Shown here: piece by piece, positions 1-64,000 of the stretch
How positions within the stretch are numbered: the stretch's first letter is position 1
How the letters are laid out: each line of letters opens with the position of its first letter
Origin: Escherichia coli
GTDB lineage: Bacteria > Pseudomonadota > Gammaproteobacteria > Enterobacterales > Enterobacteriaceae
Assembly (NCBI RefSeq): GCF_003334355.1
Contig: NZ_QOWP01000002.1
DNA length: 64,000 bases
Direction: 5' to 3' (one strand)
Position numbers and translations under genes: made by a program
The notes under the pieces: generated by a model
The model's input: the letters and a program-made list of their open reading frames with translations, nothing else
Told to the model about the DNA's origin: nothing
Databases searched by the model: none

Positions 1-77
1 AAGCTGTTGAGTCGTTTTAAGTGTAATTCGGGGCAGAATTGGTAAAGAGAGTCGTGTAAAATATCGAGTTCGCACAT
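1..77 (-). CDS. IS10 transposase, N-terminal 26 codons only (gene continues past window edge)
   Basis: Minus-strand ATG at 77..75 followed by codons for MCELDILHDSLYQFCPELHLKRLNSL, the recalled N-terminus of IS10 transposase. Confidence 0.8.
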   Translation of the reverse strand, partial: MCELDILHDSLYQFCPELHLKRLNS

Positions 78-133
78 TTTGTTGTCTGATTATTGATTTT
101 TGGCGAAACCATTTGATCATATGACAAGATGTG
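70..133 (+). ncRNA. RNA-OUT-like antisense hairpin region of IS10 (pOUT transcript directed toward the IS terminus)
   Basis: Inverted repeat cacattttgttgtc (73-86) / gacaagatgtg (123-133) overlapping the transposase start on the opposite strand. Position matches the known IS10 RNA-IN/RNA-OUT layout. Boundaries approximate. Confidence 0.45.
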
Positions 134-184
134 TATCTACCTTAACTTAATGATTTTGATAAAAATCATTAGGGGATTCATCAG

Positions 185-2859
185 AACCCAGCCTGCAACG
201 TGTAGCTAAATACCATAAAAACTTCCCCCATGCGACGCTCGCCGCACTGGCAGAACTGCTGGCGTTAACAGAACCACCAGCCCGCCCTGGTTATCCAATC
301 ATCGAAGACAAAAAGCTGCCTGCACAGCAAAAAGCACGCGATGAATACTGGCGTACGCTGTTACAAACGCTGATGGCATCGCAGCCACAACTGGCAGCAG
401 AAGTGATGCCGTGGTTAAGTACTCAACCCCAGTCAGTGCTGAAGAGTTATTTATCGGCACCGCCCAAACCGGTTATTGATGGCACCGATAACAGCAATCT
501 GCCAGAAATCCTCGTTTCACCACCGTGGCGTAGTAAGAAAAAAATGACAGCTCCACGTCTTGATTTGGCACCGCTCGAATTAACTCCGCAAGTTTACTGG
601 CAACCAGGCGAACAAGAGAGGCTTGCCGCCACTGAGCCTGCCCGTTATTTCAGCACGGAATCTCTTGCGCAACGCATGGAACAAAAAAGTGGACGAGTTG
701 TATTACAGGAACTGGGTTTTGGGGATGATGTATGGCTGTTTCTGAATTATATACTCCCCGGAAAACTGGATGCTGCACGCAATTCACTCTTTGTTCAGTG
801 GCATTACTACCAGGGGCGGGTTGAAGAGATCCTGAATGGCTGGAACTCCCCGGAAGCACAATTAGCAGAACAGGCGCTCCGCAGCGGTCACATAGAAGCG
901 TTAATTAACATATGGGAAAATGACAACTACTCACATTATCGTCCGGAAAAGAGTGTCTGGAACCTGTATTTATTGGCACAGTTGCCGCGTGAGATGGCTT
1001 TGACCTTCTGGCTGCGTATCAATGAGAAAAAGCATCTGTTCGCGGGTGAGGACTATTTTCTCAGTATCCTCGGATTGGATGCGCTACCAGGTCTGCTGTT
1101 GGCTTTTTCACATCGTCCAAAAGAAACATTTCCGTTAATTTTAAATTTTGGCGCAACAGAACTGGCGCTGCCTGTTGCCCACGTCTGGCGACGTTTCGCG
1201 GCGCAGCGTGATCTGGCTCGCCAGTGGATTTTACAATGGCCGGAACATACGGCTAGTGCACTTATCCCTCTTGTCTTTACCAAACCCAGCGATAATAGCG
1301 AAGCCGCATTACTTGCCCTGCGTTTACTGTACGAACAGGGACATGGCGAATTGCTACAAACCGTGGCAAACCGCTGGCAGCGTACAGATGTATGGTCTGC
1401 CCTAGAGCAGTTGCTTAAACAGGGTCCAATGGACATTTACCCGGCACGCATTCCAAAAGCCCCTGATTTCTGGCATCCGGCAATGTGGTCCAGGCCTCGA
1501 CTTATCACTAATAATCAGCCTGTTACCGGTGACGCTCTGGAAATTATCGGCGAAATGCTGCGCTTTACCCAGGGGGGACGTTTTTATAGCGGGCTGGAAC
1601 AACTGAAAACGTTCTGCCAGCCACAAACGCTGGCAGCTTTTGCCTGGGATCTCTTCACTGCGTGGCAACAAGCTGGTGCCCCCGCAAAAGACAACTGGGC
1701 ATTTCTGGCGTTAAGTCTCTTTGGTGACGAAAGCACGGCACGGGATCTGACGACACAGATCCTCGCCTGGCCACAAGAAGGCAAATCTGCCCGTGCTGTC
1801 AGCGGCCTGAACATCCTTACCCTGATGAATAATGATATGGCGCTGATACAGCTGCATCATATATCGCAACGGGCTAAATCCCGCCCCTTACGTGATAACG
1901 CGGCGGAATTTCTTCAGGTGGTCGCAGAAAATCGCGGGCTAAGCCAGGAAGAGCTAGCGGACAGATTAGTCCCAACCCTGGGCCTTGATGATCCGCAGGC
2001 GTTGAGTTTTGATTTTGGTCCCCGGCAGTTTACCGTTCGCTTCGATGAAAACCTCAACCCGGTTATCTTTGATCAGCAAAACGTTCGCCAGAAAAGCGTT
2101 CCCCGTTTGCGCGCCGATGACGATCAACTGAAAGCGCCCGAGGCACTGGCCCGACTAAAAGGGCTAAAAAAAGATGCTACTCAGGTGAGCAAAAACCTGC
2201 TCCCGCGTCTTGAAGCTGCCCTACGTACCACCCGACGCTGGTCGCTGGCAGATTTTCATTCTCTGTTTGTTAATCATCCCTTTACCCGTCTGGTTACCCA
2301 GCGATTAATATGGGGGGGTTATCCGGCAAATGAACCGCGTCGTTTACTCAACGCCTTTCGTGTGGCCGCAGAGGGGGAGTTCTGCAATGCGCAAGATGAG
2401 CCAATTGACCTGCCTGCGGACGCTCTGATTGGCATTGCCCACCCGTTAGAAATGGCAGTAGAAATGCGCAGTGAATTTGCACAGCTTTTTGCCGATTACG
2501 AAATTATGCCGCCTTTTCGCCAGTTGTCGCGCCGCACGGTGCTGCTCACACCTGACGAGTCAACCAGTAACAGCCTGACTCGCTGGGAAGGTAAATCCGC
2601 TACCGTTGGGCAACTTATGGGAATGCGATACAAAGGCTGGGAGTCAGGCTATGAGGACACATTTGTCTATGACCTGGGCGAGTACCGGCTGGTCCTTAAG
2701 TTTTCACCCGGTTTTAACCACTACAATGTTGATAGCAAAGCGTTAATGAGCTGCCGTTCTCTTCGAGTGTACCGTGACAATAAATCCGTCACTTTTGCCG
2801 AACTTGATGTGTTTGATTTGAGTGAGGCGTTAAGCGCACCTGACGTCATTTTCCATTAA
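185..2859 (+). pseudogene. yehI: yehI-like DUF4132 protein, 3' portion; 5' end replaced by the IS10 insertion
   Basis: Reading frame is open from 163 to the stop at 2859 with protein-like translation, but has no ATG/GTG/TTG before 373. The ORF track gives 828 aa from the first internal Met. K-12 yehI is 1210 aa (recall) and lies directly upstream of yehK. Confidence 0.7.
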
Positions 2860-2919
2860 AACACAGCGGGCAGTGATGCGACTGCCCGTTATCTACACGA
2901 CTTACCAGCGGGGAAAGCG

Positions 2920-3237
2920 ATGATCGTGCAAAAAGAGCTGGTTGCTATTTACGATTATGAGGTCCCTGTACCTGAAGATCCGTTTTCCTTCAGACTTGAG
3001 ATCCATAAATGCCCTGAATTATTTACAGGTTCCGTCTATCGACTGGAGCGATTCCGGCTACATCCAACATTTCATCAACGTGATCGAGAAGATGCTGACC
3101 CGCTAATAAATGATGCGTTGATTTATATAAGAGATGAGTGTAATGATGAGCGGAAATTACGAGGTGAATCACCTGAAACTGTAATAGCAATTTTTAATCG
3201 TGAACTACAGAATATATTCAACCAAGAAATAGAATAA
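2920..3237 (+). CDS. yehK: YehK, small protein of unknown function (105 aa)
   Basis: ORF-track 105-aa ORF located between yehI and yehL, matching K-12 order and length. Confidence 0.8.
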   Translation: MIVQKELVAIYDYEVPVPEDPFSFRLEIHKCPELFTGSVYRLERFRLHPTFHQRDREDADPLINDALIYIRDECNDERKLRGESPETVIAIFNRELQNIFNQEIE

Positions 3238-3408
3238 TATACTCTAAATAATTCAAATTGGTCCGATCCGGCGCAACGTCCCAATGGCCTGGATTATAAA
3301 TCTCATTATCTTAATTGCAACGGGGTCCAGCCGTGGTTATAATTCGTTCGTTGGAACACGATGTTGCACAGGCTGCGGTGTTGGGCCTGAAAATAGTAAA
3401 TAAAAGAA

Positions 3409-3432
3409 CCTGCCTCACCAGCAGGTTTTTTT
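3409..3432 (+). terminator. Rho-independent terminator-like hairpin between yehK and yehL
   Basis: cctgc-ctcacca-gcagg stem-loop followed by ttttttt. Confidence 0.5.
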
Positions 3433-3543
3433 ATTTACTGTGATCTGCTTTCCAGATATTTTCCGCTCAAACAACTAATGCGCCAAACATTTATTGCGCG
3501 TAAAATATCGTTTATTTCATTAATACATTTCAGGGATGAATAT

Positions 3544-4632
3544 ATGTCACCGCAGAATAATCATCTGCAGCGTCCGCCTGCCGCTGTGTTATACGCCGAT
3601 GAACTGGCAAAATTAAAACAAAATGATAACGCACCTTGCCCGCCCGGTTGGCAGTTAAGTTTGCCTGCGGCCCGTGCTTTTATCCTTGGCGATAGCGCGC
3701 AAAATATTAGCCGTAAAGTGGTGATTAGTCCCTCTGCTGTCGAACGTATGTTAGTCACTCTTGCCACCGGGCGCGGTTTGATGTTGGTGGGGGAACCTGG
3801 CACCGCAAAATCTCTCCTGTCTGAATTACTGGCAACCGCTATTAGCGGCGATGCCGGGTTAACCATCCAGGGCGGCGCATCTACCACTGAAGATCAAATC
3901 AAATACGGCTGGAACTACGCTCTGCTTATCAATCATGGTCCATCAACGGAAGCGCTGGTCCCTGCCCCGCTTTACCAGGGAATGCGCGACGGCAAAATCG
4001 TCCGTTTTGAAGAGATAACGCGTACACCGCTGGAAGTGCAAGACTGTCTGTTAGGTATGCTTTCTGACCGGGTTATGACGGTGCCGGAACTCACCAGTGA
4101 AGCCAGTCAGCTCTATGCGCGAGAAGGCTTTAATATTATTGCCACTGCCAATACCCGCGATCGCGGCGTCAATGAGATGAGTGCCGCGCTAAAGCGTCGC
4201 TTCGATTTTGAAACTGTCTTTCCGATTATGGATTTCGCCCAGGAGCTGGAACTGGTCGCCAGTGCTTCGGCGCGTTTGCTGGCCCATAGCGGTATTCCGC
4301 ATAAAGTGCCTGACGCGGTACTGGAGTTACTGGTCCGCACCTTCCGCGATCTGCGTGCCAACGGCGAAAAGAAAACGTCAATGGATACCCTGACGGCAAT
4401 TATGTCCACCGCTGAAGCCGTGAACGTGGCCCACGCAGTGGGCGTCCGCGCCTGGTTTTTAGCGAATCGCGCAGGTGAGCCAGCCGACCTGGTGGACTGC
4501 ATTGCCGGAACCATCGTCAAAGATAATGAAGAAGATCGCGCTCGTCTGCGCCGTTACTTCGAACAGCGTGTCGCCACACATAAAGAAGCTCACTGGCAGG
4601 CTTATTATCAAGCCCGCCACCGCCTGCCGTGA
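3544..4632 (+). CDS. yehL: YehL, MoxR-like AAA+ ATPase (362 aa)
   Basis: Walker A GEPGTAKS at 3790-3813; Walker B-like IVRFEEI; LKRRFDF motif typical of MoxR-type ATPases. Start trimmed to Met 23 of the ORF (MSPQNN) to match the K-12 length. Confidence 0.9.
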   Translation: MSPQNNHLQRPPAAVLYADELAKLKQNDNAPCPPGWQLSLPAARAFILGDSAQNISRKVVISPSAVERMLVTLATGRGLMLVGEPGTAKSLLSELLATAISGDAGLTIQGGASTTEDQIKYGWNYALLINHGPSTEALVPAPLYQGMRDGKIVRFEEITRTPLEVQDCLLGMLSDRVMTVPELTSEASQLYAREGFNIIATANTRDRGVNEMSAALKRRFDFETVFPIMDFAQELELVASASARLLAHSGIPHKVPDAVLELLVRTFRDLRANGEKKTSMDTLTAIMSTAEAVNVAHAVGVRAWFLANRAGEPADLVDCIAGTIVKDNEEDRARLRRYFEQRVATHKEAHWQAYYQARHRLP

Positions 4633-4642
4633 GGAAAGATGC

Positions 4643-6922
4643 ATGAGCGAGCCGTTAATTGTCGGCATCCGGCATCATAGTCCGGCCTGCGCCCGGCTGG
4701 TGAAATCGTTAATCGAAAGCCAGCGGCCACGATACGTGTTGATTGAAGGCCCGGCTGATTTTAATGACCGGGTAGACGAACTGTTTTTAGCCCACCAGCT
4801 TCCGGTAGCTATTTACAGTTATTGCCAGTATCAGGACGGTGCAGCCCCCGGGCGTGGTGCCTGGACGCCATTTGCTGAATTTTCGCCGGAGTGGCAGGCG
4901 CTACAAGCCGCTCGTCGTATTCAGGCACAAACTTACTTCATCGATTTGCCTTGCTGGGCGCAGAGTGAAGAAGAGGACGATTCGCCTGATACGCAAGAGG
5001 AAAGCCAGACCTTGCTGCTGCGTGCCACCCGCATGGATAACAGCGATACCCTGTGGGATCACTTGTTCGAAGATGAAAGCCAGCAAACTGCATTACCCTC
5101 TGCGCTGGCGCACTATTTTGCCCAACTGCGGGGCGACGCCTCCGGCGATGCGCTCAATCGTCAGCGCGAAGCCTTTATGGCCCGCTGGATTGGATGGGCG
5201 ATGCAGCAAAATAATGGCGACGTGTTAGTTGTCTGCGGTGGCTGGCACGCTCCGGCACTGGCAAAGATGTGGCGCGAATGCCCTCAGAAAATTAACAAGC
5301 CAGAATTGCCCTCGCTGGCAGATGCCGTTACAGGTTGTTATCTCACACCCTACAGTGAAAAGCGCCTTGATGTGCTGGCAGGATACCTTTCAGGAATGCC
5401 TGCCCCGGTATGGCAAAACTGGTGCTGGCAGTGGGGCTTGCAGAAGGCCGGTGAACAACTGCTAAAAACTATCCTTACCCGTTTGCGCCAGCACAAATTG
5501 CCCGCTTCTACCGCGGATATGGCTGCCGCTCATCTGCATGCGATGGCGCTGGCACAGTTGCGCGGTCATACACTACCGTTACGCACTGACTGGCTGGATG
5601 CCATAGCAGGCTCGCTGATTAAAGAAGCCCTGAACGCGCCGTTGCCGTGGAGCTATCGCGGCGTTATTCATCCCGATACCGATCCGATTCTGCTAACGTT
5701 GATAGACACATTAGCGGGTGACGGATTCGGTAAACTTGCCCCTTCTACGCCACAACCGCCTCTGCCAAAAGATGTCACCTGCGAACTGGAACGTACCGCA
5801 ATCTCCCTTCCGGCGGAGCTTACCTTAAATCGCTTTACCCCCGATGGGCTGGCGCAAAGTCAGGTGTTACATCGGCTGGCAATACTGGAGATCCCTGGGA
5901 TTGTACGCCAGCAGGGAAGTACACTGACACTTGCAGGCAACGGTGAAGAACGCTGGAAATTAACCCGCCCGCTTAGCCAGCATGCGGCATTGATTGAGGC
6001 CGCCTGTTTTGGTGCCACACTCCAGGAAGCCGCACGCAATAAATTAGAAGCCGATATGCTGGACGCGGGCGGAATCGGCAGTATCACCACATGTCTTAGC
6101 CAGGCGGCGTTAGCGGGTCTGGCGTCCTTCAGTCAACAATTACTGGAGCAACTCACACTATTAATCGCCCAGGAAAATCAATTTGCCGAAATGGGCCAGG
6201 CGCTGGAAGTGCTTTATGCCTTATGGCGGCTGGATGAAATTAGCGGTATGCAAGGCGCGCAGATATTACAAACGACGTTATGCGCGACTATCGATCGCAC
6301 GCTGTGGCTGTGTGAATCTAACGGCAGACCGGATGAAAAGGAGTTTCACGCTCACCTGCATAGCTGGCAAGCGCTTTGCCATATTCTGCGCGATCTACAT
6401 AGCGGCGTTAATTTACCCGGCGTTTCTCTTTCTGCGGCGGTAGCCTTACTGGAGCGACGCAGTCAGGCAATTCATGCCCCGGCGCTGGATCGCGGCGCGG
6501 CTCTTGGCGCACTAATGCGTCTGGAACATCCCAACGCCAGTGCCGAAGCGGCGCTGACGATGCTGGCGCAGTTATCCCCGGCACAATCTGGTGAGGCGCT
6601 GCACGGTTTGCTGGCGCTGGCCCGCCATCAACTGGCCTGTCAGCCGGCATTTATCGCCGGTTTCAGCAGTCATTTAAATCAACTGAGTGAAGCCGATTTT
6701 ATTAACGCCCTGCCCGATTTACGCGCGGCGATGGCCTGGCTACCACCACGAGAACGCGGGACGCTGGCGCATCAGGTGCTTGAGCATTATCAACTGGCGC
6801 AACTTCCCGTTTCGGCGCTGCAAATGCCGTTGCATTGTCCACCACAGGCCATTGCACATCATCAACAACTCGAACAGCAGGCACTGGCATCGCTGCAAAA
6901 CTGGGGAGTTTTCCATGTCTGA
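4643..6922 (+). CDS. yehM: YehM, large conserved protein of unknown function (759 aa)
   Basis: Start MSEPLIVG lies 10 nt after the yehL stop, preceded by gaggaaag. Length matches K-12 yehM. Confidence 0.9.
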   Translation: MSEPLIVGIRHHSPACARLVKSLIESQRPRYVLIEGPADFNDRVDELFLAHQLPVAIYSYCQYQDGAAPGRGAWTPFAEFSPEWQALQAARRIQAQTYFIDLPCWAQSEEEDDSPDTQEESQTLLLRATRMDNSDTLWDHLFEDESQQTALPSALAHYFAQLRGDASGDALNRQREAFMARWIGWAMQQNNGDVLVVCGGWHAPALAKMWRECPQKINKPELPSLADAVTGCYLTPYSEKRLDVLAGYLSGMPAPVWQNWCWQWGLQKAGEQLLKTILTRLRQHKLPASTADMAAAHLHAMALAQLRGHTLPLRTDWLDAIAGSLIKEALNAPLPWSYRGVIHPDTDPILLTLIDTLAGDGFGKLAPSTPQPPLPKDVTCELERTAISLPAELTLNRFTPDGLAQSQVLHRLAILEIPGIVRQQGSTLTLAGNGEERWKLTRPLSQHAALIEAACFGATLQEAARNKLEADMLDAGGIGSITTCLSQAALAGLASFSQQLLEQLTLLIAQENQFAEMGQALEVLYALWRLDEISGMQGAQILQTTLCATIDRTLWLCESNGRPDEKEFHAHLHSWQALCHILRDLHSGVNLPGVSLSAAVALLERRSQAIHAPALDRGAALGALMRLEHPNASAEAALTMLAQLSPAQSGEALHGLLALARHQLACQPAFIAGFSSHLNQLSEADFINALPDLRAAMAWLPPRERGTLAHQVLEHYQLAQLPVSALQMPLHCPPQAIAHHQQLEQQALASLQNWGVFHV

Positions 6923-8051
6923 ACTGAACGATCTTCTGACCACCCGTGAGCTACAACGCTGGCGATTAATTCTTGGCGAAGCGGCAGAAACGACGCTTTG
7001 TGGGCTGGATGACAACGCCCGGCAGATAGACCACGCGCTGGAGTGGCTGTATGGGCGCGATCCTGAACGGCTCCAGCGTGGTGAACGTTCCGGTGGATTA
7101 GGTGGCTCAAATCTCACCACCCCTGAGTGGATCAACAGTATTCACACGCTGTTTCCGCAGCAGGTGATTGAGCGGCTGGAAAGCGATGCCGTGCTGCGCT
7201 ACGGCATTGAAGATGTGGTGACGAATCTCGACGTGCTGGAACGTATGCAGCCTTCTGAAAGCCTGCTACGCGCTGTTTTGCACACCAAACATCTGATGAA
7301 CCCCGAAGTACTGGCTGCCGCCCGCCGGATAGTGTGCCAGGTTGTTGAAGAAATTATGGCTCGACTGGCAAAGGAAGTTCGCCAGGCTTTTTCTGGTGTC
7401 CGCGATCGCCGTCGCCGTTCATTTATTCCACTGGCGCGAAACTTTGATTTCAAAAGTACTCTGCGCGCCAACCTGCAACACTGGCACCCGCAACACGGCA
7501 AGTTGTATATCGAATCCCCCCGCTTTAACAGCCGCATTAAACGCCAAAGCGAACAATGGCAACTGGTCTTACTGGTTGATCAAAGCGGATCGATGGTCGA
7601 TTCGGTGATCCACTCTGCGGTAATGGCGGCCTGTTTGTGGCAGTTACCCGGCATTCGTACCCATCTGGTGGCGTTTGACACAAGCGTCGTTGATCTCACG
7701 GCAGACGTTGCCGATCCGGTAGAGTTATTAATGAAAGTACAGTTGGGCGGCGGGACCAATATCGCCAGTGCCGTGGAGTATGGTCGGCAACTTATTGAAC
7801 AACCAGCGAAAAGCGTCATTATCCTCGTGAGCGATTTTTACGAAGGGGGTTCATCATCATTACTGACGCATCAGGTGAAAAAGTGTGTCCAGAGCGGCAT
7901 CAAAGTGCTGGGACTGGCAGCGCTCGATAGCACCGCAACACCTTGCTATGACCGCGATACGGCCCAGGCGCTGGTTAATGTCGGCGCACAAATAGCCGCC
8001 ATGACGCCGGGCGAGCTGGCATCATGGCTTGCGGAGAATCTTCAGTCATGA
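6915..8051 (+). CDS. yehP: YehP, von Willebrand factor A (VWA) domain protein (378 aa)
   Basis: MIDAS motif DQSGSM (DxSxS) at 7578-7595 in the context VLLVDQSGSMVDS. Start overlaps the yehM stop by 8 nt. Confidence 0.9.
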   Translation: MSELNDLLTTRELQRWRLILGEAAETTLCGLDDNARQIDHALEWLYGRDPERLQRGERSGGLGGSNLTTPEWINSIHTLFPQQVIERLESDAVLRYGIEDVVTNLDVLERMQPSESLLRAVLHTKHLMNPEVLAAARRIVCQVVEEIMARLAKEVRQAFSGVRDRRRRSFIPLARNFDFKSTLRANLQHWHPQHGKLYIESPRFNSRIKRQSEQWQLVLLVDQSGSMVDSVIHSAVMAACLWQLPGIRTHLVAFDTSVVDLTADVADPVELLMKVQLGGGTNIASAVEYGRQLIEQPAKSVIILVSDFYEGGSSSLLTHQVKKCVQSGIKVLGLAALDSTATPCYDRDTAQALVNVGAQIAAMTPGELASWLAENLQS

Positions 8052-10051
8052 ATTCACTACGTCCGGAATTATTAGAACTGACACCGCAGGCCCTGACGGC
8101 GTTAAGCAATGCCGGTTTTGTTAAGCGCAGTCTTAAGGAACTGGAAAATGGCAACGTCCCGGAGATCAGCCATGAGAACGACGCTTTAATCGCCACCTTC
8201 AGTGACGGTGTCCGTACCCAGCTGGCGAACGGCCAGGCACTGAAAGAGGCTCAGTGCAGTTGCGGGGCCAACGGTATGTGCCGTCATCGCGTGATGCTGG
8301 TGTTAAGTTATCAACGACTTTGTGCCACCACTCAGTCTACGGAAAAAGAAGAAGAGTGGGATCCGGCAATCTGGCTGGAAGAACTGGCTACCCTTCCCGA
8401 TGCTACCCGCAAACGCGCACAGGCGCTGGTCGCTAAAGGCATCACCATTGAGTTGTTCTGTGCGCCGGGTGAAATTCCCTCTGCCCGCTTACCGATGAGC
8501 GATGTGCGTTTTTATTCCCGCAGCAGTATTCGTTTCGCCCGTTGTGATTGTATTGAAGGCACACTTTGCGAACATGTCGTACTGGCGGTACAGGCCTTCG
8601 TCGAGGCCAAAGCGCAGCAAGCAGAATTTAACCATTTAATCTGGCAGATGCGCAGCGAACACGTCACATCATCTGACGATCCGTTTGCCAGCGAAGAAGG
8701 CAACGCGTGTCGTCAATATGTTCAGCAATTAAGCCAGACATTATGGCTTGGCGGCATCAGCCAGCCGCTCATCCATTACGAGGCAGCATTCAACCGCGCA
8801 TTGCAGGCGGCAGAGACCTGCAACTGGCGCTGGGTGAGTGAATCGCTACGGCAACTGCGCGCCAGCGTTGATGCCTTCCACGCCCGCGCCAGCCACTATA
8901 ATGCCGGAGAATGCTTACATCAGCTTGCGGCATTAAACAGTCGATTAAATTGCGCACAAGAGATGGCCCGGCGCGACAGTATTGGTGAAGTTCCTCCTGT
9001 GCCGTGGCGCACGGTCGTTGGCTCTGGCATTGCCGGAGAAGCAAAGCTTGATCATCTGCGGCTGGTGTCTTTAGGTATGCGTTGCTGGCAGGATATTGAG
9101 CATTATGGTTTACGCATCTGGTTTACCGATCCCGACACCGGCAGTATTTTGCACCTTTCGCGCAGTTGGCCGCGAAGTGAACAGGAAAACTCACCGGCAG
9201 CTACGCGTCGGCTGTTTAGTTTTCAGGCTGGCGCACTGGCGGGCGGGCAAATTGTTTCACAAGCAGCAAAACGCAGTGCCGATGGCGAGCTGCTGTTAGC
9301 TACCCGCAACCGCTTAAGCAGCGTTGTGCCGCTGTCGCCTGATGCCTGGCAAATGTTGAGCGCGCCGTTACGCCAGCCGGGCATTGTGGCTTTGCGGGAA
9401 TATTTACGCCAGCGTCCCCCCGCCTGCATACGGCCTCTTAATCAGGTCGATAACTTATTTATTCTGCCGGTCGCTGAGTGTATTTCGCTCGGTTGGGATA
9501 GCAGCCGCCAGACGCTGGATGCGCAGGTAATCAGCGGCGAAGGTGAAGATAATCTGCTGACGTTATCACTGCCAGCCTCAGCCAGCGCGCCTTATGCCGT
9601 TGAACGCATGGCGGCGCTTTTGCAACAAACAGACGACCCCGTGTATCTGGTTTCTGGCTTTGTCAGTTTTGTTGATGGGCAATTGACACTGGAACCACAG
9701 GTAATGATGACAAAGACTCGTGCCTGGGCGCTGGACGCAGAAACTGCGCCTGTGGTGGTATCACTACCTTCTGCCAGCGTTCTGCCTGTGCCGTCTACTG
9801 CTCATCAGTTGCTGATGCGCTGCCAGGCGTTACTTATTCAACTGCTCCATAACGGCTGGCGCTATCAGGAACAGAGCGCTATTAGTCAGGCAGAGTTGCT
9901 GGCGAATGACCTCACCGCGGTGGGTTTTTATCGGCTGGCACATGTGTTGGCACAATTTCGTAATACAGAAAGCGAGGCACGGGTAGAAGCAATGAATAAC
10001 GGTGTTTTGCTTTGCGAACAATTATTCCCCATGCTTCAGCAACAAGGATGA
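8048..10051 (+). CDS. yehQ: YehQ, SWIM zinc-finger protein
   Basis: Two CxC-x(n)-CxH motifs: CSCGANGMCRH (8255-8287) and CDCIEGTLCEH (8543-8575). ATG at 8048 overlaps the yehP stop (ATGA). Start is uncertain; the ORF track begins at 8024. Confidence 0.8.
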   Translation: MNSLRPELLELTPQALTALSNAGFVKRSLKELENGNVPEISHENDALIATFSDGVRTQLANGQALKEAQCSCGANGMCRHRVMLVLSYQRLCATTQSTEKEEEWDPAIWLEELATLPDATRKRAQALVAKGITIELFCAPGEIPSARLPMSDVRFYSRSSIRFARCDCIEGTLCEHVVLAVQAFVEAKAQQAEFNHLIWQMRSEHVTSSDDPFASEEGNACRQYVQQLSQTLWLGGISQPLIHYEAAFNRALQAAETCNWRWVSESLRQLRASVDAFHARASHYNAGECLHQLAALNSRLNCAQEMARRDSIGEVPPVPWRTVVGSGIAGEAKLDHLRLVSLGMRCWQDIEHYGLRIWFTDPDTGSILHLSRSWPRSEQENSPAATRRLFSFQAGALAGGQIVSQAAKRSADGELLLATRNRLSSVVPLSPDAWQMLSAPLRQPGIVALREYLRQRPPACIRPLNQVDNLFILPVAECISLGWDSSRQTLDAQVISGEGEDNLLTLSLPASASAPYAVERMAALLQQTDDPVYLVSGFVSFVDGQLTLEPQVMMTKTRAWALDAETAPVVVSLPSASVLPVPSTAHQLLMRCQALLIQLLHNGWRYQEQSAISQAELLANDLTAVGFYRLAHVLAQFRNTESEARVEAMNNGVLLCEQLFPMLQQQG

Positions 10052-10129
10052 AATAGTGCTTTTTACTAAGAGTTCTACTCCAGTTCCGGACTGCTCACGC
10101 CACGGTATTAGGCATATTCTATATAGCCC

Positions 10130-10152
10130 CTGGTGAGAGTCACCAGTTTCTT
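10130..10152 (+). terminator. Hairpin downstream of yehQ (possible terminator)
   Basis: ctggtga-gag-tcaccag stem-loop followed by tttcttg. Confidence 0.4.
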
Positions 10153-10175
10153 GATTAAATAAAATGGAGTTTTAC

Positions 10176-10637
10176 ATGAAGGCTTTCAATAAGCTGTTTT
10201 CCCTCGTTGTTGCATCTGTTCTGGTTTTCTCTCTTGCTGGCTGCGGTGACAAAGAAGAATCGAAGAAATTCAGCGCCAATCTGAACGGCACTGAAATTGC
10301 CATTACCTATGTCTACAAAGGTGACAAGGTGCTTAAGCAATCTTCTGAAACCAAAATTCAATTTGCCTCCATTGGTGCAACCACCAAAGAAGATGCTGCC
10401 AGGGCACTTGAGCCGTTAAGCGCCAAATACAAAAACATCGCGGGTGTTGAAGAAAAATTAACCTATACCGATACCTACGCGCAGGAAAACGTGACTATCG
10501 ATATGGAAAAAGTGGATTTTAAAGCCCTGCAGGGTATTTCAGGAATCAACGTTTCTGCTGAAGATGCCAAAAAAGGTATCACTATGGCGCAAATGGAACT
10601 GGTGATGAAAGCCGCTGGTTTTAAAGAAGTGAAATAA
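10176..10637 (+). CDS. yehR: YehR lipoprotein (153 aa)
   Basis: Signal peptide with lipobox LAGC (MKAFNKLFSLVVASVLVFSLAGCGD). Position and length match K-12. Confidence 0.85.
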   Translation: MKAFNKLFSLVVASVLVFSLAGCGDKEESKKFSANLNGTEIAITYVYKGDKVLKQSSETKIQFASIGATTKEDAARALEPLSAKYKNIAGVEEKLTYTDTYAQENVTIDMEKVDFKALQGISGINVSAEDAKKGITMAQMELVMKAAGFKEVK

Positions 10638-10677
10638 TCTGTCGGCGGCCATGTTTCGCATGGCCGCCATACCCGTC

Positions 10678-11148
10678 TTAGCTTTTCTTCACATGCTGGC
10701 GCGCTGCCAGTCCACGCAGAAAATAACGTAAAAATTGATCGCCGCATTCGCGGAAGTTTTTATGATCCGGTGCACGCATCATCGCCGTAATTTCCGGCAT
10801 CGAAACGCGGAACTGCTGTTCGGTGAGGATCGCCAGAATGTCATCGGTTTTCAGCGAAAACGCGATGCGTAATTTTTTCAGCACGATGTTGTTATTAATG
10901 CGACGTTCCGGCTCCAGTGCCGGAGCAGACTCATCCTTGCCGCGTTTTTCATAAATCAGGCCATTGAGGAATGACGACAAAACAATGTCCGGACAACGCT
11001 GAAAACCCTCTTCGTCTTCTTTACGTAGCCAGACGGCGATCTGTTCCGCGGTGGCTTCGACATTACCCAGCGCCAGAATACGCACCAGGTCATTATTATT
11101 GGCTTTCAAAATATAGCGCACGCTGCGCAGAATATCGTTACTTAGCAT
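10678..11148 (-). CDS. yehS: YehS, DUF1456-family protein (156 aa)
   Basis: ORF trimmed to Met MLSNDILRSV to give the K-12 length. Convergent with yehR. Confidence 0.8.
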   Translation of the reverse strand: MLSNDILRSVRYILKANNNDLVRILALGNVEATAEQIAVWLRKEDEEGFQRCPDIVLSSFLNGLIYEKRGKDESAPALEPERRINNNIVLKKLRIAFSLKTDDILAILTEQQFRVSMPEITAMMRAPDHKNFRECGDQFLRYFLRGLAARQHVKKS

Positions 11149-11194
11149 GAGGCCTTCAGGTGTTGATGAGGCAAAAAGCCATTTTAGCAGTCTT

Positions 11195-11914
11195 TTACAG
11201 GCCAATCGCCTCTTTTAAGCTTTTCAGATAACGGCGGCTGACCGGCACGGTTAAGCCATTACGCAAAATCAACTCGGCCTGGCCGTTATCTTCCAGACGA
11301 ATCTCCTGTAAATGCGCGAGGTTAACCAGATACTGACGATGGCAGCGCAGTAGTGGTGTACGACTTTCCAGGGTACGTAATGTCAATTCGGTAAAGCCCT
11401 CTTTCCCTTCGTGGCTGGTAACGTAGACACCGCTCATCCGACTGCTGACAAATGCCACATCTTTCATTTGCAGCAAATAAATCCGACTATGCCCAGTACA
11501 AGGGATAAATTTCAGCGCCTGTTGATTTTCTGGTAACAGCGAAACATCCTGCTTGCTGCGTTCCTGCCGCAAACGCGCCAGCGTTTTCTCCAGTCGCGCT
11601 TCATCAATTGGCTTCAGCAGATAATCAAAGGCGTGTTCTTCAAAGGCTTTAATGGCGTATTCGTCAAACGCGGTGAGAAAAACAATATACGGACGATGTT
11701 CCGGGTCGAGCATCCCCACCATTTCCAGACCACTGATGCGCGGCATCTGGATATCGAGAAACAGCACATCCGGGCGCAGTTTATGCACCGCGCCGATCCC
11801 TTCCACGGCGTTTGAACACTCACCAACGATTTCAATATCGCTCTGCTCCTGCAAAAATACGCGCAGGTTCTCCCGTGCTAACGGTTCATCATCGACAATT
11901 AAGACTTTAATCAT
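11195..11914 (-). CDS. btsR: BtsR (YehT), LytTR-family response regulator (239 aa)
   Basis: Receiver domain signature [16 protein letters not shown]...LFLDIQMP with a C-terminal LytTR-type region. Start overlaps the btsS stop by 4 nt. Confidence 0.9.
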
Positions 11915-13596
11915 GCCTCGTCCCTCCATGGTAGTCGTAACGTTATTCGGGTGTAACTATCAGGCTCACAGGCGACGCTTATCCCATAGTCATCGCCAAA
12001 CCGTTCACGTAAACGCTTATCCACCAGATTCATCCCCAGCCCACTGGCATTGGTTACCGGTTGATACAAACCGGCATTGTCTTCGATCTCCAGCATTAAA
12101 TGTTGCCCCTCACGTCGGGCGCTGATTGCCACTCGCCCTGTATCCAGCAGTTGTGATGTCCCATGTTTAATGGCGTTTTCCACTATCGGTTGCAGGGTAA
12201 ACGCGGGCAATTGCTGCTGGGATAATTCTTGCGGAATAGCAATGTTGACCTGCAACCGCGACTGGAAGCGCGCCTTTTCAATTTGCAGATAAGCATTCAC
12301 ATGTTCAATTTCGTCGGCGAGAGTAACAAACTCCGAAGGCCGCTTTAAGTTTTTGCGGAAAAAAGTGGAAAGATACTGCACCAGCTGGCTGGCCTGTTCG
12401 CTGTCGCGACGGATCACCGCTTTAATGGTGTTAAGCGCATTAAACAAAAAATGGGGATTCACCTGGGCGTGAAGCAGTTTGATCTCTGACTGGGTGAGCA
12501 TCGCTTTTTGCCGCTCATATTGCCCGGCAAGGATCTGCGCCGAAAGCAGTTGCGCAATCCCCTCGCCCAGCGTGCGGTTGATTGAACTGAATAAACGGTT
12601 TTTGGCTTCATACAATTTGATGGTGCCCATCACCCGCTGATTTTCACCACGCAACGGAATTACCAGCGTCGACCCCAGTTTGCATTGCGGATGCAAAGAG
12701 CAACGGTAAGGTACTTCGTTGCCATCAGCGTAGACCACTTCACCGGTTTCAATCGCTTTTAAGGTATAAGTCGAAGAAATCGGTTTGCCGGGTAAATGGT
12801 GGTCGTCACCAATTCCGGTAAAGGCTAGCAATTTCTCTCGATCGGTAATCGCGACTGCACCAATATCCAGCTCCTGATACAGCACCTGTGCCACTTTCAT
12901 GCTGTTCACTTCGTTAAACCCCTGGCGCAAAATGCCTTCCGTCGAGGCCGCCACTTTCAGCGCAGTGGCAGAAAAAGCTGAAGTGTATTTTTCAAACATC
13001 GCGCGTTTATCGAGCAATATACGCATAAACAGCGCCGCGCCGACGGTATTGGTGACCATCATTGGCGCAGCAATATTACTCACCAGACGTACCGCATCTT
13101 CATAAGGTCGGGCGATCGCCAGGATGATCAACATTTGCACCATTTCAGCGACGAACGTGACGGCACCGGCGGTAATGGGGTTAAAGACTTTATCAGTGCG
13201 CCCGCGACGGATCAGGATGCTGTGTACCAGGCCGCCGAGCAATCCTTCAACGATGGTTGAGATCATGCAACTTAGCGCGGTCATGCCCCCCATCGAATAT
13301 CGATGTAAGCCGCCGGTCAGACCAACCAGCCCACCGACGACCGGACCGCCGAGTAAGCCGCCCATTACCGCGCCTATCGCACGGGTATTGGCAATAGAAT
13401 CGTCAATGTGCAACCCAAACCAGGTGCCCATGATGCAGAAGATGGAAAAGACGATGTAGCAGAGAAATTTATGCGGCAGACGAACCGTGACCTGCATTAA
13501 CGGTATGAATAATGGCGTTTTACTCATTAACCACGCAATGACTAAAAAAACGCACATCTGCTGAAGCAGCAGCAACACCAGATTAAAATCGTACAT
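11911..13596 (-). CDS. btsS: BtsS (YehU), LytS-type sensor histidine kinase (561 aa)
   Basis: Multi-pass N-terminal membrane domain and histidine kinase core ([16 protein letters not shown]). Length matches K-12. Confidence 0.9.
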
Positions 13597-13817
13597 ACCC
13601 GCAAACCACACTTCCCTTTAAAACGCGTAACATACATTGCCTGCGTTTAACTTTCTTTGAACTCTTGCAGAAAAATGAGAATTCGTGAGTACGATCACTC
13701 AAAATCGCCTGGCAAAAATAAAATCACCCTATAGATGCACAAAAAACGGGCAAAACTACCTGGTTCGCAAAACTGCGTCTAAAGTTAAACTGGGACCTCG
13801 CGAGCAAGGGTGAGACG

Positions 13818-14549
13818 ATGGCGCTTTACACAATTGGTGAAGTGGCGTTGCTTTGTGATATTAATCCTGTCACGTTACGCGCGTGGCAGAGGCGTTACGG
13901 ATTGCTGAAACCGCAACGGACAGACGGCGGTCATCGGCTGTTCAACGATGCCGATATTGACCGGATCCGCGAGATCAAACGCTGGATCGACAACGGCGTG
14001 CAGGTCAGCAAAGTTAAAATGCTGCTCAGTAATGAAAATGTTGATGTGCAGAACGGCTGGCGCGATCAGCAAGAAACATTACTGACTTACCTGCAAAGCG
14101 GCAATCTACATAGCCTGCGAACGTGGATCAAAGAGCGCGGTCAGGATTACCCCGCCCAGACACTCACCACACATCTGTTTATTCCTCTGCGCCGACGGCT
14201 TCAGTGCCAACAACCGACTCTCCAGGCGCTGCTGGCGATCCTCGACGGCGTACTGATCAACTACATCGCCATTTGTCTGGCTTCGGCACGTAAAAAACAG
14301 GGTAAAGATGCGCTGGTGGTTGGCTGGAATATTCAGGATACCACCCGTCTGTGGCTGGAGGGCTGGATTGCCAGTCAACAAGGATGGCGCATTGATGTCC
14401 TCGCCCACTCGCTCAATCAACTACGCCCTGAACTATTCGAAGGCCGTACATTGCTGGTGTGGTGCGGTGAAAATCGAACCTCCGCCCAACAGCAGCAACT
14501 CACCAGTTGGCAAGAACAAGGCCATGATATTTTCCCACTCGGCATTTAA
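13818..14549 (+). CDS. mlrA: MlrA, MerR-family transcriptional regulator (243 aa)
   Basis: N-terminal MerR-type HTH (YTIGEVALLCDINPVTLRAWQRRYGLL). Position and length match K-12. Confidence 0.9.
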   Translation: MALYTIGEVALLCDINPVTLRAWQRRYGLLKPQRTDGGHRLFNDADIDRIREIKRWIDNGVQVSKVKMLLSNENVDVQNGWRDQQETLLTYLQSGNLHSLRTWIKERGQDYPAQTLTTHLFIPLRRRLQCQQPTLQALLAILDGVLINYIAICLASARKKQGKDALVVGWNIQDTTRLWLEGWIASQQGWRIDVLAHSLNQLRPELFEGRTLLVWCGENRTSAQQQQLTSWQEQGHDIFPLGI

Positions 14550-14608
14550 TGATTCGTTAACAAATGCGCTTTACTGTACAATCCTTTCGTTAACATAAGG
14601 AGTGCATT

Positions 14609-14716
14609 ATGCGCATAGCTAAAATTGGGGTCATCGCCCTGTTCCTGTTTATGGCGTTAGGCGGAATTGGTGGCGTCATGCTCGCAGGTTATACCTTTAT
14701 TTTGCGTGCTGGCTAA
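14609..14716 (+). CDS. yohO: YohO, 35-aa small membrane protein
   Basis: Read directly from the sequence: atg cgc ata gct ... gct ggc taa, encoding [35 protein letters not shown], preceded by aaggag. Below the ORF-track size cut-off. Confidence 0.7.
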
Positions 14717-15428
14717 GCGCCTGCACCAGCCTTTCAAACAGGCGGTCTGCGATGATCGCCGCCAGTGCCACCAGTAACGCCCCCTGGATCACATACGCGG
14801 TATTAAATCCGCTAAGCCCGATGATGATGGGCGTACCCAGCGTGCTGGCCCCTACCGTTGAGGCGATCGTCGCCGTACCAATGTTGATAATCACCGAAGT
14901 TCGCACGCCCGCCAGAATCACCGGAGCCGCCAGCGGTAGCTCGACCTTACGCAGTCGCTGACCACGACTCATTCCCATACCTTTCGCAACTTCTGTCACG
15001 CTGGCATCAATCGCTCCCAGCCCGGCAAGTGTCGCCTGCAGGACGGGCAGCACACCGTAAAGGATCAAGGCGATAATCGCTGGTTGCAGACCAAAGCCGA
15101 TCACCGGAACGGCGATCGCCAGCACTGCGACGGGCGGAAAAGTCTGTCCAACGGCGGCAATAGTTTCCACCAGTGGGCGAAATTCCGCGCCCCACGGGCG
15201 AGTGACAGCAATTCCGGCACCAGTGCCAATGATCACCGCAAACAAACTCGAAATTCCCACCAGCCAGAAATGAGCCAGTGCCAGAGCTGCAAAACTTTCT
15301 TGCTGATAAACGGGTCGTGGCAGTTGTGGGAACAAGGCAGCAAACAGCGGCTGGCTGTAAGGCAGCCAGAAAATCAGCGCCACAAACAGAGCAATGAGCC
15401 AGAACAGCGGATCGCGCAACATCTTCAT
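14697..15428 (-). CDS. yehW: YehW, osmoprotectant ABC transporter permease (243 aa)
   Basis: Hydrophobic ABC permease. Last gene of the osmF-yehYXW operon by position. Confidence 0.9.
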
Positions 15429-15432
15429 ACGC

Positions 15433-16359
15433 TTACGCCTCCTCCAGCAGATCCTGAAAATGCAGCGTGCCGCAAGGCTGGCCCTGCGTGTTCATCACCG
15501 GCAGCACCTCGCATCCCCGCGCGACAAACAGGGAGAGCGCATCGCGTAGCGTCATCTCTTCTGCCAGTGCCTCACCTTCTGCCCGTTCTTCGCGACGCAC
15601 GTAATCCGCCACACTACGTAACGAAAGCAGGCGCACCCCCAGTTCACTACGTCCAAAAAACTGGCGGACAAAATCATTCGCCGGACGAGTCAGCATCGTC
15701 AGCGGATTCCCCTGCTGCACCACTTCACCGTGATCCATCAATACCAGATGTTCTGCCAGCCTTAGCGCCTCATCAATATCATGAGTGACCAGCACAATAG
15801 TGCGCCCCAGCAAACGGTGAATGCGCGTCATCTCTTGTTGCAACGCGCCGCGCGTTACCGGGTCCAGTGCGCCAAAAGGTTCATCCATCAGTAAGACTTG
15901 CGGATCGGCAGCCAGTGCGCGCGCCACTCCCACACGTTGCTGCTGACCACCGGAAAGCTGATGCGGATAACGCTCACGCAAATTTGACTCCAGCCCCAGT
16001 AGCGCCATTAATTCGTCGATACGATCGTCAATCCGTGCCCGCGACCATTTTTGTAATTGCGGCACGGTAGCGATGTTTTGCGCCACGCTCCAGTGGGGGA
16101 ACAGGCCAATAGATTGAATGGCATAGCCCATCCGGCGGCGCAACTCCAGTACTGGCAGCGAGCGAATTTCTTCTCCGGCAAAGCGGATCACGCCGCTGTC
16201 ATGTTCCACCAGGCGGTTAATCATTTTCAGGGTGGTGGATTTGCCGGAGCCAGATGTGCCAATCAGCACCGAAAAACTCCCTTCCTGAAAATTGAGATTG
16301 AGATCGTTAACGGCTTTTTGTGCGCCGAACAGTTTGCTGACATGGCTAAATTCAATCAT
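15433..16359 (-). CDS. yehX: YehX, osmoprotectant ABC transporter ATP-binding protein (308 aa)
   Basis: Walker [13 protein letters not shown] signature LSGGQQQRV, Walker [12 protein letters not shown]. Confidence 0.9.
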
Positions 16360-17509
16360 TACGTTTCACCTTCAGCAGTGCGATAAGCAAATCGAACAGC
16401 GCGTCGGTAAGCACCGCCAGAACAATTACCGGGATCACCCCCAGCAACACTAAATCAATGGCGCTGCTTAGCAGCCCCTGGAAAACCAGCGCACCAAAAC
16501 CGCCTGCGCCGATTAACGCCGCAATCACCGCCATACCTACAGTTTGCACCATCACCACCCGCAGGCTGCGCAGAAATACCGGTAACGCCAGTGGTAACTG
16601 AACATGCAGGAATCGCTGCGCCCCGCTCATCCCCATCGCTCTGGCGCTCTCCAGCACATCGCGCGGGATCTGGTTCAAACCGACTACCACGCCGCGCACC
16701 AGCGGCAGCAAGGCATAGAGCACCAGCGCAATCAGTGCGGGTGTCATTCCGGTTCCTGCTATGCCGAGCTTCCCCAGCCACGGAAAGGCCGTAACCAGCG
16801 CGGCAAGCGGCGCAATCAACAGGCCAAAGAGCGCCACCGAAGGCACGGTCTGAATGACATTGAGCAGAGAAAAAATTGCCCCCTGCCGCGCAGTGGAAAA
16901 GTAGCACCAGATGCCCAACGGCACACCAATCACTAACGCAGGCAGCACCGCACCAAACAGCAACGTCAAATGCTGTGCCAGCGCGTCGTCAAACACATCC
17001 TGACGGTTGGCGTATTCTTTCATTAGTGAGAGATCGTTAAGCGTGCCGGAGTACAGCAACCACAGCGGAATAATGGCAATCTGCATATGCAACAACCAGC
17101 GCCACAGCGGATGCGTGGAGATTCGGCGGATGGCATCGCTACAGGCCAGCAATGCCAGCGCCGCAGCCAGCCAGAAACCACTGCCGAGGCTGGTACGCGC
17201 CAGCGCACTGCCATTTTGCGCCAGTTGGGTCGCCGCCTTTCCTGCTCCCCACACCAGCAATACGAAGACGAATTGCGCCAGAATGAGTGCAAAAATGCTG
17301 CCTTTTTTAGCGGGAATAAAACAGGCTGTCAGCCAGGCGCAACCAACGCCCACCAGCATCCAGATCGTTTGCGGCCACAGTTGCCAGAGATGACGCCCTT
17401 CACCCGAGACTAAACGATTAGGCGCGTAACTGATAAACGGCAGCGCCGCTGCGATTGCCGTCAGCAACAGCAGCAGCGCCAGAACAGGATTAATACGTAG
17501 ATAAGTCAC
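16352..17509 (-). CDS. yehY: YehY, osmoprotectant ABC transporter permease (385 aa)
   Basis: Hydrophobic permease. Start overlaps the yehX end by 8 nt. Confidence 0.9.
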
Positions 17510-17515
17510 GGGAAA

Positions 17516-18433
17516 TTACTTCGTCCACCCTTTTTGTTTCAGGTAGTCGGCAGCCACTTTTTTGGCATCCAGTCCTTCCACTGCAATGCTGGCATTCAGT
17601 TGCTGCAATGTTTTTGCATCGAGGCTGGCGAAGACTGGCTGTAGCCACTGTGCCATTTGCGGATACTCTTTCAGCACCGACTCACGCACCACTGGTGCAG
17701 GCGCGTAGATAGGTTGCACGCCTTGCGGATCGCTTAAGGTTTGCAGCCCCAGCGCCGCGACCGGACCGTCAGTGCCGTAAGCCATTGCGGCATTAACGCC
17801 AGAAGTTTGCTGGGCAGCGGCTTTAATCGTTACCGCCGTGTCGCCGCCAGCCAGTGACAGTAACTGATCCTGATCGAGTTTAAAGTCGTAGGCTTTTTCA
17901 AACGCGGGTAACGCATCGGCGCGTTCGATAAACTCTGCCGAGGCTGCCAGTTTGAAGGTGCCGCCCTCTTTCAGATAACGACTCAGGTCAGCAAGCGAAG
18001 TGAGTTTGTTTTTCTCTGCCACATCCTGACGCACGGCGATGGTCCAGGTGTTATTCGCTGGTGCGGGCGTCAGCCAGATTAACTTGTTTTGCTCTGCATC
18101 GAGTTTTTTGACTTTCTCGTAACCTTGCTGCGCGTTTTTCCATGCCGCATCGTTTTCATCTTTAAAGAAGAAAGCGCCATTGCCGGTATATTCCGGATAG
18201 ATATCCAGTTCACCGGAAGTAATCGCCCCGCGCACCACAGGAGTCGTTCCAAGTTGCACTTTATTGACCGTTGGTACGCCGTGGCTTTCGAGTACTTGCA
18301 AAATGATATTGCCGAGCAGCGCGCCTTCGGTATCGATTTTTGAACCGACTTTAACGGGGGAAGCCGCGTGCAGCGGCAGGCTCACGGCTGCCAACAAAAC
18401 CAGTGAACCTGCCCAGACCTTTGAGAGTGGCAT
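17516..18433 (-). CDS. osmF: OsmF (YehZ), periplasmic glycine betaine-binding protein (305 aa)
   Basis: Signal peptide MPLSKVWAGSLVLLAAVSLPLHAAS. First gene of the operon. Confidence 0.9.
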   Translation of the reverse strand: MPLSKVWAGSLVLLAAVSLPLHAASPVKVGSKIDTEGALLGNIILQVLESHGVPTVNKVQLGTTPVVRGAITSGELDIYPEYTGNGAFFFKDENDAAWKNAQQGYEKVKKLDAEQNKLIWLTPAPANNTWTIAVRQDVAEKNKLTSLADLSRYLKEGGTFKLAASAEFIERADALPAFEKAYDFKLDQDQLLSLAGGDTAVTIKAAAQQTSGVNAAMAYGTDGPVAALGLQTLSDPQGVQPIYAPAPVVRESVLKEYPQMAQWLQPVFASLDAKTLQQLNASIAVEGLDAKKVAADYLKQKGWTK

Positions 18434-18562
18434 GATGCTTTCCTCATTCTTTTACTGTTGTTTTCAGCGAATTAAGAGAAAAGCATAGTTGATAATGACA
18501 GAGTTAGCCTGAGCGGAAGGATTCAGTTGCAGAATCAGATAAATACTTAAAGGGCATATTTT

Positions 18563-18614
<52 letters not shown>

Positions 18615-18684
18615 GGCGAAAATTCAGCAAGTTAAGATATGAACATCAGGCAAAGGGCGCAAACGTCGCGCCCTTACTAAAGCA

Positions 18685-45933: not shown

Positions 45934-45962
45934 GATAATGCAAACGATAATAATTATCAATC
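45934..45962. promoter_or_regulatory. Fur box(es) in the cirA upstream region
   Basis: gataatgcaaacgataataattatcaatc contains GATAAT hexamer repeats resembling the Fur consensus GATAATGATAATCATTATC. Confidence 0.55.
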
Positions 45963-46010
45963 CAAATGTTAAATTTTATATCCGCATGATTTGTCAGGGA
46001 AATGGAATTG

Positions 46011-46035
46011 AAAAAGCCCTCTCGGTTGAGAGGGC
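46011..46035 (-). terminator. Rho-independent terminator downstream of lysP
   Basis: gccctctc-ggtt-gagagggc hairpin; the minus strand reads hairpin then ttttt. Confidence 0.6.
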
Positions 46036-46056
46036 TTAGCAAGGAAGGGAGGAAAC

Positions 46057-47526
46057 TTATTTCTTATCGTTCTGCGGGAACTTCATTTCGCTGTAGCGTA
46101 CGAAGTGAGTTCCTTTAATCAGCTTGTAGCCGAACCAAATAATCAGGAACAGCGGGATACCAATATACGTTGCCGCTACGCCGCCCCAGTCAATAGTATC
46201 TTTCAGGAACGCTTCGTAGTTCTGGCCCAAAGTGATAATCAGACACAGAATGAATGCGAAGATCGGCCCCAGTGGGAAGAAACCTGAACGGTACGGCAGA
46301 TCGTTAATGTCGTGTCCCTGCAATACGTAACCGCGACGGAAGCGATAGTGGCTAATGGCAATCCCCAGCCAGGCGATAAAACCCGTCATCCCGGAGGTGT
46401 TCAGCAGCCACAGGTATACCGTCTGGTTGCCAAACATGGAGGTCAGGAAGCACAGACCGGCAATCACCGTCGTCGCATACAGCGCATTACGCGGCACGCC
46501 ACCACGCGACAGTTTAGCGAAAATGCGCGGCGCTTTACCGTCACACGCCAGGGTGTACAGCATACGAGTAGACGCATACATACCGGAGTTACCCGCTGAC
46601 AGCACCGCCGTCAGAATAACTGCGTTCATCACCGCCGCCGCAGAGAGCAGACCCGCGTGCTGGAACACCAGGGTGAACGGACTAACGCTGATGTCTTTAA
46701 CATCGTTACGCAGCAGGCTCGGATCGGTGTACGGAATAATCAGGCTGATAATCAGGATCGCGAACACATAGAACAACAGGATTCGCCAGAACACCTGACG
46801 TACCGCGCGTGGAATGTTTTTCGCCGGATCTTCGGACTCGCCTGCAGCAATACCGATCAGCTCGGTTCCCTGGAAAGAGAAGCCGACAATCATAGCTACG
46901 CCGATCATCGCCGCAAAACCACCAGCAAACGGCGCTTCGCCGATTGTCCAGTTGCTCCAGCCCGCAGGCTGCGCGCCTTTGAAGATACCGATAATCATCA
47001 GCACGCCAACGATGATAAAGACAATAACTGTCGTGACTTTGATCAGTGAGAACCAGTATTCCGCTTCACCAAAGCCACGAACTGAGATGTAGTTCAGCAG
47101 GAAGATAACGCCGAGGAACAACGCACTCCAGATCCAGCCCGGTGTATCCGGGAACCACCAGCTCATGACCAGCTGAGCTGCAACCAGGTCAACGGCGATA
47201 GTCACCGCCCAGTTGTACCAGTAGTTCCAGCCCAGCGCGAAGCCAAAGCCTTCTTCAACATAGTTCTGACCGTAAGTGGCAAACGAACCGGAAACCGGCA
47301 TATATGCAGCCAGTTCACCGAGACTGGTCATCAGGAAGTAAACCATCAGGCCAATCAGCATATACGAGAGCAATGCCCCGCCCGGACCTGCCTGAGAAAT
47401 CGTTGCGCCAGAGGCAACAAAAAGACCTGTACCGATGGAACCGCCAATGGCAATCATCGTCAGGTGACGCGCCTTTAATTCACGGCGTAAGCCCGGCGCT
47501 TCTGTGGTTTTAGTTTCGGAAACCAT
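46057..47526 (-). CDS. lysP: LysP, lysine-specific permease of the APC family (489 aa)
   Basis: 12-TM amino-acid permease. Length and N-terminus MVSETKTTEAPGLRRELKARHL match. Confidence 0.95.
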   Translation of the reverse strand: MVSETKTTEAPGLRRELKARHLTMIAIGGSIGTGLFVASGATISQAGPGGALLSYMLIGLMVYFLMTSLGELAAYMPVSGSFATYGQNYVEEGFGFALGWNYWYNWAVTIAVDLVAAQLVMSWWFPDTPGWIWSALFLGVIFLLNYISVRGFGEAEYWFSLIKVTTVIVFIIVGVLMIIGIFKGAQPAGWSNWTIGEAPFAGGFAAMIGVAMIVGFSFQGTELIGIAAGESEDPAKNIPRAVRQVFWRILLFYVFAILIISLIIPYTDPSLLRNDVKDISVSPFTLVFQHAGLLSAAAVMNAVILTAVLSAGNSGMYASTRMLYTLACDGKAPRIFAKLSRGGVPRNALYATTVIAGLCFLTSMFGNQTVYLWLLNTSGMTGFIAWLGIAISHYRFRRGYVLQGHDINDLPYRSGFFPLGPIFAFILCLIITLGQNYEAFLKDTIDWGGVAATYIGIPLFLIIWFGYKLIKGTHFVRYSEMKFPQNDKK

Positions 47527-47730
47527 ACAAAAATGCTATCCATCTTAAAAATGAGGCGCGATTGTAGCAGACGATTGGCAATCCTTCCGGCAGAAATACA
47601 CGGTTATAAGACACCTTCATGATCGCCCAGGGATTATAAGTAAAGCAGCCAATCTCTTTTCTGGCGAATGCATGCTGAAGGCGCTGCGTCACGAAATCGA
47701 CACAGCACCAGCATGTTCTTGTACAGCAAC

Positions 47731-48612
47731 TTAACGCGGCACATTTGCGGGATCGCAATAGTCCAGAAAGCGCCGTAGCGCGTTGGAAAGGTGTTTTTGC
47801 CGATGATGTATACGCCACAACGTACGCATCAGGCGCGGCAGAGGGACCGCAACTTCACTTAATGTGCCTGCCTGCAATTGATCTTCAATCACACGTCGCG
47901 ACAGGCAACTAATTCCCAACCCATGACGCACCGCATGTTTGATTGCCTCGGAGTTACCTAATTCCATCGCCATCTCAAACTTCGGTAAATGTGACAGCAA
48001 CAGATAATCGACAATCTCCCGCGTGCCGGAACCGCGTTCACGCAGGATCCACGGCGCAGCGGCCAGCTGTTCTAAGGTGACCGGACCACGGGCCAACGGC
48101 GAAGTCGGCGCGGCGAAAACCACCAGCTCGTCTTCCAGCCACGGTTCAGAAATGATTTCAGTGCTGTGGCACGGTCCTTCAATAAAGCCAATATCAACGC
48201 GGAAATCCAGCACCGCTTGCATCACGTCCTGGCTATTCCCAACGCTAAGTTCAATCGGCAACTGCGGATAATCATGGCGATAACGGGCGATAACTGCAGG
48301 CAGAATGTAGTTACCGATGGTACTACTGGCATAGATACGAATCGCGCCGTTGTCTTCGCGAAACAGTTGTTCGATTTCAACCGCCTGTTCAAGCAATGCC
48401 AACGCACGCGGATAGAGCAGCCGCCCGTGTTCATTAACAACCAGTCTTTTCCCCACGCGATCAAACAGTTGCACGCCAAGCTGCCCTTCCAGGTCGGTCA
48501 AGGCTGCGCTCACTGCTGATTGCGACAACGCCAGCATCACCGACGCCTGGGTGGTTGATCCACTTTTCAATACTTCTGCAAAAACTTCCAACTGCCGGAG
48601 GGTGATGTGCAT
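47731..48612 (-). CDS. yeiE: YeiE, LysR-type transcriptional regulator (293 aa)
   Basis: N-terminal LysR HTH ([34 protein letters not shown]). Divergent from yeiH. Confidence 0.9.
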
Positions 48613-48710
48613 AGTCGCTTACCACTTATAAAGATTAATTATAAATATATAATCAATTTTATTTTTAAACCAGTTAGTCGTAACCTTATGCCCGGTTAAA
48701 GGAGAGGGTT

Positions 48711-49760
48711 ATGACGAATATCACCTTACAGAAACAACATCGTACACTGTGGCATTTTATTCCGGGGTTAGCCCTGAGTGCAGTTATCACCGGGGTCGCC
48801 CTGTGGGGTGGTTCCATTCCCGCGGTTGCGGGTGCCGGGTTTAGTGCCCTCACCCTCGCAATCTTGTTGGGGATGGTTTTAGGCAACACCATCTATCCGC
48901 ACATCTGGAAAAGCTGTGACGGTGGTGTGCTGTTTGCCAAGCAATATTTATTACGTCTGGGTATCATTCTTTATGGCTTCCGTCTGACGTTCTCGCAAAT
49001 TGCCGATGTCGGTATCAGTGGGATCATCATTGACGTGTTGACGCTGTCCAGTACCTTCCTGCTGGCTTGCTTCCTGGGGCAGAAAGTGTTTGGTCTGGAT
49101 AAGCACACCAGCTGGTTGATCGGTGCCGGTAGCAGTATCTGTGGTGCTGCCGCGGTACTGGCGACTGAGCCGGTAGTGAAAGCGGAAGCCAGTAAAGTAA
49201 CCGTGGCTGTTGCAACCGTTGTTATCTTCGGGACCGTCGCGATTTTCCTCTACCCGGCGATATATCCGCTGATGTCTCAATGGTTTAGTCCGGAAACTTT
49301 CGGTATCTACATTGGTTCTACTGTGCACGAAGTGGCGCAGGTGGTGGCGGCAGGTCATGCTATCAGCCCGGATGCGGAAAACGCAGCAGTTATTTCCAAA
49401 ATGCTGCGCGTGATGATGCTGGCTCCGTTCCTCATCCTGCTGGCGGCGCGTGTTAAACAGCTGTCTGGGGCGAACAGCGGCGAGAAAAGCAAAATCACTA
49501 TTCCGTGGTTTGCCATCTTGTTCATCGTCGTTGCCATCTTTAACTCGTTCCACCTGTTACCGCAGAGCGTGGTGAACATGCTGGTAACGCTGGATACCTT
49601 CCTGCTGGCAATGGCGATGGCGGCGCTGGGTCTGACCACTCACGTCAGCGCGCTGAAAAAAGCCGGGGCGAAACCTCTGCTGATGGCACTGGTACTGTTT
49701 GCCTGGCTGATTGTTGGTGGTGGTGCGATTAACTATGTGATTCAAAGCGTCATCGCATAA
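48711..49760 (+). CDS. yeiH: YeiH, UPF0324-family inner membrane protein (349 aa)
   Basis: Multi-pass hydrophobic ORF divergent from yeiE. Confidence 0.9.
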
Positions 49761-49833
49761 ACCACTACATCTTGCTCCTGTTAACCCGCTATCATTACCG
49801 TTTTCCTCCAGCGGGTTTAACAGGAGTCCTCGC

Positions 49834-50691
49834 ATGAAATACATTGGAGCGCACGTTAGTGCTGCTGGCGGTCTGGCAAATGCCGCAATTCGCGCCGCCG
49901 AAATCGACGCAACCGCGTTTGCCTTGTTCACCAAAAACCAACGTCAGTGGCGTGCCGCACCGCTCACGACGCAAACCATCGATGAATTCAAAGCGGCCTG
50001 TGAAAAATATCACTACACATCGGCGCAAATTCTTCCCCACGACAGCTATCTGATTAACCTCGGACATCCGGTCACTGAAGCTCTGGAAAAATCGCGCGAT
50101 GCCTTTATAGATGAAATGCAGCGTTGCGAACAACTGGGGCTTTCTTTGCTCAACTTCCACCCTGGCAGCCATCTGATGCAGATTTCAGAAGAGGATTGCC
50201 TTGCGCGTATTGCCGAATCCATCAACATTGCGCTGGATAAAACTCAAGGTGTAACAGCGGTGATTGAAAACACCGCCGGTCAGGGCAGTAACTTAGGGTT
50301 TAAATTCGAACATCTCGCGGCGATTATCGACGGCGTGGAAGATAAATCCCGTGTCGGCGTCTGCATTGATACCTGCCATGCTTTCGCTGCCGGGTATGAT
50401 TTGCGTACTCCAGCCGAATGCGAGAAAACGTTCGCGGATTTTGCCCGTATTGTTGGCTTTAAGTATCTGCGCGGGATGCACCTTAACGATGCGAAAAGCA
50501 CCTTTGGCAGCCGCGTTGACCGCCATCATAGCCTCGGTGAAGGCAATATCGGTCATGATGCGTTCCGCTGGATCATGCAGGACGACCGTTTCGACGGAAT
50601 TCCGCTGATCCTTGAAACCATCAACCCGGATATCTGGGCAGAAGAGATCGCCTGGCTGAAAGCGCAACAAACTGAAAAAGCGGTAGCCTGA
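49834..50691 (+). CDS. nfo: Nfo, endonuclease IV (285 aa)
   Basis: N-terminus [17 protein letters not shown] and length match. Confidence 0.95.
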
Positions 50692-50693
50692 AG

Positions 50694-51782
50694 ATGAATA
50701 ACCGGGAAAAGGAGATCCTTGCAATTTTACGGCGTAACCCGCTGATTCAGCAGAACGAAATTGCGGACATGCTGCAAATCAGTCGTTCGCGCGTTGCGGC
50801 GCATATTATGGATTTAATGCGCAAAGGGCGGATTAAAGGCAAAGGTTACATTCTCACCGAGCAGGAATACTGCGTAGTGGTGGGGACAATCAATATGGAT
50901 ATTCGCGGGATGGCGGATATCCGTTACCCGCAAGCGGCTTCTCATCCCGGTACAATTCATTGCTCGGCGGGCGGCGTGGGACGCAACATCGACCACAATC
51001 TGGCGCTGTTAGGCCGTGACGTCCATTTGCTTTCAGTGATTGGCGATGACTTTTATGGCGAAATGCTCCTGGAAGAAACGCGCCGTGCCGGCGTGAATGT
51101 CTCCGGCTGCGTTCGTTTGCATGGTCAAAGCACATCGACGTATCTGGCAATTGCCAATCGAGACGATCAAACCGTGCTGGCGATTAACGATACCCATCTG
51201 CTGGAACAGTTGACACCGCAACTACTGAACGGGTCGCGCGATTTACTTCGTCATGCGGGCGTGGTACTGGCTGATTGCAACCTGACAGCCGAGGCGCTGG
51301 AATGGGTCTTTACCCTCGCTGATGAAATCCCGGTGTTTGTCGATACCGTTTCAGAATTCAAAGCGGGCAAAATCAAACACTGGCTGGCGCATATTCACAC
51401 CCTGAAACCCACTTTACCGGAGCTGGAAATTTTATGGGGACAGGCGATCACCAGCGATGCTGACCGTAATGCCGCAGTGAATGCATTGCATCAGCAAGGT
51501 GTTCAGCAACTGTTTGTTTATTTGCCCGATGAGTCAGTTTATTGCAGCGAAAAGGATGGAGAACAATTTTTGCTGACCGCGCCAGCGCATACGACAGTAG
51601 ACAGTTTTGGTGCTGACGATGGTTTTATGGCGGGCCTGGTATATAGCTTTCTTGAAGGATACAGTTTCCGCGACAGCGCCCGTTTTGCGGTAGCCTGCGC
51701 GGCAATTTCGCGCGCCAGCGGCAGCTTAAACAACCCTACCCTGTCTGCCGATAACGCGCTTTCATTAGTGCCAATGGTGTAA
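50694..51782 (+). CDS. yeiI: YeiI, PfkB-family sugar/nucleoside kinase with N-terminal HTH domain (362 aa)
   Basis: N-terminal winged-helix-like segment (EILAILRRNPLIQQNEIADMLQISRSRVAAHI) followed by a ribokinase-type core. Its translation aligns with PsuK in this same window. Confidence 0.9.
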   Translation: MNNREKEILAILRRNPLIQQNEIADMLQISRSRVAAHIMDLMRKGRIKGKGYILTEQEYCVVVGTINMDIRGMADIRYPQAASHPGTIHCSAGGVGRNIDHNLALLGRDVHLLSVIGDDFYGEMLLEETRRAGVNVSGCVRLHGQSTSTYLAIANRDDQTVLAINDTHLLEQLTPQLLNGSRDLLRHAGVVLADCNLTAEALEWVFTLADEIPVFVDTVSEFKAGKIKHWLAHIHTLKPTLPELEILWGQAITSDADRNAAVNALHQQGVQQLFVYLPDESVYCSEKDGEQFLLTAPAHTTVDSFGADDGFMAGLVYSFLEGYSFRDSARFAVACAAISRASGSLNNPTLSADNALSLVPMV

Positions 51783-51837
51783 CAATGTTGCCGGATTCGA
51801 CGCTTGACCGCATCTTATCCGGCTCATAAATTGCGCA

Positions 51838-53088
51838 CTACGCTAAACCAATAAAGAATCCTGCAATAGTAGCACTCATCAGGTTAGAAAGTGTCGCCGC
51901 CGCCAGCGCGCGTAAACCAAGTTGGGCGATTTCCGGCGCACGGTGTGGCGCAACCGCAGAAAACGCCCCCACCACCACCCCGATAGAACCAAAGTTAGCG
52001 AAACCGCACAACGCGAAAGAAATAATCGCCACGGTTTTAGCATCCAGAGTGCCACCCGTTTGCAGATATGGCGAGAAATTGAGATAAGCGACAAATTCAT
52101 TGATCGCCAGCTTCTGCCCAATCAAACTCCCGGCAAGATTTGCATCACTCCAGTCAACCCCCATCACCCACGCCAATGGGGCCAACAGGTAACCTAAAAT
52201 GGACTCCAGCGAGGCATGTGCAAAACCAAACCAGCCGCCAACGCCGCCGATAATACCATTAATTAACGCAATGATGGCGACAAATGCCATAACAACTGTC
52301 GCTACACCGGCGGCGATTTTCAGCCCGGTCATTGCCCCTGTCGCAGCGGCTTCAATAATGCTTTTTGGCGGTGTTTCGGTGAAAGAGAGGTTATTAAAGG
52401 AAACCTGCGAAGATTCCGTAGCCGGGCTTAACAGGCGGGCAAACAAGATCCCGCCTGGGATCGCCATTAACGATGCCGCCAGCAAATATTCCACAGGTAC
52501 GCCCAGGGCGGCGTAACCAATCATTGTCGAACCAGCAATCGAGGCCATGCCACTACAAATCGCTGTAAATAATTCATTGCGATTCAGACGATCGATAAAG
52601 GGTTTGACGATCGCCGGAATTTCGTTTTGCCCGAGGAAAATGGTGGTGACCGCGACGAATGACTCAATCTTGCTGATATTTAATGCTTTCTGGAATATAC
52701 CGCCGAGAATGCGAATTAAAATCCCCATCACACCGATGTAGTAGAGAATACTCACCAGTGCAGTGACGAAGATAATTGCCGGTAATACCCTGAAACCAAA
52801 GATAAATCCTGCGCCATCAAACAGCGTGTCCATTTTCGGCCCGACCAGCGAACCGAAGATAAATGCGCTACCCGCGTCGCTGTACGCCATCACTTTATGC
52901 ACGCCAAAAGCGACTTTTTCAGCGACCCAACGCCCTGGCGGTAACCAAAGCATAATCCCGCCAATCACGACCTGTAACACTAACGCCGCGCCAACGGTAC
53001 GCAGGCTGATCTTCTTCTTGTTTACTGACAGCAAAAACGCAATCGTCAGCAATACCACCATTCCCAGAACACTTCTCATGACATCCAT
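51838..53088 (-). CDS. nupX: NupX (YeiJ), CNT-family nucleoside permease (416 aa)
   Basis: Near-identical paralogue of PsuT in this window. Confidence 0.9.
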   Translation of the reverse strand: MDVMRSVLGMVVLLTIAFLLSVNKKKISLRTVGAALVLQVVIGGIMLWLPPGRWVAEKVAFGVHKVMAYSDAGSAFIFGSLVGPKMDTLFDGAGFIFGFRVLPAIIFVTALVSILYYIGVMGILIRILGGIFQKALNISKIESFVAVTTIFLGQNEIPAIVKPFIDRLNRNELFTAICSGMASIAGSTMIGYAALGVPVEYLLAASLMAIPGGILFARLLSPATESSQVSFNNLSFTETPPKSIIEAAATGAMTGLKIAAGVATVVMAFVAIIALINGIIGGVGGWFGFAHASLESILGYLLAPLAWVMGVDWSDANLAGSLIGQKLAINEFVAYLNFSPYLQTGGTLDAKTVAIISFALCGFANFGSIGVVVGAFSAVAPHRAPEIAQLGLRALAAATLSNLMSATIAGFFIGLA

Positions 53089-53187
53089 AGTTATTATCTC
53101 TTCATGTCATATTGGGCGACGGCTTTCTGCCCATCAGAAATAGCCGGGCTTGGATCTTGCGATACTGACCCGGCTTGTTATCAACAC

Positions 53188-54129
53188 TTAATGGGTTTTG
53201 ATGTAGCCGCGCACGCACTCTTCGACTAAGCCCCAGAACCAGTCGGTATCAATAGTGATGCCGACTTTGGTATTAGCGGGCTTGCCAAGAACGCCCAGCT
53301 CGTCGCAGACGGTACGCCCATAGCAAGGGCCACTGTTGACGTCCACTTCGACGTACATCTCCTGGGTTTTAATGCCATCAGGGTTAATCAGATAACCGAT
53401 GCAGGTGGCGTCGTGCACCGGGCCGCCAGCCAGGCCGTAGTTTTCGAACTGCGTTTTGAGAGTGAAGTTCATGATGTCGCTGAACAGCTCTCCGGCAGGG
53501 CCGCCTGCCCTTTCCATCCGTGCAATCACGTCCGGGGTGCAAACGGTCTGGTTGGTGAGATCGAGGCCCATCATCACTAATGGAACGCCGGAGGTGAACA
53601 CCACGCGGGCTGCTTCCGGATCAGCAAAGATGTTGAACTCGGCAGATGGCGTGAAGTTGCCTGTACCGTAAGCGCCGCCCATTAGCACAATTTCACGGAT
53701 TTTGGGCAGGATCGCGGGTTGCATACGCATTGCCACCGCGATATTTGAAAGCGGACCAACCGGCACCAGAGTGATATCGCCATCGCTTGCCATCAGGGTA
53801 TCAATGATGTATTTCACCGCGTGGGTACTTTCTGCCTGGCGGGTCAGCGGCTCGAATACCGGGCCATCCAGTCCGGTTTCACCGTGAATATTATCGGCAA
53901 CGATTTGTTTACGCATAATGGGTTGCGGCATCCCCGCATAAACCGGAACATTAATCTCCAGTTTCTGGCAAACATTCAGGCCATTAATTAATGTTTTATC
54001 AAGCGTCTGATTACCCGCTACAATAGTGATGCCTAATAAATCTATTGCCGGATGTTTCGCTGCCATCATCATTGCAATAGCATCATCATGACCCGGATCA
54101 CAATCCAGAATAATTTTTCTCTTTTCCAT
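53188..54129 (-). CDS. rihB: RihB (YeiK), pyrimidine-specific ribonucleoside hydrolase (313 aa)
   Basis: Nucleoside hydrolase N-terminal DCDPGHDD motif. Confidence 0.9.
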
Positions 54130-54297
54130 TGTTTATTTCCTCTGTTTCCAGTTGCGTTATTTTTTCTACAGCAAAGAAAATTCGACCGGGCCGATGATTG
54201 AATCTTACCAACCGCGTACGTATGCTAAATATGAGAAATCTCATAGCGGATAAACATCGTGAAAGAAATCCACAATAATGATCTTAAGCAGCAATTG

Positions 54298-54957
54298 ATG
54301 AGTGAATCCGCGTTTAAGGATTGCTTTTTAACGGATGTTTCAGCCGATACGCGGCTGTTTCATTTTTTAGCGCGTGACTACATTGTGCAGGAAGGGCAAC
54401 AGCCGTCCTGGCTGTTTTATCTGACGCGAGGCCGCGCCAGGCTTTACGCCACGCTTGCTAATGGTCGCGTGTCGCTGATCGATTTCTTTGCCGCCCCCTG
54501 TTTTATTGGTGAGATTGAGTTAATCGACAAAGACCATGAACCGCGTGCGGTGCAGGCTATTGAAGAGTGTTGGTGCCTTGCGCTCTCTATGAAACATTAC
54601 CGCCCGCTGTTATTAAACGACACGCTATTTTTACGAAAACTCTGCGTCACCTTAAGTCATAAAAATTATCGTAATATTGTTTCTTTAACTCAGAATCAAT
54701 CATTTCCGTTAGTTAATCGCCTGGCAGCTTTTATATTACTCTCGCAGGAAGGTGATCTTTATCACGAAAAGTATACGCAAGCGGCAGAGTATTTAGGCGT
54801 TTCTTATCGACATCTTTTATATGTTCTCGCGCAATTCATTCACGACGGTTTATTAACTAAAAGCAAGAAAGGGTATCTCATTAAAAACAGAAAGCAGTTG
54901 TCAGGACTGGCGCTGGAGATGGACCCGGAGAATAAATTCTCCGGGATGATGCAGTAA
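54298..54957 (+). CDS. yeiL: YeiL, CRP/FNR-family transcriptional regulator (219 aa)
   Basis: Start trimmed to MSESAFKD to match the K-12 length. C-terminal HTH region. The ORF also allows an earlier ATG at 54259. Confidence 0.8.
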
Positions 54958-54977
54958 AAATTATTTGCAATAGCGCG

Positions 54978-55020
54978 ATTGCCGGATGCAACGCTTAATA
55001 CGTTTTATCCGGTCTACAAA
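54978..55020. repeat. REP-like element downstream of yeiL
   Basis: gccggatgcaacgcttaatacgttttatccggtctacaaa. Confidence 0.5.
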
Positions 55021-55027
55021 TCGAGCA

Positions 55028-56278
55028 TTACGCCAGACCAATAAAGAACCCGGCAATAGTCGCACTCATCAGGTTGGAAAGCGTTGCTGCTGCCAGCGCC
55101 CGTAAACCAAGCTGGGCGATTTCTGGAGCACGTTTTGGCGAAATAGCCGAAAATGCGCCAACGACAACACCGATAGAACCAAAGTTAGCAAAACCACAAA
55201 GCGCAAAGGAGATAATCGCAATGGTTTTCACTTCCAGCGTGCCGCCCGTTTGCAGGTATGGGGAGAAACTCAGGTAAGCGACGAATTCGTTAATCGCCAG
55301 TTTCTGCCCAATCAGGCTACCCGCAAGATTGGCATCACTCCAGTCCACACCCATGATCCACGCCAGCGGTGCCAGCACATAGCCAAAAATACTTTCCAGA
55401 GAGGCATTGGCGAAACCAAACCAGCCACCAATTCCGCCGATAATGCCGTTGATCAGCGCAATAATTGCGACAAACGCCATTACCACCGTCGCTACACCAG
55501 CGGCGATTTTCAGCCCGGTCATCGCACCGCTCGCCGCCGCTTCGATAAAGCTTTTTGGCGGCGTTTCGCTGAACGACAGATTTTCAAATGTGACCTGCGA
55601 AGGCTCGGTGGCCGGGCTAAGAATACGTGCAAACAAAATACCACCTGGGATCGCCATCAGCGATGCCGCTAACAGGTAGTCAATTGGTACGCCCATTCCG
55701 GCATAACCAATCATCATCGAACCAGCAATGGACGCCATCCCGCTACAAATTGCGGTAAACAACTCGTTGCGATTCATGCGATCGATAAACGGTTTAACGA
55801 TCGCCGGGATCTCATTTTGCCCGAGGAAAATAGTTGTGACTGCGACAAAAGATTCGATTTTGCTGATGTTAAGAGCTTTCTGGAAAATGCTGCCAAGGAT
55901 GCGAATCAGCAGCCCCATCACGCCAATGTAGTACAGCAGACTGATGAGCGCAGTAACGAAAATAATCGCCGGAAGTACGCGAAAGGCGAAGATAAAACCC
56001 GCACCGTCAAACAGGACATCCATTTTCGGCCCAACCAGCGAACCAAAAATGAAGGCGCTACCGGCATCACTGTAAGACATCACTTTATGAACGCCTAATG
56101 CCGCCTGTTCTACTGCCCATTTTCCCGGTGGGAAGTAGAGCATGATGCCACCAATAGCGATTTGCAGCAGCAGTGCGGCTCCAACCGTACGCAAACTGAT
56201 GCTCTTTTTATTCACTGACAACAGAAATGCTATTGCCAGTAACACCACCATCCCCACAACACTTCTCATTATGTCCAT
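55028..56278 (-). CDS. psuT: PsuT (YeiM), putative pseudouridine/nucleoside transporter of the CNT family (416 aa)
   Basis: Paralogue of NupX in this window. First gene upstream of psuG-psuK on the same strand. Confidence 0.9.
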   Translation of the reverse strand: MDIMRSVVGMVVLLAIAFLLSVNKKSISLRTVGAALLLQIAIGGIMLYFPPGKWAVEQAALGVHKVMSYSDAGSAFIFGSLVGPKMDVLFDGAGFIFAFRVLPAIIFVTALISLLYYIGVMGLLIRILGSIFQKALNISKIESFVAVTTIFLGQNEIPAIVKPFIDRMNRNELFTAICSGMASIAGSMMIGYAGMGVPIDYLLAASLMAIPGGILFARILSPATEPSQVTFENLSFSETPPKSFIEAAASGAMTGLKIAAGVATVVMAFVAIIALINGIIGGIGGWFGFANASLESIFGYVLAPLAWIMGVDWSDANLAGSLIGQKLAINEFVAYLSFSPYLQTGGTLEVKTIAIISFALCGFANFGSIGVVVGAFSAISPKRAPEIAQLGLRALAAATLSNLMSATIAGFFIGLA

Positions 56279-56371
56279 AATGATTTTCCCTTCATGCCAG
56301 TAAACCCGGCGTCAGCGCCAGGTTTTGGTATGTTTGATGAGTACGGGCGACGGCTTTCTGCCCGTCAGAAA

Positions 56372-64000: not shown

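Follow-up and report, generated by a model that had tools for sequence, protein, structure and literature searches.

The 64-kb stretch of Escherichia coli DNA analysed here (the window) begins with a short sequence that is joined to the interior of yehI, a gene for a DUF4132 protein. The locus raises the question of which element interrupts yehI, whether it is a solitary insertion sequence or one arm of a composite transposon, and whether its host is a K-12 derivative or a natural strain. An earlier note on this DNA had proposed that yehI is interrupted by an IS10-type element and that the first bases of the window belong to it. This proposal is borne out: alignment of window positions 1-184 (minus strand) with the IS10 outside end gives 184/184 identities, and the junction with yehI falls exactly between positions 184 and 185.

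The window opens inside IS10-Left

When the reverse complement of positions 1-184 was compared by megablast with 5426 complete E. coli genomes, 2236 E. coli records matched, the best with 184/184 identities (E = 1e-90). Assignment to IS10 (IS4 family) is supported by the outside-end terminus CTGATGAATCCCCTAATGATTTT together with near-identity to the reference IS10, and by a transposase gene start at nt 108 that is overlapped by the antisense RNA-OUT. Besides positions 1-184, no further IS10 sequence was found within the 64-kb window. The genes under the best IS10 matches were all annotated 'IS4-like element ISVsa5 family transposase'.

The two IS10 arms of Tn10 can be told apart. The gene order of the transposon is jemABC-tetR-tetA-tetC-tetD-IS10R, and the tetD-side arm is named IS10-R and the jemA-side arm IS10-L (PMC9412624, PMC5571418). 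In the Tn10 of R100 (NC_002134.1) the arms differ from each other by 15 nt and 4 amino acids, with six of the 15 nt lying within the first 184 nt. The jemA/gltS-side arm matches the window at 184/184 positions and the tetD-side copy (IS10-Right) at 178/184 (96.7% identity). The six mismatches to the tetD-side arm fall at IS nt 24, 25, 27, 47, 83 and 107, and at all six the window carries the jemA/gltS-side base. In addition, the IS10 copy at 168,787-170,113 of NEB5alpha, named IS10L by its authors (PMC11481808), has one difference in 1329 nt to the R100 jemA-side arm, compared with 16 to the tetD-side arm. The outside end of NEB5alpha fhuA::IS10L contains window 1-184 exactly.

The arm assignment rests on the secondary papers PMC9412624 and PMC5571418 and on the NEB5alpha 'IS10L' copy. 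Because positions 1-184 are identical to the jemA-side arm of R100 and match the NEB5alpha copy, the window opens inside IS10-Left: the element at 1-184 is the IS10-Left variant, neither generic IS10 nor IS10-Right. It shares with the IS10-Left of the R100/NR1 Tn10 all 184 bases, and with them the six arm-specific positions, the terminal 23 bp, the nt 108 start and RNA-OUT; it is unlike that copy in its insertion site, since it lies in the chromosomal yehI of a wild E. coli. The active arm of Tn10, IS10-Right ('ISVsa5 family' in PGAP annotation), has the same terminal 23 bp and an identical stretch from nt 108 to nt 184, but carries six substitutions within nt 24-107. The exact 184-bp end was also seen at numerous sites in many natural genomes, for example at 25-26 places in AR436 and AR_0374.

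Parts of the visible IS10 end

Window 1-184 (minus strand) runs from IS10 nt 184 to nt 1 and represents the outermost 184 of the 1329 bp of the element, as judged from the R100 and NEB5alpha matches, the remainder lying before the window. The earlier note had read this segment as the reverse complement of the outside end with the transposase start on the minus strand, which agrees with an ATG at 77-75 (IS10 nt 108-110). The first 25 codons of the transposase gene occupy positions 1-77 (minus strand) and are cut by the window start, the other 377 codons being located beyond it. The minus-strand translation from position 77 is MCELDILHDSLYQFCPELHLKRLNS, the same as the N-terminus of both R100 transposases.

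IS10 nt 1-23 (CTGATGAATCCCCTAATGATTTT), the last 23 bp of the outside end, were read directly at 162-184 on the minus strand and are the same in IS10L and IS10R. This segment is the probable site of transposase binding and cleavage. A putative IHF binding site (IS10 nt 30-42; minus strand, reading TAACTTAATGATT on the plus strand) is placed at 143-155, the position established for IS10. The sole GATC of the 184 bp, a Dam site at 115-118 (IS10 nt 67-70), presumably coincides in part with the -10 region of pIN, the promoter of the transposase gene, and has a role in methylation control. A simple sigma-70 promoter scan of window 1-400 flagged neither pIN nor pOUT and returned no promoter-like site in that interval; the positions of both promoters are taken from the literature.

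RNA-OUT, the antisense RNA, maps to 70-139 on the plus strand, where the full Rfam model RF00240 (1-70) aligns at 97.3 bits (gathering score 41). Its direction is that of the yehI 3' part. RNA-OUT is presumed to be transcribed from pOUT towards the outside end and to repress translation of the transposase.

The junction with yehI and its target site

Where yehI is uninterrupted, as in MG1655, PSS-12 and thousands of other genomes, the alignment begins exactly at window position 185. The empty site reads ...gataaaaaca, then AACCCAGCC, then tgcaacgtg..., so that an A precedes position 185, in place of the G at the IS end. Because the base that precedes the 9-mer in the empty site differs from the IS terminus, the boundary between 184 and 185 is unambiguous. 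The insertion point follows nt 958 of the 3633-nt yehI, in codon 320 of 1210.

The earlier note had also taken positions 185-193 as the 9-bp target site. Window 185-193 is the right-hand copy of a target-site duplication, AACCCAGCC (yehI nt 959-967); the same 9 bp abut an IS10-Right end at the yehI 5' part in two contigs of the same lineage (L012 and L013, below), whereas the empty sites of PSS-12 and MG1655 hold a single copy. The consensus for IS10 insertion, reportedly that of Halling and Kleckner from 1982, is NGCTNAGCN. Against it, AACCCAGCC agrees at 4/6 specified positions. The AGC half matches, as the earlier note had said, but the match is not confined to that half, since the C at position 3 agrees too. 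A target of this kind is typical of an ordinary non-hotspot site, and the consensus match is not diagnostic either way.

The yehI 3' remnant (codons 320-1210 of the DUF4132 protein) occupies 185-2859 on the plus strand; it aligns to the annotated yehI of MG1655 and PSS-12 and translates in frame. It is severed from its own start codon and promoter, and the first in-frame start after the junction is an ATG at 373. A search for literature linking yehI with IS10 or Tn10 found nothing relevant. A second strain with IS10 in yehI is DSM 103246, in which a solitary IS10R-like copy lies elsewhere in the gene. That copy has one outside and one inside end, and it is flanked by a separate 9-bp duplication, TGCGGAGCG, equivalent to window 875-883.

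Host background

The first kilobase of the flank is 100% identical to MG1655, and the whole window shows 98.1-99.3% identity to that genome. The closest complete genome is that of E. coli PSS-12 (NZ_AP027697.1; human faeces, Ecuador), at 99.98% identity: PSS-12 is 100% identical over window 185-24000 and differs over the whole 64-kb window by 14 mismatches and one gap. An IS5 in psuG of PSS-12 is absent from the window. Judged by these identities, the host is a natural non-K-12 E. coli lineage and a close relative of PSS-12. The same values rule out a K-12 derivative with Tn10 of the DH10B, XL1-Blue or JM109 type. MG1655 carries no IS10, as the earlier note had said (PMC11148124, Table 2).

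The yehI of PSS-12 is intact and thus represents the empty site within a nearly isogenic genome, which indicates that the insertion is evolutionarily recent. The IS10-yehI junction itself, that is positions 1-184 joined to 185 onwards, occurs in 0 of 5426 complete RefSeq E. coli genomes.

Both junctions in public read assemblies

In order to find the right junction in other samples, the 828-residue product of the yehI remnant was looked up in a public assembly index (Logan contigs). Contig L010, present in ERR4578542 and in five further samples, is identical to window 155-12859 (0 mismatches) and begins 30 nt inside the IS10-Left end. This result bears on the reading of the locus as an assembly artefact, in which an IS10 end would have been wrongly joined to yehI. 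Misassembly is a classic problem at IS copies, and this IS borders the start of the window, but the identical junction appears in an independent k=31 assembly common to six sequencing runs, the break falls exactly at the IS terminus, and the reciprocal junction described below carries the matching 9-bp duplication. An artefact is thus extremely unlikely.

Four further contigs that encode the 828-aa YehI remnant were rejected as insertions. L007 and L011 were aligned and proved to have single-base indels in A-runs; L008 and L009 were set aside solely because they show the same split of the gene into 346 and 828 aa, with no 1.3-kb gap.

The left junction was sought through predicted products composed of YehI 1-322 (PSS-12 sequence), the duplicated 9 bp and either IS10 end, inside or outside, extended over 30 nt or as far as the first stop codon. 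In the part of the index covered, the only prediction found was YehI 1-322 followed by PDESPNDFGK, on three contigs, two of which were read. Both, L012 (SRR10357312) and L013 (SRR3823860), end in ...GATAAAAACAAACCCAGCC followed directly by CTGATGAATCCCCTAATGATTTTGGTAAAA, which corresponds to the 5' part of yehI, a copy of the 9 bp AACCCAGCC and the outside end of IS10-Right. Since L012 has only 2 mismatches to PSS-12 over 8792 positions and L013 only 1 over 4604, both contigs belong to the lineage of the window. The opposite IS end with a direct repeat of AACCCAGCC, which the earlier note had proposed to look for, is thus on record in this lineage, in the form of an IS10-Right outside end.

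The other predicted left junctions returned no record in the part of the index that was read, which makes each a weak negative: the junction with an inside end (solitary IS10, L or R type, 30 nt or longer), that with the IS10-Left outside end, and that in which the IS10-Right outside end is followed as far as its stop codon. The k=31 contigs end 30 nt into each IS10 arm, which suggests additional copies of IS10 or Tn10, for instance plasmid-borne ones.

A probable composite Tn10 in yehI

Two outside ends, of IS10-Left on the right and of IS10-Right on the left, flank the same 9 bp, which argues for a composite Tn10 rather than a solitary IS10. Inverted IS10 arms with both outside ends abutting the duplicated target are what characterizes the composite element, here in junctions that come from different assemblies of one lineage. 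It is therefore probable that yehI holds a composite Tn10, with the IS10-Left at window 1-184 as its left arm, which moved as a unit by cut-and-paste. L010 and the pair L012 and L013 derive from differently named runs, with one sample named per contig, and we infer that the two junctions occur in one genome, presumably with the tet(B) module between the arms.

A solitary IS10-Left of 1329 bp, with one outside and one inside end, might instead lie in the yehI of the window, the IS10-Right junction then coming from another genome or event. The window displays one end only, and solitary IS10L copies are known in NEB5alpha, JM109 and DH10B, one of them caught transposing into a plasmid (PMC11148124, PMC11481808); many natural genomes, AR436 and AR_0374 among them, hold the exact 184-bp end in the numerous copies noted above. 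Such an insertion predicts the inside end ...GGGGATCTCTCAG (IS orientation) 1329 bp from the junction, abutting AACCCAGCC and without the tet(B) module. However, the predicted products joining AACCCAGCC to an inside end gave no record (the weak negative described above), the only left junction on record for the lineage has an IS10-Right outside end at the same 9 bp, and two independent insertions at the same non-hotspot 9-mer in one clone would be unlikely. The solitary copies of NEB5alpha and DSM 103246 have one outside and one inside end, whereas the allele of the window apparently has outside ends at both junctions. A solitary IS10-Left is accordingly considered unlikely.

A rearranged Tn10 derivative, with internal DNA lost or gained or with arms that bracket something other than tet(B), is a further alternative: only the outer 30-184 bp of each arm are visible, and truncated or rearranged remnants are common on plasmids (PMC9412624). 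Nothing observed points to rearrangement, however; both ends are exactly those of the canonical R100 Tn10, and their left and right arrangement is canonical too. This alternative is regarded as very improbable, and a composite Tn10 remains the favoured reading.

The earlier note had offered a Tn10-bearing strain or a natural insertion as the two options. Given the non-K-12 background and the IS10-Right end at the opposite junction, both appear to apply.

Proposed course and consequences of the insertion

Transposition of Tn10 and IS10 and its control were established by the Kleckner laboratory and others. If the composite element is complete, the sequence leftwards from window position 1 would comprise the rest of IS10-Left, jemA/gltS, jemB, jemC, tetR, tetA(B), tetC, tetD, an inverted IS10-Right, AACCCAGCC and the yehI 5' part. 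The junctions expected under Tn10 would be GATAAAAATCATTAGGGGATTCATCAG joined to AACCCAGCC and AACCCAGCC joined to CTGATGAATCCCCTAATGATTTTGGTAAAA, and TTACCAAAATCATTAGGGGATTCATCAG would not lie next to the yehI 3' part.

In this scheme the transposase would bind the terminal 23 bp (window 162-184) and IHF would bind window 143-155. Double-strand cuts would release the element, and its insertion at target strands cut 9 bp apart would give rise to the duplication of AACCCAGCC. Transposase expression would be limited in two ways: by Dam methylation at the pIN GATC (window 115-118), and by RNA-OUT (70-139) pairing with the 5' end of the transposase mRNA.

For yehI the predicted outcome is a protein truncated after about 322 residues. 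Transcription from pOUT may read into the yehI remnant and on into the downstream yehK-yehLMPQ, which would partly relieve polarity. Literature cited in PMC11481808 reports that read-through from IS10 activates neighbouring genes. The orientation of pOUT, shared with the yehI remnant, yehK and yehLMPQ, together with this reported read-through suggests that some expression downstream of yehI may persist.

Discussion

The element and its mechanism are known: this is an ordinary insertion of IS10/Tn10 (IS4 family). What is new is the insertion site and its occurrence in a handful of public sequencing runs. The finding has little importance beyond annotation, to which it contributes three points. 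The yehI of the window is a transposon-disrupted pseudogene; a chromosomal tet(B) probably lies close by, before the window start; and the strain is no K-12 derivative but a natural relative of PSS-12. The sequence of the junction between IS10-Left and AACCCAGCC-yehI offers a handy clone-specific marker, and the work illustrates that a transposon junction which is itself unseen can be recovered from public read assemblies by way of a predicted truncated protein.

Public sequencing runs with the yehI::Tn10 allele number at least six to nine and come from three submission series. A more far-reaching proposal is that it is a stable marker of a circulating tetracycline-resistant clone, that its persistence goes beyond hitch-hiking and that loss of yehI is selected; we consider this quite improbable. 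If it were true, the insertion would have inactivated a single DUF4132 gene within the yehH-yehQ cluster (WGR/DUF4132, MoxR-type AAA_5 ATPase, DUF5682, vWA and SWIM), the outward pOUT could re-drive the genes downstream of yehI, and independent IS10 insertions in yehI, as in DSM 103246, would hint at selection against yehI.

IS10 in and around yehI

The yehI gene was also found to be broken by IS10 in E. coli DSM 103246 (NZ_CP019944.1), where a solitary IS10R-like copy, with 5 mismatches to IS10-Right, occupies positions 6702-8030 of the comparison sequence L006. The 9-bp duplication flanking this copy, TGCGGAGCG, is equivalent to window positions 875-883, and the insertion point lies ~690 bp downstream of the window's own insertion site; the two are independent events. 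This shows that IS10 has inserted into yehI on at least two occasions, each in a different lineage.

In addition, E. coli MSB1_1D (search match H102, NZ_LR898868.1 1578673-1607688) carries an IS10 end that matches window 1-184, at a distance of ~5 kb or less from the yehI region. In the search output this end is linked to the yehI region as a second piece.

IS10 copy number and contig ends

The Logan contigs, which were assembled with k = 31, terminate within the element. The start of L010, which carries the right junction, and the ends of L012 and L013, which carry the left junction, lie exactly 30 nt (k-1) into the IS10-Left and IS10-Right outside ends respectively. A break at this point in both end types indicates that in those samples each is joined to at least two different flanking sequences, and additional IS10 or Tn10 copies, for example plasmid-borne ones, are likely to be present there.

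The window itself begins at IS10 nt 184, which is 107 + 77, and nt 107 marks the last difference between IS10-Left and IS10-Right until nt 410. A de Bruijn assembly with k = 77 of a genome containing one IS10-Left and one IS10-Right would give a contig end exactly at nt 184. This single-pair reading of the window start conflicts with the hint of multiple copies from the Logan contigs, and the match to 107 + 77 may be a coincidence.

IS10-Left bases in the RNA-IN/RNA-OUT pairing region

Two IS10-Left-specific bases, at window positions 78 and 102 (IS10 nt 107 and 83), fall inside the RNA-IN/RNA-OUT pairing region. Alignment to the Rfam model shows that the base at position 78 turns a C-G pair in the stem of RNA-OUT into U-G. 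The change at position 102 falls in the loop responsible for pairing with the 5' end of the transposase mRNA. Judged from these base changes, cross-repression between the two arms of Tn10 might be slightly mismatched.

The yeh cluster and other features of the window

Rfam matches elsewhere in the window include, in the yehK-yehL spacer, OrzO-P (RF02083; 3357-3432, plus strand, 101.3 bits), the antitoxin RNA in the ZorO-OrzO family of type I toxin-antitoxin systems. Translating window 3238-3480 in all six frames revealed no obvious open reading frame for a ZorO-like toxin. The Peptidase-S11 RNA adjoining pbpG (23868-23948, minus strand, 72.8 bits) and naRNA4 (35597-35674, minus strand, 88.3 bits), a nucleoid-associated RNA derived from REP, both score above gathering and are ordinary for E. 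coli.

The window and PSS-12 (NZ_AP027697.1), its closest complete genome, are separated over 64 kb by 14 substitutions and one gap, IS5 and Tn10 aside. The IS5 lies in psuG of PSS-12 (~window 56841-56844) and is absent from the window.

The disrupted yehI belongs to a cluster with yehK, yehL, yehM, yehP and yehQ (window 185-11900), which extends upstream in the comparison sequence L005. The cluster products are WGR/DUF4132 paralogues, a MoxR-type AAA_5 ATPase, a DUF5682 protein, a vWA protein and a SWIM zinc-finger protein. In the MG1655 annotation yehQ is a pseudogene, as is the DUF4132 paralogue upstream, and the PSS-12 annotation of yehQ shows an internal stop. Decay of the yeh cluster may be under way in this strain group.

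Follow-up and report, generated by a model that had tools for sequence, protein, structure and literature searches.

The locus described here raises the question whether an IS10 element that has interrupted yehI transcribes the genes lying behind it from its outward promoter pOUT. The window, i.e. the whole stretch of 64,000 nucleotides of Escherichia coli DNA that was analysed, begins inside the element and continues through the 3' part of yehI to yehK and the yehLMPQ block. A sequence-only reading of this DNA had proposed that pOUT reads into the yehI remnant and into the downstream yeh cluster. The explanation that we regard as probable is more restricted: the window starts in the IS10-Left end, likely of a Tn10 located in yehI, with limited read-out from pOUT and without activation of yehLMPQ.

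IS10 occupies window positions 1-184 with its outside end, which is of the IS10-Left type. For the typing this segment was aligned with both IS10 copies of the Tn10 on plasmid R100; position n of the insertion sequence (IS nt n) is found at 185-n in the window (Table 1). All 184 of 184 bases were identical to the copy on the gltS/jemA side (IS10-Left), whereas the copy on the tetD side (IS10-Right) differed at six positions (IS nt 24, 25, 27, 47, 83 and 107). The tip of the element is formed by the terminal inverted repeat CTGATGAATCCCC on the minus strand at 171-184, which is its sole match in the window. The remainder of the IS10 element lies upstream of the window.

Compared to IS10-Left of Tn10 on R100/NR1, the terminal repeat, the transposase start, the Dam site, the pOUT region and the RNA-OUT structure are all alike and no sequence difference is visible; only the location in yehI is specific to this lineage. 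The role of the GATC Dam site in IS10 has been described previously (PMC5006887). The classically studied IS10-Right (Simons et al. 1983) has the same architecture, and its IS nt 108-184 including pOUT are identical to the window. Of the six substitutions that separate it from the window within IS nt 1-184, two (nt 83 and nt 107) fall within the overlap of RNA-IN and RNA-OUT. The components are textbook features of IS10 and Tn10 in an arrangement that is already known. The terminal repeat and the match to Rfam RF00240 confirm the earlier identification of the element as IS10, although its IS10-Left type and the likely complete Tn10 had been overlooked.

Table 1. Features at the IS10-yehI junction and in the adjacent yeh genes (window coordinates)
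Feature	Position	Strand	Basis
IS10-Left, outermost 184 bp (IS nt 184 to 1)	1..184	-	100% identity to the gltS/jemA-side IS10 of Tn10 on R100
Transposase ORF, first 77 nt (ATG 77-75 = IS nt 108-110)	1..77	-	Sequence reading; matches R100 CDS annotation
pOUT, putative: CAGAAT (34-39), 17-bp spacer, TAAAAT (57-62)	34..62	+	Best hexamer pair; identity to IS10-Right
RNA-OUT antisense RNA, IS10-Left variant	70..139	+	RF00240; stem 72-85/121-134, U·G 78/128
Dam site GATC (IS nt 67-70), pIN region	115..118		Sequence reading
A/U-rich 12-bp hairpin at the IS tip, without U-tract	146..173	+	Fold of 139-200; no terminator flag
IS10 outside-end terminal repeat CTGATGAATCCCCT	171..184	-	Single match in 64 kb
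C-rich, G-poor untranslated stretch, candidate Rho loading region	180..300	+	Base composition, stops in all frames
9-bp target-site duplication AACCCAGCC (yehI nt 959-967)	185..193		Also at the left junction; single copy in PSS-12
3' yehI remnant, nt 959-3633, codons 320-1210, DUF4132 kept	185..2859	+	Alignment to MG1655 and PSS-12 yehI
G+C-rich hairpin just past the yehI stop codon, poor U-tract on the plus strand	2865..2890	+	Fold, -18.3 kcal/mol
yehK, first intact gene downstream	2920..3237	+	ORF list; PSS-12 and MG1655 annotation
Orz-like small RNA gene, terminator stem 3407-3427 followed by TTTTTATTT	3357..3436	+	RF02083, 101.3 bits
yehL, first gene of the yehLMPQ block, past the terminator	3544..4632	+	Annotation transferred from PSS-12

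The junction that had been implied at position 184 was found between 184 and 185, where window position 185 corresponds to nucleotide 959 of the 3633-nt yehI; the insertion is located at yehI nt 959-967. On the 828-aa product of the yehI remnant the Pfam domain PF13569 (DUF4132) is recorded. An exact look-up of this 828-aa ORF retrieved the Logan contig L008 (6 samples), at whose start the final 30 nt of IS10-Left lead into the junction. Since this contig carries the junction and shows 0 mismatches to the window across 12.7 kb, the junction is real. The insertion is also recent: the genome of PSS-12, with 5 differences to the window in 25,816 positions, contains an intact yehI with an empty insertion site. 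PSS-12 originates from human faeces in Ecuador. Among 5426 complete E. coli genomes none was found to contain the IS10-yehI junction. A laboratory K-12 strain carrying Tn10 was ruled out as the source of the DNA, the identity between the window and MG1655 being 98.2-99.3%.

The antisense RNA of the element is encoded directly at its outside end. Rfam model RF00240 matches 70-139 on the plus strand over the full model (97.3 bits, gathering score 41, E 2.3e-20). The minimum free energy fold agrees with the Rfam consensus structure, in which a 14-bp basal stem is formed by pairing of 72-85 with 121-134, and its energy of -21.3 kcal/mol (z -3.9) was not reached by any of 200 shuffled sequences. 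The hairpin arms had earlier been placed at 73-86 and 123-133 with one mismatch in the stem; this is roughly right, but these arms are of unequal length and slightly off register, and the supposed mismatch is a U·G wobble in the RNA between T78 (IS nt 107) and G128. It results from the IS10-Left polymorphism at IS nt 107, since IS10-Right and the Rfam consensus have a C-G pair at this position. The exchange costs 2.6 kcal/mol of predicted stability (-23.9 kcal/mol for IS10-Right). The transposase start codon (77-75, minus strand) lies inside the RNA-OUT gene (70-139), so that the 5' part of RNA-OUT is antisense to the region of the transposase start. The established function of RNA-OUT is the antisense repression of transposase translation. 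RNA-OUT has been described as a discrete RNA of 69 nt that ends at IS nt 47, i.e. window position 138 (PMC5006887). Its stem is followed by AUCUACCU instead of a U-tract and was not flagged as terminator-like.

The putative pOUT was recognised as the best hexamer pair upstream of RNA-OUT, its TAAAAT being separated from the 5' end of RNA-OUT (position 70) by 7 nt. In a relaxed hexamer search it matches the consensus at 7 of 12 positions, which is too far from consensus for a simple promoter scan and explains why the consensus scan of 1-3600 did not report it. Its assignment relies on the comparison with IS10-Right, to which the window is 100% identical from IS nt 108 to 184: since IS10-Left and IS10-Right are identical in this region, the sequence is taken to be the classical promoter, whose activity is known from the literature. 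The earlier observation on the promoter had been given for the range 70-400. The promoter is indeed present at this end of the element, but upstream of that region, at 34-62. The proposed outward direction of pOUT and RNA-OUT on the plus strand, the same as that of yehI and yehK, is in agreement with the RF00240 match and the gene annotation. IS10 has a second outward promoter, OUTIIp, but its position (IS nt 1000-1230, close to the inside end) makes it irrelevant to the outside end considered here.

For transcription from pOUT to the outside of the element we rely on published work. According to a review citing Simons 1983, pOUT transcripts partly extend into neighbouring genes, with a strength of about 10% of lacUV5 (PMC9330008). 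In evolution experiments, selection yielded IS10 elements oriented with pOUT towards otsB and inserted between +12 and +13 of this gene (PMC2744996), and read-out from pOUT into flanking genes has also been documented elsewhere (PMC4574204). The literature thus agrees with the earlier statement that activation of adjacent genes by IS10 read-through is a known phenomenon. With pOUT read-out being established in this way, low-level transcription into the yehI remnant seems plausible. A terminator scan detected no intrinsic-terminator-like site on the plus strand between 139 and 942. Due to this result and the lack of a U-tract after the RNA-OUT stem, some transcription from pOUT across position 184 into the yehI remnant is likely.

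A transcript starting at pOUT would not be translated over its first part. At the junction all three frames are closed (frame 1 by stop codons at 148-160, frame 2 at 170 and 203, frame 3 at 207 and 216), and the earliest start codon in the yehI frame is the ATG at 373, which is not preceded by a Shine-Dalgarno sequence. The RNA would therefore remain untranslated for about 300 nt. The first part of the yehI flank is rich in C and poor in G: 78-nt windows with start positions between 174 and 226 contain 28-31 C and 14-17 G (C/G ratio of about 2), and the ratio at approximately 180-300 is among the highest between 139 and 3400. In Rho-dependent polarity, C-rich and G-poor RNA that is not translated is a good substrate of Rho, and Tn10-promoted downstream expression was reportedly found to be Rho-sensitive by Ciampi et al. 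in 1982; a literature search on the Rho sensitivity of Tn10 read-out yielded no useful citable statement. Base composition and lack of translation together suggest that Rho-dependent termination takes place inside the yehI remnant.

Further obstacles are encountered downstream of yehI. The hairpin just past the yehI stop codon (2865-2890) was classified by the scan as terminator-like for the minus strand only. The distance between the IS end and yehK amounts to 2.7 kb. In the spacer between yehK and yehL a full-length match to RF02083, the OrzO-P antitoxin sRNA family, was detected, which is preceded by a promoter-like site (3315-3343, 10 of 12 consensus positions) and whose 3' end is formed by the terminator at 3407-3436. 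The extended hairpin of this terminator has a predicted energy of -22.5 kcal/mol (z -8.9). Since a strong intrinsic terminator precedes yehL, read-through from pOUT into yehLMPQ seems unlikely.

The orientation, with pOUT/RNA-OUT, yehI, yehK and yehL all on the plus strand, matches that of known IS10 activation events. In the otsBA case in rpoS-null E. coli and the acrEF case in Salmonella, the same promoter faces the activated genes in the same orientation. However, in these cases the element was selected for and is separated by only a few bases from an intact downstream gene that has a ribosome-binding site of its own. In contrast, the insertion described here lies inside an ORF and 2.7 kb away from the next intact gene, with terminators in between and without any sign of selection. 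An intact, translatable gene close to the element and not separated from it by a terminator is not present, as yehI is truncated, yehK is distant and yehL is preceded by the terminator. The insertion therefore shows the defining features of IS10/Tn10 and not those of an activating insertion. Of the earlier proposal that pOUT reads into the yehI remnant and the yeh cluster, the orientation stands, whereas transcription reaching the downstream cluster is made unlikely by the untranslated C-rich RNA and the terminator at 3407-3436.

The nature of the element itself can be approached from the two junctions. Tn10 is defined by tetR/tetA(B) and jemA-C located between two IS10 copies. This inner part is not included in the window, and the public contigs with the junctions end 30 nt inside the insertion sequence. 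Two further contigs, L011 and L012, carry the left junction, at which yehI nt 1-967 are followed by the outside end of IS10-Right (...AAAAACA-AACCCAGCC and then CTGATGAATCCCCTAATGATTTTGGTAAAA). They encode YehI(1-322) fused to PDESPNDFGK, a fusion truncated by the contig end, which was the sole predicted fusion product found in exact look-ups; these look-ups returned no record for the predicted fusions of YehI(1-322) to the IS10 inside end, nor for the predicted full-length fusions to an outside end. The 9-bp sequence AACCCAGCC is present at both junctions, on the right in the window and in L008 and on the left in L011 and L012, as is characteristic of a target duplication. Outside ends were found on both sides, of the IS10-Left type on the right and of the IS10-Right type on the left. 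Taking into account these two outside ends of opposite type and the shared duplication, the element is most likely a complete Tn10, as judged from junctions that stem from differently named sequencing runs and whose co-occurrence in one genome is presumed. The alternative, according to which the window contains a solo insertion sequence of the IS10-Left type (annotated as ISVsa5 in RefSeq) and the left-junction contigs stem from a second, separate insertion event at these 9 bp, is unlikely. It would be compatible with the origin of the junctions from different runs and with the mere 184 bp of the element in the window, and solo copies with the IS10-Left transposase WP_001352368.1 have multiplied in natural E. 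coli chromosomes, as in AR436, where solo IS10-Left-type copies occupy 25 places and share their transposase accession with IS10-Left of R100. However, two insertions into the same 9 bp in mirror orientation and in a near-clonal background (1 mismatch to PSS-12 in 3967 nt) are much less parsimonious than one Tn10. Furthermore, AACCCAGCC is only a partial match to the preferred target site, and the outcome of the look-ups for inside-end fusions also argues against a solo element.

As to the read-out from this presumed Tn10, two opposite scenarios have to be considered. It appears quite unlikely that essentially all pOUT transcripts stop at the RNA-OUT 3' end, leaving the flank silent save for polarity. 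The discrete nature of RNA-OUT and its long and stable stem would fit such an efficient stop, but the stem is followed by neither a U-tract nor a site flagged as terminator-like, it is slightly weaker in IS10-Left than in IS10-Right, and published transcripts leave IS10 and activate genes (PMC2744996, PMC9330008). Even less likely is the opposite scenario, in which read-through from pOUT substantially transcribes the yehI remnant, yehK and yehL-M-P-Q and the insertion constitutes an activating mutation. The correct orientation of pOUT, the documented activation of neighbouring genes (PMC2744996, PMC4574204, PMC9330008) and the first approximately 750 nt past RNA-OUT, which are devoid of intrinsic terminator-like sites, could be cited in its favour. 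However, the RNA would be untranslated from position 70 to at least 373 in a C-rich and G-poor flank, the nearest intact gene is remote, the hairpin at 2865-2890 and the strong terminator at 3407-3436 would have to be passed before yehL, and the known activating insertions are located directly upstream of an intact gene.

Limited read-out from the IS10-Left end of a Tn10 thus remains the favoured explanation, and we infer its extent in this strain as follows. Tn10 presumably inserted at yehI nt 959-967 in a natural, non-K-12 lineage of E. coli close to PSS-12. A minority of the transcripts initiated at pOUT would leave the element at position 184 and enter the yehI remnant, in line with what experiments on IS10 and Tn10 have shown elsewhere, and most of this RNA would be terminated by Rho inside the remnant. 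The surviving RNA would encounter the hairpin after the yehI stop codon, yehK and finally the terminator at 3407-3436 ahead of yehL. The consequences would be the loss of yehI and a polar effect on yehK, accompanied by at most a weak constitutive transcription that covers the remnant and perhaps yehK, whereas yehLMPQ would not be activated.

A consequence beyond this would arise if pOUT transcription were combined with re-initiation at the ATG at 373 or at a later start codon, which could give rise to a truncated YehI consisting of DUF4132 only, or if yehK were de-repressed, in either case with a selectable phenotype. We consider this highly improbable. If true, such a truncated YehI or yehK phenotype would explain the occurrence of the Tn10 lineage in several independent sequencing runs. 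The insertion would be of interest in its own right only if the truncated DUF4132 protein or yehK were produced and selected for. Otherwise, the locus illustrates clearly that an argument from orientation, although correct by the textbook, overstates the consequences once the translation status, Rho and the downstream terminators are taken into account.

For the annotation, yehI::Tn10 is the appropriate designation, the IS10-Left end being the one on the side of the 3' yehI remnant; this matters little beyond the annotation itself, since yehI is inactivated and the RNA leaving the element is probably scarce and short-lived. An additional segment of approximately 1 kb in some relatives, which had been suspected to be a zor-orz locus, turned out to be an IS903B in yehP.

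The IS10-Left and IS10-Right copies of Tn10 differ at only two positions within the first 35 nt of RNA-OUT, window positions 78 and 102 (IS nt 107 and 83, respectively), both of which lie inside the RNA-IN/RNA-OUT overlap. RNA-IN has IS nt 83 as its third base, and the IS10-Left RNA-OUT would therefore be expected to mismatch the IS10-Right RNA-IN at this position. The pairing of the two RNAs is reported (Kittle et al. 1989) to start at the RNA-IN end that includes IS nt 83, and the predicted mismatch would thus fall at the pairing-start end.

In the classical description, IS10-Left is the weakly active copy. Solo elements of the IS10-Left type, which are annotated as ISVsa5 and share their transposase accession with IS10-Left of R100, were detected in natural E. 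coli at up to approximately 25 places per chromosome.

The preferred Tn10 site is 5'-GCTNAGC-3' (quoted in PMC2744996). Since the target AACCCAGCC fits this site in its right half only (CAGC), it is predicted to be no strong hot spot.

The comparison of public loci (L005, L006, L007 and L009 for yehI, L013 for yehP) revealed independent disruptions of the yeh cluster in further E. coli. In several public contigs yehI is interrupted by a 1-nt gap, which leaves ORFs of 346/381 aa and 828 aa, IS903B was found inside yehP in strain 102651, and IS1A adjoins yehI in H9Ecoli. Furthermore, yehQ contains an internal stop in both PSS-12 and MG1655, and the DUF4132 paralogue located upstream is intact in PSS-12 (WGR+DUF4132, 1264 aa) but exists as a pseudogene in MG1655.

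Coordinates of features in the window and in the public loci compared
Feature	Sequence	Position	Strand	Remarks
Target AACCCAGCC	window	185-193
Orz-like sRNA region, yehK-yehL spacer	window	3315-3436	+	RF02083 match, promoter-like site, terminator
Promoter-like site	window	3315-3343	+	belongs to the Orz-like match
RF02083 match	window	3357-3432	+	full-length, 101.3 bits
Solo IS10-Left-type element	L010	1356-2684		E. coli AR436
yehP with IS903B	L013	6731-8933		strain 102651

The spacer between yehK and yehL matched the OrzO-P family of type I antitoxin sRNAs, and the terminator of this match is bidirectional. No Zor-like toxin ORF was identified in the 306-nt spacer, and the match may represent an orphan antitoxin sRNA gene. 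The spacer is also present in MG1655 with 99% identity, although this strain was stated to be without zor-orz loci (PMC3919570).

Follow-up and report, generated by a model that had tools for sequence, protein, structure and literature searches.

A recent, strain-specific IS10 insertion has very probably left the 3' part of yehI as a pseudogene remnant in an Escherichia coli strain

The stretch of DNA analysed here (the window; 64,000 nucleotides of contig NZ_QOWP01000002.1 from the E. coli assembly GCF_003334355.1) opens with the end of an IS10 element abutting a long reading frame that has no start near the junction. By some distance the most probable explanation of this arrangement is a recent IS10 insertion in codon 320 of yehI that left the remainder of the gene behind as a pseudogene remnant, in which case an IS10 copy would have transposed into that codon in a recent ancestor of the strain. 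Viewed more generally, this is a routine, recent and strain-specific instance of pseudogenisation by IS10, and public genomes already carry annotated examples both of the phenomenon itself and of close parallels within yehI.

The identity of the mobile element can be established from its end alone. Bases 1–184 of the window (minus strand) constitute the outside-end segment of an IS10 element (IS4 family, designated ‘ISVsa5 family’ in RefSeq) that runs on leftwards past base 1. It agrees in 184 of 184 bp with the end of a 1329-bp copy annotated in E. coli CT30 (‘IS4-like element ISVsa5 family’), and the canonical 23-bp outside end, CTGATGAATCCCCTAATGATTTT, is matched in 23 of its 23 bases at 162–184 on the minus strand (no mismatches, with 0 such occurrences expected by chance), base 184 being the final base of the IS. 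On the minus strand the transposase begins with an ATG at window position 77, at the distance from the outside end that characterises IS10 (about 108 bp); codons 1–25 occupy 3–77 (minus strand), and their translation, MCELDILHDSLYQFCPELHLKRLNS, is the N-terminus of the annotated transposase. The antisense RNA-OUT is present at 70–139 on the plus strand (Rfam RF00240; 97.3 bits against a gathering threshold of 41, E = 2.6e-20, full length at 1–70 of 70 positions), and its stem-loop was recovered by folding. With the exact terminal repeat, the transposase start and RNA-OUT all identified, the sequence-only reading, according to which an IS10 terminus abuts a yehI frame, can be regarded as sound. 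Since it is the outside end that is seen here, pOUT, the promoter from which RNA-OUT is transcribed, is directed, together with RNA-OUT, into the yehI remnant; a promoter scan did not flag pOUT, a result that was used as evidence neither way. When compared with the canonical Tn10-type IS10R (using the copy in K-12 Dam/Dcm), the segment shows 6 differences in 184 positions, two of them in RNA-OUT (78 and 102), one at the 3' edge of RNA-OUT (138) and three in the loop of the terminal hairpin (158, 160 and 161), despite which the predicted RNA-OUT fold is kept. These six differences imply that the IS10 end is a wild chromosomal variant, not a laboratory Tn10 derivative.

Directly beyond the IS, window 185–2859 (plus strand) is the 3' remnant of yehI. 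It corresponds, with 0 mismatches and 100% nucleotide identity, to nt 959–3633 of the intact yehI (3633 nt, 1210 codons) of E. coli PSS-12, window positions being obtained as CDS nt minus 774; these 2,675 nt are unchanged relative to the intact allele, and they are followed, in the expected synteny, by yehK and yehLMPQ. Since base 185 falls on the second position of codon 320, the remnant comprises the last two bases of that codon and everything from there to codon 1210 and the stop, while native nt 1–958, that is to say 319 codons and 1 nt, are absent from the window. The sequence-only reading had put the loss at about 320 N-terminal codons, and had proposed both an alignment to full-length yehI and a comparison with an uninterrupted allele from a related strain; the PSS-12 gene serves for both, and fixes the insertion codon as 320.

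All of the coordinates that had been given for the reading frame were reproduced. Following a TAA at 160–162, inside IS10, the frame of the remnant is open from 163 to 2859 (the native stop being 2857–2859), and the first in-frame ATG, GTG or TTG is the ATG at 373, which corresponds to YehI Met-383 and begins a mechanical ORF of 828 aa (373–2859, plus strand). The other two outward frames meet stops within or just past the IS end, and because outward stops are thus present in all three frames, no IS–yehI fusion protein is possible. That the frame stays open far beyond chance simply reflects its origin in a real gene. As for the start-less stretch, it coincides with native codons 316–382 and is the fifth-longest run without ATG, GTG or TTG in intact yehI; it is unremarkable and represents no special feature. 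The remnant does keep the DUF4132 domain (Pfam PF13569; window 2086–2640, plus strand; YehI residues 954–1138), which is the sole Pfam domain detected in the intact protein (E = 5.1e-46) and which gives the intact gene its RefSeq name, ‘DUF4132 domain-containing protein YehI’.

A quite different view of the 828-aa frame would be that the gene is naturally of this size, as might be supposed if full-length homologues were complete within 373–2859. What is found is that YehH, the upstream paralogue (1264 aa, with WGR and DUF4132 domains), aligns from YehI residue 2 onwards, covering residues 2–1163 with 37% identity over 1184 columns, and that well-conserved blocks of this alignment fall inside the 319 lost residues; given that the N-terminus is conserved in YehH, yehI is not naturally short. 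Named members of the protein cluster have a length of 1210 or of 1264 aa, the rest being partial fragments. An identical 828-aa sequence does occur in public assemblies, and four of the five matches listed are frameshifted by 1 nt in an otherwise full-length yehI. In these four cases (L004, L005, L006 and L008, on contigs from metagenome and read-set assemblies) the 828-aa ORF follows 0–105 nt after one of 346 or 381 aa, and three different 1-nt homopolymer deletions are involved, at yehI nt 990, 999 and 1103, which may be independent frameshift alleles or may be assembly errors. They resemble the window in yielding the same mechanical ORF from Met-383 but differ from it in that no IS is involved, the common factor being that a gene caller returns this 828-aa ORF whenever the yehI frame is broken anywhere in codons 320–382. 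The implication for annotation is that the 828-aa ORF should be recorded as a yehI pseudogene fragment rather than as a protein.

The fifth listed occurrence of the 828-aa sequence is of greater interest, as it bears on whether the junction itself is real. IS elements are often misassembled, and one might suspect the junction of being an assembly chimera; however, the same IS10–yehI junction appears in the Logan contig ERR4578542_64, which was found in 6 samples and is identical to the window over 12,705/12,705 nucleotides (positions 1–12,705 of an 18,446-nt contig), some 12.7 kb downstream included, which makes a chimera extremely improbable. An assembly with k = 31 would be expected to break 30 nt into the IS10 end, and this is exactly where the contig begins. 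An identical junction in an independent public short-read contig indicates that the junction is genuine and belongs to a small lineage. A search of 5,426 complete RefSeq E. coli genomes did not find it, and with its occurrence in 6 public read sets this makes it usable as a lineage marker, a 38-mer across it being ATCATTAGGGGATTCATCAGAACCCAGCCTGCAACGTG. The closest genome is that of PSS-12 (from human faeces, Ecuador); over 62.7 kb it is separated from the window by 14 SNPs and 1 indel, and the PSS-12 chromosome has an intact yehI and gave no match to the IS10 end. That so nearly identical a strain has an empty site, together with the untouched sequence of the remnant, argues that the insertion is recent and specific to the lineage.

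If this was a simple insertion, the target would be the 9 bp at 185–193, AACCCAGCC (yehI nt 959–967), and a duplicate of it would be expected at the other end of the IS10. This presumed target fits the relaxed IS10 consensus NRCNNNGYN (PMC4574204), although with 72 such sites in yehI the fit is only weakly diagnostic, and it agrees with the strict IS10 hot-spot, NGCTNAGCN, in 4 of the 6 specified bases. On the plus strand one would then predict yehH, followed by yehI nt 1–967 ending in AACCCAGCC and passing directly into CTGAGAGATCCCCTCATAATTTCC (the inside end, at the far limit of 1,145 further bp of IS10 that adjoin the window); the 5' 967 nt of yehI would thus lie on the far side of the element, outside the window, following duplication of the 9 bp. 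That the 5' part was ‘displaced’, the word used in the sequence-only reading, is expected rather than seen.

The alternative to be weighed at this point is that IS10 brought about a deletion or an inversion and now stands at its border, or that the end seen here bounds a composite element like Tn10; the 5' third of yehI would then have been lost or would lie elsewhere in the genome. The one end in view, an outside end, could belong to a solo IS10 but equally to Tn10, at either of its sides. In addition, the products predicted for a simple insertion (computed for five yehI alleles as 333-aa proteins and for four of these also as 332-aa proteins cut at the contig end) were absent from the protein collection on exact look-up (0 of 9–10 found), the PSS-12 allele of YehH was found in no assembly besides PSS-12, and metagenome contigs scanned at the DNA level for a left junction with either the inside or the outside end gave 0 matches. 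However, these negatives are weak: the alleles looked for were assumed ones, and the right junction, although established as real, was equally missing (0 matches) from scans of the genome_contigs and metagenome_contigs collections, showing that the collections are without this lineage and that failure to find the left junction says little. Furthermore, the IS10 end is that of the CT30 variant, a wild, solo copy flanked by a duplication, not that of a Tn10-type IS10R, and metG, an essential gene lying some 5 kb upstream, limits the extent of any deletion. A rearrangement is on balance unlikely, and simple insertion is the reading followed in what remains.

Whether the remnant could still be expressed depends in the first place on transcription. 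Read-through from pOUT into flanking DNA amounts to about 10% of lacUV5 according to PMC9330008, which cites Simons et al. (1983) for the figure, and is also described in PMC4574204. Between RNA-OUT and the junction, folding yields a single structure, an A/U hairpin without a U-tract, and since nothing more than this stands in the way, some pOUT read-through RNA probably enters the remnant. Translation is another matter. The Shine–Dalgarno interaction calculated for the ATG at 373 is +0.9 kcal/mol, and the next in-frame starts reach −1.8 to −3.5 kcal/mol, as against −4.9 to −7.9 kcal/mol for the real starts of yehI, yehK, yehL, yehM, yehP and yehQ; lacking Shine–Dalgarno complementarity, the Met at 373 is unlikely to be used. 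The RNA, if left untranslated, would be liable to Rho-dependent termination, as bases 185–372 contain more C than G (60 against 39), and is likely to be terminated in this way before reaching yehK.

It could nevertheless be argued that pOUT-derived RNA is translated from the Met at 373 or from a nearby start into a protein of about 828 aa that contains DUF4132 and is active in part or in an altered way. The frame of 828 codons is unbroken, pOUT and RNA-OUT point into it, the domain is kept, and pOUT read-through is documented (PMC9330008). Against this must be set the poor Shine–Dalgarno values just given, and also the fact that the 319 lost residues and the 63 more up to Met-383 are conserved between YehI and YehH, so that the fold of the shorter product would probably be incomplete. 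Such expression therefore seems very improbable, and the proposal that the 5'-truncated yehI is a pseudogene unless that Met is used is upheld by the absence of Shine–Dalgarno complementarity there; judging by its sequence, the remnant is in all likelihood a non-functional pseudogene.

Rather than acting through a shortened protein, the insertion might be chiefly regulatory, with read-through from pOUT turning on yehK (2920–3237, plus strand, the next gene downstream) and yehL–yehM–yehP–yehQ (3544–10051, plus strand, the rest of the yehI cluster), all of which are intact in the window and which would otherwise be silenced by H-NS. The orientation of pOUT is suitable; yehL and yehM are reportedly repressed by H-NS/StpA from an intergenic binding region (PMC3686432), and IS10 is known to activate neighbouring genes (PMC4574204, PMC9330008). 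However, 2.7 kb of untranslated RNA, richer in C than in G, would separate pOUT from yehK and would favour Rho termination, the four independent IS10 insertions in yehI are divided 3 to 1 between the two orientations, and other strains have IS10 in yehL or have lost yehLMPQ altogether, which points to loss of the cluster, not to its activation. The promoter scan found promoter-like sites back-to-back in the yehK–yehL spacer, at 3293–3343, and these, taken with the H-NS/StpA binding region, suggest that yehLMPQ probably keep an H-NS-controlled promoter of their own in this spacer and are probably independent of yehI transcription. A mainly regulatory role thus appears decidedly unlikely.

An AAA_5 ATPase and a vWA protein form the core of the yeh cluster. 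One could combine the last two readings, supposing that pOUT either de-silences yehK and yehLMPQ or gives rise to a truncated DUF4132 protein, and that, together with a nonsense mutation in yehQ of PSS-12 (see below), this reflects active selection to rewire or disable the cluster; this broader scenario is very improbable. On the reading preferred here, the insertion looks like the decay, neutral or mildly favoured, of an accessory cluster that can be dispensed with.

Other strains give the population context. A query covering both orientations found IS10 in or beside yehI in 9 of 5,426 complete genomes, in both orientations. Within yehI itself it occurs at nt 1649–1657 in CT30/EC12/DSM 103246 and, in the opposite orientation, in STK78-E, and at nt 3403–3411 in K-12 Dam/Dcm; elsewhere it lies in yehL (WP5-S17-ESBL-10), in yehH (E92/E94) and beside yehK (D72). 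The copies at these other yehI sites carry 9-bp duplications. These RefSeq pseudogenes (CT30/EC12/DSM 103246, STK78-E and K-12 Dam/Dcm) involve the same gene and the same IS family as the window, their fragments being annotated as ‘incomplete; missing N-/C-terminus’, and the IS10 end in CT30 is that of the window; they differ in the site of insertion, which is nt 1649–1657 (twice) or 3403–3411 as opposed to nt 959–967. Two further ideas suggested by these data were rejected: that yehI as a whole is an IS10 hot spot, since 9 genomes is roughly what random placement of the several thousand IS10 copies in the collection would give (a rough estimate from the place counts), and that IS10 has a uniform orientation in yehI, which proved to be an artefact of a search that joins same-strand pieces only, no orientation bias being found. 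As a separate observation, the 9-bp target CGCTCCGCA (yehI nt 1649–1657; L002 3700–5028, and L012) has received IS10 both ways round in two unrelated strain groups, and would seem from this repeated use to be a genuine local hot spot.

Comparison may also be made with systems described in the literature. With gene disruption by IS10/Tn10 involving pOUT (Simons et al. 1983; reviewed in PMC9330008) the window has in common the outside end, RNA-OUT, the start of the transposase and a target in keeping with the consensus; as there, a gene is interrupted and pOUT points towards its downstream part, and no mechanistic difference was detected. A more distant relative is TnMB1860, inserted in the metG/DUF4132/yeh region in 184 isolates of the E. 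coli ST131 sublineage L1a (PMC9334617). As in the window, a mobile element breaks DUF4132 genes of the same locus, and it is stably carried by a successful lineage (PMC9334617); unlike the window, which shows a plain IS10 end, it involves a transposon of large size that carries resistance, and the phylogroup is another one.

The cluster has suffered other lesions as well: STK78-E has yehLMPQ deleted through IS1, K-12 has a frameshifted yehH, and PSS-12, though its yehI is intact, has two derived changes in yehQ, Q58* (window 8219) and P463S (window 9434). Such repeated breakage of yehH-I-K-LMPQ, by IS elements and by point mutations, implies that the cluster is dispensable in many E. coli lineages. 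Membership of a defence system, which was also considered, found no support: PADLOC returned 0 matches for YehI, YehK, YehL, YehM, YehP and YehQ. With NCBIfam the similarities of the yeh cluster proteins to AAA and vWA families all stayed below threshold, Pfam added nothing to the domains of the cluster, and a PDB sequence search with these proteins gave 0 matches. Beyond its consequences for annotation, the insertion probably matters little.

Several minor observations concern the pair formed by the window strain and PSS-12. Although nearly identical, each of the two has disabled a different gene of the yehH-I-K-LMPQ set; 3 of the 14 SNPs that separate them fall in yehP–yehQ, where the window has no derived non-synonymous change. 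The sole other structural difference over the window is in psuG (window 56372–57310, minus strand), which is intact in the window and interrupted by IS5 in PSS-12. At its 5' end, PSS-12 yehI shows 16 substitutions clustered within its first 275 nt (nt 72–275; L001 3043–3320) relative to four other alleles, which, together with a YehH allele seen in PSS-12 alone, suggests a recombination patch private to PSS-12 and extending across yehH and the 5' end of yehI.

The yehK–yehL spacer also holds a feature of its own, namely a full-length OrzO-P type I antitoxin sRNA at 3357–3432 (plus strand; Rfam RF02083, 101 bits), which carries no annotation in the RefSeq records inspected. Among ORFs of at least 20 aa there was none with a visible likeness to the small toxin ZorO. 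Conservation of the spacer extends to K-12 (99.2%), and in other lineages the spacer contains roughly 270–470 extra bp, or the record has a second matching place, either of which may represent tandem zor–orz copies.

Follow-up and report, generated by a model that had tools for sequence, protein, structure and literature searches.

What could a protein with two cysteine-rich motifs do when its gene stands at the end of a cluster that also encodes an ATPase and a VWA protein? This question is raised by yehQ in the Escherichia coli chromosomal yeh region, of which a stretch of 64,000 nucleotides (hereafter, the window) was analysed (Table 1). The original prediction proposed that YehQ carries two SWIM-type motifs and that a duplicated SWIM module in such a neighbourhood suggests a nucleic-acid- or protein-recognition subunit. 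The presence of two SWIM modules in YehQ is confirmed and was already known: the RefSeq product name in K-12 is 'SWIM zinc finger domains-containing protein YehQ', and the family is named SWIM-type in both UniProt and PGAP. Since it already stands in the reference annotation, this finding changes nothing on its own; the noteworthy part is the cassette, i.e., a MoxR subfamily found in nearly all E. coli as well as in distant Proteobacteria and Actinobacteria.

Table 1. Genes of the yeh cassette and parts of YehQ in the window (aa, residues of YehQ).
Feature	Coordinates	Strand	Evidence
yehI, 3′ part (DUF4132 protein), 5′ side cut by IS element	177-2859	+	translation, annotation
yehL, MoxR-type AAA+ ATPase (AAA_5)	3544-4632	+	Pfam PF07728, E 4.6e-34
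yehM, DUF5682 protein	4643-6922	+	Pfam PF18934, E 4.7e-98
yehP, VWA_CoxE protein	6915-8051	+	Pfam PF05762, E 3.2e-72; RefSeq annotation
yehQ CDS, intact allele, 667 aa + stop	8048-10051	+	ORF, megablast, full-length homologue alignment
SWIM module 1, aa 11-94: two helices, three strands, CxC knuckle, helix from CxH	8078-8329	+	AF2, Pfam, HHalign
Motif 1, CSCGANGMCRH (C70, C72, C78, H80)	8255-8287	+	translation, aa 70-80
SWIM module 2, aa 109-190: element order as in module 1	8372-8617	+	AF2, HHalign, Pfam
Motif 2, CDCIEGTLCEH (C166, C168, C174, H176)	8543-8575	+	translation, aa 166-176
Four-helix bundle, aa 216-311	8693-8980	+	
Beta-barrel 1, OB-like (tentative), aa 331-428	9038-9331	+	AF2, weak Foldseek
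Beta-barrel 2, OB-like (tentative), aa 470-561	9455-9730	+	AF2, Foldseek as barrel 1
C-terminal helical domain, aa 584-666	9797-10045	+	AF2 helices

The likely start of yehQ is the ATG at 8048, in an ATGA overlap with the stop codon of yehP, and the homologues that align full-length to the protein have 615-700 aa. Megablast against 5426 complete E. coli genomes found the gene in 5362 of them, where its product is named 'SWIM zinc finger family protein'. Within E. coli, yehQ is unusually diverse and frequently decayed. A phage origin was rejected, the sole full-length phage match being a chromosomal flank in the VT1-Sakai record, as was a plasmid origin, for which the matches were megaplasmids or records of 4.8-4.9 Mb, the size of an E. 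coli chromosome, filed under plasmids.

Both motifs lie where they had been placed, since the translation of 8255-8575 (+) opens with the first and closes with the second, in frame in yehQ. Given their residue positions, they are 96 residues apart (about 95 had been claimed), and both fit the CxCxnCxH signature with n = 5. Among 200,000 composition-preserving shuffles of YehQ, at least one C.C.{4,8}C.H match appeared in 216 and at least two in only 3, and six-frame translation of the whole window yielded three such matches, of which two are the YehQ motifs and the third (25872-25913) falls inside an ORF of 62 aa that runs antisense to one of 257 aa. A chance origin of the motif pair is excluded. 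Conservation was followed in 122 full-length homologues with 27-48% identity, from a family of 872 clusters at 50% identity in which the ligands are almost invariant (the taxonomy of the homologues being taken from cluster names and AFDB descriptions). The four ligands of motif 1 are complete in 121 of these 122 sequences, the exception having a gap in those columns, and the spacer measures 5 residues in 107 of the 121. Motif 2 keeps its four ligands in 110 homologues, and the remaining 12 have jointly lost at least three of them while retaining the LAVWAFR helix downstream; the ligands are thus lost as a unit, as expected for a metal site. Neither motif varies among 16 enterobacterial orthologues, and the non-ligand cysteines C92, C138, C221 and C258 are unconserved among homologues. 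Conservation of the cysteines, on which the original prediction had staked itself, is therefore clearly no refutation of it.

The first description of the SWIM domain with its CxCxnCxH signature reportedly came from Makarova, Aravind and Koonin (2002). YehQ resembles this domain (PF04434) in its Cys-x-Cys...Cys-x-His ligands, in the strands that precede CxC and in the helix that starts at CxH. The Pfam profile search gave a mixed answer: motif 1 was matched, marginally (aa 56-88, E 1.3e-3, 18.6 bits, model positions 2-37 of 38), whereas motif 2 taken alone was not (aa 160-183, E 0.21, 11.6 bits). Across the family, 62 of 88 members match at E<=0.1 and only 5 at E<=0.001, and the precomputed Pfam SWIM call differs between homologues, from present through 'faint' to absent. 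The NCBIfam search returned no family for YehQ, and PDB sequence searches with the protein and with the family profile returned no relative, only dipeptidase and designed-helix noise. In the AF2 model, the elements of module 1 (H13-19, H22-33, E39-43, E46-50, E56-60, strand 69-70, H79-93) and of module 2 (H111-115, H118-129, E133-137, E145-147, E152-155, E164-166, H175-190) both place CxH at the N-terminus of the helix that follows the beta strands. Moreover, the duplication foreseen by the original prediction spans the whole unit of ~85 residues, beyond the four ligands: HHalign aligned the slices aa 1-98 and aa 99-200 over 81 columns (probability 95.6%, E 1.2e-8), whereas four controls run with other parts of YehQ stayed below 1% probability (E 0.07-0.25). 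Module 1 is the densest stretch of invariant or near-invariant residues in YehQ (R5, D7, N21, G23, K26, R27, C70, C72, C78, R79, H80, R81 and Y88). One protein of Actinokineospora has three copies of this module.

The motifs could instead be chance or non-SWIM cysteine clusters without any metal role. The marginal profile scores and the lack of an NCBIfam match would suit this explanation, as would the spacer, which at 5 residues (in ~90% of the family) is one below the 'usually n = 6-16' of SWIM domains (PMC5727457). However, it is hardly credible given the rarity of motif pairs among the shuffles, the near-invariance in distant phyla of the ligands but not of other cysteines, Pfam SWIM matches that recur through the family and a secondary-structure context as expected for SWIM; indeed, ligand conservation effectively refutes it. 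The structural SWIM reading is supported, and more strongly than it was first put, with the difference from PF04434 that the YehQ unit is extended by two helices at its N-terminus plus a strand sheet, and is present twice. Each module is predicted to bind one zinc through its Cys3His site.

The rest of the protein was read from the AF2 model built on an 88-sequence alignment (pLDDT 94.3, pTM 0.92), a single-sequence run having reached a pLDDT of only 40 and been discarded. This high-confidence model predicts the domain order as two SWIM modules, a four-helix bundle, two OB-like barrels and C-terminal helices. Barrel 1 is modelled as strand-strand-strand-helix-strand, and barrel 2 (E470-484, E489-495, E503-509, H517-526, E534-542, E545-554) follows the OB order b1-b3/alpha/b4-b5. 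The top Foldseek matches in the PDB, all weak, are the tandem-OB ssDNA binders LEF-3, RPA70 DBD-A/B, HIN, POT1 and CTC1 (E 2e-3 to 0.2, probability up to 0.98). YehQ would share with RPA70 DBD-A/B (1jmc), POT1 (3kjo) and LEF-3 (7yny) the consecutive barrels and the b1-b3/helix/b4-b5 order, but it resembles them only weakly (E 2e-3 or worse, identity 7-10%, TM 0.26-0.44), and the OB assignment of both barrels is accordingly a weak one. HHalign finds no similarity between the two barrels, so a duplication at the sequence level cannot be claimed for them.

The neighbours of YehQ are as first described, an ATPase and a VWA protein, both with Pfam matches (Table 1), and the VDQSGS of YehP fits the MIDAS DxSxS motif. 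Seven subfamilies of MoxR have been listed (PMC3893208), among them the one that YehL founded and that bears its name. The cassette order AAA_5 (YehL), DUF5682 (YehM), VWA_CoxE (YehP) and YehQ, with yehQ as the last gene, recurs at loci L002, L005/6, L009/10 and L011, with variants at L007/8 and L012; it is spread over Proteobacteria and Actinobacteria and kept even at 27-36% YehQ identity (metagenomic contigs, Mycobacteroides and Actinokineospora). The variants include DUF5682-VWA fusions (L007 and L008) and a VWA-YehQ fusion (L012), which may be an assembly artefact because its neighbouring genes look fragmented. WGR and/or DUF4132 genes lie near the cassette in 5 of 6 contexts outside E. 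coli, and at L007 the cluster is headed by a DNA-ligase-WGR fusion; at L002 neither WGR nor DUF4132 genes lie in the vicinity, which counts against our main reading. Note that a literature search on yehQ and on yehL/yehM/yehP retrieved no functional study, and one on DUF5682 no papers.

On these grounds, we tentatively propose, as our main reading, that the multidomain, double-SWIM YehQ is the target-recognition adaptor, possibly DNA-binding, of a YehL-YehM-YehP MoxR-VWA remodeller. The target, which the SWIM modules and OB-like barrels of YehQ would hold, is most likely either DNA in single-stranded or damaged form or a protein bound to DNA; YehP would connect the YehL ring with YehQ and YehM, and this ring would spend ATP to remodel or release the complex bound by YehQ. 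A recognition subunit for nucleic acid or protein, as originally suggested, agrees with the OB-like barrels and with the synteny conserved around yehQ. That DNA is the ligand is suggested by the predicted fold and the gene neighbourhood, and the four proteins may assemble into one complex, as the gene fusions hint. MoxR-VWA pairs are known remodellers with VWA adaptors (PMC7159879; PMC3893208). As in RavA-ViaA, NorQ-NorD, CoxD-CoxE and CbbQ-CbbO, an AAA_5 gene adjoins a gene for a CoxE-type VWA protein with a MIDAS-type motif, and the expected logic, in which the VWA adaptor couples the ATPase ring to its target, would be held in common. In contrast to these pairs, the YehL subfamily always has DUF5682 and the double-SWIM YehQ as further large subunits, and the cassette has no metalloenzyme client encoded nearby.

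A somewhat unlikely but substantial alternative is that the SWIM modules only dock proteins (YehP, YehM or DUF4132/WGR), YehQ being a scaffold without a nucleic-acid ligand. [quoted passage not shown] Nevertheless, the near-invariant basic residues K26, R27, R79 and R81 that flank the sites, as well as the OB-like barrels, would fit a polyanionic ligand too, WGR and ligase genes in the neighbourhood speak for DNA, and docking and nucleic-acid roles are not mutually exclusive. Shu2/SWS1 resembles YehQ in having a zinc-bound SWIM that makes subunit contacts in a multi-protein DNA-repair assembly (PMC5727457), but Shu2 has a single SWIM with a 59-residue insertion and Rad51-paralogue partners, whereas YehQ has two compact SWIMs and MoxR ATPase and VWA partners; neither Foldseek nor the PDB profile search matched YehQ to Shu2 in sequence or fold. 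It is quite improbable, in turn, that YehQ is itself a client, with YehL-YehP maturing it or a partner, e.g., by inserting metal; the two Cys3His sites would then be what is loaded or remodelled. YehP does belong to the CoxE-type VWA family and has a weak NCBIfam match to a putative cobaltochelatase, and metal insertion is the task of CoxD-CoxE, NorQD and the chelatases (PMC7159879; PMC9976466, PMC13036017). Against this, structural Cys3His zinc sites usually load without a dedicated ATPase, ~10% of family representatives do without site 2 and still keep the cassette, and no conserved metalloenzyme gene was found in the cassette neighbourhoods examined.

The cassette could also serve in conflict, against phages or otherwise, as a ternary vWA-MoxR system in which YehQ would sense invading nucleic acid, but we regard this as improbable. 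Pairs of vWA and MoxR proteins with a variable third component have been described as conflict systems (VMAP, iSTAND; PMC7159879), and the yeh cassette is like them in combining a CoxD-CoxE-derived MoxR-vWA core with dedicated extra components. In addition, yehL and yehM are silenced by H-NS, as horizontally acquired genes are, the diversity and decay of yehQ within E. coli would fit, and on one short contig a YehQ homologue adjoins a SIR2_2/DUF4062 gene. Unlike those systems, the cassette has no conserved effector domain (nuclease, protease, pore or NADase), and PADLOC (PADLOC-DB v2, E<=0.01) returned no match for YehI, YehK, YehL, YehM, YehP or YehQ; yehQ also keeps a fixed chromosomal position in the E. 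coli genomes that carry it, is absent from phages and is rare on plasmids. The paper on ternary systems (PMC7159879) leaves SWIM, WGR and YehL unmentioned.

Returning to YehQ as a recognition adaptor, a link of the cassette to DNA damage may be read from the regulation of its surroundings. MolR has been reported as a member of the LexA regulon, K-12 has a LexA-like box 27 nt upstream of yehF, and in Deinococcus the WGR/DUF4132 genes are induced upon DdrO depletion. WGR/DUF4132 genes, of the kind found near the cassette, are damage-inducible in both E. coli and Deinococcus. Within the window, no LexA-like box was found upstream of yehL, which counts against the main reading; because of this, and because of the H-NS silencing, the cassette may be regulated apart from the upstream WGR/DUF4132 genes. 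A broader proposal, which we consider unlikely as it stands, is that yehF-yehQ encodes an uncharacterised conserved machine, either DNA-damage-linked or a DNA-sensing conflict machine, in which YehQ would bind ssDNA or a lesion intermediate that YehL/YehP and YehM would remodel together with the WGR/DUF4132 proteins. If true, MoxR ATPases would thereby gain a new class of client. The domain map itself, with two homologous zinc modules, two OB-like barrels and the WGR/DUF4132 link, makes a concrete, testable hypothesis.

Users of these strains should be cautious, since the yeh cluster is damaged in both K-12 and the window strain. In K-12, yehH is a pseudogene and a TAA at codon 615 of yehQ removes the final 53 residues. 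In the window strain, the IS element interrupts yehI, whose translation begins to match the YehI of strain PSS-12 only at 'KPSLQRVAKYHKNF'.

Translation of 8255-8575 (+) gives a 107-residue peptide with CSCGANGMCRH (motif 1) at one end and CDCIEGTLCEH (motif 2) at the other, and the ORF with a stop at 10051 contains both. The biologically likely start of yehQ is the ATG at 8048, in an ATGA overlap with the stop of the upstream gene; from this start YehQ has 667 aa, with motif 1 at residues 70-80 and motif 2 at 166-176. Both SWIM-type motifs of the original prediction are indeed present in one ORF, 96 residues apart. By Megablast, yehQ occurs in 5362 of 5426 complete E. coli genomes, nearly always on the chromosome, under the label 'SWIM zinc finger family protein'. 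Since the K-12 MG1655 RefSeq product name ('SWIM zinc finger domains-containing protein YehQ', with a plural 'domains') and the family name in UniProt-derived AFDB entries ('SWIM-type domain-containing protein') already say SWIM, the prediction is a rediscovery of existing annotation, and the two domains as such are known. What is added here, i.e., the homology of whole 85-residue modules, the OB-like barrels, the extent of the conserved cassette, the lineage-specific loss of site 2 and the amplification of module 1, provides useful refinements of an uncharacterised system and not a discovery.

Composition-preserving shuffles of YehQ contained one C.C.{4,8}C.H in 216 of 200,000 cases and two in 3 of 200,000; the two-motif pattern is far from chance. 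Besides the YehQ motifs, the six-frame translation of the 64-kb window holds one match (25872-25913 (+), CPCFTIWRAAICEH), which falls in a short ORF (62 aa) on the strand opposite a 257-aa ORF and probably arose by chance in a non-coding frame. The Pfam SWIM profile (PF04434) recognised the motif 1 region weakly (aa 56-88, E 1.3e-3, 18.6 bits, model positions 2-37 of 38) and the motif 2 region still more weakly (aa 160-183, E 0.21); profile searching bore out the proposed SWIM identity marginally for the first site and, taken alone, not for the second. When family members were scanned one by one, 62 of 88 matched at E<=0.1 and only 5 of 88 at E<=0.001; profile support is weak but recurrent across the family.

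An exhaustive HMMER scan covering 1.84 billion cluster representatives recovered 872 clusters that passed E<=1e-3, of which 261 also passed E<=1e-30, the majority aligned full length. Among the 122 full-length representatives used for the conservation alignment (27-48% identity to YehQ), C70, C72, C78 and H80 are kept in 121, the remaining one being gapped at these columns, while C166 is kept in 113 and C168, C174 and H176 in 110 each; C92, C138, C221 and C258 showed no conservation among them. The predicted ligands are therefore conserved at both sites, and this alignment argues strongly for SWIM-type sites. The CxC-to-CxH spacer is 5 residues in 107/121 (motif 1) and 108/110 (motif 2), one residue under the range quoted for SWIM domains ('usually n = 6-16', PMC5727457). 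Motif 2 is missing in 12 representatives, among them at least two Actinobacteria (Mycobacteroides chelonae and a Streptomyces), with at least three of the four ligands gone together and the next helix (consensus LAVWAFR) retained. A metal site would be expected to be lost in this all-or-none way. Module 2 is more dispensable than module 1, which holds the densest cluster of invariant or near-invariant residues in YehQ (R5, D7, N21, G23, K26, R27, C70, C72, C78, R79, H80, R81 and Y88) and is probably the main functional surface.

The duplication reaches well beyond the four ligands. When slices of the alignment (aa 1-98 and 99-200) were compared by HHalign, the probability was 95.6% (E 1.2e-8) over 81 columns, pairing aa 11-94 with 109-190, and four control comparisons with other YehQ parts gave <1% each; whole modules of ~85 residues are homologous. 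The Actinokineospora sp. G85 homologue (L011 10001-12574, complete genome) carries three tandem, non-identical module 1 copies (CSCGAPGVCRH at aa 69, 193 and 292), and no module-2-type CxC...CxH was found in it. An AF2 model built from an 88-sequence alignment is confident (pLDDT 94.3, pTM 0.92) and predicts one order for both modules: two helices, three or four strands, the CxC, and a long helix starting from the CxH (79-93 and 175-190). Foldseek of this model against the PDB returned no match at E<=0.001; the top sub-threshold matches are consistently tandem-OB DNA binders, namely baculovirus LEF-3 (E 2.1e-3), RPA70 DBD-A/B (E 3.7e-3, probability 0.98), the MNDA HIN domain on dsDNA, CTC1 and POT1. 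Separately, HHalign related aa 205-315 (8660-8992) to 575-667 (9770-10048) with a probability of 80% (E 1.4e-5), and this likeness of the helical bundle and the C-terminal domain may reflect either repeat homology or shared helical composition.

Genes of the window, predicted YehQ domains and clusters with YehQ homologues
Feature	Location or source	Assignment or content	Support or YehQ identity
yehI, 3' part	~177-2859	DUF4132	annotation
yehK	2920-3237		annotation
yehL	3544-4632	AAA_5	Pfam E 4.6e-34
yehM	4643-6922	DUF5682	Pfam E 4.7e-98
yehP	6915-8051	VWA_CoxE	Pfam E 3.2e-72
yehQ	8048-10051	SWIM	Pfam PF04434
four-helix bundle	aa 216-311		AF2 model
beta-rich domain 1	aa 331-428	order compatible with OB fold (strands/helix)	AF2 model
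beta-rich domain 2	aa 470-561	order compatible with OB fold (strands/helix)	AF2 model
C-terminal helical domain	aa 584-666		AF2 model
L002	metagenome	AAA_5, DUF5682, VWA_CoxE, YehQ; WGR/DUF4132 absent nearby	36%
L005/L006	Mycobacteroides chelonae	two DUF4132, then cassette	28%
L009/L010	metagenome	divergent WGR-DUF4132 gene, then cassette	33%
L011	Actinokineospora	WGR-DUF4132, DUF4132, AAA_5, DUF5682, VWA, YehQ	35%
L007/L008	metagenome	DNA-ligase-WGR fusion, AAA_5, ankyrin-DUF4132, DUF5682-VWA fusion, YehQ	27%
L012	metagenome	WGR, DUF5682 fragments, VWA-YehQ fusion	34%

The yehL-yehM-yehP-yehQ cassette, followed in E. coli by yehR, yehS, btsRS and mlrA, recurs in distant genomes, and the Actinokineospora cluster matches the E. 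coli yehH-to-yehQ order except for yehK. The ligase heading the L007 (1-10001)/L008 clusters comprises adenylation, OB and BRCT domains and is joined to WGR; there, ankyrin repeats lie on the DUF4132 protein, and DUF5682 and VWA_CoxE form a single 1107-aa protein. The VWA-YehQ fusion in L012 may be an assembly artefact because the adjoining genes appear fragmented, and a seventh contig (L004) is too short for upstream genes to be visible. By AFDB matches, family members also occur in Alpha-, Beta-, Gamma- and Delta-proteobacteria, in Myxococcota and in a large number of Actinobacteria. Phages do not carry the gene, and plasmids rarely do; the sole full-length 'phage' match (VT1-Sakai, AP000400.1 919-2919) contains yehP, yehQ and yehV, and was read as the bacterial flank of an Stx1 prophage record, apparently chromosomal.

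YehL is the founder of one of seven MoxR AAA+ subfamilies (PMC3893208), and VWA partners of MoxR ATPases couple the ATPase ring to the target complex (PMC7159879). YehQ could be the subunit that recognises the target in a YehL-YehM-YehP-YehQ machine whose ligand would be a nucleic acid, probably ssDNA or a damage intermediate, a reading to which we give slightly less than an even chance. Such a ligand is suggested by the OB-like barrels, by basic residues beside the SWIM sites, and by WGR genes recurring in the neighbourhood as well as the ligase-WGR fusion. It is also suggested by reports that place MolR in the LexA regulon and find WGR and DUF4132 genes strongly induced when DdrO is depleted in Deinococcus (10.1101/2021.07.07.451423). 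A further hint is the LexA-like box AACTGGATAAAATTACAGGG outside the window, 27 nt upstream of the K-12 WGR gene yehF (L013 1448-1467), which is consistent with the cited molR report.

Against this adaptor reading, the window has no LexA-like box 5' of yehL, and H-NS represses yehL and yehM through an intergenic region of their own (PMC3686432). Structural work on Shu2 shows its SWIM domain acting in protein-protein contact, and DNA is not bound by Shu1-Shu2 (PMC5727457), which also counts against a DNA-directed adaptor; that the YehQ modules form a pure protein scaffold seems rather unlikely to us. It is improbable that the cassette is a conflict system, and slightly more so that YehQ is the client of a metal-insertion chaperone.

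Several alleles of the region are damaged. Window positions 1-176 belong to one end (176 bp) of an IS4-family element annotated as ISVsa5 (IS10-like), a sequence that recurs at 100% identity in numerous E. coli chromosomes and plasmids. The element is inserted in yehI with a junction near 177, where yehI homology begins only at 'KPSLQRVAKYHKNF', and the DUF4132 gene of the cluster is therefore truncated in this strain. K-12 yehQ (L013 14101-15945) is cut short by a TAA at codon 615 (E to stop) and lacks the final 53 residues, and yehH is a pseudogene there; K-12 is ill suited to functional tests. The PSS-12 allele, nearest to the window yehQ (99.9% identity), is recorded as a pseudogene containing an internal stop. 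The diversity of yehQ is unusually high for a chromosomal E. coli gene, with 1837 of 5364 records just 90-95% identical and 250 at >=99%. In-frame deletions of 40-43 aa, lying between short repeats (HY.AGE ... GIAGE) in the helical bundle, occur in some alleles from E. coli and Shigella sonnei. At ~9752-9760 (aa ~569-573) the window allele reads APVVVSLPS, as opposed to APVAPLPS in other E. coli alleles, with a 3-nt insertion relative to K-12, and this stretch resembles a brief local frameshift that is corrected a few codons later.

Follow-up and report, generated by a model that had tools for sequence, protein, structure and literature searches.

Far upstream of cirA, which encodes a receptor for siderophores and colicins, in the Escherichia coli DNA analysed here (a single stretch of 64,000 nucleotides, hereafter the window), lies a short array of GATAAT-type hexamers. 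Do these repeats form the operator through which the iron-sensing repressor Fur controls the gene, and what does their distance from the start codon imply? With near certainty, the array is the long-known Fur operator of two cirA promoters; it was described before this work and is ordinary in every respect but one rare base.

A hexamer array in the lysP-cirA spacer

The sequence GATAATGCAAACGATAATAATTATCAATC occupies window positions 45934-45962 on the plus strand, at -171 to -199 from the cirA ATG. These 29 bases are exactly those quoted by the earlier note, which had singled them out from the sequence as Fur-box-like repeats upstream of cirA. The gene itself (43772-45763, minus strand) encodes 663 amino acids; the translation of the reading frame is that of CirA, and every matching E. 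coli genome has the gene under the name cirA. To the right of the array lies lysP (46057-47526, minus strand), whose intrinsic terminator, a 10-pair stem followed by a run of T, spans 46014-46037 on the same strand and sets the cirA promoters apart from lysP transcription. The array falls downstream of this terminator, within the 293-bp lysP-cirA spacer. The window is collinear with MG1655 and 98-99.5% identical to it, which identifies it as E. coli, and only two differences are found in 5 kb around cirA. Near cirA, a window position p corresponds to p + 2201006 in NC_000913.3 and to p + 2199028 in NC_000913.2.

The array reads GATAAT-GCAAAC-GATAAT-a-ATTATC-aatc, with perfect hexamers starting at 45934, 45946 and 45953. 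Its core is a 7-1-7 inverted repeat, cGATAATaATTATCa (45945-45959, centre 45952), which agrees with TGATAATNATTATCA at 13 of its 14 specified positions and is the top-scoring 7-1-7 site in the 64 kb. The more restricted 6-1-6 pattern GATAAT-N-ATTATC occurs exactly once in the window, and with one mismatch allowed it is matched twice, against 0.11 matches expected by chance. No other place in the window has a cluster of even two perfect GATAAT/ATTATC hexamers, whereas this one has three in 29 bp.

We compared the array with what is expected of a Fur box. For the consensus GATAATGATAATCATTATC or the inverted repeat TGATAATnATTATCA, the agreement is 13/14 in the 7-1-7 form and 15/19 in the 19-mer form (45940-45958). 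At least three GATAAT-like hexamers in a 6-bp register, as in multi-dimer binding, are present with the starts given above. A scan of the window for the 19-mer Fur consensus with three or fewer mismatches returned no match; this cut-off is too strict, as genuine Fur sites score below it, the cirA site at 15/19 among them.

Several other features of the window were recorded along the way. The second-best 7-1-7 Fur-like site, TGAGAATAATTATTA (32857-32871), is centred at 32864, 163 bp before the preT (yeiT) ATG at 33027, and matches the 19.6-bit cluster listed as 'yeiT -163' by Chen et al. 2007 (PMC2189734), which is predicted there and not experimentally supported. The sequence GATTATAAATCTCATTATC (3292-3310), in the AT-rich spacer between yehK and yehL, matches 15 of the 19 positions of the 19-bp Fur consensus; on its sequence it may be a chance match, and Chen et al. 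2007 (PMC2189734) mention neither of these two genes in their main text. Between preA and mglC, two direct copies of an 88-nt unit (35497-35584 and 35613-35700) are 89% identical and, judging from their REP-like palindromes (GCATCCGGCA...GCCGGATGC), probably represent a BIME/REP cluster. The nupX/psuT paralogues (55037-56296 and 51836-53100) share approximately 79% DNA identity over 1.26 kb.

Fur binding, promoters and the cirA leader

The array coincides with a published site of Fur binding. The cir DNase I footprint, determined by Griggs & Konisky 1989 and placed at NC_000913.2 2244957-2244999 by Chen et al. 2007 (PMC2189734, Table 3), maps to window positions 45929-45971 and contains the whole of 45934-45962. 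The same study predicts three overlapping Fur sites at cir, the strongest of 20.7 bits and centred at NC_000913.2 2244980, "-189" from the start codon (PMC2189734). That coordinate corresponds to window position 45952, on which the palindrome is centred. The cir site is also one of the eleven footprinted sites behind the E. coli Fur model (PMC2189734). Repression of cirA by Fur, in vivo binding of Fur upstream of the gene and co-regulation by Fur and RyhB have likewise been published (PMC4676285; PMC7157518), and transcriptional repression made a fur deletion strain necessary for assays of cirA-lacZ fusions (PMC2588501). The earlier note had read the GATAAT hexamers as fitting Fur regulation of cirA; the footprint, the three-site cluster, the repression and the in vivo binding bear this out.

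A promoter scan of the minus strand found two pairs of sigma-70-like -35 and -10 hexamers, both of which overlap the Fur box. The p1 -35 hexamer TTAACA (45967-45972) is conserved across genera, and the p1 -10 hexamer TATCGT (45944-45949) lies within the Fur box. For p2, the -35 hexamer TTGATA (45955-45960) is the left half of the Fur palindrome, and the -10 hexamer, again TATCGT (45932-45937), overlaps the first GATAAT. The cirA leaders from p1 and p2 are 173 and 160 nt long (Griggs et al. 1987, cited in Guillier & Gottesman 2008, PMC2588501), which would place the two starts, each at an A on the minus strand, at 45936 and 45923. The p1 -10 hexamer fits the former position, and the two starts fall 8-9 nt downstream of their -10 hexamers against a typical 7, a difference that is within the error of S1 mapping. 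These lengths agree with the long cirA leader that the earlier note had deduced from distance. A transcription start far from the site, named there as what would refute the reading, is not what these leaders give: p1 starts at about 45936, inside the first GATAAT, and p2 at about 45923, 11 nt downstream of the array. Overlap of the box with promoter elements and starts, the latter from that literature, is a further property expected of a Fur operator.

With these starts, the array covers -26 to +3 of p1 and -39 to -11 of p2, and the footprint covers -35 to +8 of p1 and -48 to -6 of p2. From the footprint and the geometry of the hexamers it therefore follows that Fur covers both promoters directly, and repression is by classical promoter occlusion, at both promoters at once. 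The operators of iucA, fepA-fes, fhuA and ryhB are alike in having several sites in a 6-bp register over the -35 and -10 elements, and in acting by promoter occlusion (PMC2189734). Unlike them, the cirA operator serves two tandem promoters and, owing to a leader of 160-173 nt, is at a far greater distance from the start codon.

Scanning for a CRP site gave no match to TGTGAn6TCACA better than 8/10; this one is at 45798-45813, inside the leader and not upstream of the promoters. This sequence, TGGGTTATCGCTCACA, is the best CRP-like match in the spacer. Activation of cir by cAMP-CRP has reportedly been observed.

The leader from p1 (45764-45936, minus strand; 173 nt, PMC2588501) contains the region that pairs with OmrA/B, at leader nucleotides -35 to -10 (45773-45798, minus strand), where it overlaps the ribosome-binding site; nucleotides -19 to -10 are enough for control, and a deletion from -149 to -54 largely keeps it (PMC2588501). 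Within the OmrA/B region, the block ACCTCATGGAGA shows no or almost no variation across 19 genera. The predicted fold of a 194-nt leader (-46.8 kcal/mol) did not differ from the mean of shuffled sequences (-46.7 kcal/mol; z = -0.02), and thus no unusually stable structure was seen. Comparison of 45600-46100 with Rfam (E <= 1) yielded three sub-threshold matches; all of them fell on the hairpin of the lysP terminator, and the leader had none. Pairing RyhB with the whole leader in RNAduplex gave an unrealistic full-length duplex, which was discarded.

Other regulators act on the cirA mRNA. Salvail et al. 2013 reportedly found that Hfq holds down the translation of cirA and that RyhB lifts this block; in EHEC, cirA is repressed by the sRNA Esr41. 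Across the aligned loci (L005-L069) we also observed three conserved leader blocks: one about 20 nt past the start, which is AGGATGAAG in most genera and AGGCTGAC in Escherichia; an A-rich block in mid-leader, CACnTCTGCAnAAAAA; and TGTGAGC at about -65. The blocks AGGATGAAG, CACnTCTGCAnAAAAA and TGTGAGC are possibly Hfq or RyhB sites.

Conservation and competing explanations

The conservation of the box was assessed in one genome per species, giving 80 cirA loci; the genera covered include Escherichia, Salmonella, Klebsiella, Raoultella, Kluyvera, Enterobacter, Leclercia, Citrobacter, Buttiauxella and Atlantibacter. In the 250 bp that precede the cirA ATG, a 7-1-7 box matching at least 11 of 14 positions was found in 73 of the 80 species, and one matching at least 12 of 14 in 60 of the 80. 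In the controls, the highest score was 11 for 250 bp of cirA coding sequence and 10 for shuffled upstream sequence. Presence of the site upstream of orthologous genes, which is expected of a genuine Fur box, thus extends to 73/80 species. Box positions 1, 3, 4, 5 and 13 are invariant, and positions 2 and 6 nearly so. The best-conserved block of the spacer, ATTGATAAT-n-nTTATC-nTT-nnn-TTTATCnT, comprises the box together with both -10 hexamers.

Across species the centre of the box lies between -94 and -215 from the ATG, with a median of -187. Most genera have a long leader, with gains and losses in its middle part, in line with the largely intact OmrA/B control after deletion of -149 to -54. 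The cirA promoters of Salmonella, Klebsiella, Kluyvera, Enterobacter and other genera resemble this one in the conserved ATTGATAAT block and differ from it in leader length, which varies through mid-leader indels. The closest relative is the E. coli K-12 cir operator, which shares the locus, the -189 position, the two overlapping promoters and the flanking lysP and yeiG genes. Its 293-bp cirA-lysP spacer is identical except for one base, at 45951, where the core reads GATAAC-a-ATTATC in K-12 and GATAAT-a-ATTATC here.

These data bear on what else the repeats could be. AT-rich intergenic DNA might yield such hexamers by chance, with no regulatory role, and the window indeed has roughly double the number of GATAAT/ATTATC hexamers seen in its shuffles (65 vs 29). 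However, none of 300 dinucleotide-preserving shuffles attained three hexamers in 29 bp, the array has the top 7-1-7 match in 64 kb, and conservation in 73/80 species together with the published footprint refutes a chance origin, to which we assign a negligible probability. It is also very improbable, if slightly less so, that the repeats are merely the -35 and -10 elements of the cirA promoters, with iron control located elsewhere, for example solely in the action of RyhB on the leader. The hexamers do coincide with promoter hexamers, and RyhB activates cirA post-transcriptionally. Against this stand the Fur footprint on exactly these bases (PMC2189734), the in vivo binding of Fur upstream of cirA (PMC4676285), the transcriptional repression that obliged cirA-lacZ fusions to be measured in a fur deletion strain (PMC2588501) and the conservation of the palindrome beyond what a promoter needs.

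The remaining explanation is that Fur acts as a roadblock, or from a distal operator, far upstream of the true promoter, which would imply a short leader. What lends it some appeal is the position of the site, at -189, when most Fur-regulated genes in Chen et al. 2007 have theirs at -25 to -90 from the start codon (PMC2189734). Yet the mapped starts give leaders of 173 and 160 nt (PMC2588501), the box and the promoter-like hexamers overlap, the stretch closer to the ATG holds no promoter of comparable conservation, and the leader has functional sRNA sites (PMC2588501). We consider this explanation extremely unlikely. The operator of two overlapping promoters is the reading that we retain, and none of the evidence speaks against it.

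A model of cirA control can be proposed on this basis. When iron is plentiful, Fe2+-Fur dimers would occupy the overlapping GATAAT-type repeats, that is, the core palindrome at 45945-45959 and additional hexamers in a 6-bp register out to 45934. Approximately 43 bp would then be bound (45929-45971), covering the p1 -10 element and both the -35 and -10 elements of p2, so that RNA polymerase would be shut out of both promoters. When iron is scarce, Fur would depart and transcription would begin at about 45936 from p1 and about 45923 from p2, producing mRNAs with leaders of 173 or 160 nt. The leader provides a second, post-transcriptional control point, at which OmrA/B repress by pairing at the ribosome-binding site, Hfq represses translation and RyhB opposes Hfq. 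Because RyhB is itself repressed by Fur, the two form a coherent feed-forward loop on cirA.

A rare base in the operator

The base in which this spacer departs from K-12 is rare within the species. At position 45951 this strain has T, and nearly all E. coli have C, including MG1655 and the nearest complete genomes, C10 and NCTC9008. Among the 5370 complete E. coli genomes that match a 76-bp probe, 5369 carry C, and T is found elsewhere only in strain SCU-115 (NZ_CP054368). The second GATAAT (45946-45951) depends on this T, so that almost all E. coli have GATAAC in its place.

The substitution has two consequences for the sequence: the 6-1-6 palindrome becomes perfect, and the minus-strand TGtTATCGT becomes TAtTATCGT, by which p1 loses its extended -10 TG. 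A perfect palindrome and the loss of the TG would both be expected to lower cirA expression. Across species, the variant site is position 9 of the box, which is G in 40 and A in 33; the two bases are thus about equally frequent, and both states are compatible with function. On such comparison of sequences, the variant is probably of little effect. The literature on Fur binding, transcription starts, iron regulation and sRNA control all concerns the K-12 allele, with C at 45951, and we infer that the T allele of this strain behaves in the same way.

A further rare difference lies in the gene itself. At window position 44352, in cirA codon 471, this strain has C where the reference genomes have A, giving the substitution V471G, which is present in 9 of 5330 complete E. 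coli genomes. The compared 16-kb stretch has three more differences from C10 and NCTC9008, at 41815 (yeiB), 50598 (nfo) and 50992 (yeiI), which makes five in all; that the cirA locus holds two of them is not significant. An adaptive regulatory role for the C-to-T change at 45951, as opposed to neutral drift or a sequencing error, is conceivable: together with V471G it might lower CirA levels, for example where colicin Ia/Ib, phage or catechol-siderophore antibiotics exert selection. We regard this as quite unlikely.

The site is useful as a positive control, in that a Fur operator was recognised and a long leader deduced from sequence alone. CirA is the entry route for colicins Ia and Ib and for catechol-conjugated antibiotics, and for this reason variation in its operator is of some practical interest.

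Follow-up and report, generated by a model that had tools for sequence, protein, structure and literature searches.

The 98-nt spacer between the divergent genes yeiE and yeiH of Escherichia coli is, with a probability of about 85 %, the operator of the LysR-type regulator YeiE combined with the promoter region of both genes. It would constitute a compact, back-to-back pair of divergent promoters with one LysR-type operator common to both, located in a conserved block of 55 bp. The regulatory link between the two genes is already known from the literature, for Salmonella and partly for E. coli. Added here is a map of the E. coli region down to the nucleotide, comprising the 55-bp block, two candidate recognition dyads and both promoters, which points to the bases worth mutating or footprinting and leaves the current understanding unchanged. 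All positions refer to the window, the whole stretch of 64,000 nucleotides that was analysed. The genes and the spacer are located as follows:

47731-48612, minus strand: yeiE, open reading frame for a LysR-type sulfite-sensing transcriptional regulator of 293 aa, with the start codon complement CAT at 48610-48612
48613-48710: yeiE-yeiH spacer, 98 nt, between the start codon complement of yeiE and the ATG of yeiH
48711-49760, plus strand: yeiH, open reading frame for a YeiH/PF03601-family inner-membrane protein of 349 aa, with the ATG beginning at 48711

The original prediction had described the spacer as an AT-rich divergent promoter region and placed it exactly, bounded by the CAT of yeiE and the ATG of yeiH. 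Its composition agrees with the description: the spacer has a GC content of 29.6 % compared to 51.6 % for the window, and positions 48619-48668, with 10 % GC, are the lowest-GC 50-mer of the 64 kb, the next lowest having 18 %. YeiE matched NCBIfam LysR subfamily models and scored 534 bits against the equivalog NF040889 (cutoff 480), YeiH reached 568 bits against TIGR00698 ("YeiH family putative sulfate export transporter"). Close homologues of YeiE carry the N-terminal HTH_1 domain PF00126 and the C-terminal LysR substrate-binding domain PF03466. The YeiE of the window is identical over residues 91-293 to PDB 8sbh ("Transcriptional regulator YeiE"), the E. coli effector domain, and the Cronobacter structures 7erp and 7erq were matched with E=1e-107. 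The sulfite-contact residues listed for Cronobacter YeiE (PMC8931317), S96, S97, N126, S127, E145, R191, S195 and T197, are present 8/8 in the YeiE of the window. By these protein matches, the identities of both genes are secure.

A query of 298 nt covering the spacer and both gene starts (48513-48810) matched in 5426 of 5426 complete E. coli genomes, in 5420 of them with at least 99 % identity, and the genes were annotated as yeiE and yeiH; the spacer belongs to the core chromosome of E. coli. In K-12 the genes here follow the order cirA, lysP, yeiE, yeiH, nfo, yeiI. Upstream of cirA, positions 45930-45979 have 20 % GC, and GATAATAATTATC resembles a Fur box, as expected for an iron-regulated receptor gene. 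The lysP start of Kim et al. 2012, NC_000913.2 2246659, corresponds to window position 47631 with a leader of 105 nt, and within the yeiE-lysP spacer (47527-47730) 47604-47622 and 47552-47566 stand out as short conserved islands. An Rfam search at permissive threshold over 48300-49000 gave zero matches; an RNA element in the yeiE-yeiH spacer is unsupported, and the DNA between the yeiE and yeiH starts is untranscribed.

The original prediction had proposed two experiments, an EMSA with YeiE and yeiH reporter fusions in a yeiE deletion background, and both are available from published work on S. Typhimurium with positive outcome. Purified YeiE shifted a yeiE-yeiH intergenic fragment in EMSA (Westerman et al., J Bacteriol 2026, PMC12880088). 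PyeiH was undetectable without sulfite and its dose-dependent induction by sulfite required yeiE (PMC12880088). The activity of PyeiE was higher in a yeiE deletion, while an increase of PyeiE activity and of YeiE protein by sulfite was observed only with yeiE present (PMC12880088). These authors noted that PyeiE was most active without YeiE, and that once YeiE binds sulfite another regulator may gain access. A yeiH mutant was 20-fold more sulfite-sensitive than the wild type; the yeiE deletion was also sulfite-sensitive, and its PyeiH was not induced by sulfite (PMC12880088). For E. coli, a strong YeiE ChIP-exo peak at the regulatory region of yeiE itself is reported in PMC12880088 with reference to Gao et al. 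2018 (PMC6237786). Our literature search found neither a nucleotide-resolution YeiE footprint for E. coli or Salmonella nor E. coli reporter or EMSA data on yeiE-yeiH. In Cronobacter, sulfite was bound in the effector pocket of YeiE, and the cysJI promoter was bound with or without sulfite (PMC8931317). YeiH-family proteins of Hyphomicrobium are treated as sulfite exporters; their genes adjoin a YeiE-like regulator and were 526-fold induced by thiosulfate (PMC12423496). In Bordetella, a YeiH-family exporter is implicated in sulfur homeostasis (bioRxiv 10.64898/2026.04.22.720190).

The conservation of the spacer, taken as a phylogenetic footprint, lies clearly above chance. One genome per species was scanned, yielding 80 Enterobacteriaceae loci with a YeiE of 82-100 % identity. 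All 79 loci with upstream DNA had yeiH divergent from yeiE. Together with the equivalog match to NF040889 and the Salmonella experiments, this bears out the predicted arrangement of a LysR regulator divergent from its target. The spacers were 97-247 nt long, and the 80 species presented 77 distinct sequences. Aligned, these revealed a block with sharp edges, 48618-48672, of the pattern CTTACCAC-TTAT-nnn-GATTrATTATAAATATATAATCAATTTTAyyTTTAArCCA. The sites within the spacer are, from left to right:

48618-48672: conserved block of 55 bp, phylogenetic footprint of 77 distinct spacers, putative YeiE operator interleaved with both core promoters
48621-48635: ACC-N9-GAT, centred at -66 of yeiH, of the FinR-site form, with a possible role in E. 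coli
48626-48644: TTAT-N11-ATAA dyad, centre 48635, i.e. -59 of yeiH, candidate recognition site
48634-48657: attaattataaatatataatcaat, the 24-bp imperfect palindrome ATTRATTAT-N6-ATAATCAAT
48636, minus strand: yeiE transcription start, from a published 51-mer mapped to the window
48644-48649, minus strand: probable yeiE -10 hexamer TATATT (-13 to -8), inside the palindrome
48658-48672: T-rich block TTTAyyTTTAArCCA, -36 to -22 of both promoters, weak yeiH -35 region and candidate activation site
48681-48686, plus strand: probable yeiH -10 hexamer TAACCT (-13 to -8)
48694, plus strand: yeiH transcription start, from a published 51-mer mapped to the window
48699-48704, plus strand: yeiH Shine-Dalgarno sequence AAGGAG

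Within the block, each column of a 24-column run (48638-48661) was at least 0.97 identical over the 77 distinct spacers, and variable positions were isolated (48625, 48630-48632, 48637, 48662-48663 and 48669). Free variation was found towards the ends of the spacer at 48613-48617 and at 48673-48680. Controls from the same species behaved differently. In the yeiE coding sequence, identity to E. coli at third codon positions was 50 %, and runs of at least 0.96 reached 5 columns at most. The yeiE-lysP spacer, likewise containing a regulated promoter, averaged 57 % identity, and its conserved runs did not exceed 8 columns. The block is clearly constrained far more than the coding sequence or the neighbouring spacer. 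What was measured is conservation and not protection, and the overlap of the two core promoters must account for part of it.

In Citrobacter, a naturally inserted repeat marks the left edge of the block, corresponding to 48620/48621 in the window. In several Citrobacter-like species (L011, L016, L017 and L018, with spacers of 244-247 nt) the insertion, between CTTA and CCAC, is a dispersed repeat about 125 nt in length; shorter forms were present in L020 and L048. Because of its position the repeat lies inside the yeiE leader. E. coli genomes carry it in a median of 11 intergenic copies, at 80-90 % identity; it resembles the ERIC/IRU element. Escherichia and a few other genera are devoid of about 21 nt of the yeiE leader found in most other genera, where the spacers of such longer-leader loci measure 116-123 nt (e.g., L012, Salmonella; L014, Citrobacter). 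With this gap, at 48613-48620 in the window, 24 nt of yeiE leader are left in E. coli. The gap has a copy of TT(A/T)CCAC on either side, which points to a deletion by way of these short direct repeats.

A simple consensus scan for sigma-70 promoters and terminators over 48400-48900 gave no match, the promoters being too weak or atypical, and the published transcription starts were therefore used. Table S1 of Kim et al. 2012 (PLoS Genet) places the E. coli K-12 start of yeiE at NC_000913.2 2247664 on the minus strand with a 24-nt leader, and that of yeiH at 2247722 on the plus strand with a 17-nt leader; the reads were few (16 for yeiE, 13 for yeiH) and obtained with no added sulfite, and a sulfite-induced yeiH start could differ. 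The two starts are 58 bp apart. All six columns of the probable yeiE -10 hexamer were 97-100 % conserved. In the probable yeiH -10 hexamer, T48681 and A48682 were invariant and T48686 was 92 % conserved; the region of the Shine-Dalgarno sequence, 48698-48705, was conserved to 91-99 %. An acceptable -35 hexamer was not found upstream of the mapped yeiH start, where TTTATT occupies -36 to -31. Such a missing -35 element is the signature of an activator-dependent promoter. By the published starts, the conserved block spans -76 to -22 of yeiH and +19 to -36 of yeiE. The former is the textbook span of a LysR recognition-plus-activation site (PMC11495319), and by analogy to this general LysR model we infer the activation site in the T-rich block 48658-48672. 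A perfect plus-strand TATAAT is located inside the palindrome at 48648-48653, 41-46 bp upstream of the yeiH start. It has no mapped start of its own; it may merely arise from the palindrome sequence, or it may serve as an alternative promoter under other conditions; as -10 element of yeiH it was rejected on account of the mapped start at 48694.

The original prediction had further pointed to AT-rich dyads, quoting attaattataaatatataatcaat, that could hold a T-N11-A LysR box. Dyads are indeed found in the spacer, and the quoted string was located at 48634-48657. The box fared less uniformly. A conserved dyad with the proper spacing, TTAT-N11-ATAA, is present at -59, but the dyad of the quoted string is even-spaced and the motif as such is uninformative: 12 T-N11-A were observed in the spacer and 10.7 were expected from its composition, a count at the level of chance that was dropped as evidence. 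The palindrome consists of 9-bp arms with a 6-bp spacer and, being even-spaced, cannot be a symmetric T-N11-A box; the canonical LysR box has 13/15 bp, while the most conserved dyad of the spacer is even-spaced instead. The palindrome is centred at -48.5 of yeiH and -9.5 of yeiE, overlies the -10 element and +1 of yeiE, and in its full form occurs once in the 64-kb window. In E. coli 10 of its 12 pairs match, barely better than in dinucleotide-shuffled versions of the core (P=0.05). A third of the species carry G at 48637, and in this variant 11 of 12 pairs match (P=0.003). Dyads in DNA of 10 % GC are weak evidence by themselves.

TTAT-N11-ATAA is the sole conserved dyad with T-N11-A spacing. 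Its arms were 97-100 % conserved, whereas 48630-48632 inside its spacer vary freely, and it overlaps only half of the quoted string; its centre at -59 is one helical turn from that of the palindrome. At the position of ACC-N9-GAT, a perfect ATC-N9-GAT was found only in L030, L069 and the more distant locus L084, whose YeiE homologue has 68 % identity. The high-affinity site may be one of the odd-spaced dyads at -59 or -66, which have the canonical position and spacing and the FinR-like form, or the even-spaced palindrome at -48.5 with the strongest symmetry and conservation. Any single assignment of the recognition site within the block is tentative and falls short of even odds.

Since the best 120 direct matches to YeiE were all at least 89 % identical, distant homologues were drawn from representatives of 50 %-identity clusters. 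Of the 7 homologue clusters examined (about 50-68 % identity), 4 had the divergent yeiE/yeiH pairing. The PF03601 gene was divergent beside the YeiE homologues in L084 (68 %), L091/L092 (53 %), L087 (52 %) and L093 (49 %). In one further cluster, L089, a yeiH-family gene was adjacent and downstream of the YeiE homologue, but convergent. L085/L086 and L090 had no yeiH-family gene beside the YeiE homologue. In L090 a gene for a rhodanese domain lies upstream; the flanks in L085/L086 are the his operon and a HI0933-like flavoprotein, with no sulfur-related neighbour. Pairing of YeiE and YeiH is common, not universal, among homologues of about 50 % identity.

The spacer of L084 retained GATTGATTATAAAAATATAATCAATTTTATTTTTA nearly intact, and that of L091 retained GATTAT-ACAAAA-ATAATC despite diverged flanks. 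Across all loci fetched, a perfect GATTAT-N6-ATAATC occurred once per locus and was confined to the yeiE-yeiH spacer; this core persists beside YeiE homologues of 68 % (L084) and 53 % (L091/L092) identity. A dyad moving with the regulator while the surroundings change behaves like the operator of that regulator. It is unlikely, though deserving consideration, that YeiE reads a non-canonical even-spaced dyad or that a second factor shares the palindrome site, giving yeiE the "other regulatory cue" of the Salmonella study. In the cysJ-queD spacer of E. coli, reported as a target of YeiE, the palindrome, its half-sites, the left part of the block and a FinR-type box had only weak matches; no regulon motif was derived. 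Either YeiE binds the cysJ site through a motif that differs from the palindrome or is weaker, or recognition involves more than the palindrome.

An alternative of low probability attributes the AT-rich core mainly to another DNA-binding protein, e.g., IHF, Fis, H-NS or a second regulator of yeiE, with YeiE contacting only the flanking ACC-N9-GAT or TTAT-N11-ATAA. The spacing of the palindrome is wrong for a canonical LysR box, the mapped FinR site of Pseudomonas, ATC-N9-GAT, resembles the left flank and not the palindrome (PMC5302815), and the Salmonella study itself raises the access of another regulator at PyeiE (PMC12880088). For IHF, AATCAA followed by a T-tract at 48651-48660 presents a partial WATCAA-like element, but the consensus is incomplete, the TTR part missing at 48661-48663. 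Such a protein would also have to account for the GATTAT-N6-ATAATC core that follows YeiE homologues into loci of 53-68 % identity with changed surroundings, as a co-evolving operator would, and for the ChIP and EMSA results that, as related in PMC12880088, put YeiE on the short spacer.

Still less probable is that the conservation reflects solely two interleaved core promoters with their -10, -35 and UP-like A/T tracts, the palindrome containing no specific operator and YeiE binding elsewhere or non-specifically. The yeiE -10 element, both -35 regions (48658-48672) and the TATAAT at 48648-48653 all fall in the invariant run, and sigma-70 holoenzyme alone selects the yeiE-yeiH spacer in genomic SELEX (PMC3946193). 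However, promoter hexamers tolerate substitutions, and the lysP promoter region of the same species is limited to the short runs given above; the block reaches to -76 of yeiH and +19 of yeiE, past any core promoter, and both promoters are experimentally YeiE-dependent in S. Typhimurium (PMC12880088). Equally improbable is a yeiH transcript initiated from the TATAAT (start near 48660, 51-nt leader) with YeiE as pure repressor released by sulfite: the perfect hexamer and a nearby yeiH promoter predicted from sequence by Shimada et al. (TTACCA-15-TATAAA, PMC3946193) speak for it, but the sole mapped yeiH start is 48694, and the sulfite-sensitive Salmonella yeiE deletion without PyeiH induction indicates activation and not simple derepression (PMC12880088).

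With the spacer read as YeiE operator and divergent promoter region, the following mechanism can be proposed. Regulators of the LysR family act typically as tetramers. In the absence of sulfite, a YeiE oligomer would sit on the 55-bp block and cover the -10 element and +1 of yeiE; that the block overlies both positions fits autorepression. The yeiH promoter, with a recognisable -10 element (TAACCT) but no usable -35 element, would be silent. Binding of sulfite to the effector domain would alter the placement of YeiE on the DNA, possibly in a "sliding dimer" shift from the promoter-distal to the promoter-proximal activation site. The repositioned YeiE may then attract RNA polymerase to the -35 region of yeiH (-36 to -22), yeiH would be switched on and the autorepression of yeiE relaxed. 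YeiH would confer sulfite resistance, probably by export. In this scheme, the contacted bases, the division into recognition and activation sites, the repositioning and the transfer from Salmonella to E. coli are our inference.

YeiE and YeiH are emerging as the main bacterial circuit for sulfite stress, with relevance for food preservation by sulfite and for the survival of enteric pathogens in the host. A fragment of about 48618-48700 could act as compact sulfite-responsive promoter for biosensors.

Among the closest known systems is that of S. Typhimurium, with orthologous genes in the same divergent layout. The reporter fragments of PMC12880088 (Figure S1) share the core block cttaccacttataaagattaattataaatatataatcaattttattttta... 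with E. coli, and the Salmonella locus of our set (L012) differs from it by one base. The spacers differ in length, 120 nt in S. Typhimurium and 98 nt in E. coli, which is devoid of the 21 nt or so of yeiE leader. FinR of P. aeruginosa, described as a YeiE homologue (PMC12880088), also forms a divergent pair with its target, but this target is fprA and not yeiH (Boonma et al. 2017, PMC5302815). Two overlapping dyads were found upstream of fprA, of which TATCCATATTCTGGATA, with the form ATC-N9-GAT, is essential (PMC5302815); E. coli has ACC-N9-GAT at -66. The enterobacterial GATTAT-N6-ATAATC has half-sites in the opposite orientation to the FinR dyad and an even spacing. Moreover, the promoter motifs of finR and fprA are reported as non-overlapping (PMC5302815), whereas the -35 regions of yeiE and yeiH overlap.

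YeiE of Cronobacter sakazakii at cysJI (Hong et al. 2022, PMC8931317) belongs to the same regulator family and responds to the same effector, sulfite. The target promoter is a different one, and the E. coli cysJ-queD spacer holds no good copy of the palindrome. Binding with and without sulfite implies for C. sakazakii a changed binding mode and not a release from the DNA (PMC8931317). From the "sliding dimer" promoters of BenM/CatM, CbnR and OccR (PMC11495319), the yeiE-yeiH region differs in its strongest dyad, which is even-spaced and lies in DNA of 10 % GC. It resembles them in the divergent arrangement of regulator and target, in a conserved stretch of some 55 bp between about -76 and -22 with a candidate distal dyad of T-N11-A spacing near -60, in a weak -35 element of the target under the proximal part, and in the position of the regulator's own promoter under the putative operator.

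Follow-up and report, generated by a model that had tools for sequence, protein, structure and literature searches.

YeiI of Escherichia coli, a possible pseudouridine-responsive repressor of psuK-psuG-psuT descended from a pseudouridine kinase

Several described regulators join a DNA-binding domain to the fold of a metabolic enzyme. In the ROK family, the repressors NagC and Mlc carry an N-terminal helix-turn-helix (HTH) and a sugar-kinase-like sensor and coexist with active ROK sugar kinases, and BirA, NadR and the archaeal RbkR are bifunctional enzyme-repressors in which an HTH is fused to an enzyme of the regulated pathway. YeiI resembles NagC and Mlc in its logic, an HTH joined to a kinase-like domain that would serve as ligand sensor instead of kinase, but it has a ribokinase-like instead of an actin-like ATPase fold, another HTH type and no sequence relationship to them. 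It shows a weak BirA HTH match and differs from BirA, NadR and RbkR in enzyme fold and ligand and in that its enzymatic half has apparently been given up. With the Lrp/AsnC-type regulators it shares the winged helix-turn-helix class (HTH_24/HTH_AsnC-type), whereas their effector domain is a small amino-acid-binding RAM domain and that of YeiI is a PfkB domain.

Two further systems come closer. Pseudouridine kinase, PsuK or PUKI (YeiC; PDB 7vkp, 7vtd, 7vva), has in common with YeiI the PfkB fold, 38% identity, the chromosomal neighbourhood and the ribose/uracil contacts N14, D16, S30', Y97, N112, N143 and K170 (PsuK numbering). Unlike PsuK, YeiI has an additional N-terminal winged helix, forms no operon with psuG, has a threonine in place of M114 and has replaced residues at the Mg2+ site, the K+ site, the ATP loop and the anion hole. 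The HTH_24-PfkB fusions that head psuK-psuG operons have a two-domain architecture identical to that of YeiI, a near-identical HTH sequence and, in common with YeiI, a palindromic element upstream of the psu operon. Examples of such fusions occur in Yersinia kristensenii, Pasteurella testudinis, Aeromonas, Vibrio, Shewanella and many Clostridia. They keep the DSNPG, NxxE, LGxxG and GxGD motifs, which YeiI has lost, with psuG directly next, and by analogy they likely act as bifunctional enzyme-repressors of the BirA/NadR/RbkR type. Since the candidate YeiI site lies at the promoter of another gene, YeiI would, unlike these fusions, act in trans. We propose that YeiI descends from a pseudouridine kinase, senses pseudouridine and represses psuKGT, which the compared sequences make about an even call; its description as a catalytically silent PfkB pseudokinase repressing psuK-psuG-psuT in response to pseudouridine falls somewhat short of even. 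What we observed is its domain architecture, the states of its motifs, the gene neighbourhoods, the enrichment of the palindrome and the conservation of the sites; that YeiI binds DNA, which genes it targets, whether it represses them, what its ligand is and that its kinase activity is lost are inferences.

The yeiI gene (50694..51782, plus strand) encodes 362 residues followed by a stop codon from an ATG start, as delimited by the ORF list, the NCBIfam equivalog NF007416 and the match to K-12 yeiI (b2160), with which 359 of 362 residues are identical. Of 5426 complete E. coli genomes, 5423 gave a match to it, and strain 2024CK-00616 carries a natural yeiI knock-out made by an IS1 insertion. 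NF007416 (named 'sugar kinase') scores 811 bits over residues 1-362 against a cut-off of 561, and the PsuK equivalog NF007355 (EC 2.7.1.83) reaches 255.3 bits, under its cut-off of 540. An HMM domain search bore out the winged helix that the earlier note had seen in the N-terminal ~55 residues: Pfam HTH_24 covers residues 1-48 (50694..50837, plus strand) with all 48 model positions (E=2.3e-10), overlapped by weaker HTH_11, MarR_2 and AsnC-type matches. In the AlphaFold2 monomer model (pLDDT 91.6, pTM 0.84), helices 3-14, 20-27 and 31-43 are followed by short strands (pLDDT 75-94 for the N-terminus), which we read as the wing. The PfkB core homologous to PsuK, also anticipated there, occupies residues 58-348 (50865..51737, plus strand; PF00294, E=9e-67). 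Its best solved relative is E. coli PsuK/PUKI (7vkp; residues 55-359, E=2.7e-66, 38% identity), which is also the top Foldseek match to the fold (rmsd 1.5 A, target-normalised TM 0.97), with ribokinases matched as well; the PDB fold search returned no solved structure spanning both domains. The HTH_24 and PfkB architecture is already annotated, and YeiI is catalogued among hypothetical transcription factors. Databases currently list it as 'sugar kinase' or 'putative sugar kinase YeiI', and the label of pseudouridine kinase that machine-learning tools give it is wrong (PMC12506659).

The kinase motifs were compared between 81 kinases and 16 YeiI-clade proteins, a position being counted as conserved when held by at least 90% of the 81 kinases. 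Among 70 such positions (14 in the HTH and 56 in the kinase domain), the YeiI clade keeps 53, including 14 of 14 in the HTH, and has replaced 12 of the 56 in the kinase domain: N240T, A244L, G278x, G281S, N303D, T305F, G308D, T345I/L, D82A, M160T, M167T and L78Y. These replacements lie within or next to the motifs for Mg2+, K+, the ATP loop and the anion hole, and the residues now found at these positions are conserved in turn, with D303 and D308 present in 16 of 16 YeiI-clade proteins. The NxxE Mg2+/phosphate motif is replaced by T240-L-P-E243 (51411..51422, plus strand, from the translation), its N being held by 96% of the 81 kinases and by 0 of 16 YeiI-clade proteins. The corresponding Asn187 of PsuK is at the proposed Mg2+ site, and the residues given for the Mg2+ and K+ sites proposed in PsuK include N187, N250 and T252 (PMC9247573). 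In the translation of 51522..51536 (plus strand), L-P-D-E-S (residues 277-281) replaces the L-G-x-x-G loop, G278 and G281 being 96-100% conserved in the 81 kinases and absent (0%) from the YeiI clade. The LGxxG glycines of PfkB kinases have a role in ATP binding. Likewise, G306-A-D-D309 (51609..51620, plus strand, translated) replaces the GxGD anion-hole/catalytic-base motif, whose second G is invariant (100%) among the 81 kinases and gives way to D in 16 of 16 YeiI-clade proteins. In PsuK, G255 immediately precedes Asp256, the proposed catalytic base (PMC9061257); this catalytic Asp is retained in the YeiI clade, with the exception of Affinibrenneria, where it is Glu, and the GG motif is also retained in YeiI.

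The nucleoside pocket is largely kept. The YeiI clade retains the pocket and metal residues N67, D69, S83, Y150, N196, K223, D217, E243 and D309; among the pseudouridine contacts, N67, D69, S83, Y150, N165, N196 and K223 are kept in YeiI and one is changed, PsuK M114 being T167. Ser30, Asn143 and Lys170 are the pseudouridine-specific contacts of PsuK (PMC9061257), and their counterparts S83, N196 and K223 are present in 15-16 of 16 YeiI-clade proteins. The PfkB domain of YeiI would be the nucleoside-binding sensor domain and is probably non-catalytic.

The YeiI clade is under strong purifying selection, with dN/dS of 0.02-0.05 in the HTH, its most constrained part and nearly invariant from Clostridia to E. 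coli, and of 0.07-0.11 in the PfkB-like domain, similar to psuK. In a neighbour-joining tree, the YeiI clade is the long-stem sister of the stand-alone PsuK and enterobacterial HTH-PsuK proteins, and its mean distance to distant homologues is 1.33 versus 1.13. A tblastn search for an HTH coding remnant upstream of E. coli psuK gave noise (best E 0.07-0.15).

The conserved partner of yeiI is the pseudouridine operon and not nupX-rihB. The proposed target operon (55028..58239, minus strand), defined from ORFs, K-12 annotation and neighbourhoods, comprises psuK (57298-58239), psuG (56372-57310) and psuT (55028-56278), all on the minus strand. In E. coli it is separated from yeiI by the nupX-rihB-yeiL block (51838..54957), which we place outside the proposed system and which, among the genomes examined, is found in E. 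coli only. As the earlier note had it, yeiI lies beside the transporter and hydrolase genes, though both nupX (51838-53088, minus strand, adjoining yeiI) and rihB (53188-54129, minus strand) converge on it. The block is missing from E. albertii, Citrobacter, Leclercia, [Enterobacter] lignolyticus and Affinibrenneria (loci L007-L010, L087 and L088), and in these five relatives yeiI directly abuts, and converges on, the psuT end of a separate HTH-less psuK-psuG-psuT operon. The yeiI gene is not co-operonic with psuG: in E. coli it comes after nfo and is convergent with nupX, and in the relatives psuT takes the place of nupX, Affinibrenneria having no nfo adjoining yeiI. One Phytobacter locus has yeiI without a neighbouring psu operon, and YeiI there also lacks the pocket residues N67 and S83. 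Outside the YeiI clade, psuG comes straight after the HTH-PfkB gene in 72 of 74 genome loci, drawn from Gamma- and Betaproteobacteria, Clostridia, Spirochaetes, Atopobium and Lutibacter, and these genes preceding psuG carry canonical kinase motifs. A divergent E. coli yeiI allele tied to a different gene order was considered and ruled out, the order being unchanged.

An unbiased enumeration of palindromes upstream of HTH-psuK genes ranked AAAC-N4-GTTT first, in 22 loci versus 0.8 expected, and a site with at most one mismatch occurs in 56 of 74 loci versus 12.8 +/- 3.1 in AT-matched controls. The 12-bp element (consensus ATAAACAnnTGTTTAT), whose half-sites lie 8 bp from each other, is mostly present in two copies 18-19 bp apart, 16 of 26 pairs being spaced by 19 bp, with the proximal copy at a median of 32.5 nt ahead of the ATG. 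With a matrix built solely from non-Escherichia HTH-psuK upstream sites, the best paired match in the whole analysed stretch of 64 kb (the window) lies at 58308-58341, upstream of psuK, where two dyads 18 bp apart, GAGCACATGTTT (58339-58328) and GAACACATGTTT (58321-58310), both on the minus strand, form the candidate YeiI operator (58310..58339, minus strand), delimited by the matrix and by conservation. The same score was reached in 18 of 5000 shuffles (p ~0.004), and one other pair in the window, at 3483, has a nearly equal score of 17.9. The best score upstream of psuK is 11.55, versus 0.9 and 1.7 in the nupX-rihB and rihB-yeiL intergenic regions, and the intergenic regions between yeiE and psuG, all of which were scanned, hold nothing above 5.6. 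When up to one mismatch is allowed, the strict clade pattern GAACANNTGTTC has five matches in the window versus 1.9 expected, and the sole promoter match is that upstream of psuK; at other spacings, CAAAC-N2-8-GTTTG has no exact match within the window. The dyads form a conserved island in five species and are the top-scoring pair of the entire locus in four more loci (L088, L010, L087 and L009), one with 17-bp spacing; conservation extends to at least seven YeiI-carrying species. In Citrobacter FP75 they fall outside the top three matrix scores of their own locus, and E. coli dyad A has two mismatches against the clade consensus.

The dyads begin 1 nt past the -10 hexamer of the inferred psuK promoter (58340..58367, minus strand; -35 TTTACT at 58367-58362, 16-nt spacer, -10 TACTAT at 58345-58340) and overlap the inferred transcription start. 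TTTAC and TAnnAT are invariant in five species. A consensus promoter scan also returned TTTAAA-16-TATATT (58312-58285), which we did not accept as the main promoter, since the five-species alignment shows no conservation there, whereas TTTACT and TACTAT are conserved. Further upstream, ~70 nt from the inferred start, TGTGA-N6-TCAAA (58396..58411, minus strand) is kept as TGTGA-N6-TCAnA in five species and, going by the known consensus, may be a CRP site.

Altogether, these observations suggest a model that starts from a widespread ancestral form, a winged helix fused to an active PsuK and encoded by the first gene of psuK-psuG(-transporter) operons, which presumably phosphorylates pseudouridine and binds the palindrome a short way ahead of the gene that encodes it. 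A duplication of this gene would have followed in the Enterobacteriaceae lineage; one copy would have shed its HTH to become present-day PsuK, and the other, YeiI, would have kept the HTH and the pseudouridine pocket while exchanging residues at the Mg2+ and K+ sites, in the ATP loop and at the anion hole. YeiI would dimerise via the small domain of its PfkB fold, and the dimer, seated on the two GAACAyrTGTTy dyads overlapping the psuK start, would repress psuK-psuG-psuT. In PsuK, pseudouridine binding through Ser30 of the neighbouring subunit alters the quaternary structure (PMC9061257), and Ser83 is the YeiI counterpart of this residue. Binding of pseudouridine or its 5'-phosphate could close the YeiI dimer as in PsuK, shift the two HTH domains and release the DNA, and the CRP-like site may contribute catabolite control of the operon.

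Experiments on adaptive evolution in the mouse gut and during long-term stationary phase bear on this model. The sole recurrent psu-linked change reported in these experiments is one SNP, NC_000913.2:2257444 A>C, which falls at 58365 with a genome-version offset that we take to be correct and turns the psuK -35 TTTACT into TTGACT, an up-mutation. The repressors srlR, dgoR, frlR, glpR and paaX are repeatedly inactivated in those experiments, and no yeiI loss-of-function allele is mentioned in the text and supplements consulted. A simple repressor would, when lost, leave psuKGT fully derepressed, and yeiI knock-outs would then be expected, which is a caveat against the model.

The earlier note had presented YeiI as a possible sensor-regulator for the nupX-rihB module. 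A kinase-derived, ligand-responsive regulator, as inferred here, agrees with the conserved HTH, the kept nucleoside pocket, the replaced catalytic-motif residues and the matching operator-like palindrome; nupX-rihB as its target is not supported. A nucleoside-sensing regulator of these two genes, which adjoin yeiI in E. coli, would be functionally sensible, given that nupX is a psuT paralogue (78% nucleotide identity) and rihB is annotated as acting on pyrimidine ribonucleosides. Against this, the block has no counterpart in any of the five further genera or species with YeiI that were examined, both genes converge on yeiI, their intergenic matrix scores stay at or below 1.7 versus 11.55 at psuK, and rihB has a Crp/Fnr-type regulator gene to itself, yeiL, transcribed divergently from it, all of which makes this target very unlikely. 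Another possibility, which we consider unlikely, is that the psuK dyads are a relic or are bound by another factor and that the YeiI HTH regulates unlinked genes or only the nfo-yeiI transcript. The modest dyad statistics within E. coli alone, the evolution experiments devoid of yeiI mutations and RNA polymerase SELEX peaks at yeiH>nfo and nfo>yeiI could be understood in this way, but the matrix scan found no site upstream of nfo or yeiI, the dyads are conserved across YeiI-carrying species, YeiI is the sole window protein with this HTH and, in the loci examined, the YeiI-type HTH is the only DNA-binding domain consistently found beside the palindrome across phyla.

The state of the kinase half leaves more room for debate. 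With Asp309, E243, D217 and the GG motif retained, residual or altered kinase activity of YeiI is possible, and the fixation of the replaced positions to new conserved residues, together with a domain dN/dS of ~0.1, indicates that something specific is under selection in the kinase-like domain. YeiI might then be an active bifunctional kinase-regulator with a shifted substrate, a modified pseudouridine or other modified pyrimidine nucleoside, its catalysis being altered and not lost; the pocket-lining changes M114T, M107T, D29A and L25Y (PsuK numbering) could retune specificity, and PsuK itself accommodates N1-methyl-pseudouridine. We find this doubtful, although it deserves serious consideration, for the N of NxxE, both LGxxG glycines and the second GxGD glycine, 96-100% conserved in the 81 relatives, changed together, the Phytobacter case ties pocket integrity to the presence of a psu operon, and PsuK already serves pseudouridine in E. 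coli (PMC12506659). That YeiI is nothing but a sugar or nucleoside kinase with vestigial or structural N-terminal helices that bind no DNA, as its database names would have it, is scarcely credible: the HTH matches HTH_24 over its full length and is the part of the protein that selection constrains most, and what has changed in YeiI is the kinase motifs.

The repressor model would give YeiI, one of the remaining K-12 proteins without known function, a specific role, with a target defined to 30 bp and a candidate for its ligand. It would also provide the operon for pseudouridine catabolism with a regulator, and the psuK promoter of this operon is a recurrent adaptation target in the mouse gut and long-term stationary phase; the searched literature describes no psu regulator, no 'PsuR', no HTH-PfkB fusion and no b2160 as a transcription factor. 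If true, YeiI and PsuK would be the regulator and enzyme copies of one duplication, a clean natural example of an enzyme/regulator fusion split into a pure enzyme and a pure sensor. YeiI would then be, to our knowledge and in the literature searched, the first transcription factor on a ribokinase fold, and bacteria would sense a modified nucleoside freed by RNA turnover. The analysis brings to light that kinase-regulator fusions form a widespread but uncharacterised family whose operator is conserved and, by extension of the model, the HTH-PsuK fusions from Clostridia to Vibrio would be cross-phylum bifunctional kinase/autorepressors sharing this operator. A pseudouridine-responsive repressor/operator pair could also serve as a biosensor for pseudouridine production strains.

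Two further observations concern yeiI itself. Its ATG lies 2 nt past the nfo stop, a gap that suggests a physiological link outside what the repressor model explains and that counts against the model. Finally, the LysR-type 'YeiI' of PMC6698644 is evidently a slip for YeiE.

On this stretch of the E. coli chromosome, the genes lie in the order lysP, yeiE, yeiH, nfo, yeiI, nupX, rihB, yeiL, psuT, psuG, psuK, and fruA. The yeiI open reading frame (50694-51782, + strand, 362 amino acids) coincides exactly with the interval in which an earlier note had recognized a winged-helix domain fused to a PfkB kinase core homologous to PsuK, and both parts of this observation were borne out. The HMM domain search proposed there (Pfam) detected an HTH_24 winged helix-turn-helix at residues 1-48, covering the whole model (E = 2.3e-10), and a PfkB kinase domain at residues 58-348 (E = 9e-67). 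The nearest solved protein is the E. coli pseudouridine kinase (PsuK, or EcPUKI), with 38% identity over YeiI residues 55-359; the N-terminal domain is absent from all solved relatives found by structure search. The AlphaFold2 model, based on 73 homologues (pLDDT 91.6), shows three helices, then short strands, and then a PfkB fold superposing on EcPUKI at 1.5 A. As the Pfam, NCBIfam, solved-relative, and AlphaFold2 results all agree with it, the fusion is correct, but it is no novelty as an annotation: HTH_24 plus PfkB is already recorded for these proteins in the database, and a published compilation of hypothetical E. coli transcription factors includes YeiI (PMC6055005). Two recent papers term its function unknown (PMC9061257; PMC12506659). 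YeiI scores 811 bits with its own NCBIfam equivalog model and 255 bits with that of PsuK (cut-off, 540); the curated PsuK model thus excludes YeiI, yet the PsuK pocket is kept. Fold and profile place YeiI in the PfkB superfamily, although NxxE is lacking and GxGD deviates; its architecture assigns it to the HTH-PfkB fusion family, whereas its motifs and operon position do not.

Homologues sharing this two-domain architecture are widespread. Among the 78 genome loci fetched, plus six obtained via exact protein look-up, psuG lies directly 3' of the HTH-PfkB gene and in the same orientation in 72 of 74 loci outside the close YeiI relatives, so that the fusion protein is the psu operon's pseudouridine kinase in most bacteria having it. 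These HTH-PfkB-psuG loci come from Gamma- and Betaproteobacteria, Clostridia, Spirochaetes, Atopobium, and Lutibacter, and a CNT-type nucleoside transporter follows psuG in seven of them. Xenorhabdus ehlersii (L016 and L021) carries two HTH-PfkB genes in one genome, both with canonical kinase motifs and neither adjoining psuG.

The YeiI carriers are organized otherwise. In E. albertii, two Citrobacter, Leclercia, and [Enterobacter] lignolyticus, the series yeiE, yeiH, nfo, and yeiI directly meets a psuT-psuG-psuK operon that converges on it and encodes an HTH-less PsuK; Affinibrenneria has yeiI against psuTGK in the same way, but no nfo beside it. The nupX-rihB-yeiL block between yeiI and psuT (51838-54957) occurs, among the genomes examined, in E. 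coli only and not at the loci of YeiI-carrying relatives (L007 to L010, L087, and L088); nupX and psuT are paralogues with 78% nucleotide identity. Hence, while a kinase-derived sensor-regulator, as the earlier note had supposed, is the best and a partly supported reading of YeiI, its assignment to nupX-rihB was not supported: the conserved partner, and the only one with a detectable operator, is psuK-psuG-psuT. The junction between nfo and yeiI measures 2 nt and RNA polymerase SELEX peaks are known at yeiH>nfo and nfo>yeiI (PMC3946193), which suggests expression of yeiI together with nfo or just after it.

We compared 81 kinases (fusion proteins and stand-alone PsuK) with 16 proteins of the YeiI clade. 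At 70 positions, the kinases show at least 90% conservation; 53 of these, with all 14 in the HTH among them, are unchanged in YeiI. In the EcPUKI structure, pseudouridine is contacted by N14, D16, S30', Y97, N112, N143, and K170 (PMC9061257), and YeiI retains the equivalents N67, D69, S83, Y150, N165, N196, and K223. Twelve conserved positions lost in YeiI lie in or beside the phosphoryl-transfer-site motifs: the N of NxxE (PsuK N187, at the proposed Mg2+ site) is T; the L-G-x-x-G loop has lost its two glycines (LPDES); D and F stand in place of PsuK N250 and T252, which bind K+ through the main chain (PMC9247573); in GxGD, the second glycine, which adjoins the catalytic base Asp256, is D (GADD); and A244 and T292 (PsuK numbering) are also replaced. 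The remaining four of the twelve (L25Y, D29A, M107T, and M114T, PsuK numbering) fall in the substrate loop or the base-pocket lining. The replacement residues are fixed within the clade (D303 and D308 in 16 of 16), and dN/dS is 0.02-0.05 for the HTH and ~0.1 for the PfkB-like domain, similar to psuK. This pattern is not one of decay; YeiI appears to have changed its job, with nucleoside binding and the DNA-binding domain apparently retained and the catalytic apparatus not. Since Asp309, E243, D217, and the GG motif are kept, the kinase activity may also have been changed rather than lost. In a Phytobacter genome without a psu operon beside yeiI (L089, 7949-9052), fruA comes immediately after nfo-yeiI, and YeiI sits on a long branch and lacks the E of TxxE as well as the pocket residues N67 and S83; as a single case, this natural control fits the change of job. 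In three psuG-linked HTH-PfkB proteins of uncultured Gammaproteobacteria (L045, L047, and L064), the N of NxxE is T, G, or S and GAGD is kept; loss of this N alone can occur in apparently operonic kinases.

In a neighbor-joining tree of the kinase domains, HTH-less PsuK is nested among the HTH-PsuK proteins of Yersinia, Hafnia, Photorhabdus, Pasteurella, and Gilliamella, and the YeiI clade stands on a long stem as sister to that group. In the simplest history, an HTH-psuK gene would have been duplicated and one copy would then have lost its HTH; no HTH coding remnant is detectable upstream of psuK.

A candidate operator emerged from the 200 nt upstream of the HTH-psuK genes. In an unbiased count of every combination of 4-mer, gap, and reverse complement, AAAC-N4-GTTT ranks first (22 loci versus 0.8 expected), and sites with at most one mismatch to the palindrome, of consensus ATAAACAnnTGTTTAT, occur in 56 of 74 loci versus 6.9 in random and 12.8 in AT-matched windows. 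Site pairs are spaced by exactly 19 bp in 16 of 26 cases, and the proximal site starts at a median of 32.5 nt before the ATG. A weight matrix made from non-Escherichia sites only, scanned over the 64-kb window, gives its best paired and second-best single hit at 58308-58341, upstream of psuK: dyad A (58339-58328, - strand, GAGCACATGTTT) and, at 18 bp, a second dyad (58321-58310, - strand, GAACACATGTTT). The pair score is not reached elsewhere in the window and is reached by 18 of 5,000 dinucleotide shuffles of the intergenic region; support from E. coli alone is moderate. The second-best paired match (3483-3515, 17-bp spacing), which scores 17.9, is remote from the psu region and probably due to chance. 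Scores stay below 5.6 in every other intergenic region between yeiE and psuG, nupX-rihB and rihB-yeiL among them, and below 2 in most. The 18-bp spacing recurs in Hafnia, Yersinia, and Photorhabdus, where the first site is almost identical (AGACACATGTTTAAA in Yersinia), and the dyads form a conserved island, GAACAyrTGTTy, in a five-species psuK upstream alignment. They are the top-scoring pair of the entire 17- to 19-kb locus in E. lignolyticus, Leclercia, and Affinibrenneria; the top pair of C. werkmanii lies in the same region with 17-bp spacing, in E. albertii the dyads come second, and in Citrobacter FP75 they miss the top three. Upstream of HTH-psuK in Aeromonas (L003 and L084) and Vibrio (L031 and L035), spacer-less GCAAACGTTTGC-type boxes accompany the N4 palindrome; as they resemble LacI/PurR-family operators, a second regulator may act there.

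The five-species alignment also outlines the psuK promoter, with a -35-like TTTACT (58367-58362, - strand, invariant TTTAC) and a -10-like TACTAT (58345-58340, - strand, invariant TAnnAT) separated by a 16-nt spacer. About 70 nt upstream of the inferred start, a CRP-like site (TGTGAGCCTGCTCAAA, 58411-58396, - strand) with TGTGA-N6-TCAnA conserved in five Enterobacteriaceae suggests that pseudouridine catabolism may be under catabolite control. Evolution in the mouse gut has repeatedly produced an A>C change between psuK and fruA, at NC_000913.2:2257444 (PMC7518454; PMC9509342), which the authors of the first study place in the psuK promoter (PMC7518454); a long-term stationary-phase study gives one parallel psuK-promoter A>C allele without stating its position in the text (PMC7858067). 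Via K-12 version 3, the gut SNP maps to window position 58365 (T on the - strand, A on the + strand), the third base of the conserved -35-like hexamer, converting TTTACT to TTGACT. The offset between the two K-12 record versions, which we take to be +1978, was checked by base identity only. Such a change would be a promoter-up mutation, and experimental evolution thus supports the inferred promoter independently. Dyad A starts one base past the -10 hexamer; both dyads therefore would cover the start site and the first 25 to 30 transcribed bases, a position typical of a repressor.

From these sequences, neighborhoods, and statistics, we infer that YeiI binds DNA, acts on psuK-psuG-psuT as a repressor, takes pseudouridine as its ligand, and has lost catalysis, and we propose the following model. 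YeiI would dimerize through the PfkB small domain, as PsuK does, and the dimer would bind the two dyads and repress psuK-psuG-psuT. In PsuK, pseudouridine bound via Ser30 of the neighboring subunit changes the quaternary structure (PMC9061257). A similar pseudouridine-driven subunit movement in YeiI, where Ser83 is kept, would shift the N-terminal HTH domains out of place and free the operator. Canonical fusion proteins may act likewise at their own promoters while also serving as kinase. The nearest functional analogues of YeiI are the ROK repressors NagC and Mlc, in which a sugar-kinase-like domain serves as sensor; those of the canonical HTH-PsuK fusions are enzyme-repressors such as BirA, NadR, and archaeal RbkR. 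We found no description of an HTH-PfkB regulator, or of any psu operon regulator, in the literature searched.

The most serious caveat comes from experimental evolution. During gut and stationary-phase evolution (PMC7518454, PMC9509342, PMC7858067), the repressor genes srlR, dgoR, frlR, glpR, and paaX were inactivated time after time. In the text and supplements consulted, the single -35 SNP is the only recurrent change for psuK, and yeiI is not mentioned. From a simple repressor whose loss fully derepresses psuKGT, yeiI knock-outs would be expected. The lack of reported yeiI mutations would be explained if pseudouridine was present and YeiI already off, promoter strength being limiting for that reason; YeiI may also be something other than a simple repressor, or may take no part in psuK control.

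Two deeply divergent yeiI alleles circulate in E. coli, the K-12/window type in 3,363 complete genomes and a second type in 2,060 (~81% identity, dS 0.92, dN/dS 0.10). Divergence runs from exactly the start codon to near codon 300 (50694-51593; L086), with ~100% identity and the same gene order on both sides; the second allele groups with E. albertii, and both keep TxxE and GADD. Codons 1 to 300 thus look like an introgressed or long-maintained mosaic segment. Window YeiI differs from K-12 by A81S, A260T, and Asp100 (50991-50993). The last is a strain-specific change in a near-invariant motif, GGVGRNIA, with Ala at this position in K-12 and 96% of homologues. Three of 5,426 E. coli genomes gave no yeiI match, in strain IH5 (NZ_CP168269.1, H12) the match falls into two places, and an IS1 insertion splits the gene in 2024CK-00616 (NZ_CP166435.1, H2). 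Natural strains with a disrupted yeiI represent ready-made knock-outs for psuK expression.

Follow-up and report, generated by a model that had tools for sequence, protein, structure and literature searches.

The psuKGT and rihB-nupX operons are the salvage routes of Escherichia coli for pseudouridine and pyrimidine nucleosides, and little is known about their regulation. An earlier note on the 64,000-nt stretch of DNA analyzed here (the window), which comes from an E. coli strain near K-12 but not identical to it, had described a 28-nt sequence upstream of the permease genes of both operons, with a short gggc...gccc stem in it, and had proposed that it is retained as a functional RNA or DNA element. 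We asked what this repeated sequence is, whether selection has kept it and how it may act on the permease genes. No paper retrieved in a literature search under current and former gene names describes the nupX and psuT leaders, and in a study of the svsR sRNA, psuT and psuG appear only as down-regulated genes.

The nupX and psuT leaders share a 28-nt sequence in otherwise diverged DNA

At the yei locus of E. coli, nupX, rihB, psuT, psuG and psuK all lie on the minus strand, with yeiL on the plus strand between the rihB-nupX and psuK-psuG-psuT operons (Table 1). The element should therefore be read as the reverse complement, AUUUCUGAYGGGCAGAAAGCCGUCGCCC in the sense orientation, and its transcribed layout is AUUUCUGA-YGGGC-AGAAAGCCGUC-GCCCR. 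Both copies are real. The first lies at 53114-53141, as previously described, while the second occupies 56345-56372, one base away from the 56344-56371 given in the earlier note, its first base being the final A of the psuG TAA stop codon. Each copy reads on the minus strand together with the gene downstream, confirming the common orientation. The wording "immediately upstream" has to be relaxed, as the gap between the 28-mer and the ATG is 25 nt for nupX and 66 nt for psuT. The copies are identical at 27 of 28 positions, and the lone difference is A/G on the plus strand, that is U/C in the transcript. A pattern search of the 64-kb window returned exactly 2 matches, against 0 expected from shuffles.

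Table 1. Genes and leader features of the nupX and psuT loci in the window.
Feature	Position	Strand	Remarks
nupX coding sequence	51838..53088	-	NupC-family permease; downstream of H1 copy 1; ATG 53086-53088
nupX Shine-Dalgarno region	53097..53103	-	GAAGAGA; conserved with the psuT copy
H1, nupX copy	53113..53133	-	UGGGC-AGAAAGCCGUC-GCCCA; 5-bp stem, 11-nt loop; from sequence, fold and covariation
5' flank, nupX copy	53134..53141	-	AUUUCUGA; predicted single-stranded linker between hpX and H1; inside the 28-mer of the earlier note
hpX	53142..53175	-	Extra hairpin between the rihB stop and H1; from predicted folds
rihB	53188-54129	-	Stop codon 53188-53190
psuT coding sequence	55028..56278	-	NupC-family permease; downstream of H1 copy 2
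psuT Shine-Dalgarno	56287-56292	-	
H2	56302..56325	-	Predicted hairpin AAACCUGGCG-CUGA-CGCCGGGUUU; directly 5' of the psuT Shine-Dalgarno
Linker from H1 to H2, psuT leader	56326..56343	-	UACUCAUCAAACAUACCA; C/A-rich, predicted single-stranded
H1, psuT copy	56344..56364	-	CGGGC-AGAAAGCCGUC-GCCCG, plus outer A-U pair 56365/56343; from fold and covariation
5' flank, psuT copy	56365..56372	-	AUUUCUGA; base 56372 is the last base of the psuG TAA stop
psuG	56372-57310	-	TAA stop 56372-56374
psuK	57298-58239	-	

The coding sequences of nupX and psuT are 78.5% identical overall, 51% at third codon positions and 48% at four-fold sites; neutral sites between the paralogues are near saturation. At the four-fold-site rate, the probability of at least 27 matches in 28 is 3e-8, and at the whole-coding-sequence rate it is 0.01. 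Only 8 of 1224 coding windows reach 27/28 identity, and these form a single cluster. With 27/28 in the element against 48% at four-fold sites, the proposed selective retention within diverged DNA is confirmed, the identity being far above the neutral expectation. Global alignment of the two blocks, intergenic regions included, did not reveal a block of uniform identity. Homology starts at the 5' edge of the element, preceded by the unrelated 3' ends of rihB and psuG, is interrupted by a 41-nt indel between the element and the ribosome-binding region, resumes there, spans the coding sequences and stops at a REP-like palindrome past the stop codon. We also looked for further copies by BLAST, using a 51-nt query around the nupX copy. 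Of 5,426 complete E. coli genomes, 5,425 had a match, in every case at the nupX/psuT loci; the median genome has 2 such places and none has more than 3.

The shared sequence contains a predicted RNA hairpin with covarying pairs

Each transcribed copy is predicted to form a hairpin, here called H1, with a YGGGC/GCCCR G+C stem of 5-8 bp around a loop of exactly 11 nt. It is the structure of minimum free energy for both window copies in a 41-nt context (-8.3 kcal/mol for nupX, -11.1 kcal/mol for psuT) and for 14 of 16 sequences. The gggc...gccc stem noticed earlier is the only helix of the 28-mer with comparative support. The limits of the conserved unit had to be redrawn: it is a hairpin of 21-23 nt, and in the nupX leader its 3' closing base, 53113, falls just outside the 28-mer.

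In an alignment of 46 distinct 41-mers (alignment A3), the five core pairs of H1 are formed in 223 of 230 cells (97%). Pair 10-32 is A-U in 12 leaders, G-C in 10 and G.U in 5; pair 11-31 is C-G in 30, U-A in 8 and U.G in 4; pair 12-30 is G-C in 43, with one A-U and one G.U; pair 14-28 is G-C in 44 and U-A in 1; and pair 15-27 is C-G in 44 and U.G in 2. Compensatory changes are found at four pairs (A-U<->G-C, C-G<->U-A, G-C<->A-U and G-C<->U-A). The covariation score of H1 exceeds those of all 500 column shuffles and of every slid register, and the true register is 90.6% paired versus 33-55% when slid by 1-3 columns. Results for the 16-sequence leader set agree with this. A compensatory difference exists even between the two window copies, with a U-A closing pair in nupX and C-G in psuT, and the U.G intermediate occurs in E. 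albertii and in many E. coli psuT alleles.

These pairs also carry information on the strand. Among 12 transition-type cells that are not Watson-Crick, 11 are G.U or U.G in the sense RNA, the exception being an A.C in leader L164. On the opposite strand, or in DNA, the same wobbles are A.C mismatches. As the G.U wobbles pair only in the sense RNA, they favor an RNA co-transcribed with the genes over a site in DNA. Therefore, the initial proposal of a functional RNA or DNA element can be narrowed to a selected RNA hairpin, a DNA site being disfavored by the sense-only wobbles. Judging from this pattern of substitutions, H1 is very probably a sense-strand RNA hairpin under purifying selection.

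Within the loop, most lineages conserve G2, G6, G9 and U10. The nupX leaders of Enterobacter and Leclercia have a fully paired loop (GAUC-CCG-GGUU, AAUC-CCG-GAUU or GACC-CCG-GGUU, with a CCG triloop), giving a perfect 12-bp hairpin of -21 to -23 kcal/mol that has extra G.U pairs and covariation of its own. Such closure of the loop shows that a stable hairpin is the common requirement. In a metagenome lineage (L160/L207) the two outer pairs are lost, while the inner three are kept, with a G-C to U-A change and new internal pairs. Stem-breaking changes occur in the rare E. coli nupX alleles L151, L161 and L192.

The 5' flank of H1 is conserved only in Escherichia and Citrobacter, where the Citrobacter form is AUUUCU or AUUUUC, and about half of the sampled E. 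coli nupX leaders have UUUAUGA in combination with AGAGAG. One could suppose that UUUCU is an anti-Shine-Dalgarno sequence or the arm of a switch, pairing either to the ribosome-binding site or, as UUUCUG/CAGAAA, to AGAAA in the loop. Full-leader folds of both E. coli copies indeed pair UUUCU with the Shine-Dalgarno region, UUUCUG and CAGAAA are perfectly complementary in E. coli, and the tract would be covered by a ribosome halted at the psuG stop. However, the tract is missing outside Escherichia and Citrobacter, the UUUAUGA and AGAGAG leaders weaken both pairings with no compensation, and UUUCUG/CAGAAA is paired in 58% of cells, barely over slid registers. We consider such a switch very improbable, and as a general mechanism it is largely refuted. 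For the isolated 28-mer, RNAfold chooses a GAYGG/CCGUC helix. The comparative score of this helix is no better than that of shuffles. The UUUCUG/CAGAAA, Shine-Dalgarno and GAYGG/CCGUC alternatives are lineage-specific at best.

Other candidates for the 28-mer were discarded. A GGC-AGAAA-GCC sub-hairpin is absent from Citrobacter, a boxB/boxA-like antitermination signal lacks the boxA consensus, and a tRNA-arm mimic found no match. The short peptide MGRKPSPNMT of the nupX leader has no start codon in the psuT leader, and an antisense ORF on the plus strand, ending at 53143, is present in one copy only.

H1 is found in the leaders of both paralogues

To gather leaders we used protein homology or the beginning of the coding sequence as bait, never the element itself. 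A protein-based scan of species-representative genomes gave another E. coli nupX locus, E. albertii, two Citrobacter and Superficieibacter, as well as more distant homologues. Leaders from Buttiauxella, Kluyvera, Klebsiella michiganensis, K. spallanzanii, Enterobacter, Leclercia and Entomohabitans were obtained by looking up relatives of PsuT/NupX. Metagenomes, scanned for a pattern that represents the first 31 coding nucleotides, added 139 more leader copies, 52 of them distinct. There are 46 distinct leaders in the set, which draws on about ten named genera of enterobacteria and on unnamed metagenome lineages and covers the rihB-nupX and psuK-psuG-psuT operons; the sampled contexts are yeiL<>rihB-nupX and psuK-psuG-psuT.

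Results showed H1 in 16 of 16 leaders taken from genomes by protein homology (about ten genera, both operon contexts) and in 34 of the 35 distinct metagenome transporter leaders fetched by the coding-sequence pattern, the remaining one having a remodelled hairpin. In the neighbor-joining tree of the transporters, the rihB-linked nupX clade stands apart from the psuG-linked psuT clade, indicating that the duplication is older than the divergence of these genera. An H1 covariance model matched only 2 places in the 64-kb window. It matched no leader among 70-odd loci of NupC-family genes of about 50% identity, from Vibrio, Pasteurellaceae, Halomonas, Burkholderia and enterobacterial nupC, and Serratia-type psuT leaders have a hairpin different from H1. 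The best reading of these data is that the repeat is what has survived best of an ancient untranslated leader of Enterobacteriaceae, located between the gene of a nucleoside-catabolic enzyme (psuG or rihB) and that of a NupC-family permease (psuT or nupX), and that H1 was already in this leader before the psuT/nupX duplication and has been kept in both lineages by selection on base pairing, while its surroundings were deleted, replaced or diverged.

Organization of the leaders around H1

In psuT leaders the order is psuG stop, spacer, H1, C/A-rich linker, a second hairpin (H2), Shine-Dalgarno and ATG. The spacer between the psuG stop and H1 measures 7-10 nt in all 23 distinct psuT leaders, 7-8 nt with TAA and 9-10 nt with TGA, and the one between the rihB stop and H1 in nupX leaders goes from 14 to about 60 nt. 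From H1 to the ATG the distance is 24-67 nt across leaders, and it is polymorphic within E. coli nupX, either 24 or 36 nt. The C/A-rich linker motif AUAUCAGACAUACCAAAA is conserved in the long leaders of both paralogues. H2 is G+C-rich (CCUGGCG...CGCCGGG) and has 3-4 U after it. It occurs in psuT leaders and in the nupX leader of K. spallanzanii, which retains the full psuT-type layout. H2 is deleted from most nupX leaders, apparently together with the linker by a deletion between CUGGC repeats, and in metagenome lineage L105 an unrelated hairpin without a U-tract replaces it. Most nupX leaders have a further hairpin, hpX, between the rihB stop and H1, which is non-homologous between genera, and the E. 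hormaechei leader has H1 alone, with neither hpX nor another partner hairpin. H1 persists while hpX differs by genus and H2 and the linker drop from most nupX leaders.

No U-tract follows H1 in any of the 46 leaders, where AAUAUG, GUACUC, UAACGA or similar sequences are found instead. Promoter and terminator scans of the gene strand gave no site at H1 or H2, and neither the scan nor the reading of the leader sequences revealed a conserved promoter-like sequence 5' of H1. A sigma-S RNA polymerase SELEX peak is reported inside psuG, about 220 bp upstream of the psuG stop, and is too distant and too coarse to be taken as a start site at H1. H1 is neither a terminator nor geometrically tied to the ribosome-binding site.

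A possible role of H1 in processing or stability of the mRNA

Overall, the best explanation, plausible though short of probable, is an ancient selected leader hairpin that acts through processing or stability. We tentatively infer that H1 is a cis-acting intercistronic mRNA hairpin which sets permease expression in this way. Within the polycistronic mRNA it would be a cis-acting barrier that folds on its own, partnered in nearly all leaders by a second predicted hairpin (H2 downstream in psuT, hpX upstream in nupX). According to the predicted folds, the two hairpins would bracket a short A/U- or C/A-rich single-stranded linker. An endonuclease of the RNase E type could cut this linker, the hairpins would then shield the new 3' and 5' ends, and the lifetime of the permease segment, hence its yield, would be uncoupled from that of the enzyme segment.

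Several observations count against this processing or stability role. At -8 to -12 kcal/mol, the stability of most H1 versions is no more than moderate and low for a hairpin meant to stop an exonuclease, and a constant loop length with conserved loop bases is not required of a plain barrier; both points go against the barrier model. The E. hormaechei leader, in which H1 has no partner, speaks against a two-hairpin processing layout, and the stem-breaking E. coli nupX alleles are evidence against the best explanation as a whole. Among published transcript-end data, Term-seq supplementary tables place no 3' end within the two leaders, and the Cappable-seq and SMRT-Cappable-seq text tables have nothing for the region; both operons are poorly expressed in laboratory media, so that these blanks carry little weight.

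Alternative explanations

The conserved loop raises the question of whether H1, with or without the linker and H2, is a recognition element, through which a protein, an sRNA or a small ligand would switch translation or transcription elongation of the permease according to nucleoside status. This would account for the fixed 11-nt loop, for the near invariance of G2, G6, G9, U10 and the CGGGC/GCCCG stem while the adjacent hairpins evolve freely, for a linker motif conserved in both paralogues and for the two-hairpin architecture kept by the whole psuT leader. On the other hand, loop identity is dispensable in Enterobacter and Leclercia nupX, where the stem is paired up to the CCG triloop, most nupX leaders keep H1 despite the loss of the linker and H2, and the distance to the ribosome-binding site varies (24-67 nt). 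Moreover, no neighboring regulator gene is common to both operon types in all species, Rfam has no match, and one nitrogen-starvation RIL-seq data set has no Hfq-interactome entry for either leader. We regard recognition as possible but doubtful. A more elaborate version, in which H1, linker and H2 together form an unrecognized cis-regulatory leader RNA of the pseudouridine and pyrimidine-nucleoside permease genes of Enterobacteriaceae, and a dedicated trans-acting factor (protein, sRNA or nucleoside-derived ligand) couples synthesis to nucleoside availability, appears unlikely; there, the 7-10-nt spacing would let the ribosome terminating at psuG join the switch. The same spacing is relevant to a role in transcription, where H1 would either cause pausing or belong to an attenuator that sets read-through into the permease gene together with a terminator-like H2 or with Rho loading in the C-rich linker. 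H1 has the size of hairpin-dependent pause signals (5-6 bp stem, large loop), lies 7-10 nt past the psuG stop in 23 of 23 distinct psuT leaders, which by known ribosome geometry would put it just outside the terminating ribosome, and is accompanied by a G+C-rich H2 followed by 3-4 U and by a C-rich, G-poor linker. Yet H1 has no U-tract, the terminator scan is empty at H1 and H2, H1 is retained in most nupX leaders that have neither H2 nor the linker, and L105 substitutes H2 with a hairpin that has no U-tract. In addition, a conserved antiterminator pairing was not found, as the alternative helices fail the covariation test. Pausing or attenuation is thus improbable as the role of H1.

Two further readings do not involve an RNA. 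As an inverted repeat, CGGGC-N11-GCCCG could be a DNA operator for a dimeric transcription factor such as YeiL, of the CRP/FNR family, whose gene sits between both operons, and symmetric changes of the half-sites would mimic covariation. But all except one of the 12 transition-type mismatches are G.U in the sense RNA, whereas in DNA they would make the half-sites asymmetric, and the extended helix of the Enterobacter clade has further G.U pairs. The half-site centers are 16 bp apart, about 1.5 helical turns, a spacing atypical of a dimeric helix-turn-helix protein. The site is also intra-operon, downstream of a coding gene and with no promoter-like match nearby, and H1 occurs in species that have psuKGT but no adjacent yeiL. 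An operator is hardly credible on this evidence. Nor do we give much credit to the idea that the element has no function and owes its identity to a short recent gene conversion between the E. coli leaders or to chance ancestral survival, a reading that we consider most unlikely. In its favor, the E. coli nupX loop AGAAAGCCGUC and the 5' flank are closer to E. coli psuT than to nupX of other genera (AGUAAGCGGUC and similar), and concerted evolution within Escherichia may inflate the 27/28 identity. Against it stands the distribution of the hairpin, which spans about ten genera and both paralogues and comes with compensatory changes. E. coli nupX shares its U-A closing pair with Buttiauxella nupX instead of having that of psuT, which is awkward for a single tract, and the flanking coding sequence shows no converted tract. 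As the conservation of H1 across genera is independent of any conversion in Escherichia, gene conversion as the sole cause of the identity is rejected.

H1 compared with known RNA elements

That both permease leaders have kept a hairpin from a time before the divergence of the enterobacterial genera suggests that permease dosage within these operons is controlled post-transcriptionally. H1 is small, narrow in distribution and probably of a familiar class; it represents a useful annotation and a testable lead, with a concrete target of 21 nt for mutagenesis. Reportedly, psuT is now targeted in pseudouridine bioproduction strains (PMC13090712, PMC10552469).

We also searched Rfam for known families. 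In window positions 50000-60000, at E<=10, the sole overlap was isrJ, whose 20.1 bits (E=4.8) fall short of the gathering score of 37. Five orthologous loci gave no match in any leader; as isrJ is not found there, the match in the window is due to chance. H1 resembles riboswitch aptamers and the cis-regulatory leaders of Rfam by its place upstream of a transporter gene, its covarying stem and its conserved unpaired bases. In contrast to riboswitches, its 21 nt are too few for known aptamers and the loop is fully closed in one clade, the nupX leaders of Enterobacter and Leclercia, so that the loop bases of a would-be core are not kept in all members. No conserved alternative helix was found in the leaders, and H2 is absent from most nupX leaders.

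With intrinsic terminators and attenuators H1 has in common a G+C-rich leader hairpin with a 5-8 bp stem, and its neighbor H2 has a short U run. Unlike intrinsic terminators, H1 never precedes a U-tract and is negative in the terminator scan. A recoding stimulator would lie at a fixed short distance from a stop or slip site. The spacer is 7-10 nt after the psuG stop (23/23) and 14 to about 60 nt after that of rihB. A conserved extended reading frame is not seen downstream: the H1-to-ATG distances of 52, 54, 60, 61 and 64-67 nt do not differ by multiples of three, and the psuG stop is TAA or TGA depending on the lineage.

The 5' UTR stem-loops of the ompA type protect mRNAs from RNase E. H1 of nupX is similar in being the last hairpin before the ribosome-binding region, after an A/U-rich linker where cleavage could leave a 5' end. 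It differs in that no conserved promoter lies upstream of H1 and in that H2 is the hairpin nearest to the coding sequence in psuT.

Intercistronic stabilizer and processing hairpins are exemplified by the REP hairpins between malE and malF and by the processing region of the pap operon. Like them, H1 is predicted to fold independently in an untranslated gap, between cistrons with different expression needs (soluble enzymes versus a membrane permease), and next to it lie a second hairpin and a stretch of single-stranded RNA rich in A/U or C/A. Unlike REP elements, it has two copies per genome, is shorter and weaker, and has a fixed 11-nt loop with conserved bases; with 2 places in the median genome and at most 3 in any of 5,425 E. 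coli genomes, it does not behave as a dispersed repeat of the REP/BIME kind. What was found in the leaders is what characterizes an intercistronic hairpin, a conserved and stable hairpin of the sense strand in an untranslated intercistronic region. By analogy with these systems, H1 would act most like an intercistronic stabilizer or processing hairpin, and it is best filed as a narrowly distributed cis-acting mRNA element.

The duplicated nupX/psuT block and its flanking sequences

The block shared by the paralogous permease genes nupX and psuT has its 3' boundary in REP-like palindromes, and therefore the duplication unit spans from H1, the conserved hairpin (YGGGC/GCCCR stem, 11-nt loop) upstream of both genes, to the REP-like element.

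Upstream of psuT, H1 was always separated from the psuG stop codon by 7-10 nt (window 56365-56374 and 22 other leaders), the spacer being 7-8 nt after TAA and 9-10 nt after TGA. Among the peaks listed in a published genomic SELEX screen for binding of RNA polymerase with sigma-S, one falls within psuG, about 220 bp before the stop codon (PMC5493296) and near position 56590 of the window; it is a hint that psuT may be transcribed from an internal promoter.

Features of the nupX and psuT leaders and of their surroundings (window coordinates unless a homologous locus, L, is named)
Feature	Position	Strand	Context
REP-like palindrome	51779-51824		directly 3' of nupX stop codon; weak Rfam naRNA4 match
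REP-like palindrome	54950-55014		directly 3' of psuT stop codon; weak Rfam naRNA4 match
hpX, extra hairpin	53142-53175	-	between rihB stop and H1
H1 look-alike UGGGC-N11-GCCCG	about 53277-53297	-	within rihB coding sequence
Predicted 6-bp hairpin CAUUAU-GGAY-AUAAUG	56263-56283	-	alignment A2, columns 95-110
H2, second conserved hairpin, AAACCUGGCG-CUGA-CGCCGGGUUU	56302-56325	-	just 5' of psuT Shine-Dalgarno
C/A-rich single-stranded motif AUAUCAGACAUACCAAAA	56326-56343	-	between H1 and H2; also L086, L008, L154, L163
Long hairpin CCUGAAAGGUGG...CACCUUUCAGG	about 2380-2470 in L005, L006, L007		distant psuT-type leaders, replacing H1

Variation of the nupX leader and of H1

The nupX leader is polymorphic in E. 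coli (L001 2436-2500; also the homologous loci L096, L137, L151, L161 and L192), one difference being an indel of 12 nt in the stretch from H1 to the Shine-Dalgarno. Two H1 haplotypes are common (UUUCUGA/AGAAAG and UUUAUGA/AGAGAG), and rare alleles carry broken stems. Among psuT H1 copies of the species there are common alleles with a closing U.G pair in place of C-G. The additional hairpin hpX differs on both arms among E. coli strains (window versus K-12 versus L001), and its sequence is unrelated from genus to genus. The H1 look-alike of rihB, which precedes the nupX ATG by 209 nt and also occurs in K-12 and L001, probably reflects chance and coding constraint. Distant psuT-type genes (72-73% identity; Serratia, Klebsiella sp. 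BIGb0407) have a different leader.

Other elements of the psuT leader

H2 is deleted from most nupX leaders, and an unrelated 11-bp hairpin occupies its position in the metagenome lineage L105. H2 has a terminator-like look, yet its U run is only 3-4. The psuT start codon and, at codon 4, a further AUG in the same frame both lie within the predicted 6-bp hairpin; this hairpin is conserved in psuT-type genes, and E. coli nupX has a weaker form of it. The C/A-rich motif is conserved in the long leaders of nupX and psuT alike. Enhancement of translation is one role that it could have; binding of an sRNA, Hfq or Rho is another.

Follow-up and report, generated by a model that had tools for sequence, protein, structure and literature searches.

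The stretch of Escherichia coli DNA analysed here, called the window throughout, is 64,000 nucleotides long and includes two divergently oriented genes, rihB and yeiL, whose intergenic region holds a short and perfect palindrome. The first of these genes encodes a ribosylpyrimidine nucleosidase and is probably co-transcribed with nupX, a transporter gene that follows it on the same strand, while the second encodes a regulator of the CRP/FNR family. The genes and the palindromic element are laid out as follows:

51838 to 53088, minus strand: nupX, NupC-family nucleoside transporter (TIGR00804), downstream of rihB on the same strand
53188 to 54129, minus strand: rihB, ribosylpyrimidine nucleosidase (NCBIfam NF007417), divergent from yeiL
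54230 to 54245, no strand: putative YeiL box, a 7-2-7 palindrome reading TATGAGAAATCTCATA, kept 5′ of yeiL-family genes
54231 to 54243, no strand: invariant core ATGAGAAATCTCA of the box, 13 consecutive invariant columns in a 14-sequence alignment (A2)
54259 to 54957, plus strand: yeiL, CRP/FNR-family regulator of 232 amino acids, with a GTG start at 54259 (open reading frame, Pfam, NCBIfam and a 699-nt RefSeq coding sequence)

An earlier note on this DNA had described a perfect 7-2-7 palindrome at 54230-54245, placed it in the divergent rihB-yeiL intergenic region, and put it about 100 bp from the rihB start. Its sequence (TATGAGA-AA-TCTCATA) and coordinates are both right, rihB lies on the minus and yeiL on the plus strand, and the distance to the rihB start (54129, minus strand) is 101 nt. 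The distance to the other gene depends on the start codon chosen for yeiL. Initiation at the K-12-style ATG at 54298 gives a protein of 219 amino acids and initiation at the GTG at 54259, from which the RefSeq annotation draws its 699-nt gene, one of 232. Comparison of orthologues identifies the GTG at 54259, not the ATG at 54298, as the conserved start: an ATG occupies the position equivalent to 54259 in 7 of 15 orthologues from the genome loci described below and in all four from Enterococcus, Hafnia and Izhakiella; the N terminus, MKEI...LKQQL, is conserved among orthologues; the ‘Met14’ that would initiate the K-12 form is Ile or Leu in most of them, some from Escherichia included; and the alignment to the NCBIfam model for YeiL (NF007707) begins at residue 1 of the longer protein. 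The palindrome consequently ends 13 nt before the conserved start codon, so that the spacing of about 50 bp given by the earlier note holds for the K-12-style ATG only and has to be given up for the GTG. A weak GGA Shine-Dalgarno sequence adjoins the palindrome on its yeiL side.

By itself, the palindrome is not beyond chance. The window contains five perfect 7-2-7 palindromes where dinucleotide shuffles lead one to expect 5.3 ± 2.1; shuffling of 54130-54297 (168 bp, the intergenic region if the K-12 ATG start is used) yields a 7-2-7 palindrome with P of about 0.017, and a palindrome with 7-nt arms and any spacer of 0 to 10 nt with P of about 0.14. The agreement between the observed and expected counts is what one would predict of a chance palindrome in AT-rich intergenic DNA, but such an origin is refuted by the conservation data set out below, since the box is invariant across genera whose neutral sites are saturated and recurs in two phyla, and its probability is vanishingly small. 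It is because of conservation, and not of palindrome statistics, that the element is judged real. Palindromes of other kinds occur in the window as well. Perfect palindromes with 7-nt arms and spacers of 0 to 10 nt are in excess across its whole length (87 versus 53.5 ± 8.0 in shuffles), an excess that is not specific to the YeiL box and likely stems from terminators and repeat elements. A second perfect 7-2-7 palindrome, CATTATG-TC-CATAATG, lies over the psuT start codon at 56267-56282, where it arises from coding sequence (ATG GAC ATA ATG) and illustrates that chance 7-2-7 palindromes do form here. The last codons of yeiL (54924-54945) hold a perfect 9-bp inverted repeat, CCCGGAGAA-TAAA-TTCTCCGGG, which contains GGAGA...TCTCC, reminiscent of the G-variant half-sites described below but with a spacing of 6 nt as against 2 nt, and which might form a terminator-like hairpin or be coincidental.

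When one genome per species was scanned for relatives of YeiL, 15 loci were obtained, from four Escherichia lineages, Citrobacter (two), Buttiauxella, Phytobacter, Entomohabitans, Klebsiella spallanzanii, Silvania, Cedecea, Ewingella, Enterobacter sp. 10-1 and one Enterobacteriaceae metagenome-assembled genome (MAG). The core ATGAGAAATCTCA stands unchanged upstream of yeiL in every one of the 15, always 12 to 14 nt before the start codon. Mean column identity in alignment A2 is 71%, against which the 13 consecutive invariant columns of the core stand out, and the core is still intact in the two most divergent genome loci, whose flanks cannot be aligned and whose YeiL proteins are 59-60% identical. 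Elsewhere in the intergenic region, promoter elements accept many substitutions in the same alignment, whereas the box does not. Fourfold degenerate sites of rihB give a measure of neutral divergence over these distances: at these, the non-Escherichia genera share 33-49% identity with E. coli, which amounts to saturation. Within E. coli, the rihB-yeiL intergenic region of the window is 100% identical to that of BL21 and other strains and is present in 5402 of 5426 complete genomes, and the stretch 54221-54258, 38 nt that reach from the predicted −10 hexamer up to the start codon, is the same in at least 5282 of 5371 records. On this comparative evidence the palindrome is functional and counts among the most constrained elements of the locus. 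The sequence GAGANNTCTC occurs once in the 64-kb window, with no second copy of the box near nupX, the psu genes or the fru genes or elsewhere in that window, and none was found within 3-4 kb of the gene in 19 longer loci, so that support at the level of a regulon is not forthcoming from these regions. One E. coli strain, LH13-b (NZ_CP100525.1; locus L006, 1531-2753), has an IS1A inserted 78 nt upstream of rihB and has had yeiL, psuT, psuG and part of psuK deleted, and has thereby lost both the box and the regulator.

The element extends well beyond these genomes. A protein search returned YeiL orthologues in Enterococcus (57-58% identity) and also in Hafnia and Izhakiella; the identical 16-mer is carried by Candidatus E. 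murrayae, Hafnia and Izhakiella, and the box of E. malodoratus, TATGAGAATTCTCACA, differs at two positions. Six metagenomic homologues with 39-46% identity each carry a single box shortly before the regulator gene (TATGAGATATCTCACA, TATGAGAAATCTCACA, TAGGAGATTTCTCCGA, TAGGAGATTTCTCCTA, TAGGAGATATCTCATA and TAGGAGATTTCTCATA), there being exactly one GAGA-NN-TCTC per homologue within 200 nt upstream, at 12 to 41 nt before the start codon. From 23 distinct loci in two phyla emerges the consensus TAKGAGA-WW-TCTCMTA. The A at base 2 and the GAGA/TCTC of the arms never vary among the 23, which makes A-GAGA-NN-TCTC the family-wide invariant part, and variation in the arms concerns base 3, which is T or G, and base 15, which is T or C. 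The box is absent upstream of YeiL homologues with 36% and 32% identity, and this range marks the limit of the motif. The 36%-identical homologue (locus L033, 2926-3000), whose helix reads SYRHLEKIM and whose gene is divergent from a nucleoside hydrolase gene, has in its intergenic region two ATAGGATA repeats instead of GAGA-NN-TCTC, possibly a diverged operator.

In all 15 genome loci the divergent neighbour of yeiL is rihB, or a gene of the IU_nuc_hydro type, followed in 14 of them, and also in Hafnia and Izhakiella, by nupX; an IU-nucleoside hydrolase gene is divergent from yeiL in all four loci of Enterococcus, Hafnia and Izhakiella too. What comes after the hydrolase gene differs between the phyla, with a NupC-type transporter in Proteobacteria, and a PfkB kinase, a Bmp lipoprotein and an ABC transporter in Enterococcus. 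An upstream gene could be identified in four of the six metagenomic contigs with a box (three encode a nucleoside hydrolase, one an MFS transporter), the other two having, respectively, a 43-residue fragment upstream and no upstream gene. Altogether, a nucleoside hydrolase gene is divergent from the regulator gene in 24 of 25 readable cases, a count that includes one distant homologue devoid of the box. Being the conserved partner gene, rihB is suggested as the main target, and it is a probable one for regulation through the YeiL box as judged from this association. The same box with a divergent hydrolase-PfkB-Bmp-ABC operon in Firmicutes (E. malodoratus and Candidatus E. murrayae; loci L022-L024) implies horizontal transfer of box, YeiL and hydrolase between phyla as one cassette. 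As to the wider neighbourhood in E. coli, nupX (51838-53088) and psuT (55028-56278), which flank rihB-yeiL, are paralogous NupC-type transporter genes with 88% identity, and the psuT-psuG-psuK block is missing from several orthologous loci, whereas rihB-yeiL is always retained.

The earlier note had proposed an operator for YeiL or for another dimeric regulator, and comparative evidence lends its support to YeiL. The protein comprises the Pfam domains cNMP_binding and HTH_Crp_2, with solved CRP structures as weak matches only, and the box is found upstream of yeiL-family genes in 23 loci, as would befit the cognate site of a protein with the CRP/FNR fold. The geometry is also that of CRP/FNR operators, with TATGA and TCATA centred 11 bp apart and G/A at ±4.5 and ±3.5 from the dyad, and G4, A5, T12 and C13 are invariant in the 23 loci. 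Changes in the two arms are either independent or symmetric (TAGGAGA...TCTCCTA, TAGGAGA...TCTCATA and TATGAGA...TCTCACA are all seen), which is the behaviour of a site bound by a homodimer. Recognition helices read SRETVGRI in CRP and TVETISRL in FNR, in contrast with the SYRHL-x-x-V of the YeiL family, which in E. coli YeiL takes the form SYRHLLYV; the E-SR recognition motif of FNR is absent from the YeiL helix. Moreover, the helix covaries with the site: where the helix is SYRHLLY, as in seven proteins, base 3 is always T in both half-sites, and all four proteins with QQ, MQ or LH helices have G at this base in at least one half-site, a correlation built on only 11 proteins that are not phylogenetically independent, but one that goes the way one would expect. 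The palindrome is very probably an operator of the YeiL family on these comparative grounds, and YeiL can be named with considerable confidence as the protein that would bind it.

Far less credible is the alternative that YeiL is merely a neighbour, and that the box is the operator of a different dimeric regulator, be it the nucleoside-catabolism repressor DeoR or an uncharacterised factor. It profits from the fact that the genes putatively regulated concern nucleosides, and from a match at 11 of 16 positions to the DeoR operator consensus, a 16-bp palindrome (TGTTAGAA.TTCTAACA); but a DeoR operator was rejected because the mismatched positions never vary among the 23 loci with the YeiL box. 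Any such regulator would, furthermore, have to be co-inherited each time that the box accompanies yeiL-family genes into Enterococcus and unrelated metagenomic contigs, and it would leave unexplained why base 3 of the half-sites tracks the recognition helix of YeiL. Nor does the sequence fit a site for either of the better known members of the family. The observation in the earlier note that the palindrome matches neither the CRP nor the FNR consensus is correct in itself, the match being 8/10 to TGTGA-N6-TCACA, with A instead of G at pentamer position 2 in both arms, and 6/10 to TTGAT-N4-ATCAA (as ATGAG-AAAT-CTCAT), for a protein without the E-SR helix motif; both candidates were discarded. 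In the part of the CRP Footprint-seq table that was covered, the only CRP site near here lies inside yeiL and none is at the palindrome, which also speaks against a different regulator. The comparative evidence implicates YeiL and no other factor. A strong CRP site, CGTGATAAAGATCACC, is indeed present on the minus strand at 54751-54766, within the yeiL coding region, and corresponds to the high-affinity intragenic ‘(yeiL)’ site of a 2026 Footprint-seq preprint.

With the sequences of 17 Enterobacterales and Enterococcus loci anchored on the box without gaps, promoter elements can be predicted on both strands of the E. coli region:

54194 to 54196, minus strand: predicted rihB transcription start, at standard spacing after the minus-strand −10
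54198 to 54203, plus strand: predicted yeiL −35, TTGAAT, 17 nt upstream of TATGCT
54202 to 54207, minus strand: predicted rihB −10, TAAGAT, its first base 30.5 bp from the palindrome centre
54221 to 54226, plus strand: predicted yeiL −10, TATGCT, 3 nt before the palindrome
54233 to 54235, plus strand: predicted yeiL transcription start, inside the left arm, 6 to 8 nt after the −10

On the plus strand, 12 of the 17 loci have a TAnnnT at precisely 3 nt ahead of the box, and at this offset the two Enterococcus sequences have TATGAT and TATCAC, the latter missing the final T. A TTGnAT lies 17 nt upstream of the plus-strand TAnnnT in both phyla: two bases of the yeiL −35, T79 and T80, are invariant in alignment A2, and Enterococcus has TTGCAT at the same ungapped offset. 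On the minus strand, all but one of the 17 loci have a TAnnnT at a distance of 22 nt from the box, the rihB −10 hexamer taking the form TATGAT in several other genera and, in Enterococcus, TATAAT; the invariant plus-strand columns A83, T87 and A88 of alignment A2 correspond to T−7, A−11 and T−12 of this hexamer. Inspection by eye revealed no good −35 element for the rihB promoter in either phylum, even where, in Enterococcus, the −10 is TATAAT. This arrangement suggests two overlapping, back-to-back divergent promoters. Beginning 3 nt after the predicted yeiL −10, the box would cover the transcription start of yeiL, with its centre at about +5, and lying with its centre 30.5 bp from the predicted rihB −10 it would occupy a position of about −42.5 in that promoter, 1 bp longer than the canonical class II distance of −41.5. 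The constant distance to the rihB −10 could arise incidentally, from both elements being anchored to the yeiL promoter.

Two further features were seen in this part of the region. Anjum, Green and Guest (2000) reportedly found expression of yeiL to depend on RpoS, Lrp and IHF and to be repressed by FNR, and a sequence 20 nt to the left of the palindrome (54198-54211, TTGAA-TCTT-ACCAA), which matches the FNR consensus TTGAT-N4-ATCAA at 8/10 positions and overlaps the predicted yeiL −35 and rihB −10 hexamers, could underlie that FNR repression. On the minus strand at 54182-54194, the very start of the predicted rihB leader, is a terminator-like hairpin, TCGGCCCGGTCGA followed by ATTTTCTTTG, whose stem region is not conserved in other genera and which may be relevant to the low expression of rihB in this species.

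Some explanations do without an operator. One is an RNA element, a small hairpin formed within the yeiL 5′ UTR or a long rihB leader, with an effect on translation or stability. The 16-mer can fold as a 6-bp hairpin (−4.4 kcal/mol, z = −4.2), in the 17 loci from Enterobacterales and Enterococcus it lies 12 to 16 nt before the start codon, beside the Shine-Dalgarno sequence, and paired T-to-G and A-to-C changes in two loci would preserve its pairing. In context, however, the fold is no better than that of shuffles (z = −0.8), unpaired changes in eight loci would break the stem (A.C, G.A, C.A or U.U), the start codon is anywhere from 12 to 41 nt away in different members of the family, and the predicted −10 only 3 nt upstream means that the transcript would begin inside the left arm. 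The element gave no match in an Rfam search, and no T-run stands beside the 6-bp hairpin; given the weak fold as well as the non-compensatory changes in the eight loci, an intrinsic terminator or structured RNA was rejected, and an RNA element of any such sort is very improbable. To the same slight degree one may entertain the absence of any dedicated regulator, with conservation arising from overlapping constraints on the core promoters and the initially transcribed sequence, or from a short upstream reading frame. The box does coincide with parts of both predicted promoters, the yeiL start and the rihB −35 region, and a short ATG-initiated frame exists from 54231 (ATG AGA AAT CTC), but the wide variation of promoter elements elsewhere in the intergenic region is at odds with the fixity of the box, and neither dyad symmetry nor symmetric arm changes in distant homologues are expected from promoter constraints. 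The short frame was itself dismissed, as it displays no synonymous variation and neither its frame nor its length is conserved.

How YeiL might act from an operator so placed can be proposed from the position of the box in both promoters. A YeiL dimer would read two TA(T/G)GAGA half-sites flanking an A/T dinucleotide; bound over the yeiL start, near +5, it would block its own promoter in a negative autoregulation, and bound near −42.5 of the rihB promoter, which is devoid of a recognisable −35 element, it would recruit RNA polymerase in the class II manner of CRP, FNR and PrfA. Activators of the CRP/FNR family classically work from a site centred near −41.5 to −42.5, and a promoter without a recognisable −35 is typical of activator-dependent promoters. 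That the box is a YeiL operator inside two divergent core promoters, from which YeiL would repress yeiL and activate rihB-nupX, is the reading that we favour on this sequence evidence, albeit by a narrow measure of confidence, and the sign of regulation at each promoter is likewise assigned with a confidence that ranges from even to a little above it. The main alternative to a mechanism that represses yeiL and activates rihB is that YeiL binds the box but represses both divergent promoters, with a signal that would release YeiL and so induce rihB-nupX. The evidence from conservation, gene association and the correspondence of helix to base applies to it equally, and the box overlaps the RNA polymerase region of both predicted promoters, namely the yeiL start and the rihB −35 region. 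In addition, laboratory strains of E. coli K-12 are reported not to express rihB, which would fit constitutive repression. Against dual repression stand the hydrolase promoter without a recognisable −35 in either phylum, even with a perfect TATAAT in Enterococcus, and the site centre at the position classically used for activation; we consider it unlikely, though deserving of attention. Repression of yeiL with activation of rihB-nupX, the preferred reading, has a difficulty of its own in that a yeiL-lacZ fusion reportedly showed positive autoregulation. Autorepression from a site near +5 conflicts with that result of Anjum, Green and Guest (2000), a study that may already have noted the palindrome at 54230-54245.

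YeiL has been described as a divergent, third CRP/FNR member of E. coli with a proposed role in post-exponential nitrogen starvation, it figures in one paper as one of the E. coli transcriptional regulators that bind Fe-S, and RegulonDB assigns it one regulated gene (yeiL itself), one site and no defined physiological regulon. The literature searched contains no description of a YeiL box, no mention of the core sequence in a bacterial context and no paper linking YeiL with nucleosides, and the reviews on Rih enzymes hold no regulation data.

The box is very probably, as its sequence and setting indicate, a CRP/FNR-family operator, thus of a known kind, with a distinctive 7-2-7 architecture that resembles the PrfA box. 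In Listeria monocytogenes, the latter is a 14-bp palindrome, TTAACA-NN-TGTTAA, located near −41.5, common to plcA and hly, and bound by the Crp/Fnr-family protein PrfA. The two have in common a palindrome with a 2-bp centre and specified inner positions, a single box shared by divergent genes, a bound dimer with the Crp/Fnr fold, and a centre near −41.5, the last two of which are predictions for YeiL; they differ in the half-site (TTAACA for PrfA, TAKGAGA for YeiL) and in their proteins, unrelated beyond the family fold. Unlike the PrfA box, moreover, that of YeiL overlaps the predicted start of the regulator's own gene, and its binding and activation are putative. With CRP sites the box shares the 16-bp dyad, G/A at ±4.5 and ±3.5, and TaTGA-N6-TCAtA (8/10), and with class II CRP-dependent promoters a predicted position close to −41.5 and a protein made of cNMP_binding and HTH_Crp_2 domains. 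It departs from them in that GAGA is needed up to the dyad, where CRP sites are degenerate, in lacking the pentamer G2, and in the helix of its protein (SYRHLLY, as against SRETVGR in CRP). FNR sites resemble it in protein family, dyad architecture and TGA...TCA core, but the match is 6/10 and YeiL has no E-SR motif. The LysR-type ilvY-ilvC system is a functional analogy only, with one operator for a divergent pair, predicted repression of the regulator gene and activation of a catabolic operon, and it differs from YeiL in protein family and in the architecture of the site.

Since 2000, YeiL has counted as the third CRP/FNR paralogue of E. coli, and the box would make its role directly testable by providing an operator conserved in two phyla, a corrected start codon and a linked target operon, which is rihB-nupX or, in Enterococcus, that of the hydrolase, kinase and ABC transporter. 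It also brings in a new candidate recognition code for the CRP/FNR family, in which the helix SYRHL-x-Y may read TATGAGA, together with a candidate specificity-determining residue. More tentatively, and at somewhat less than even probability, YeiL could represent a distinct CRP/FNR subfamily whose cNMP-like domain senses a nucleoside-derived (or redox/Fe-S) signal, and which controls hydrolase and uptake operons through a PrfA-like 7-2-7 box, TAKGAGA-WW-TCTCMTA, with regulator, operator and hydrolase forming a cassette mobile between Proteobacteria and Firmicutes. If this were true, the orphan ‘third CRP/FNR protein’ of E. coli would gain a role in pyrimidine nucleoside scavenging.
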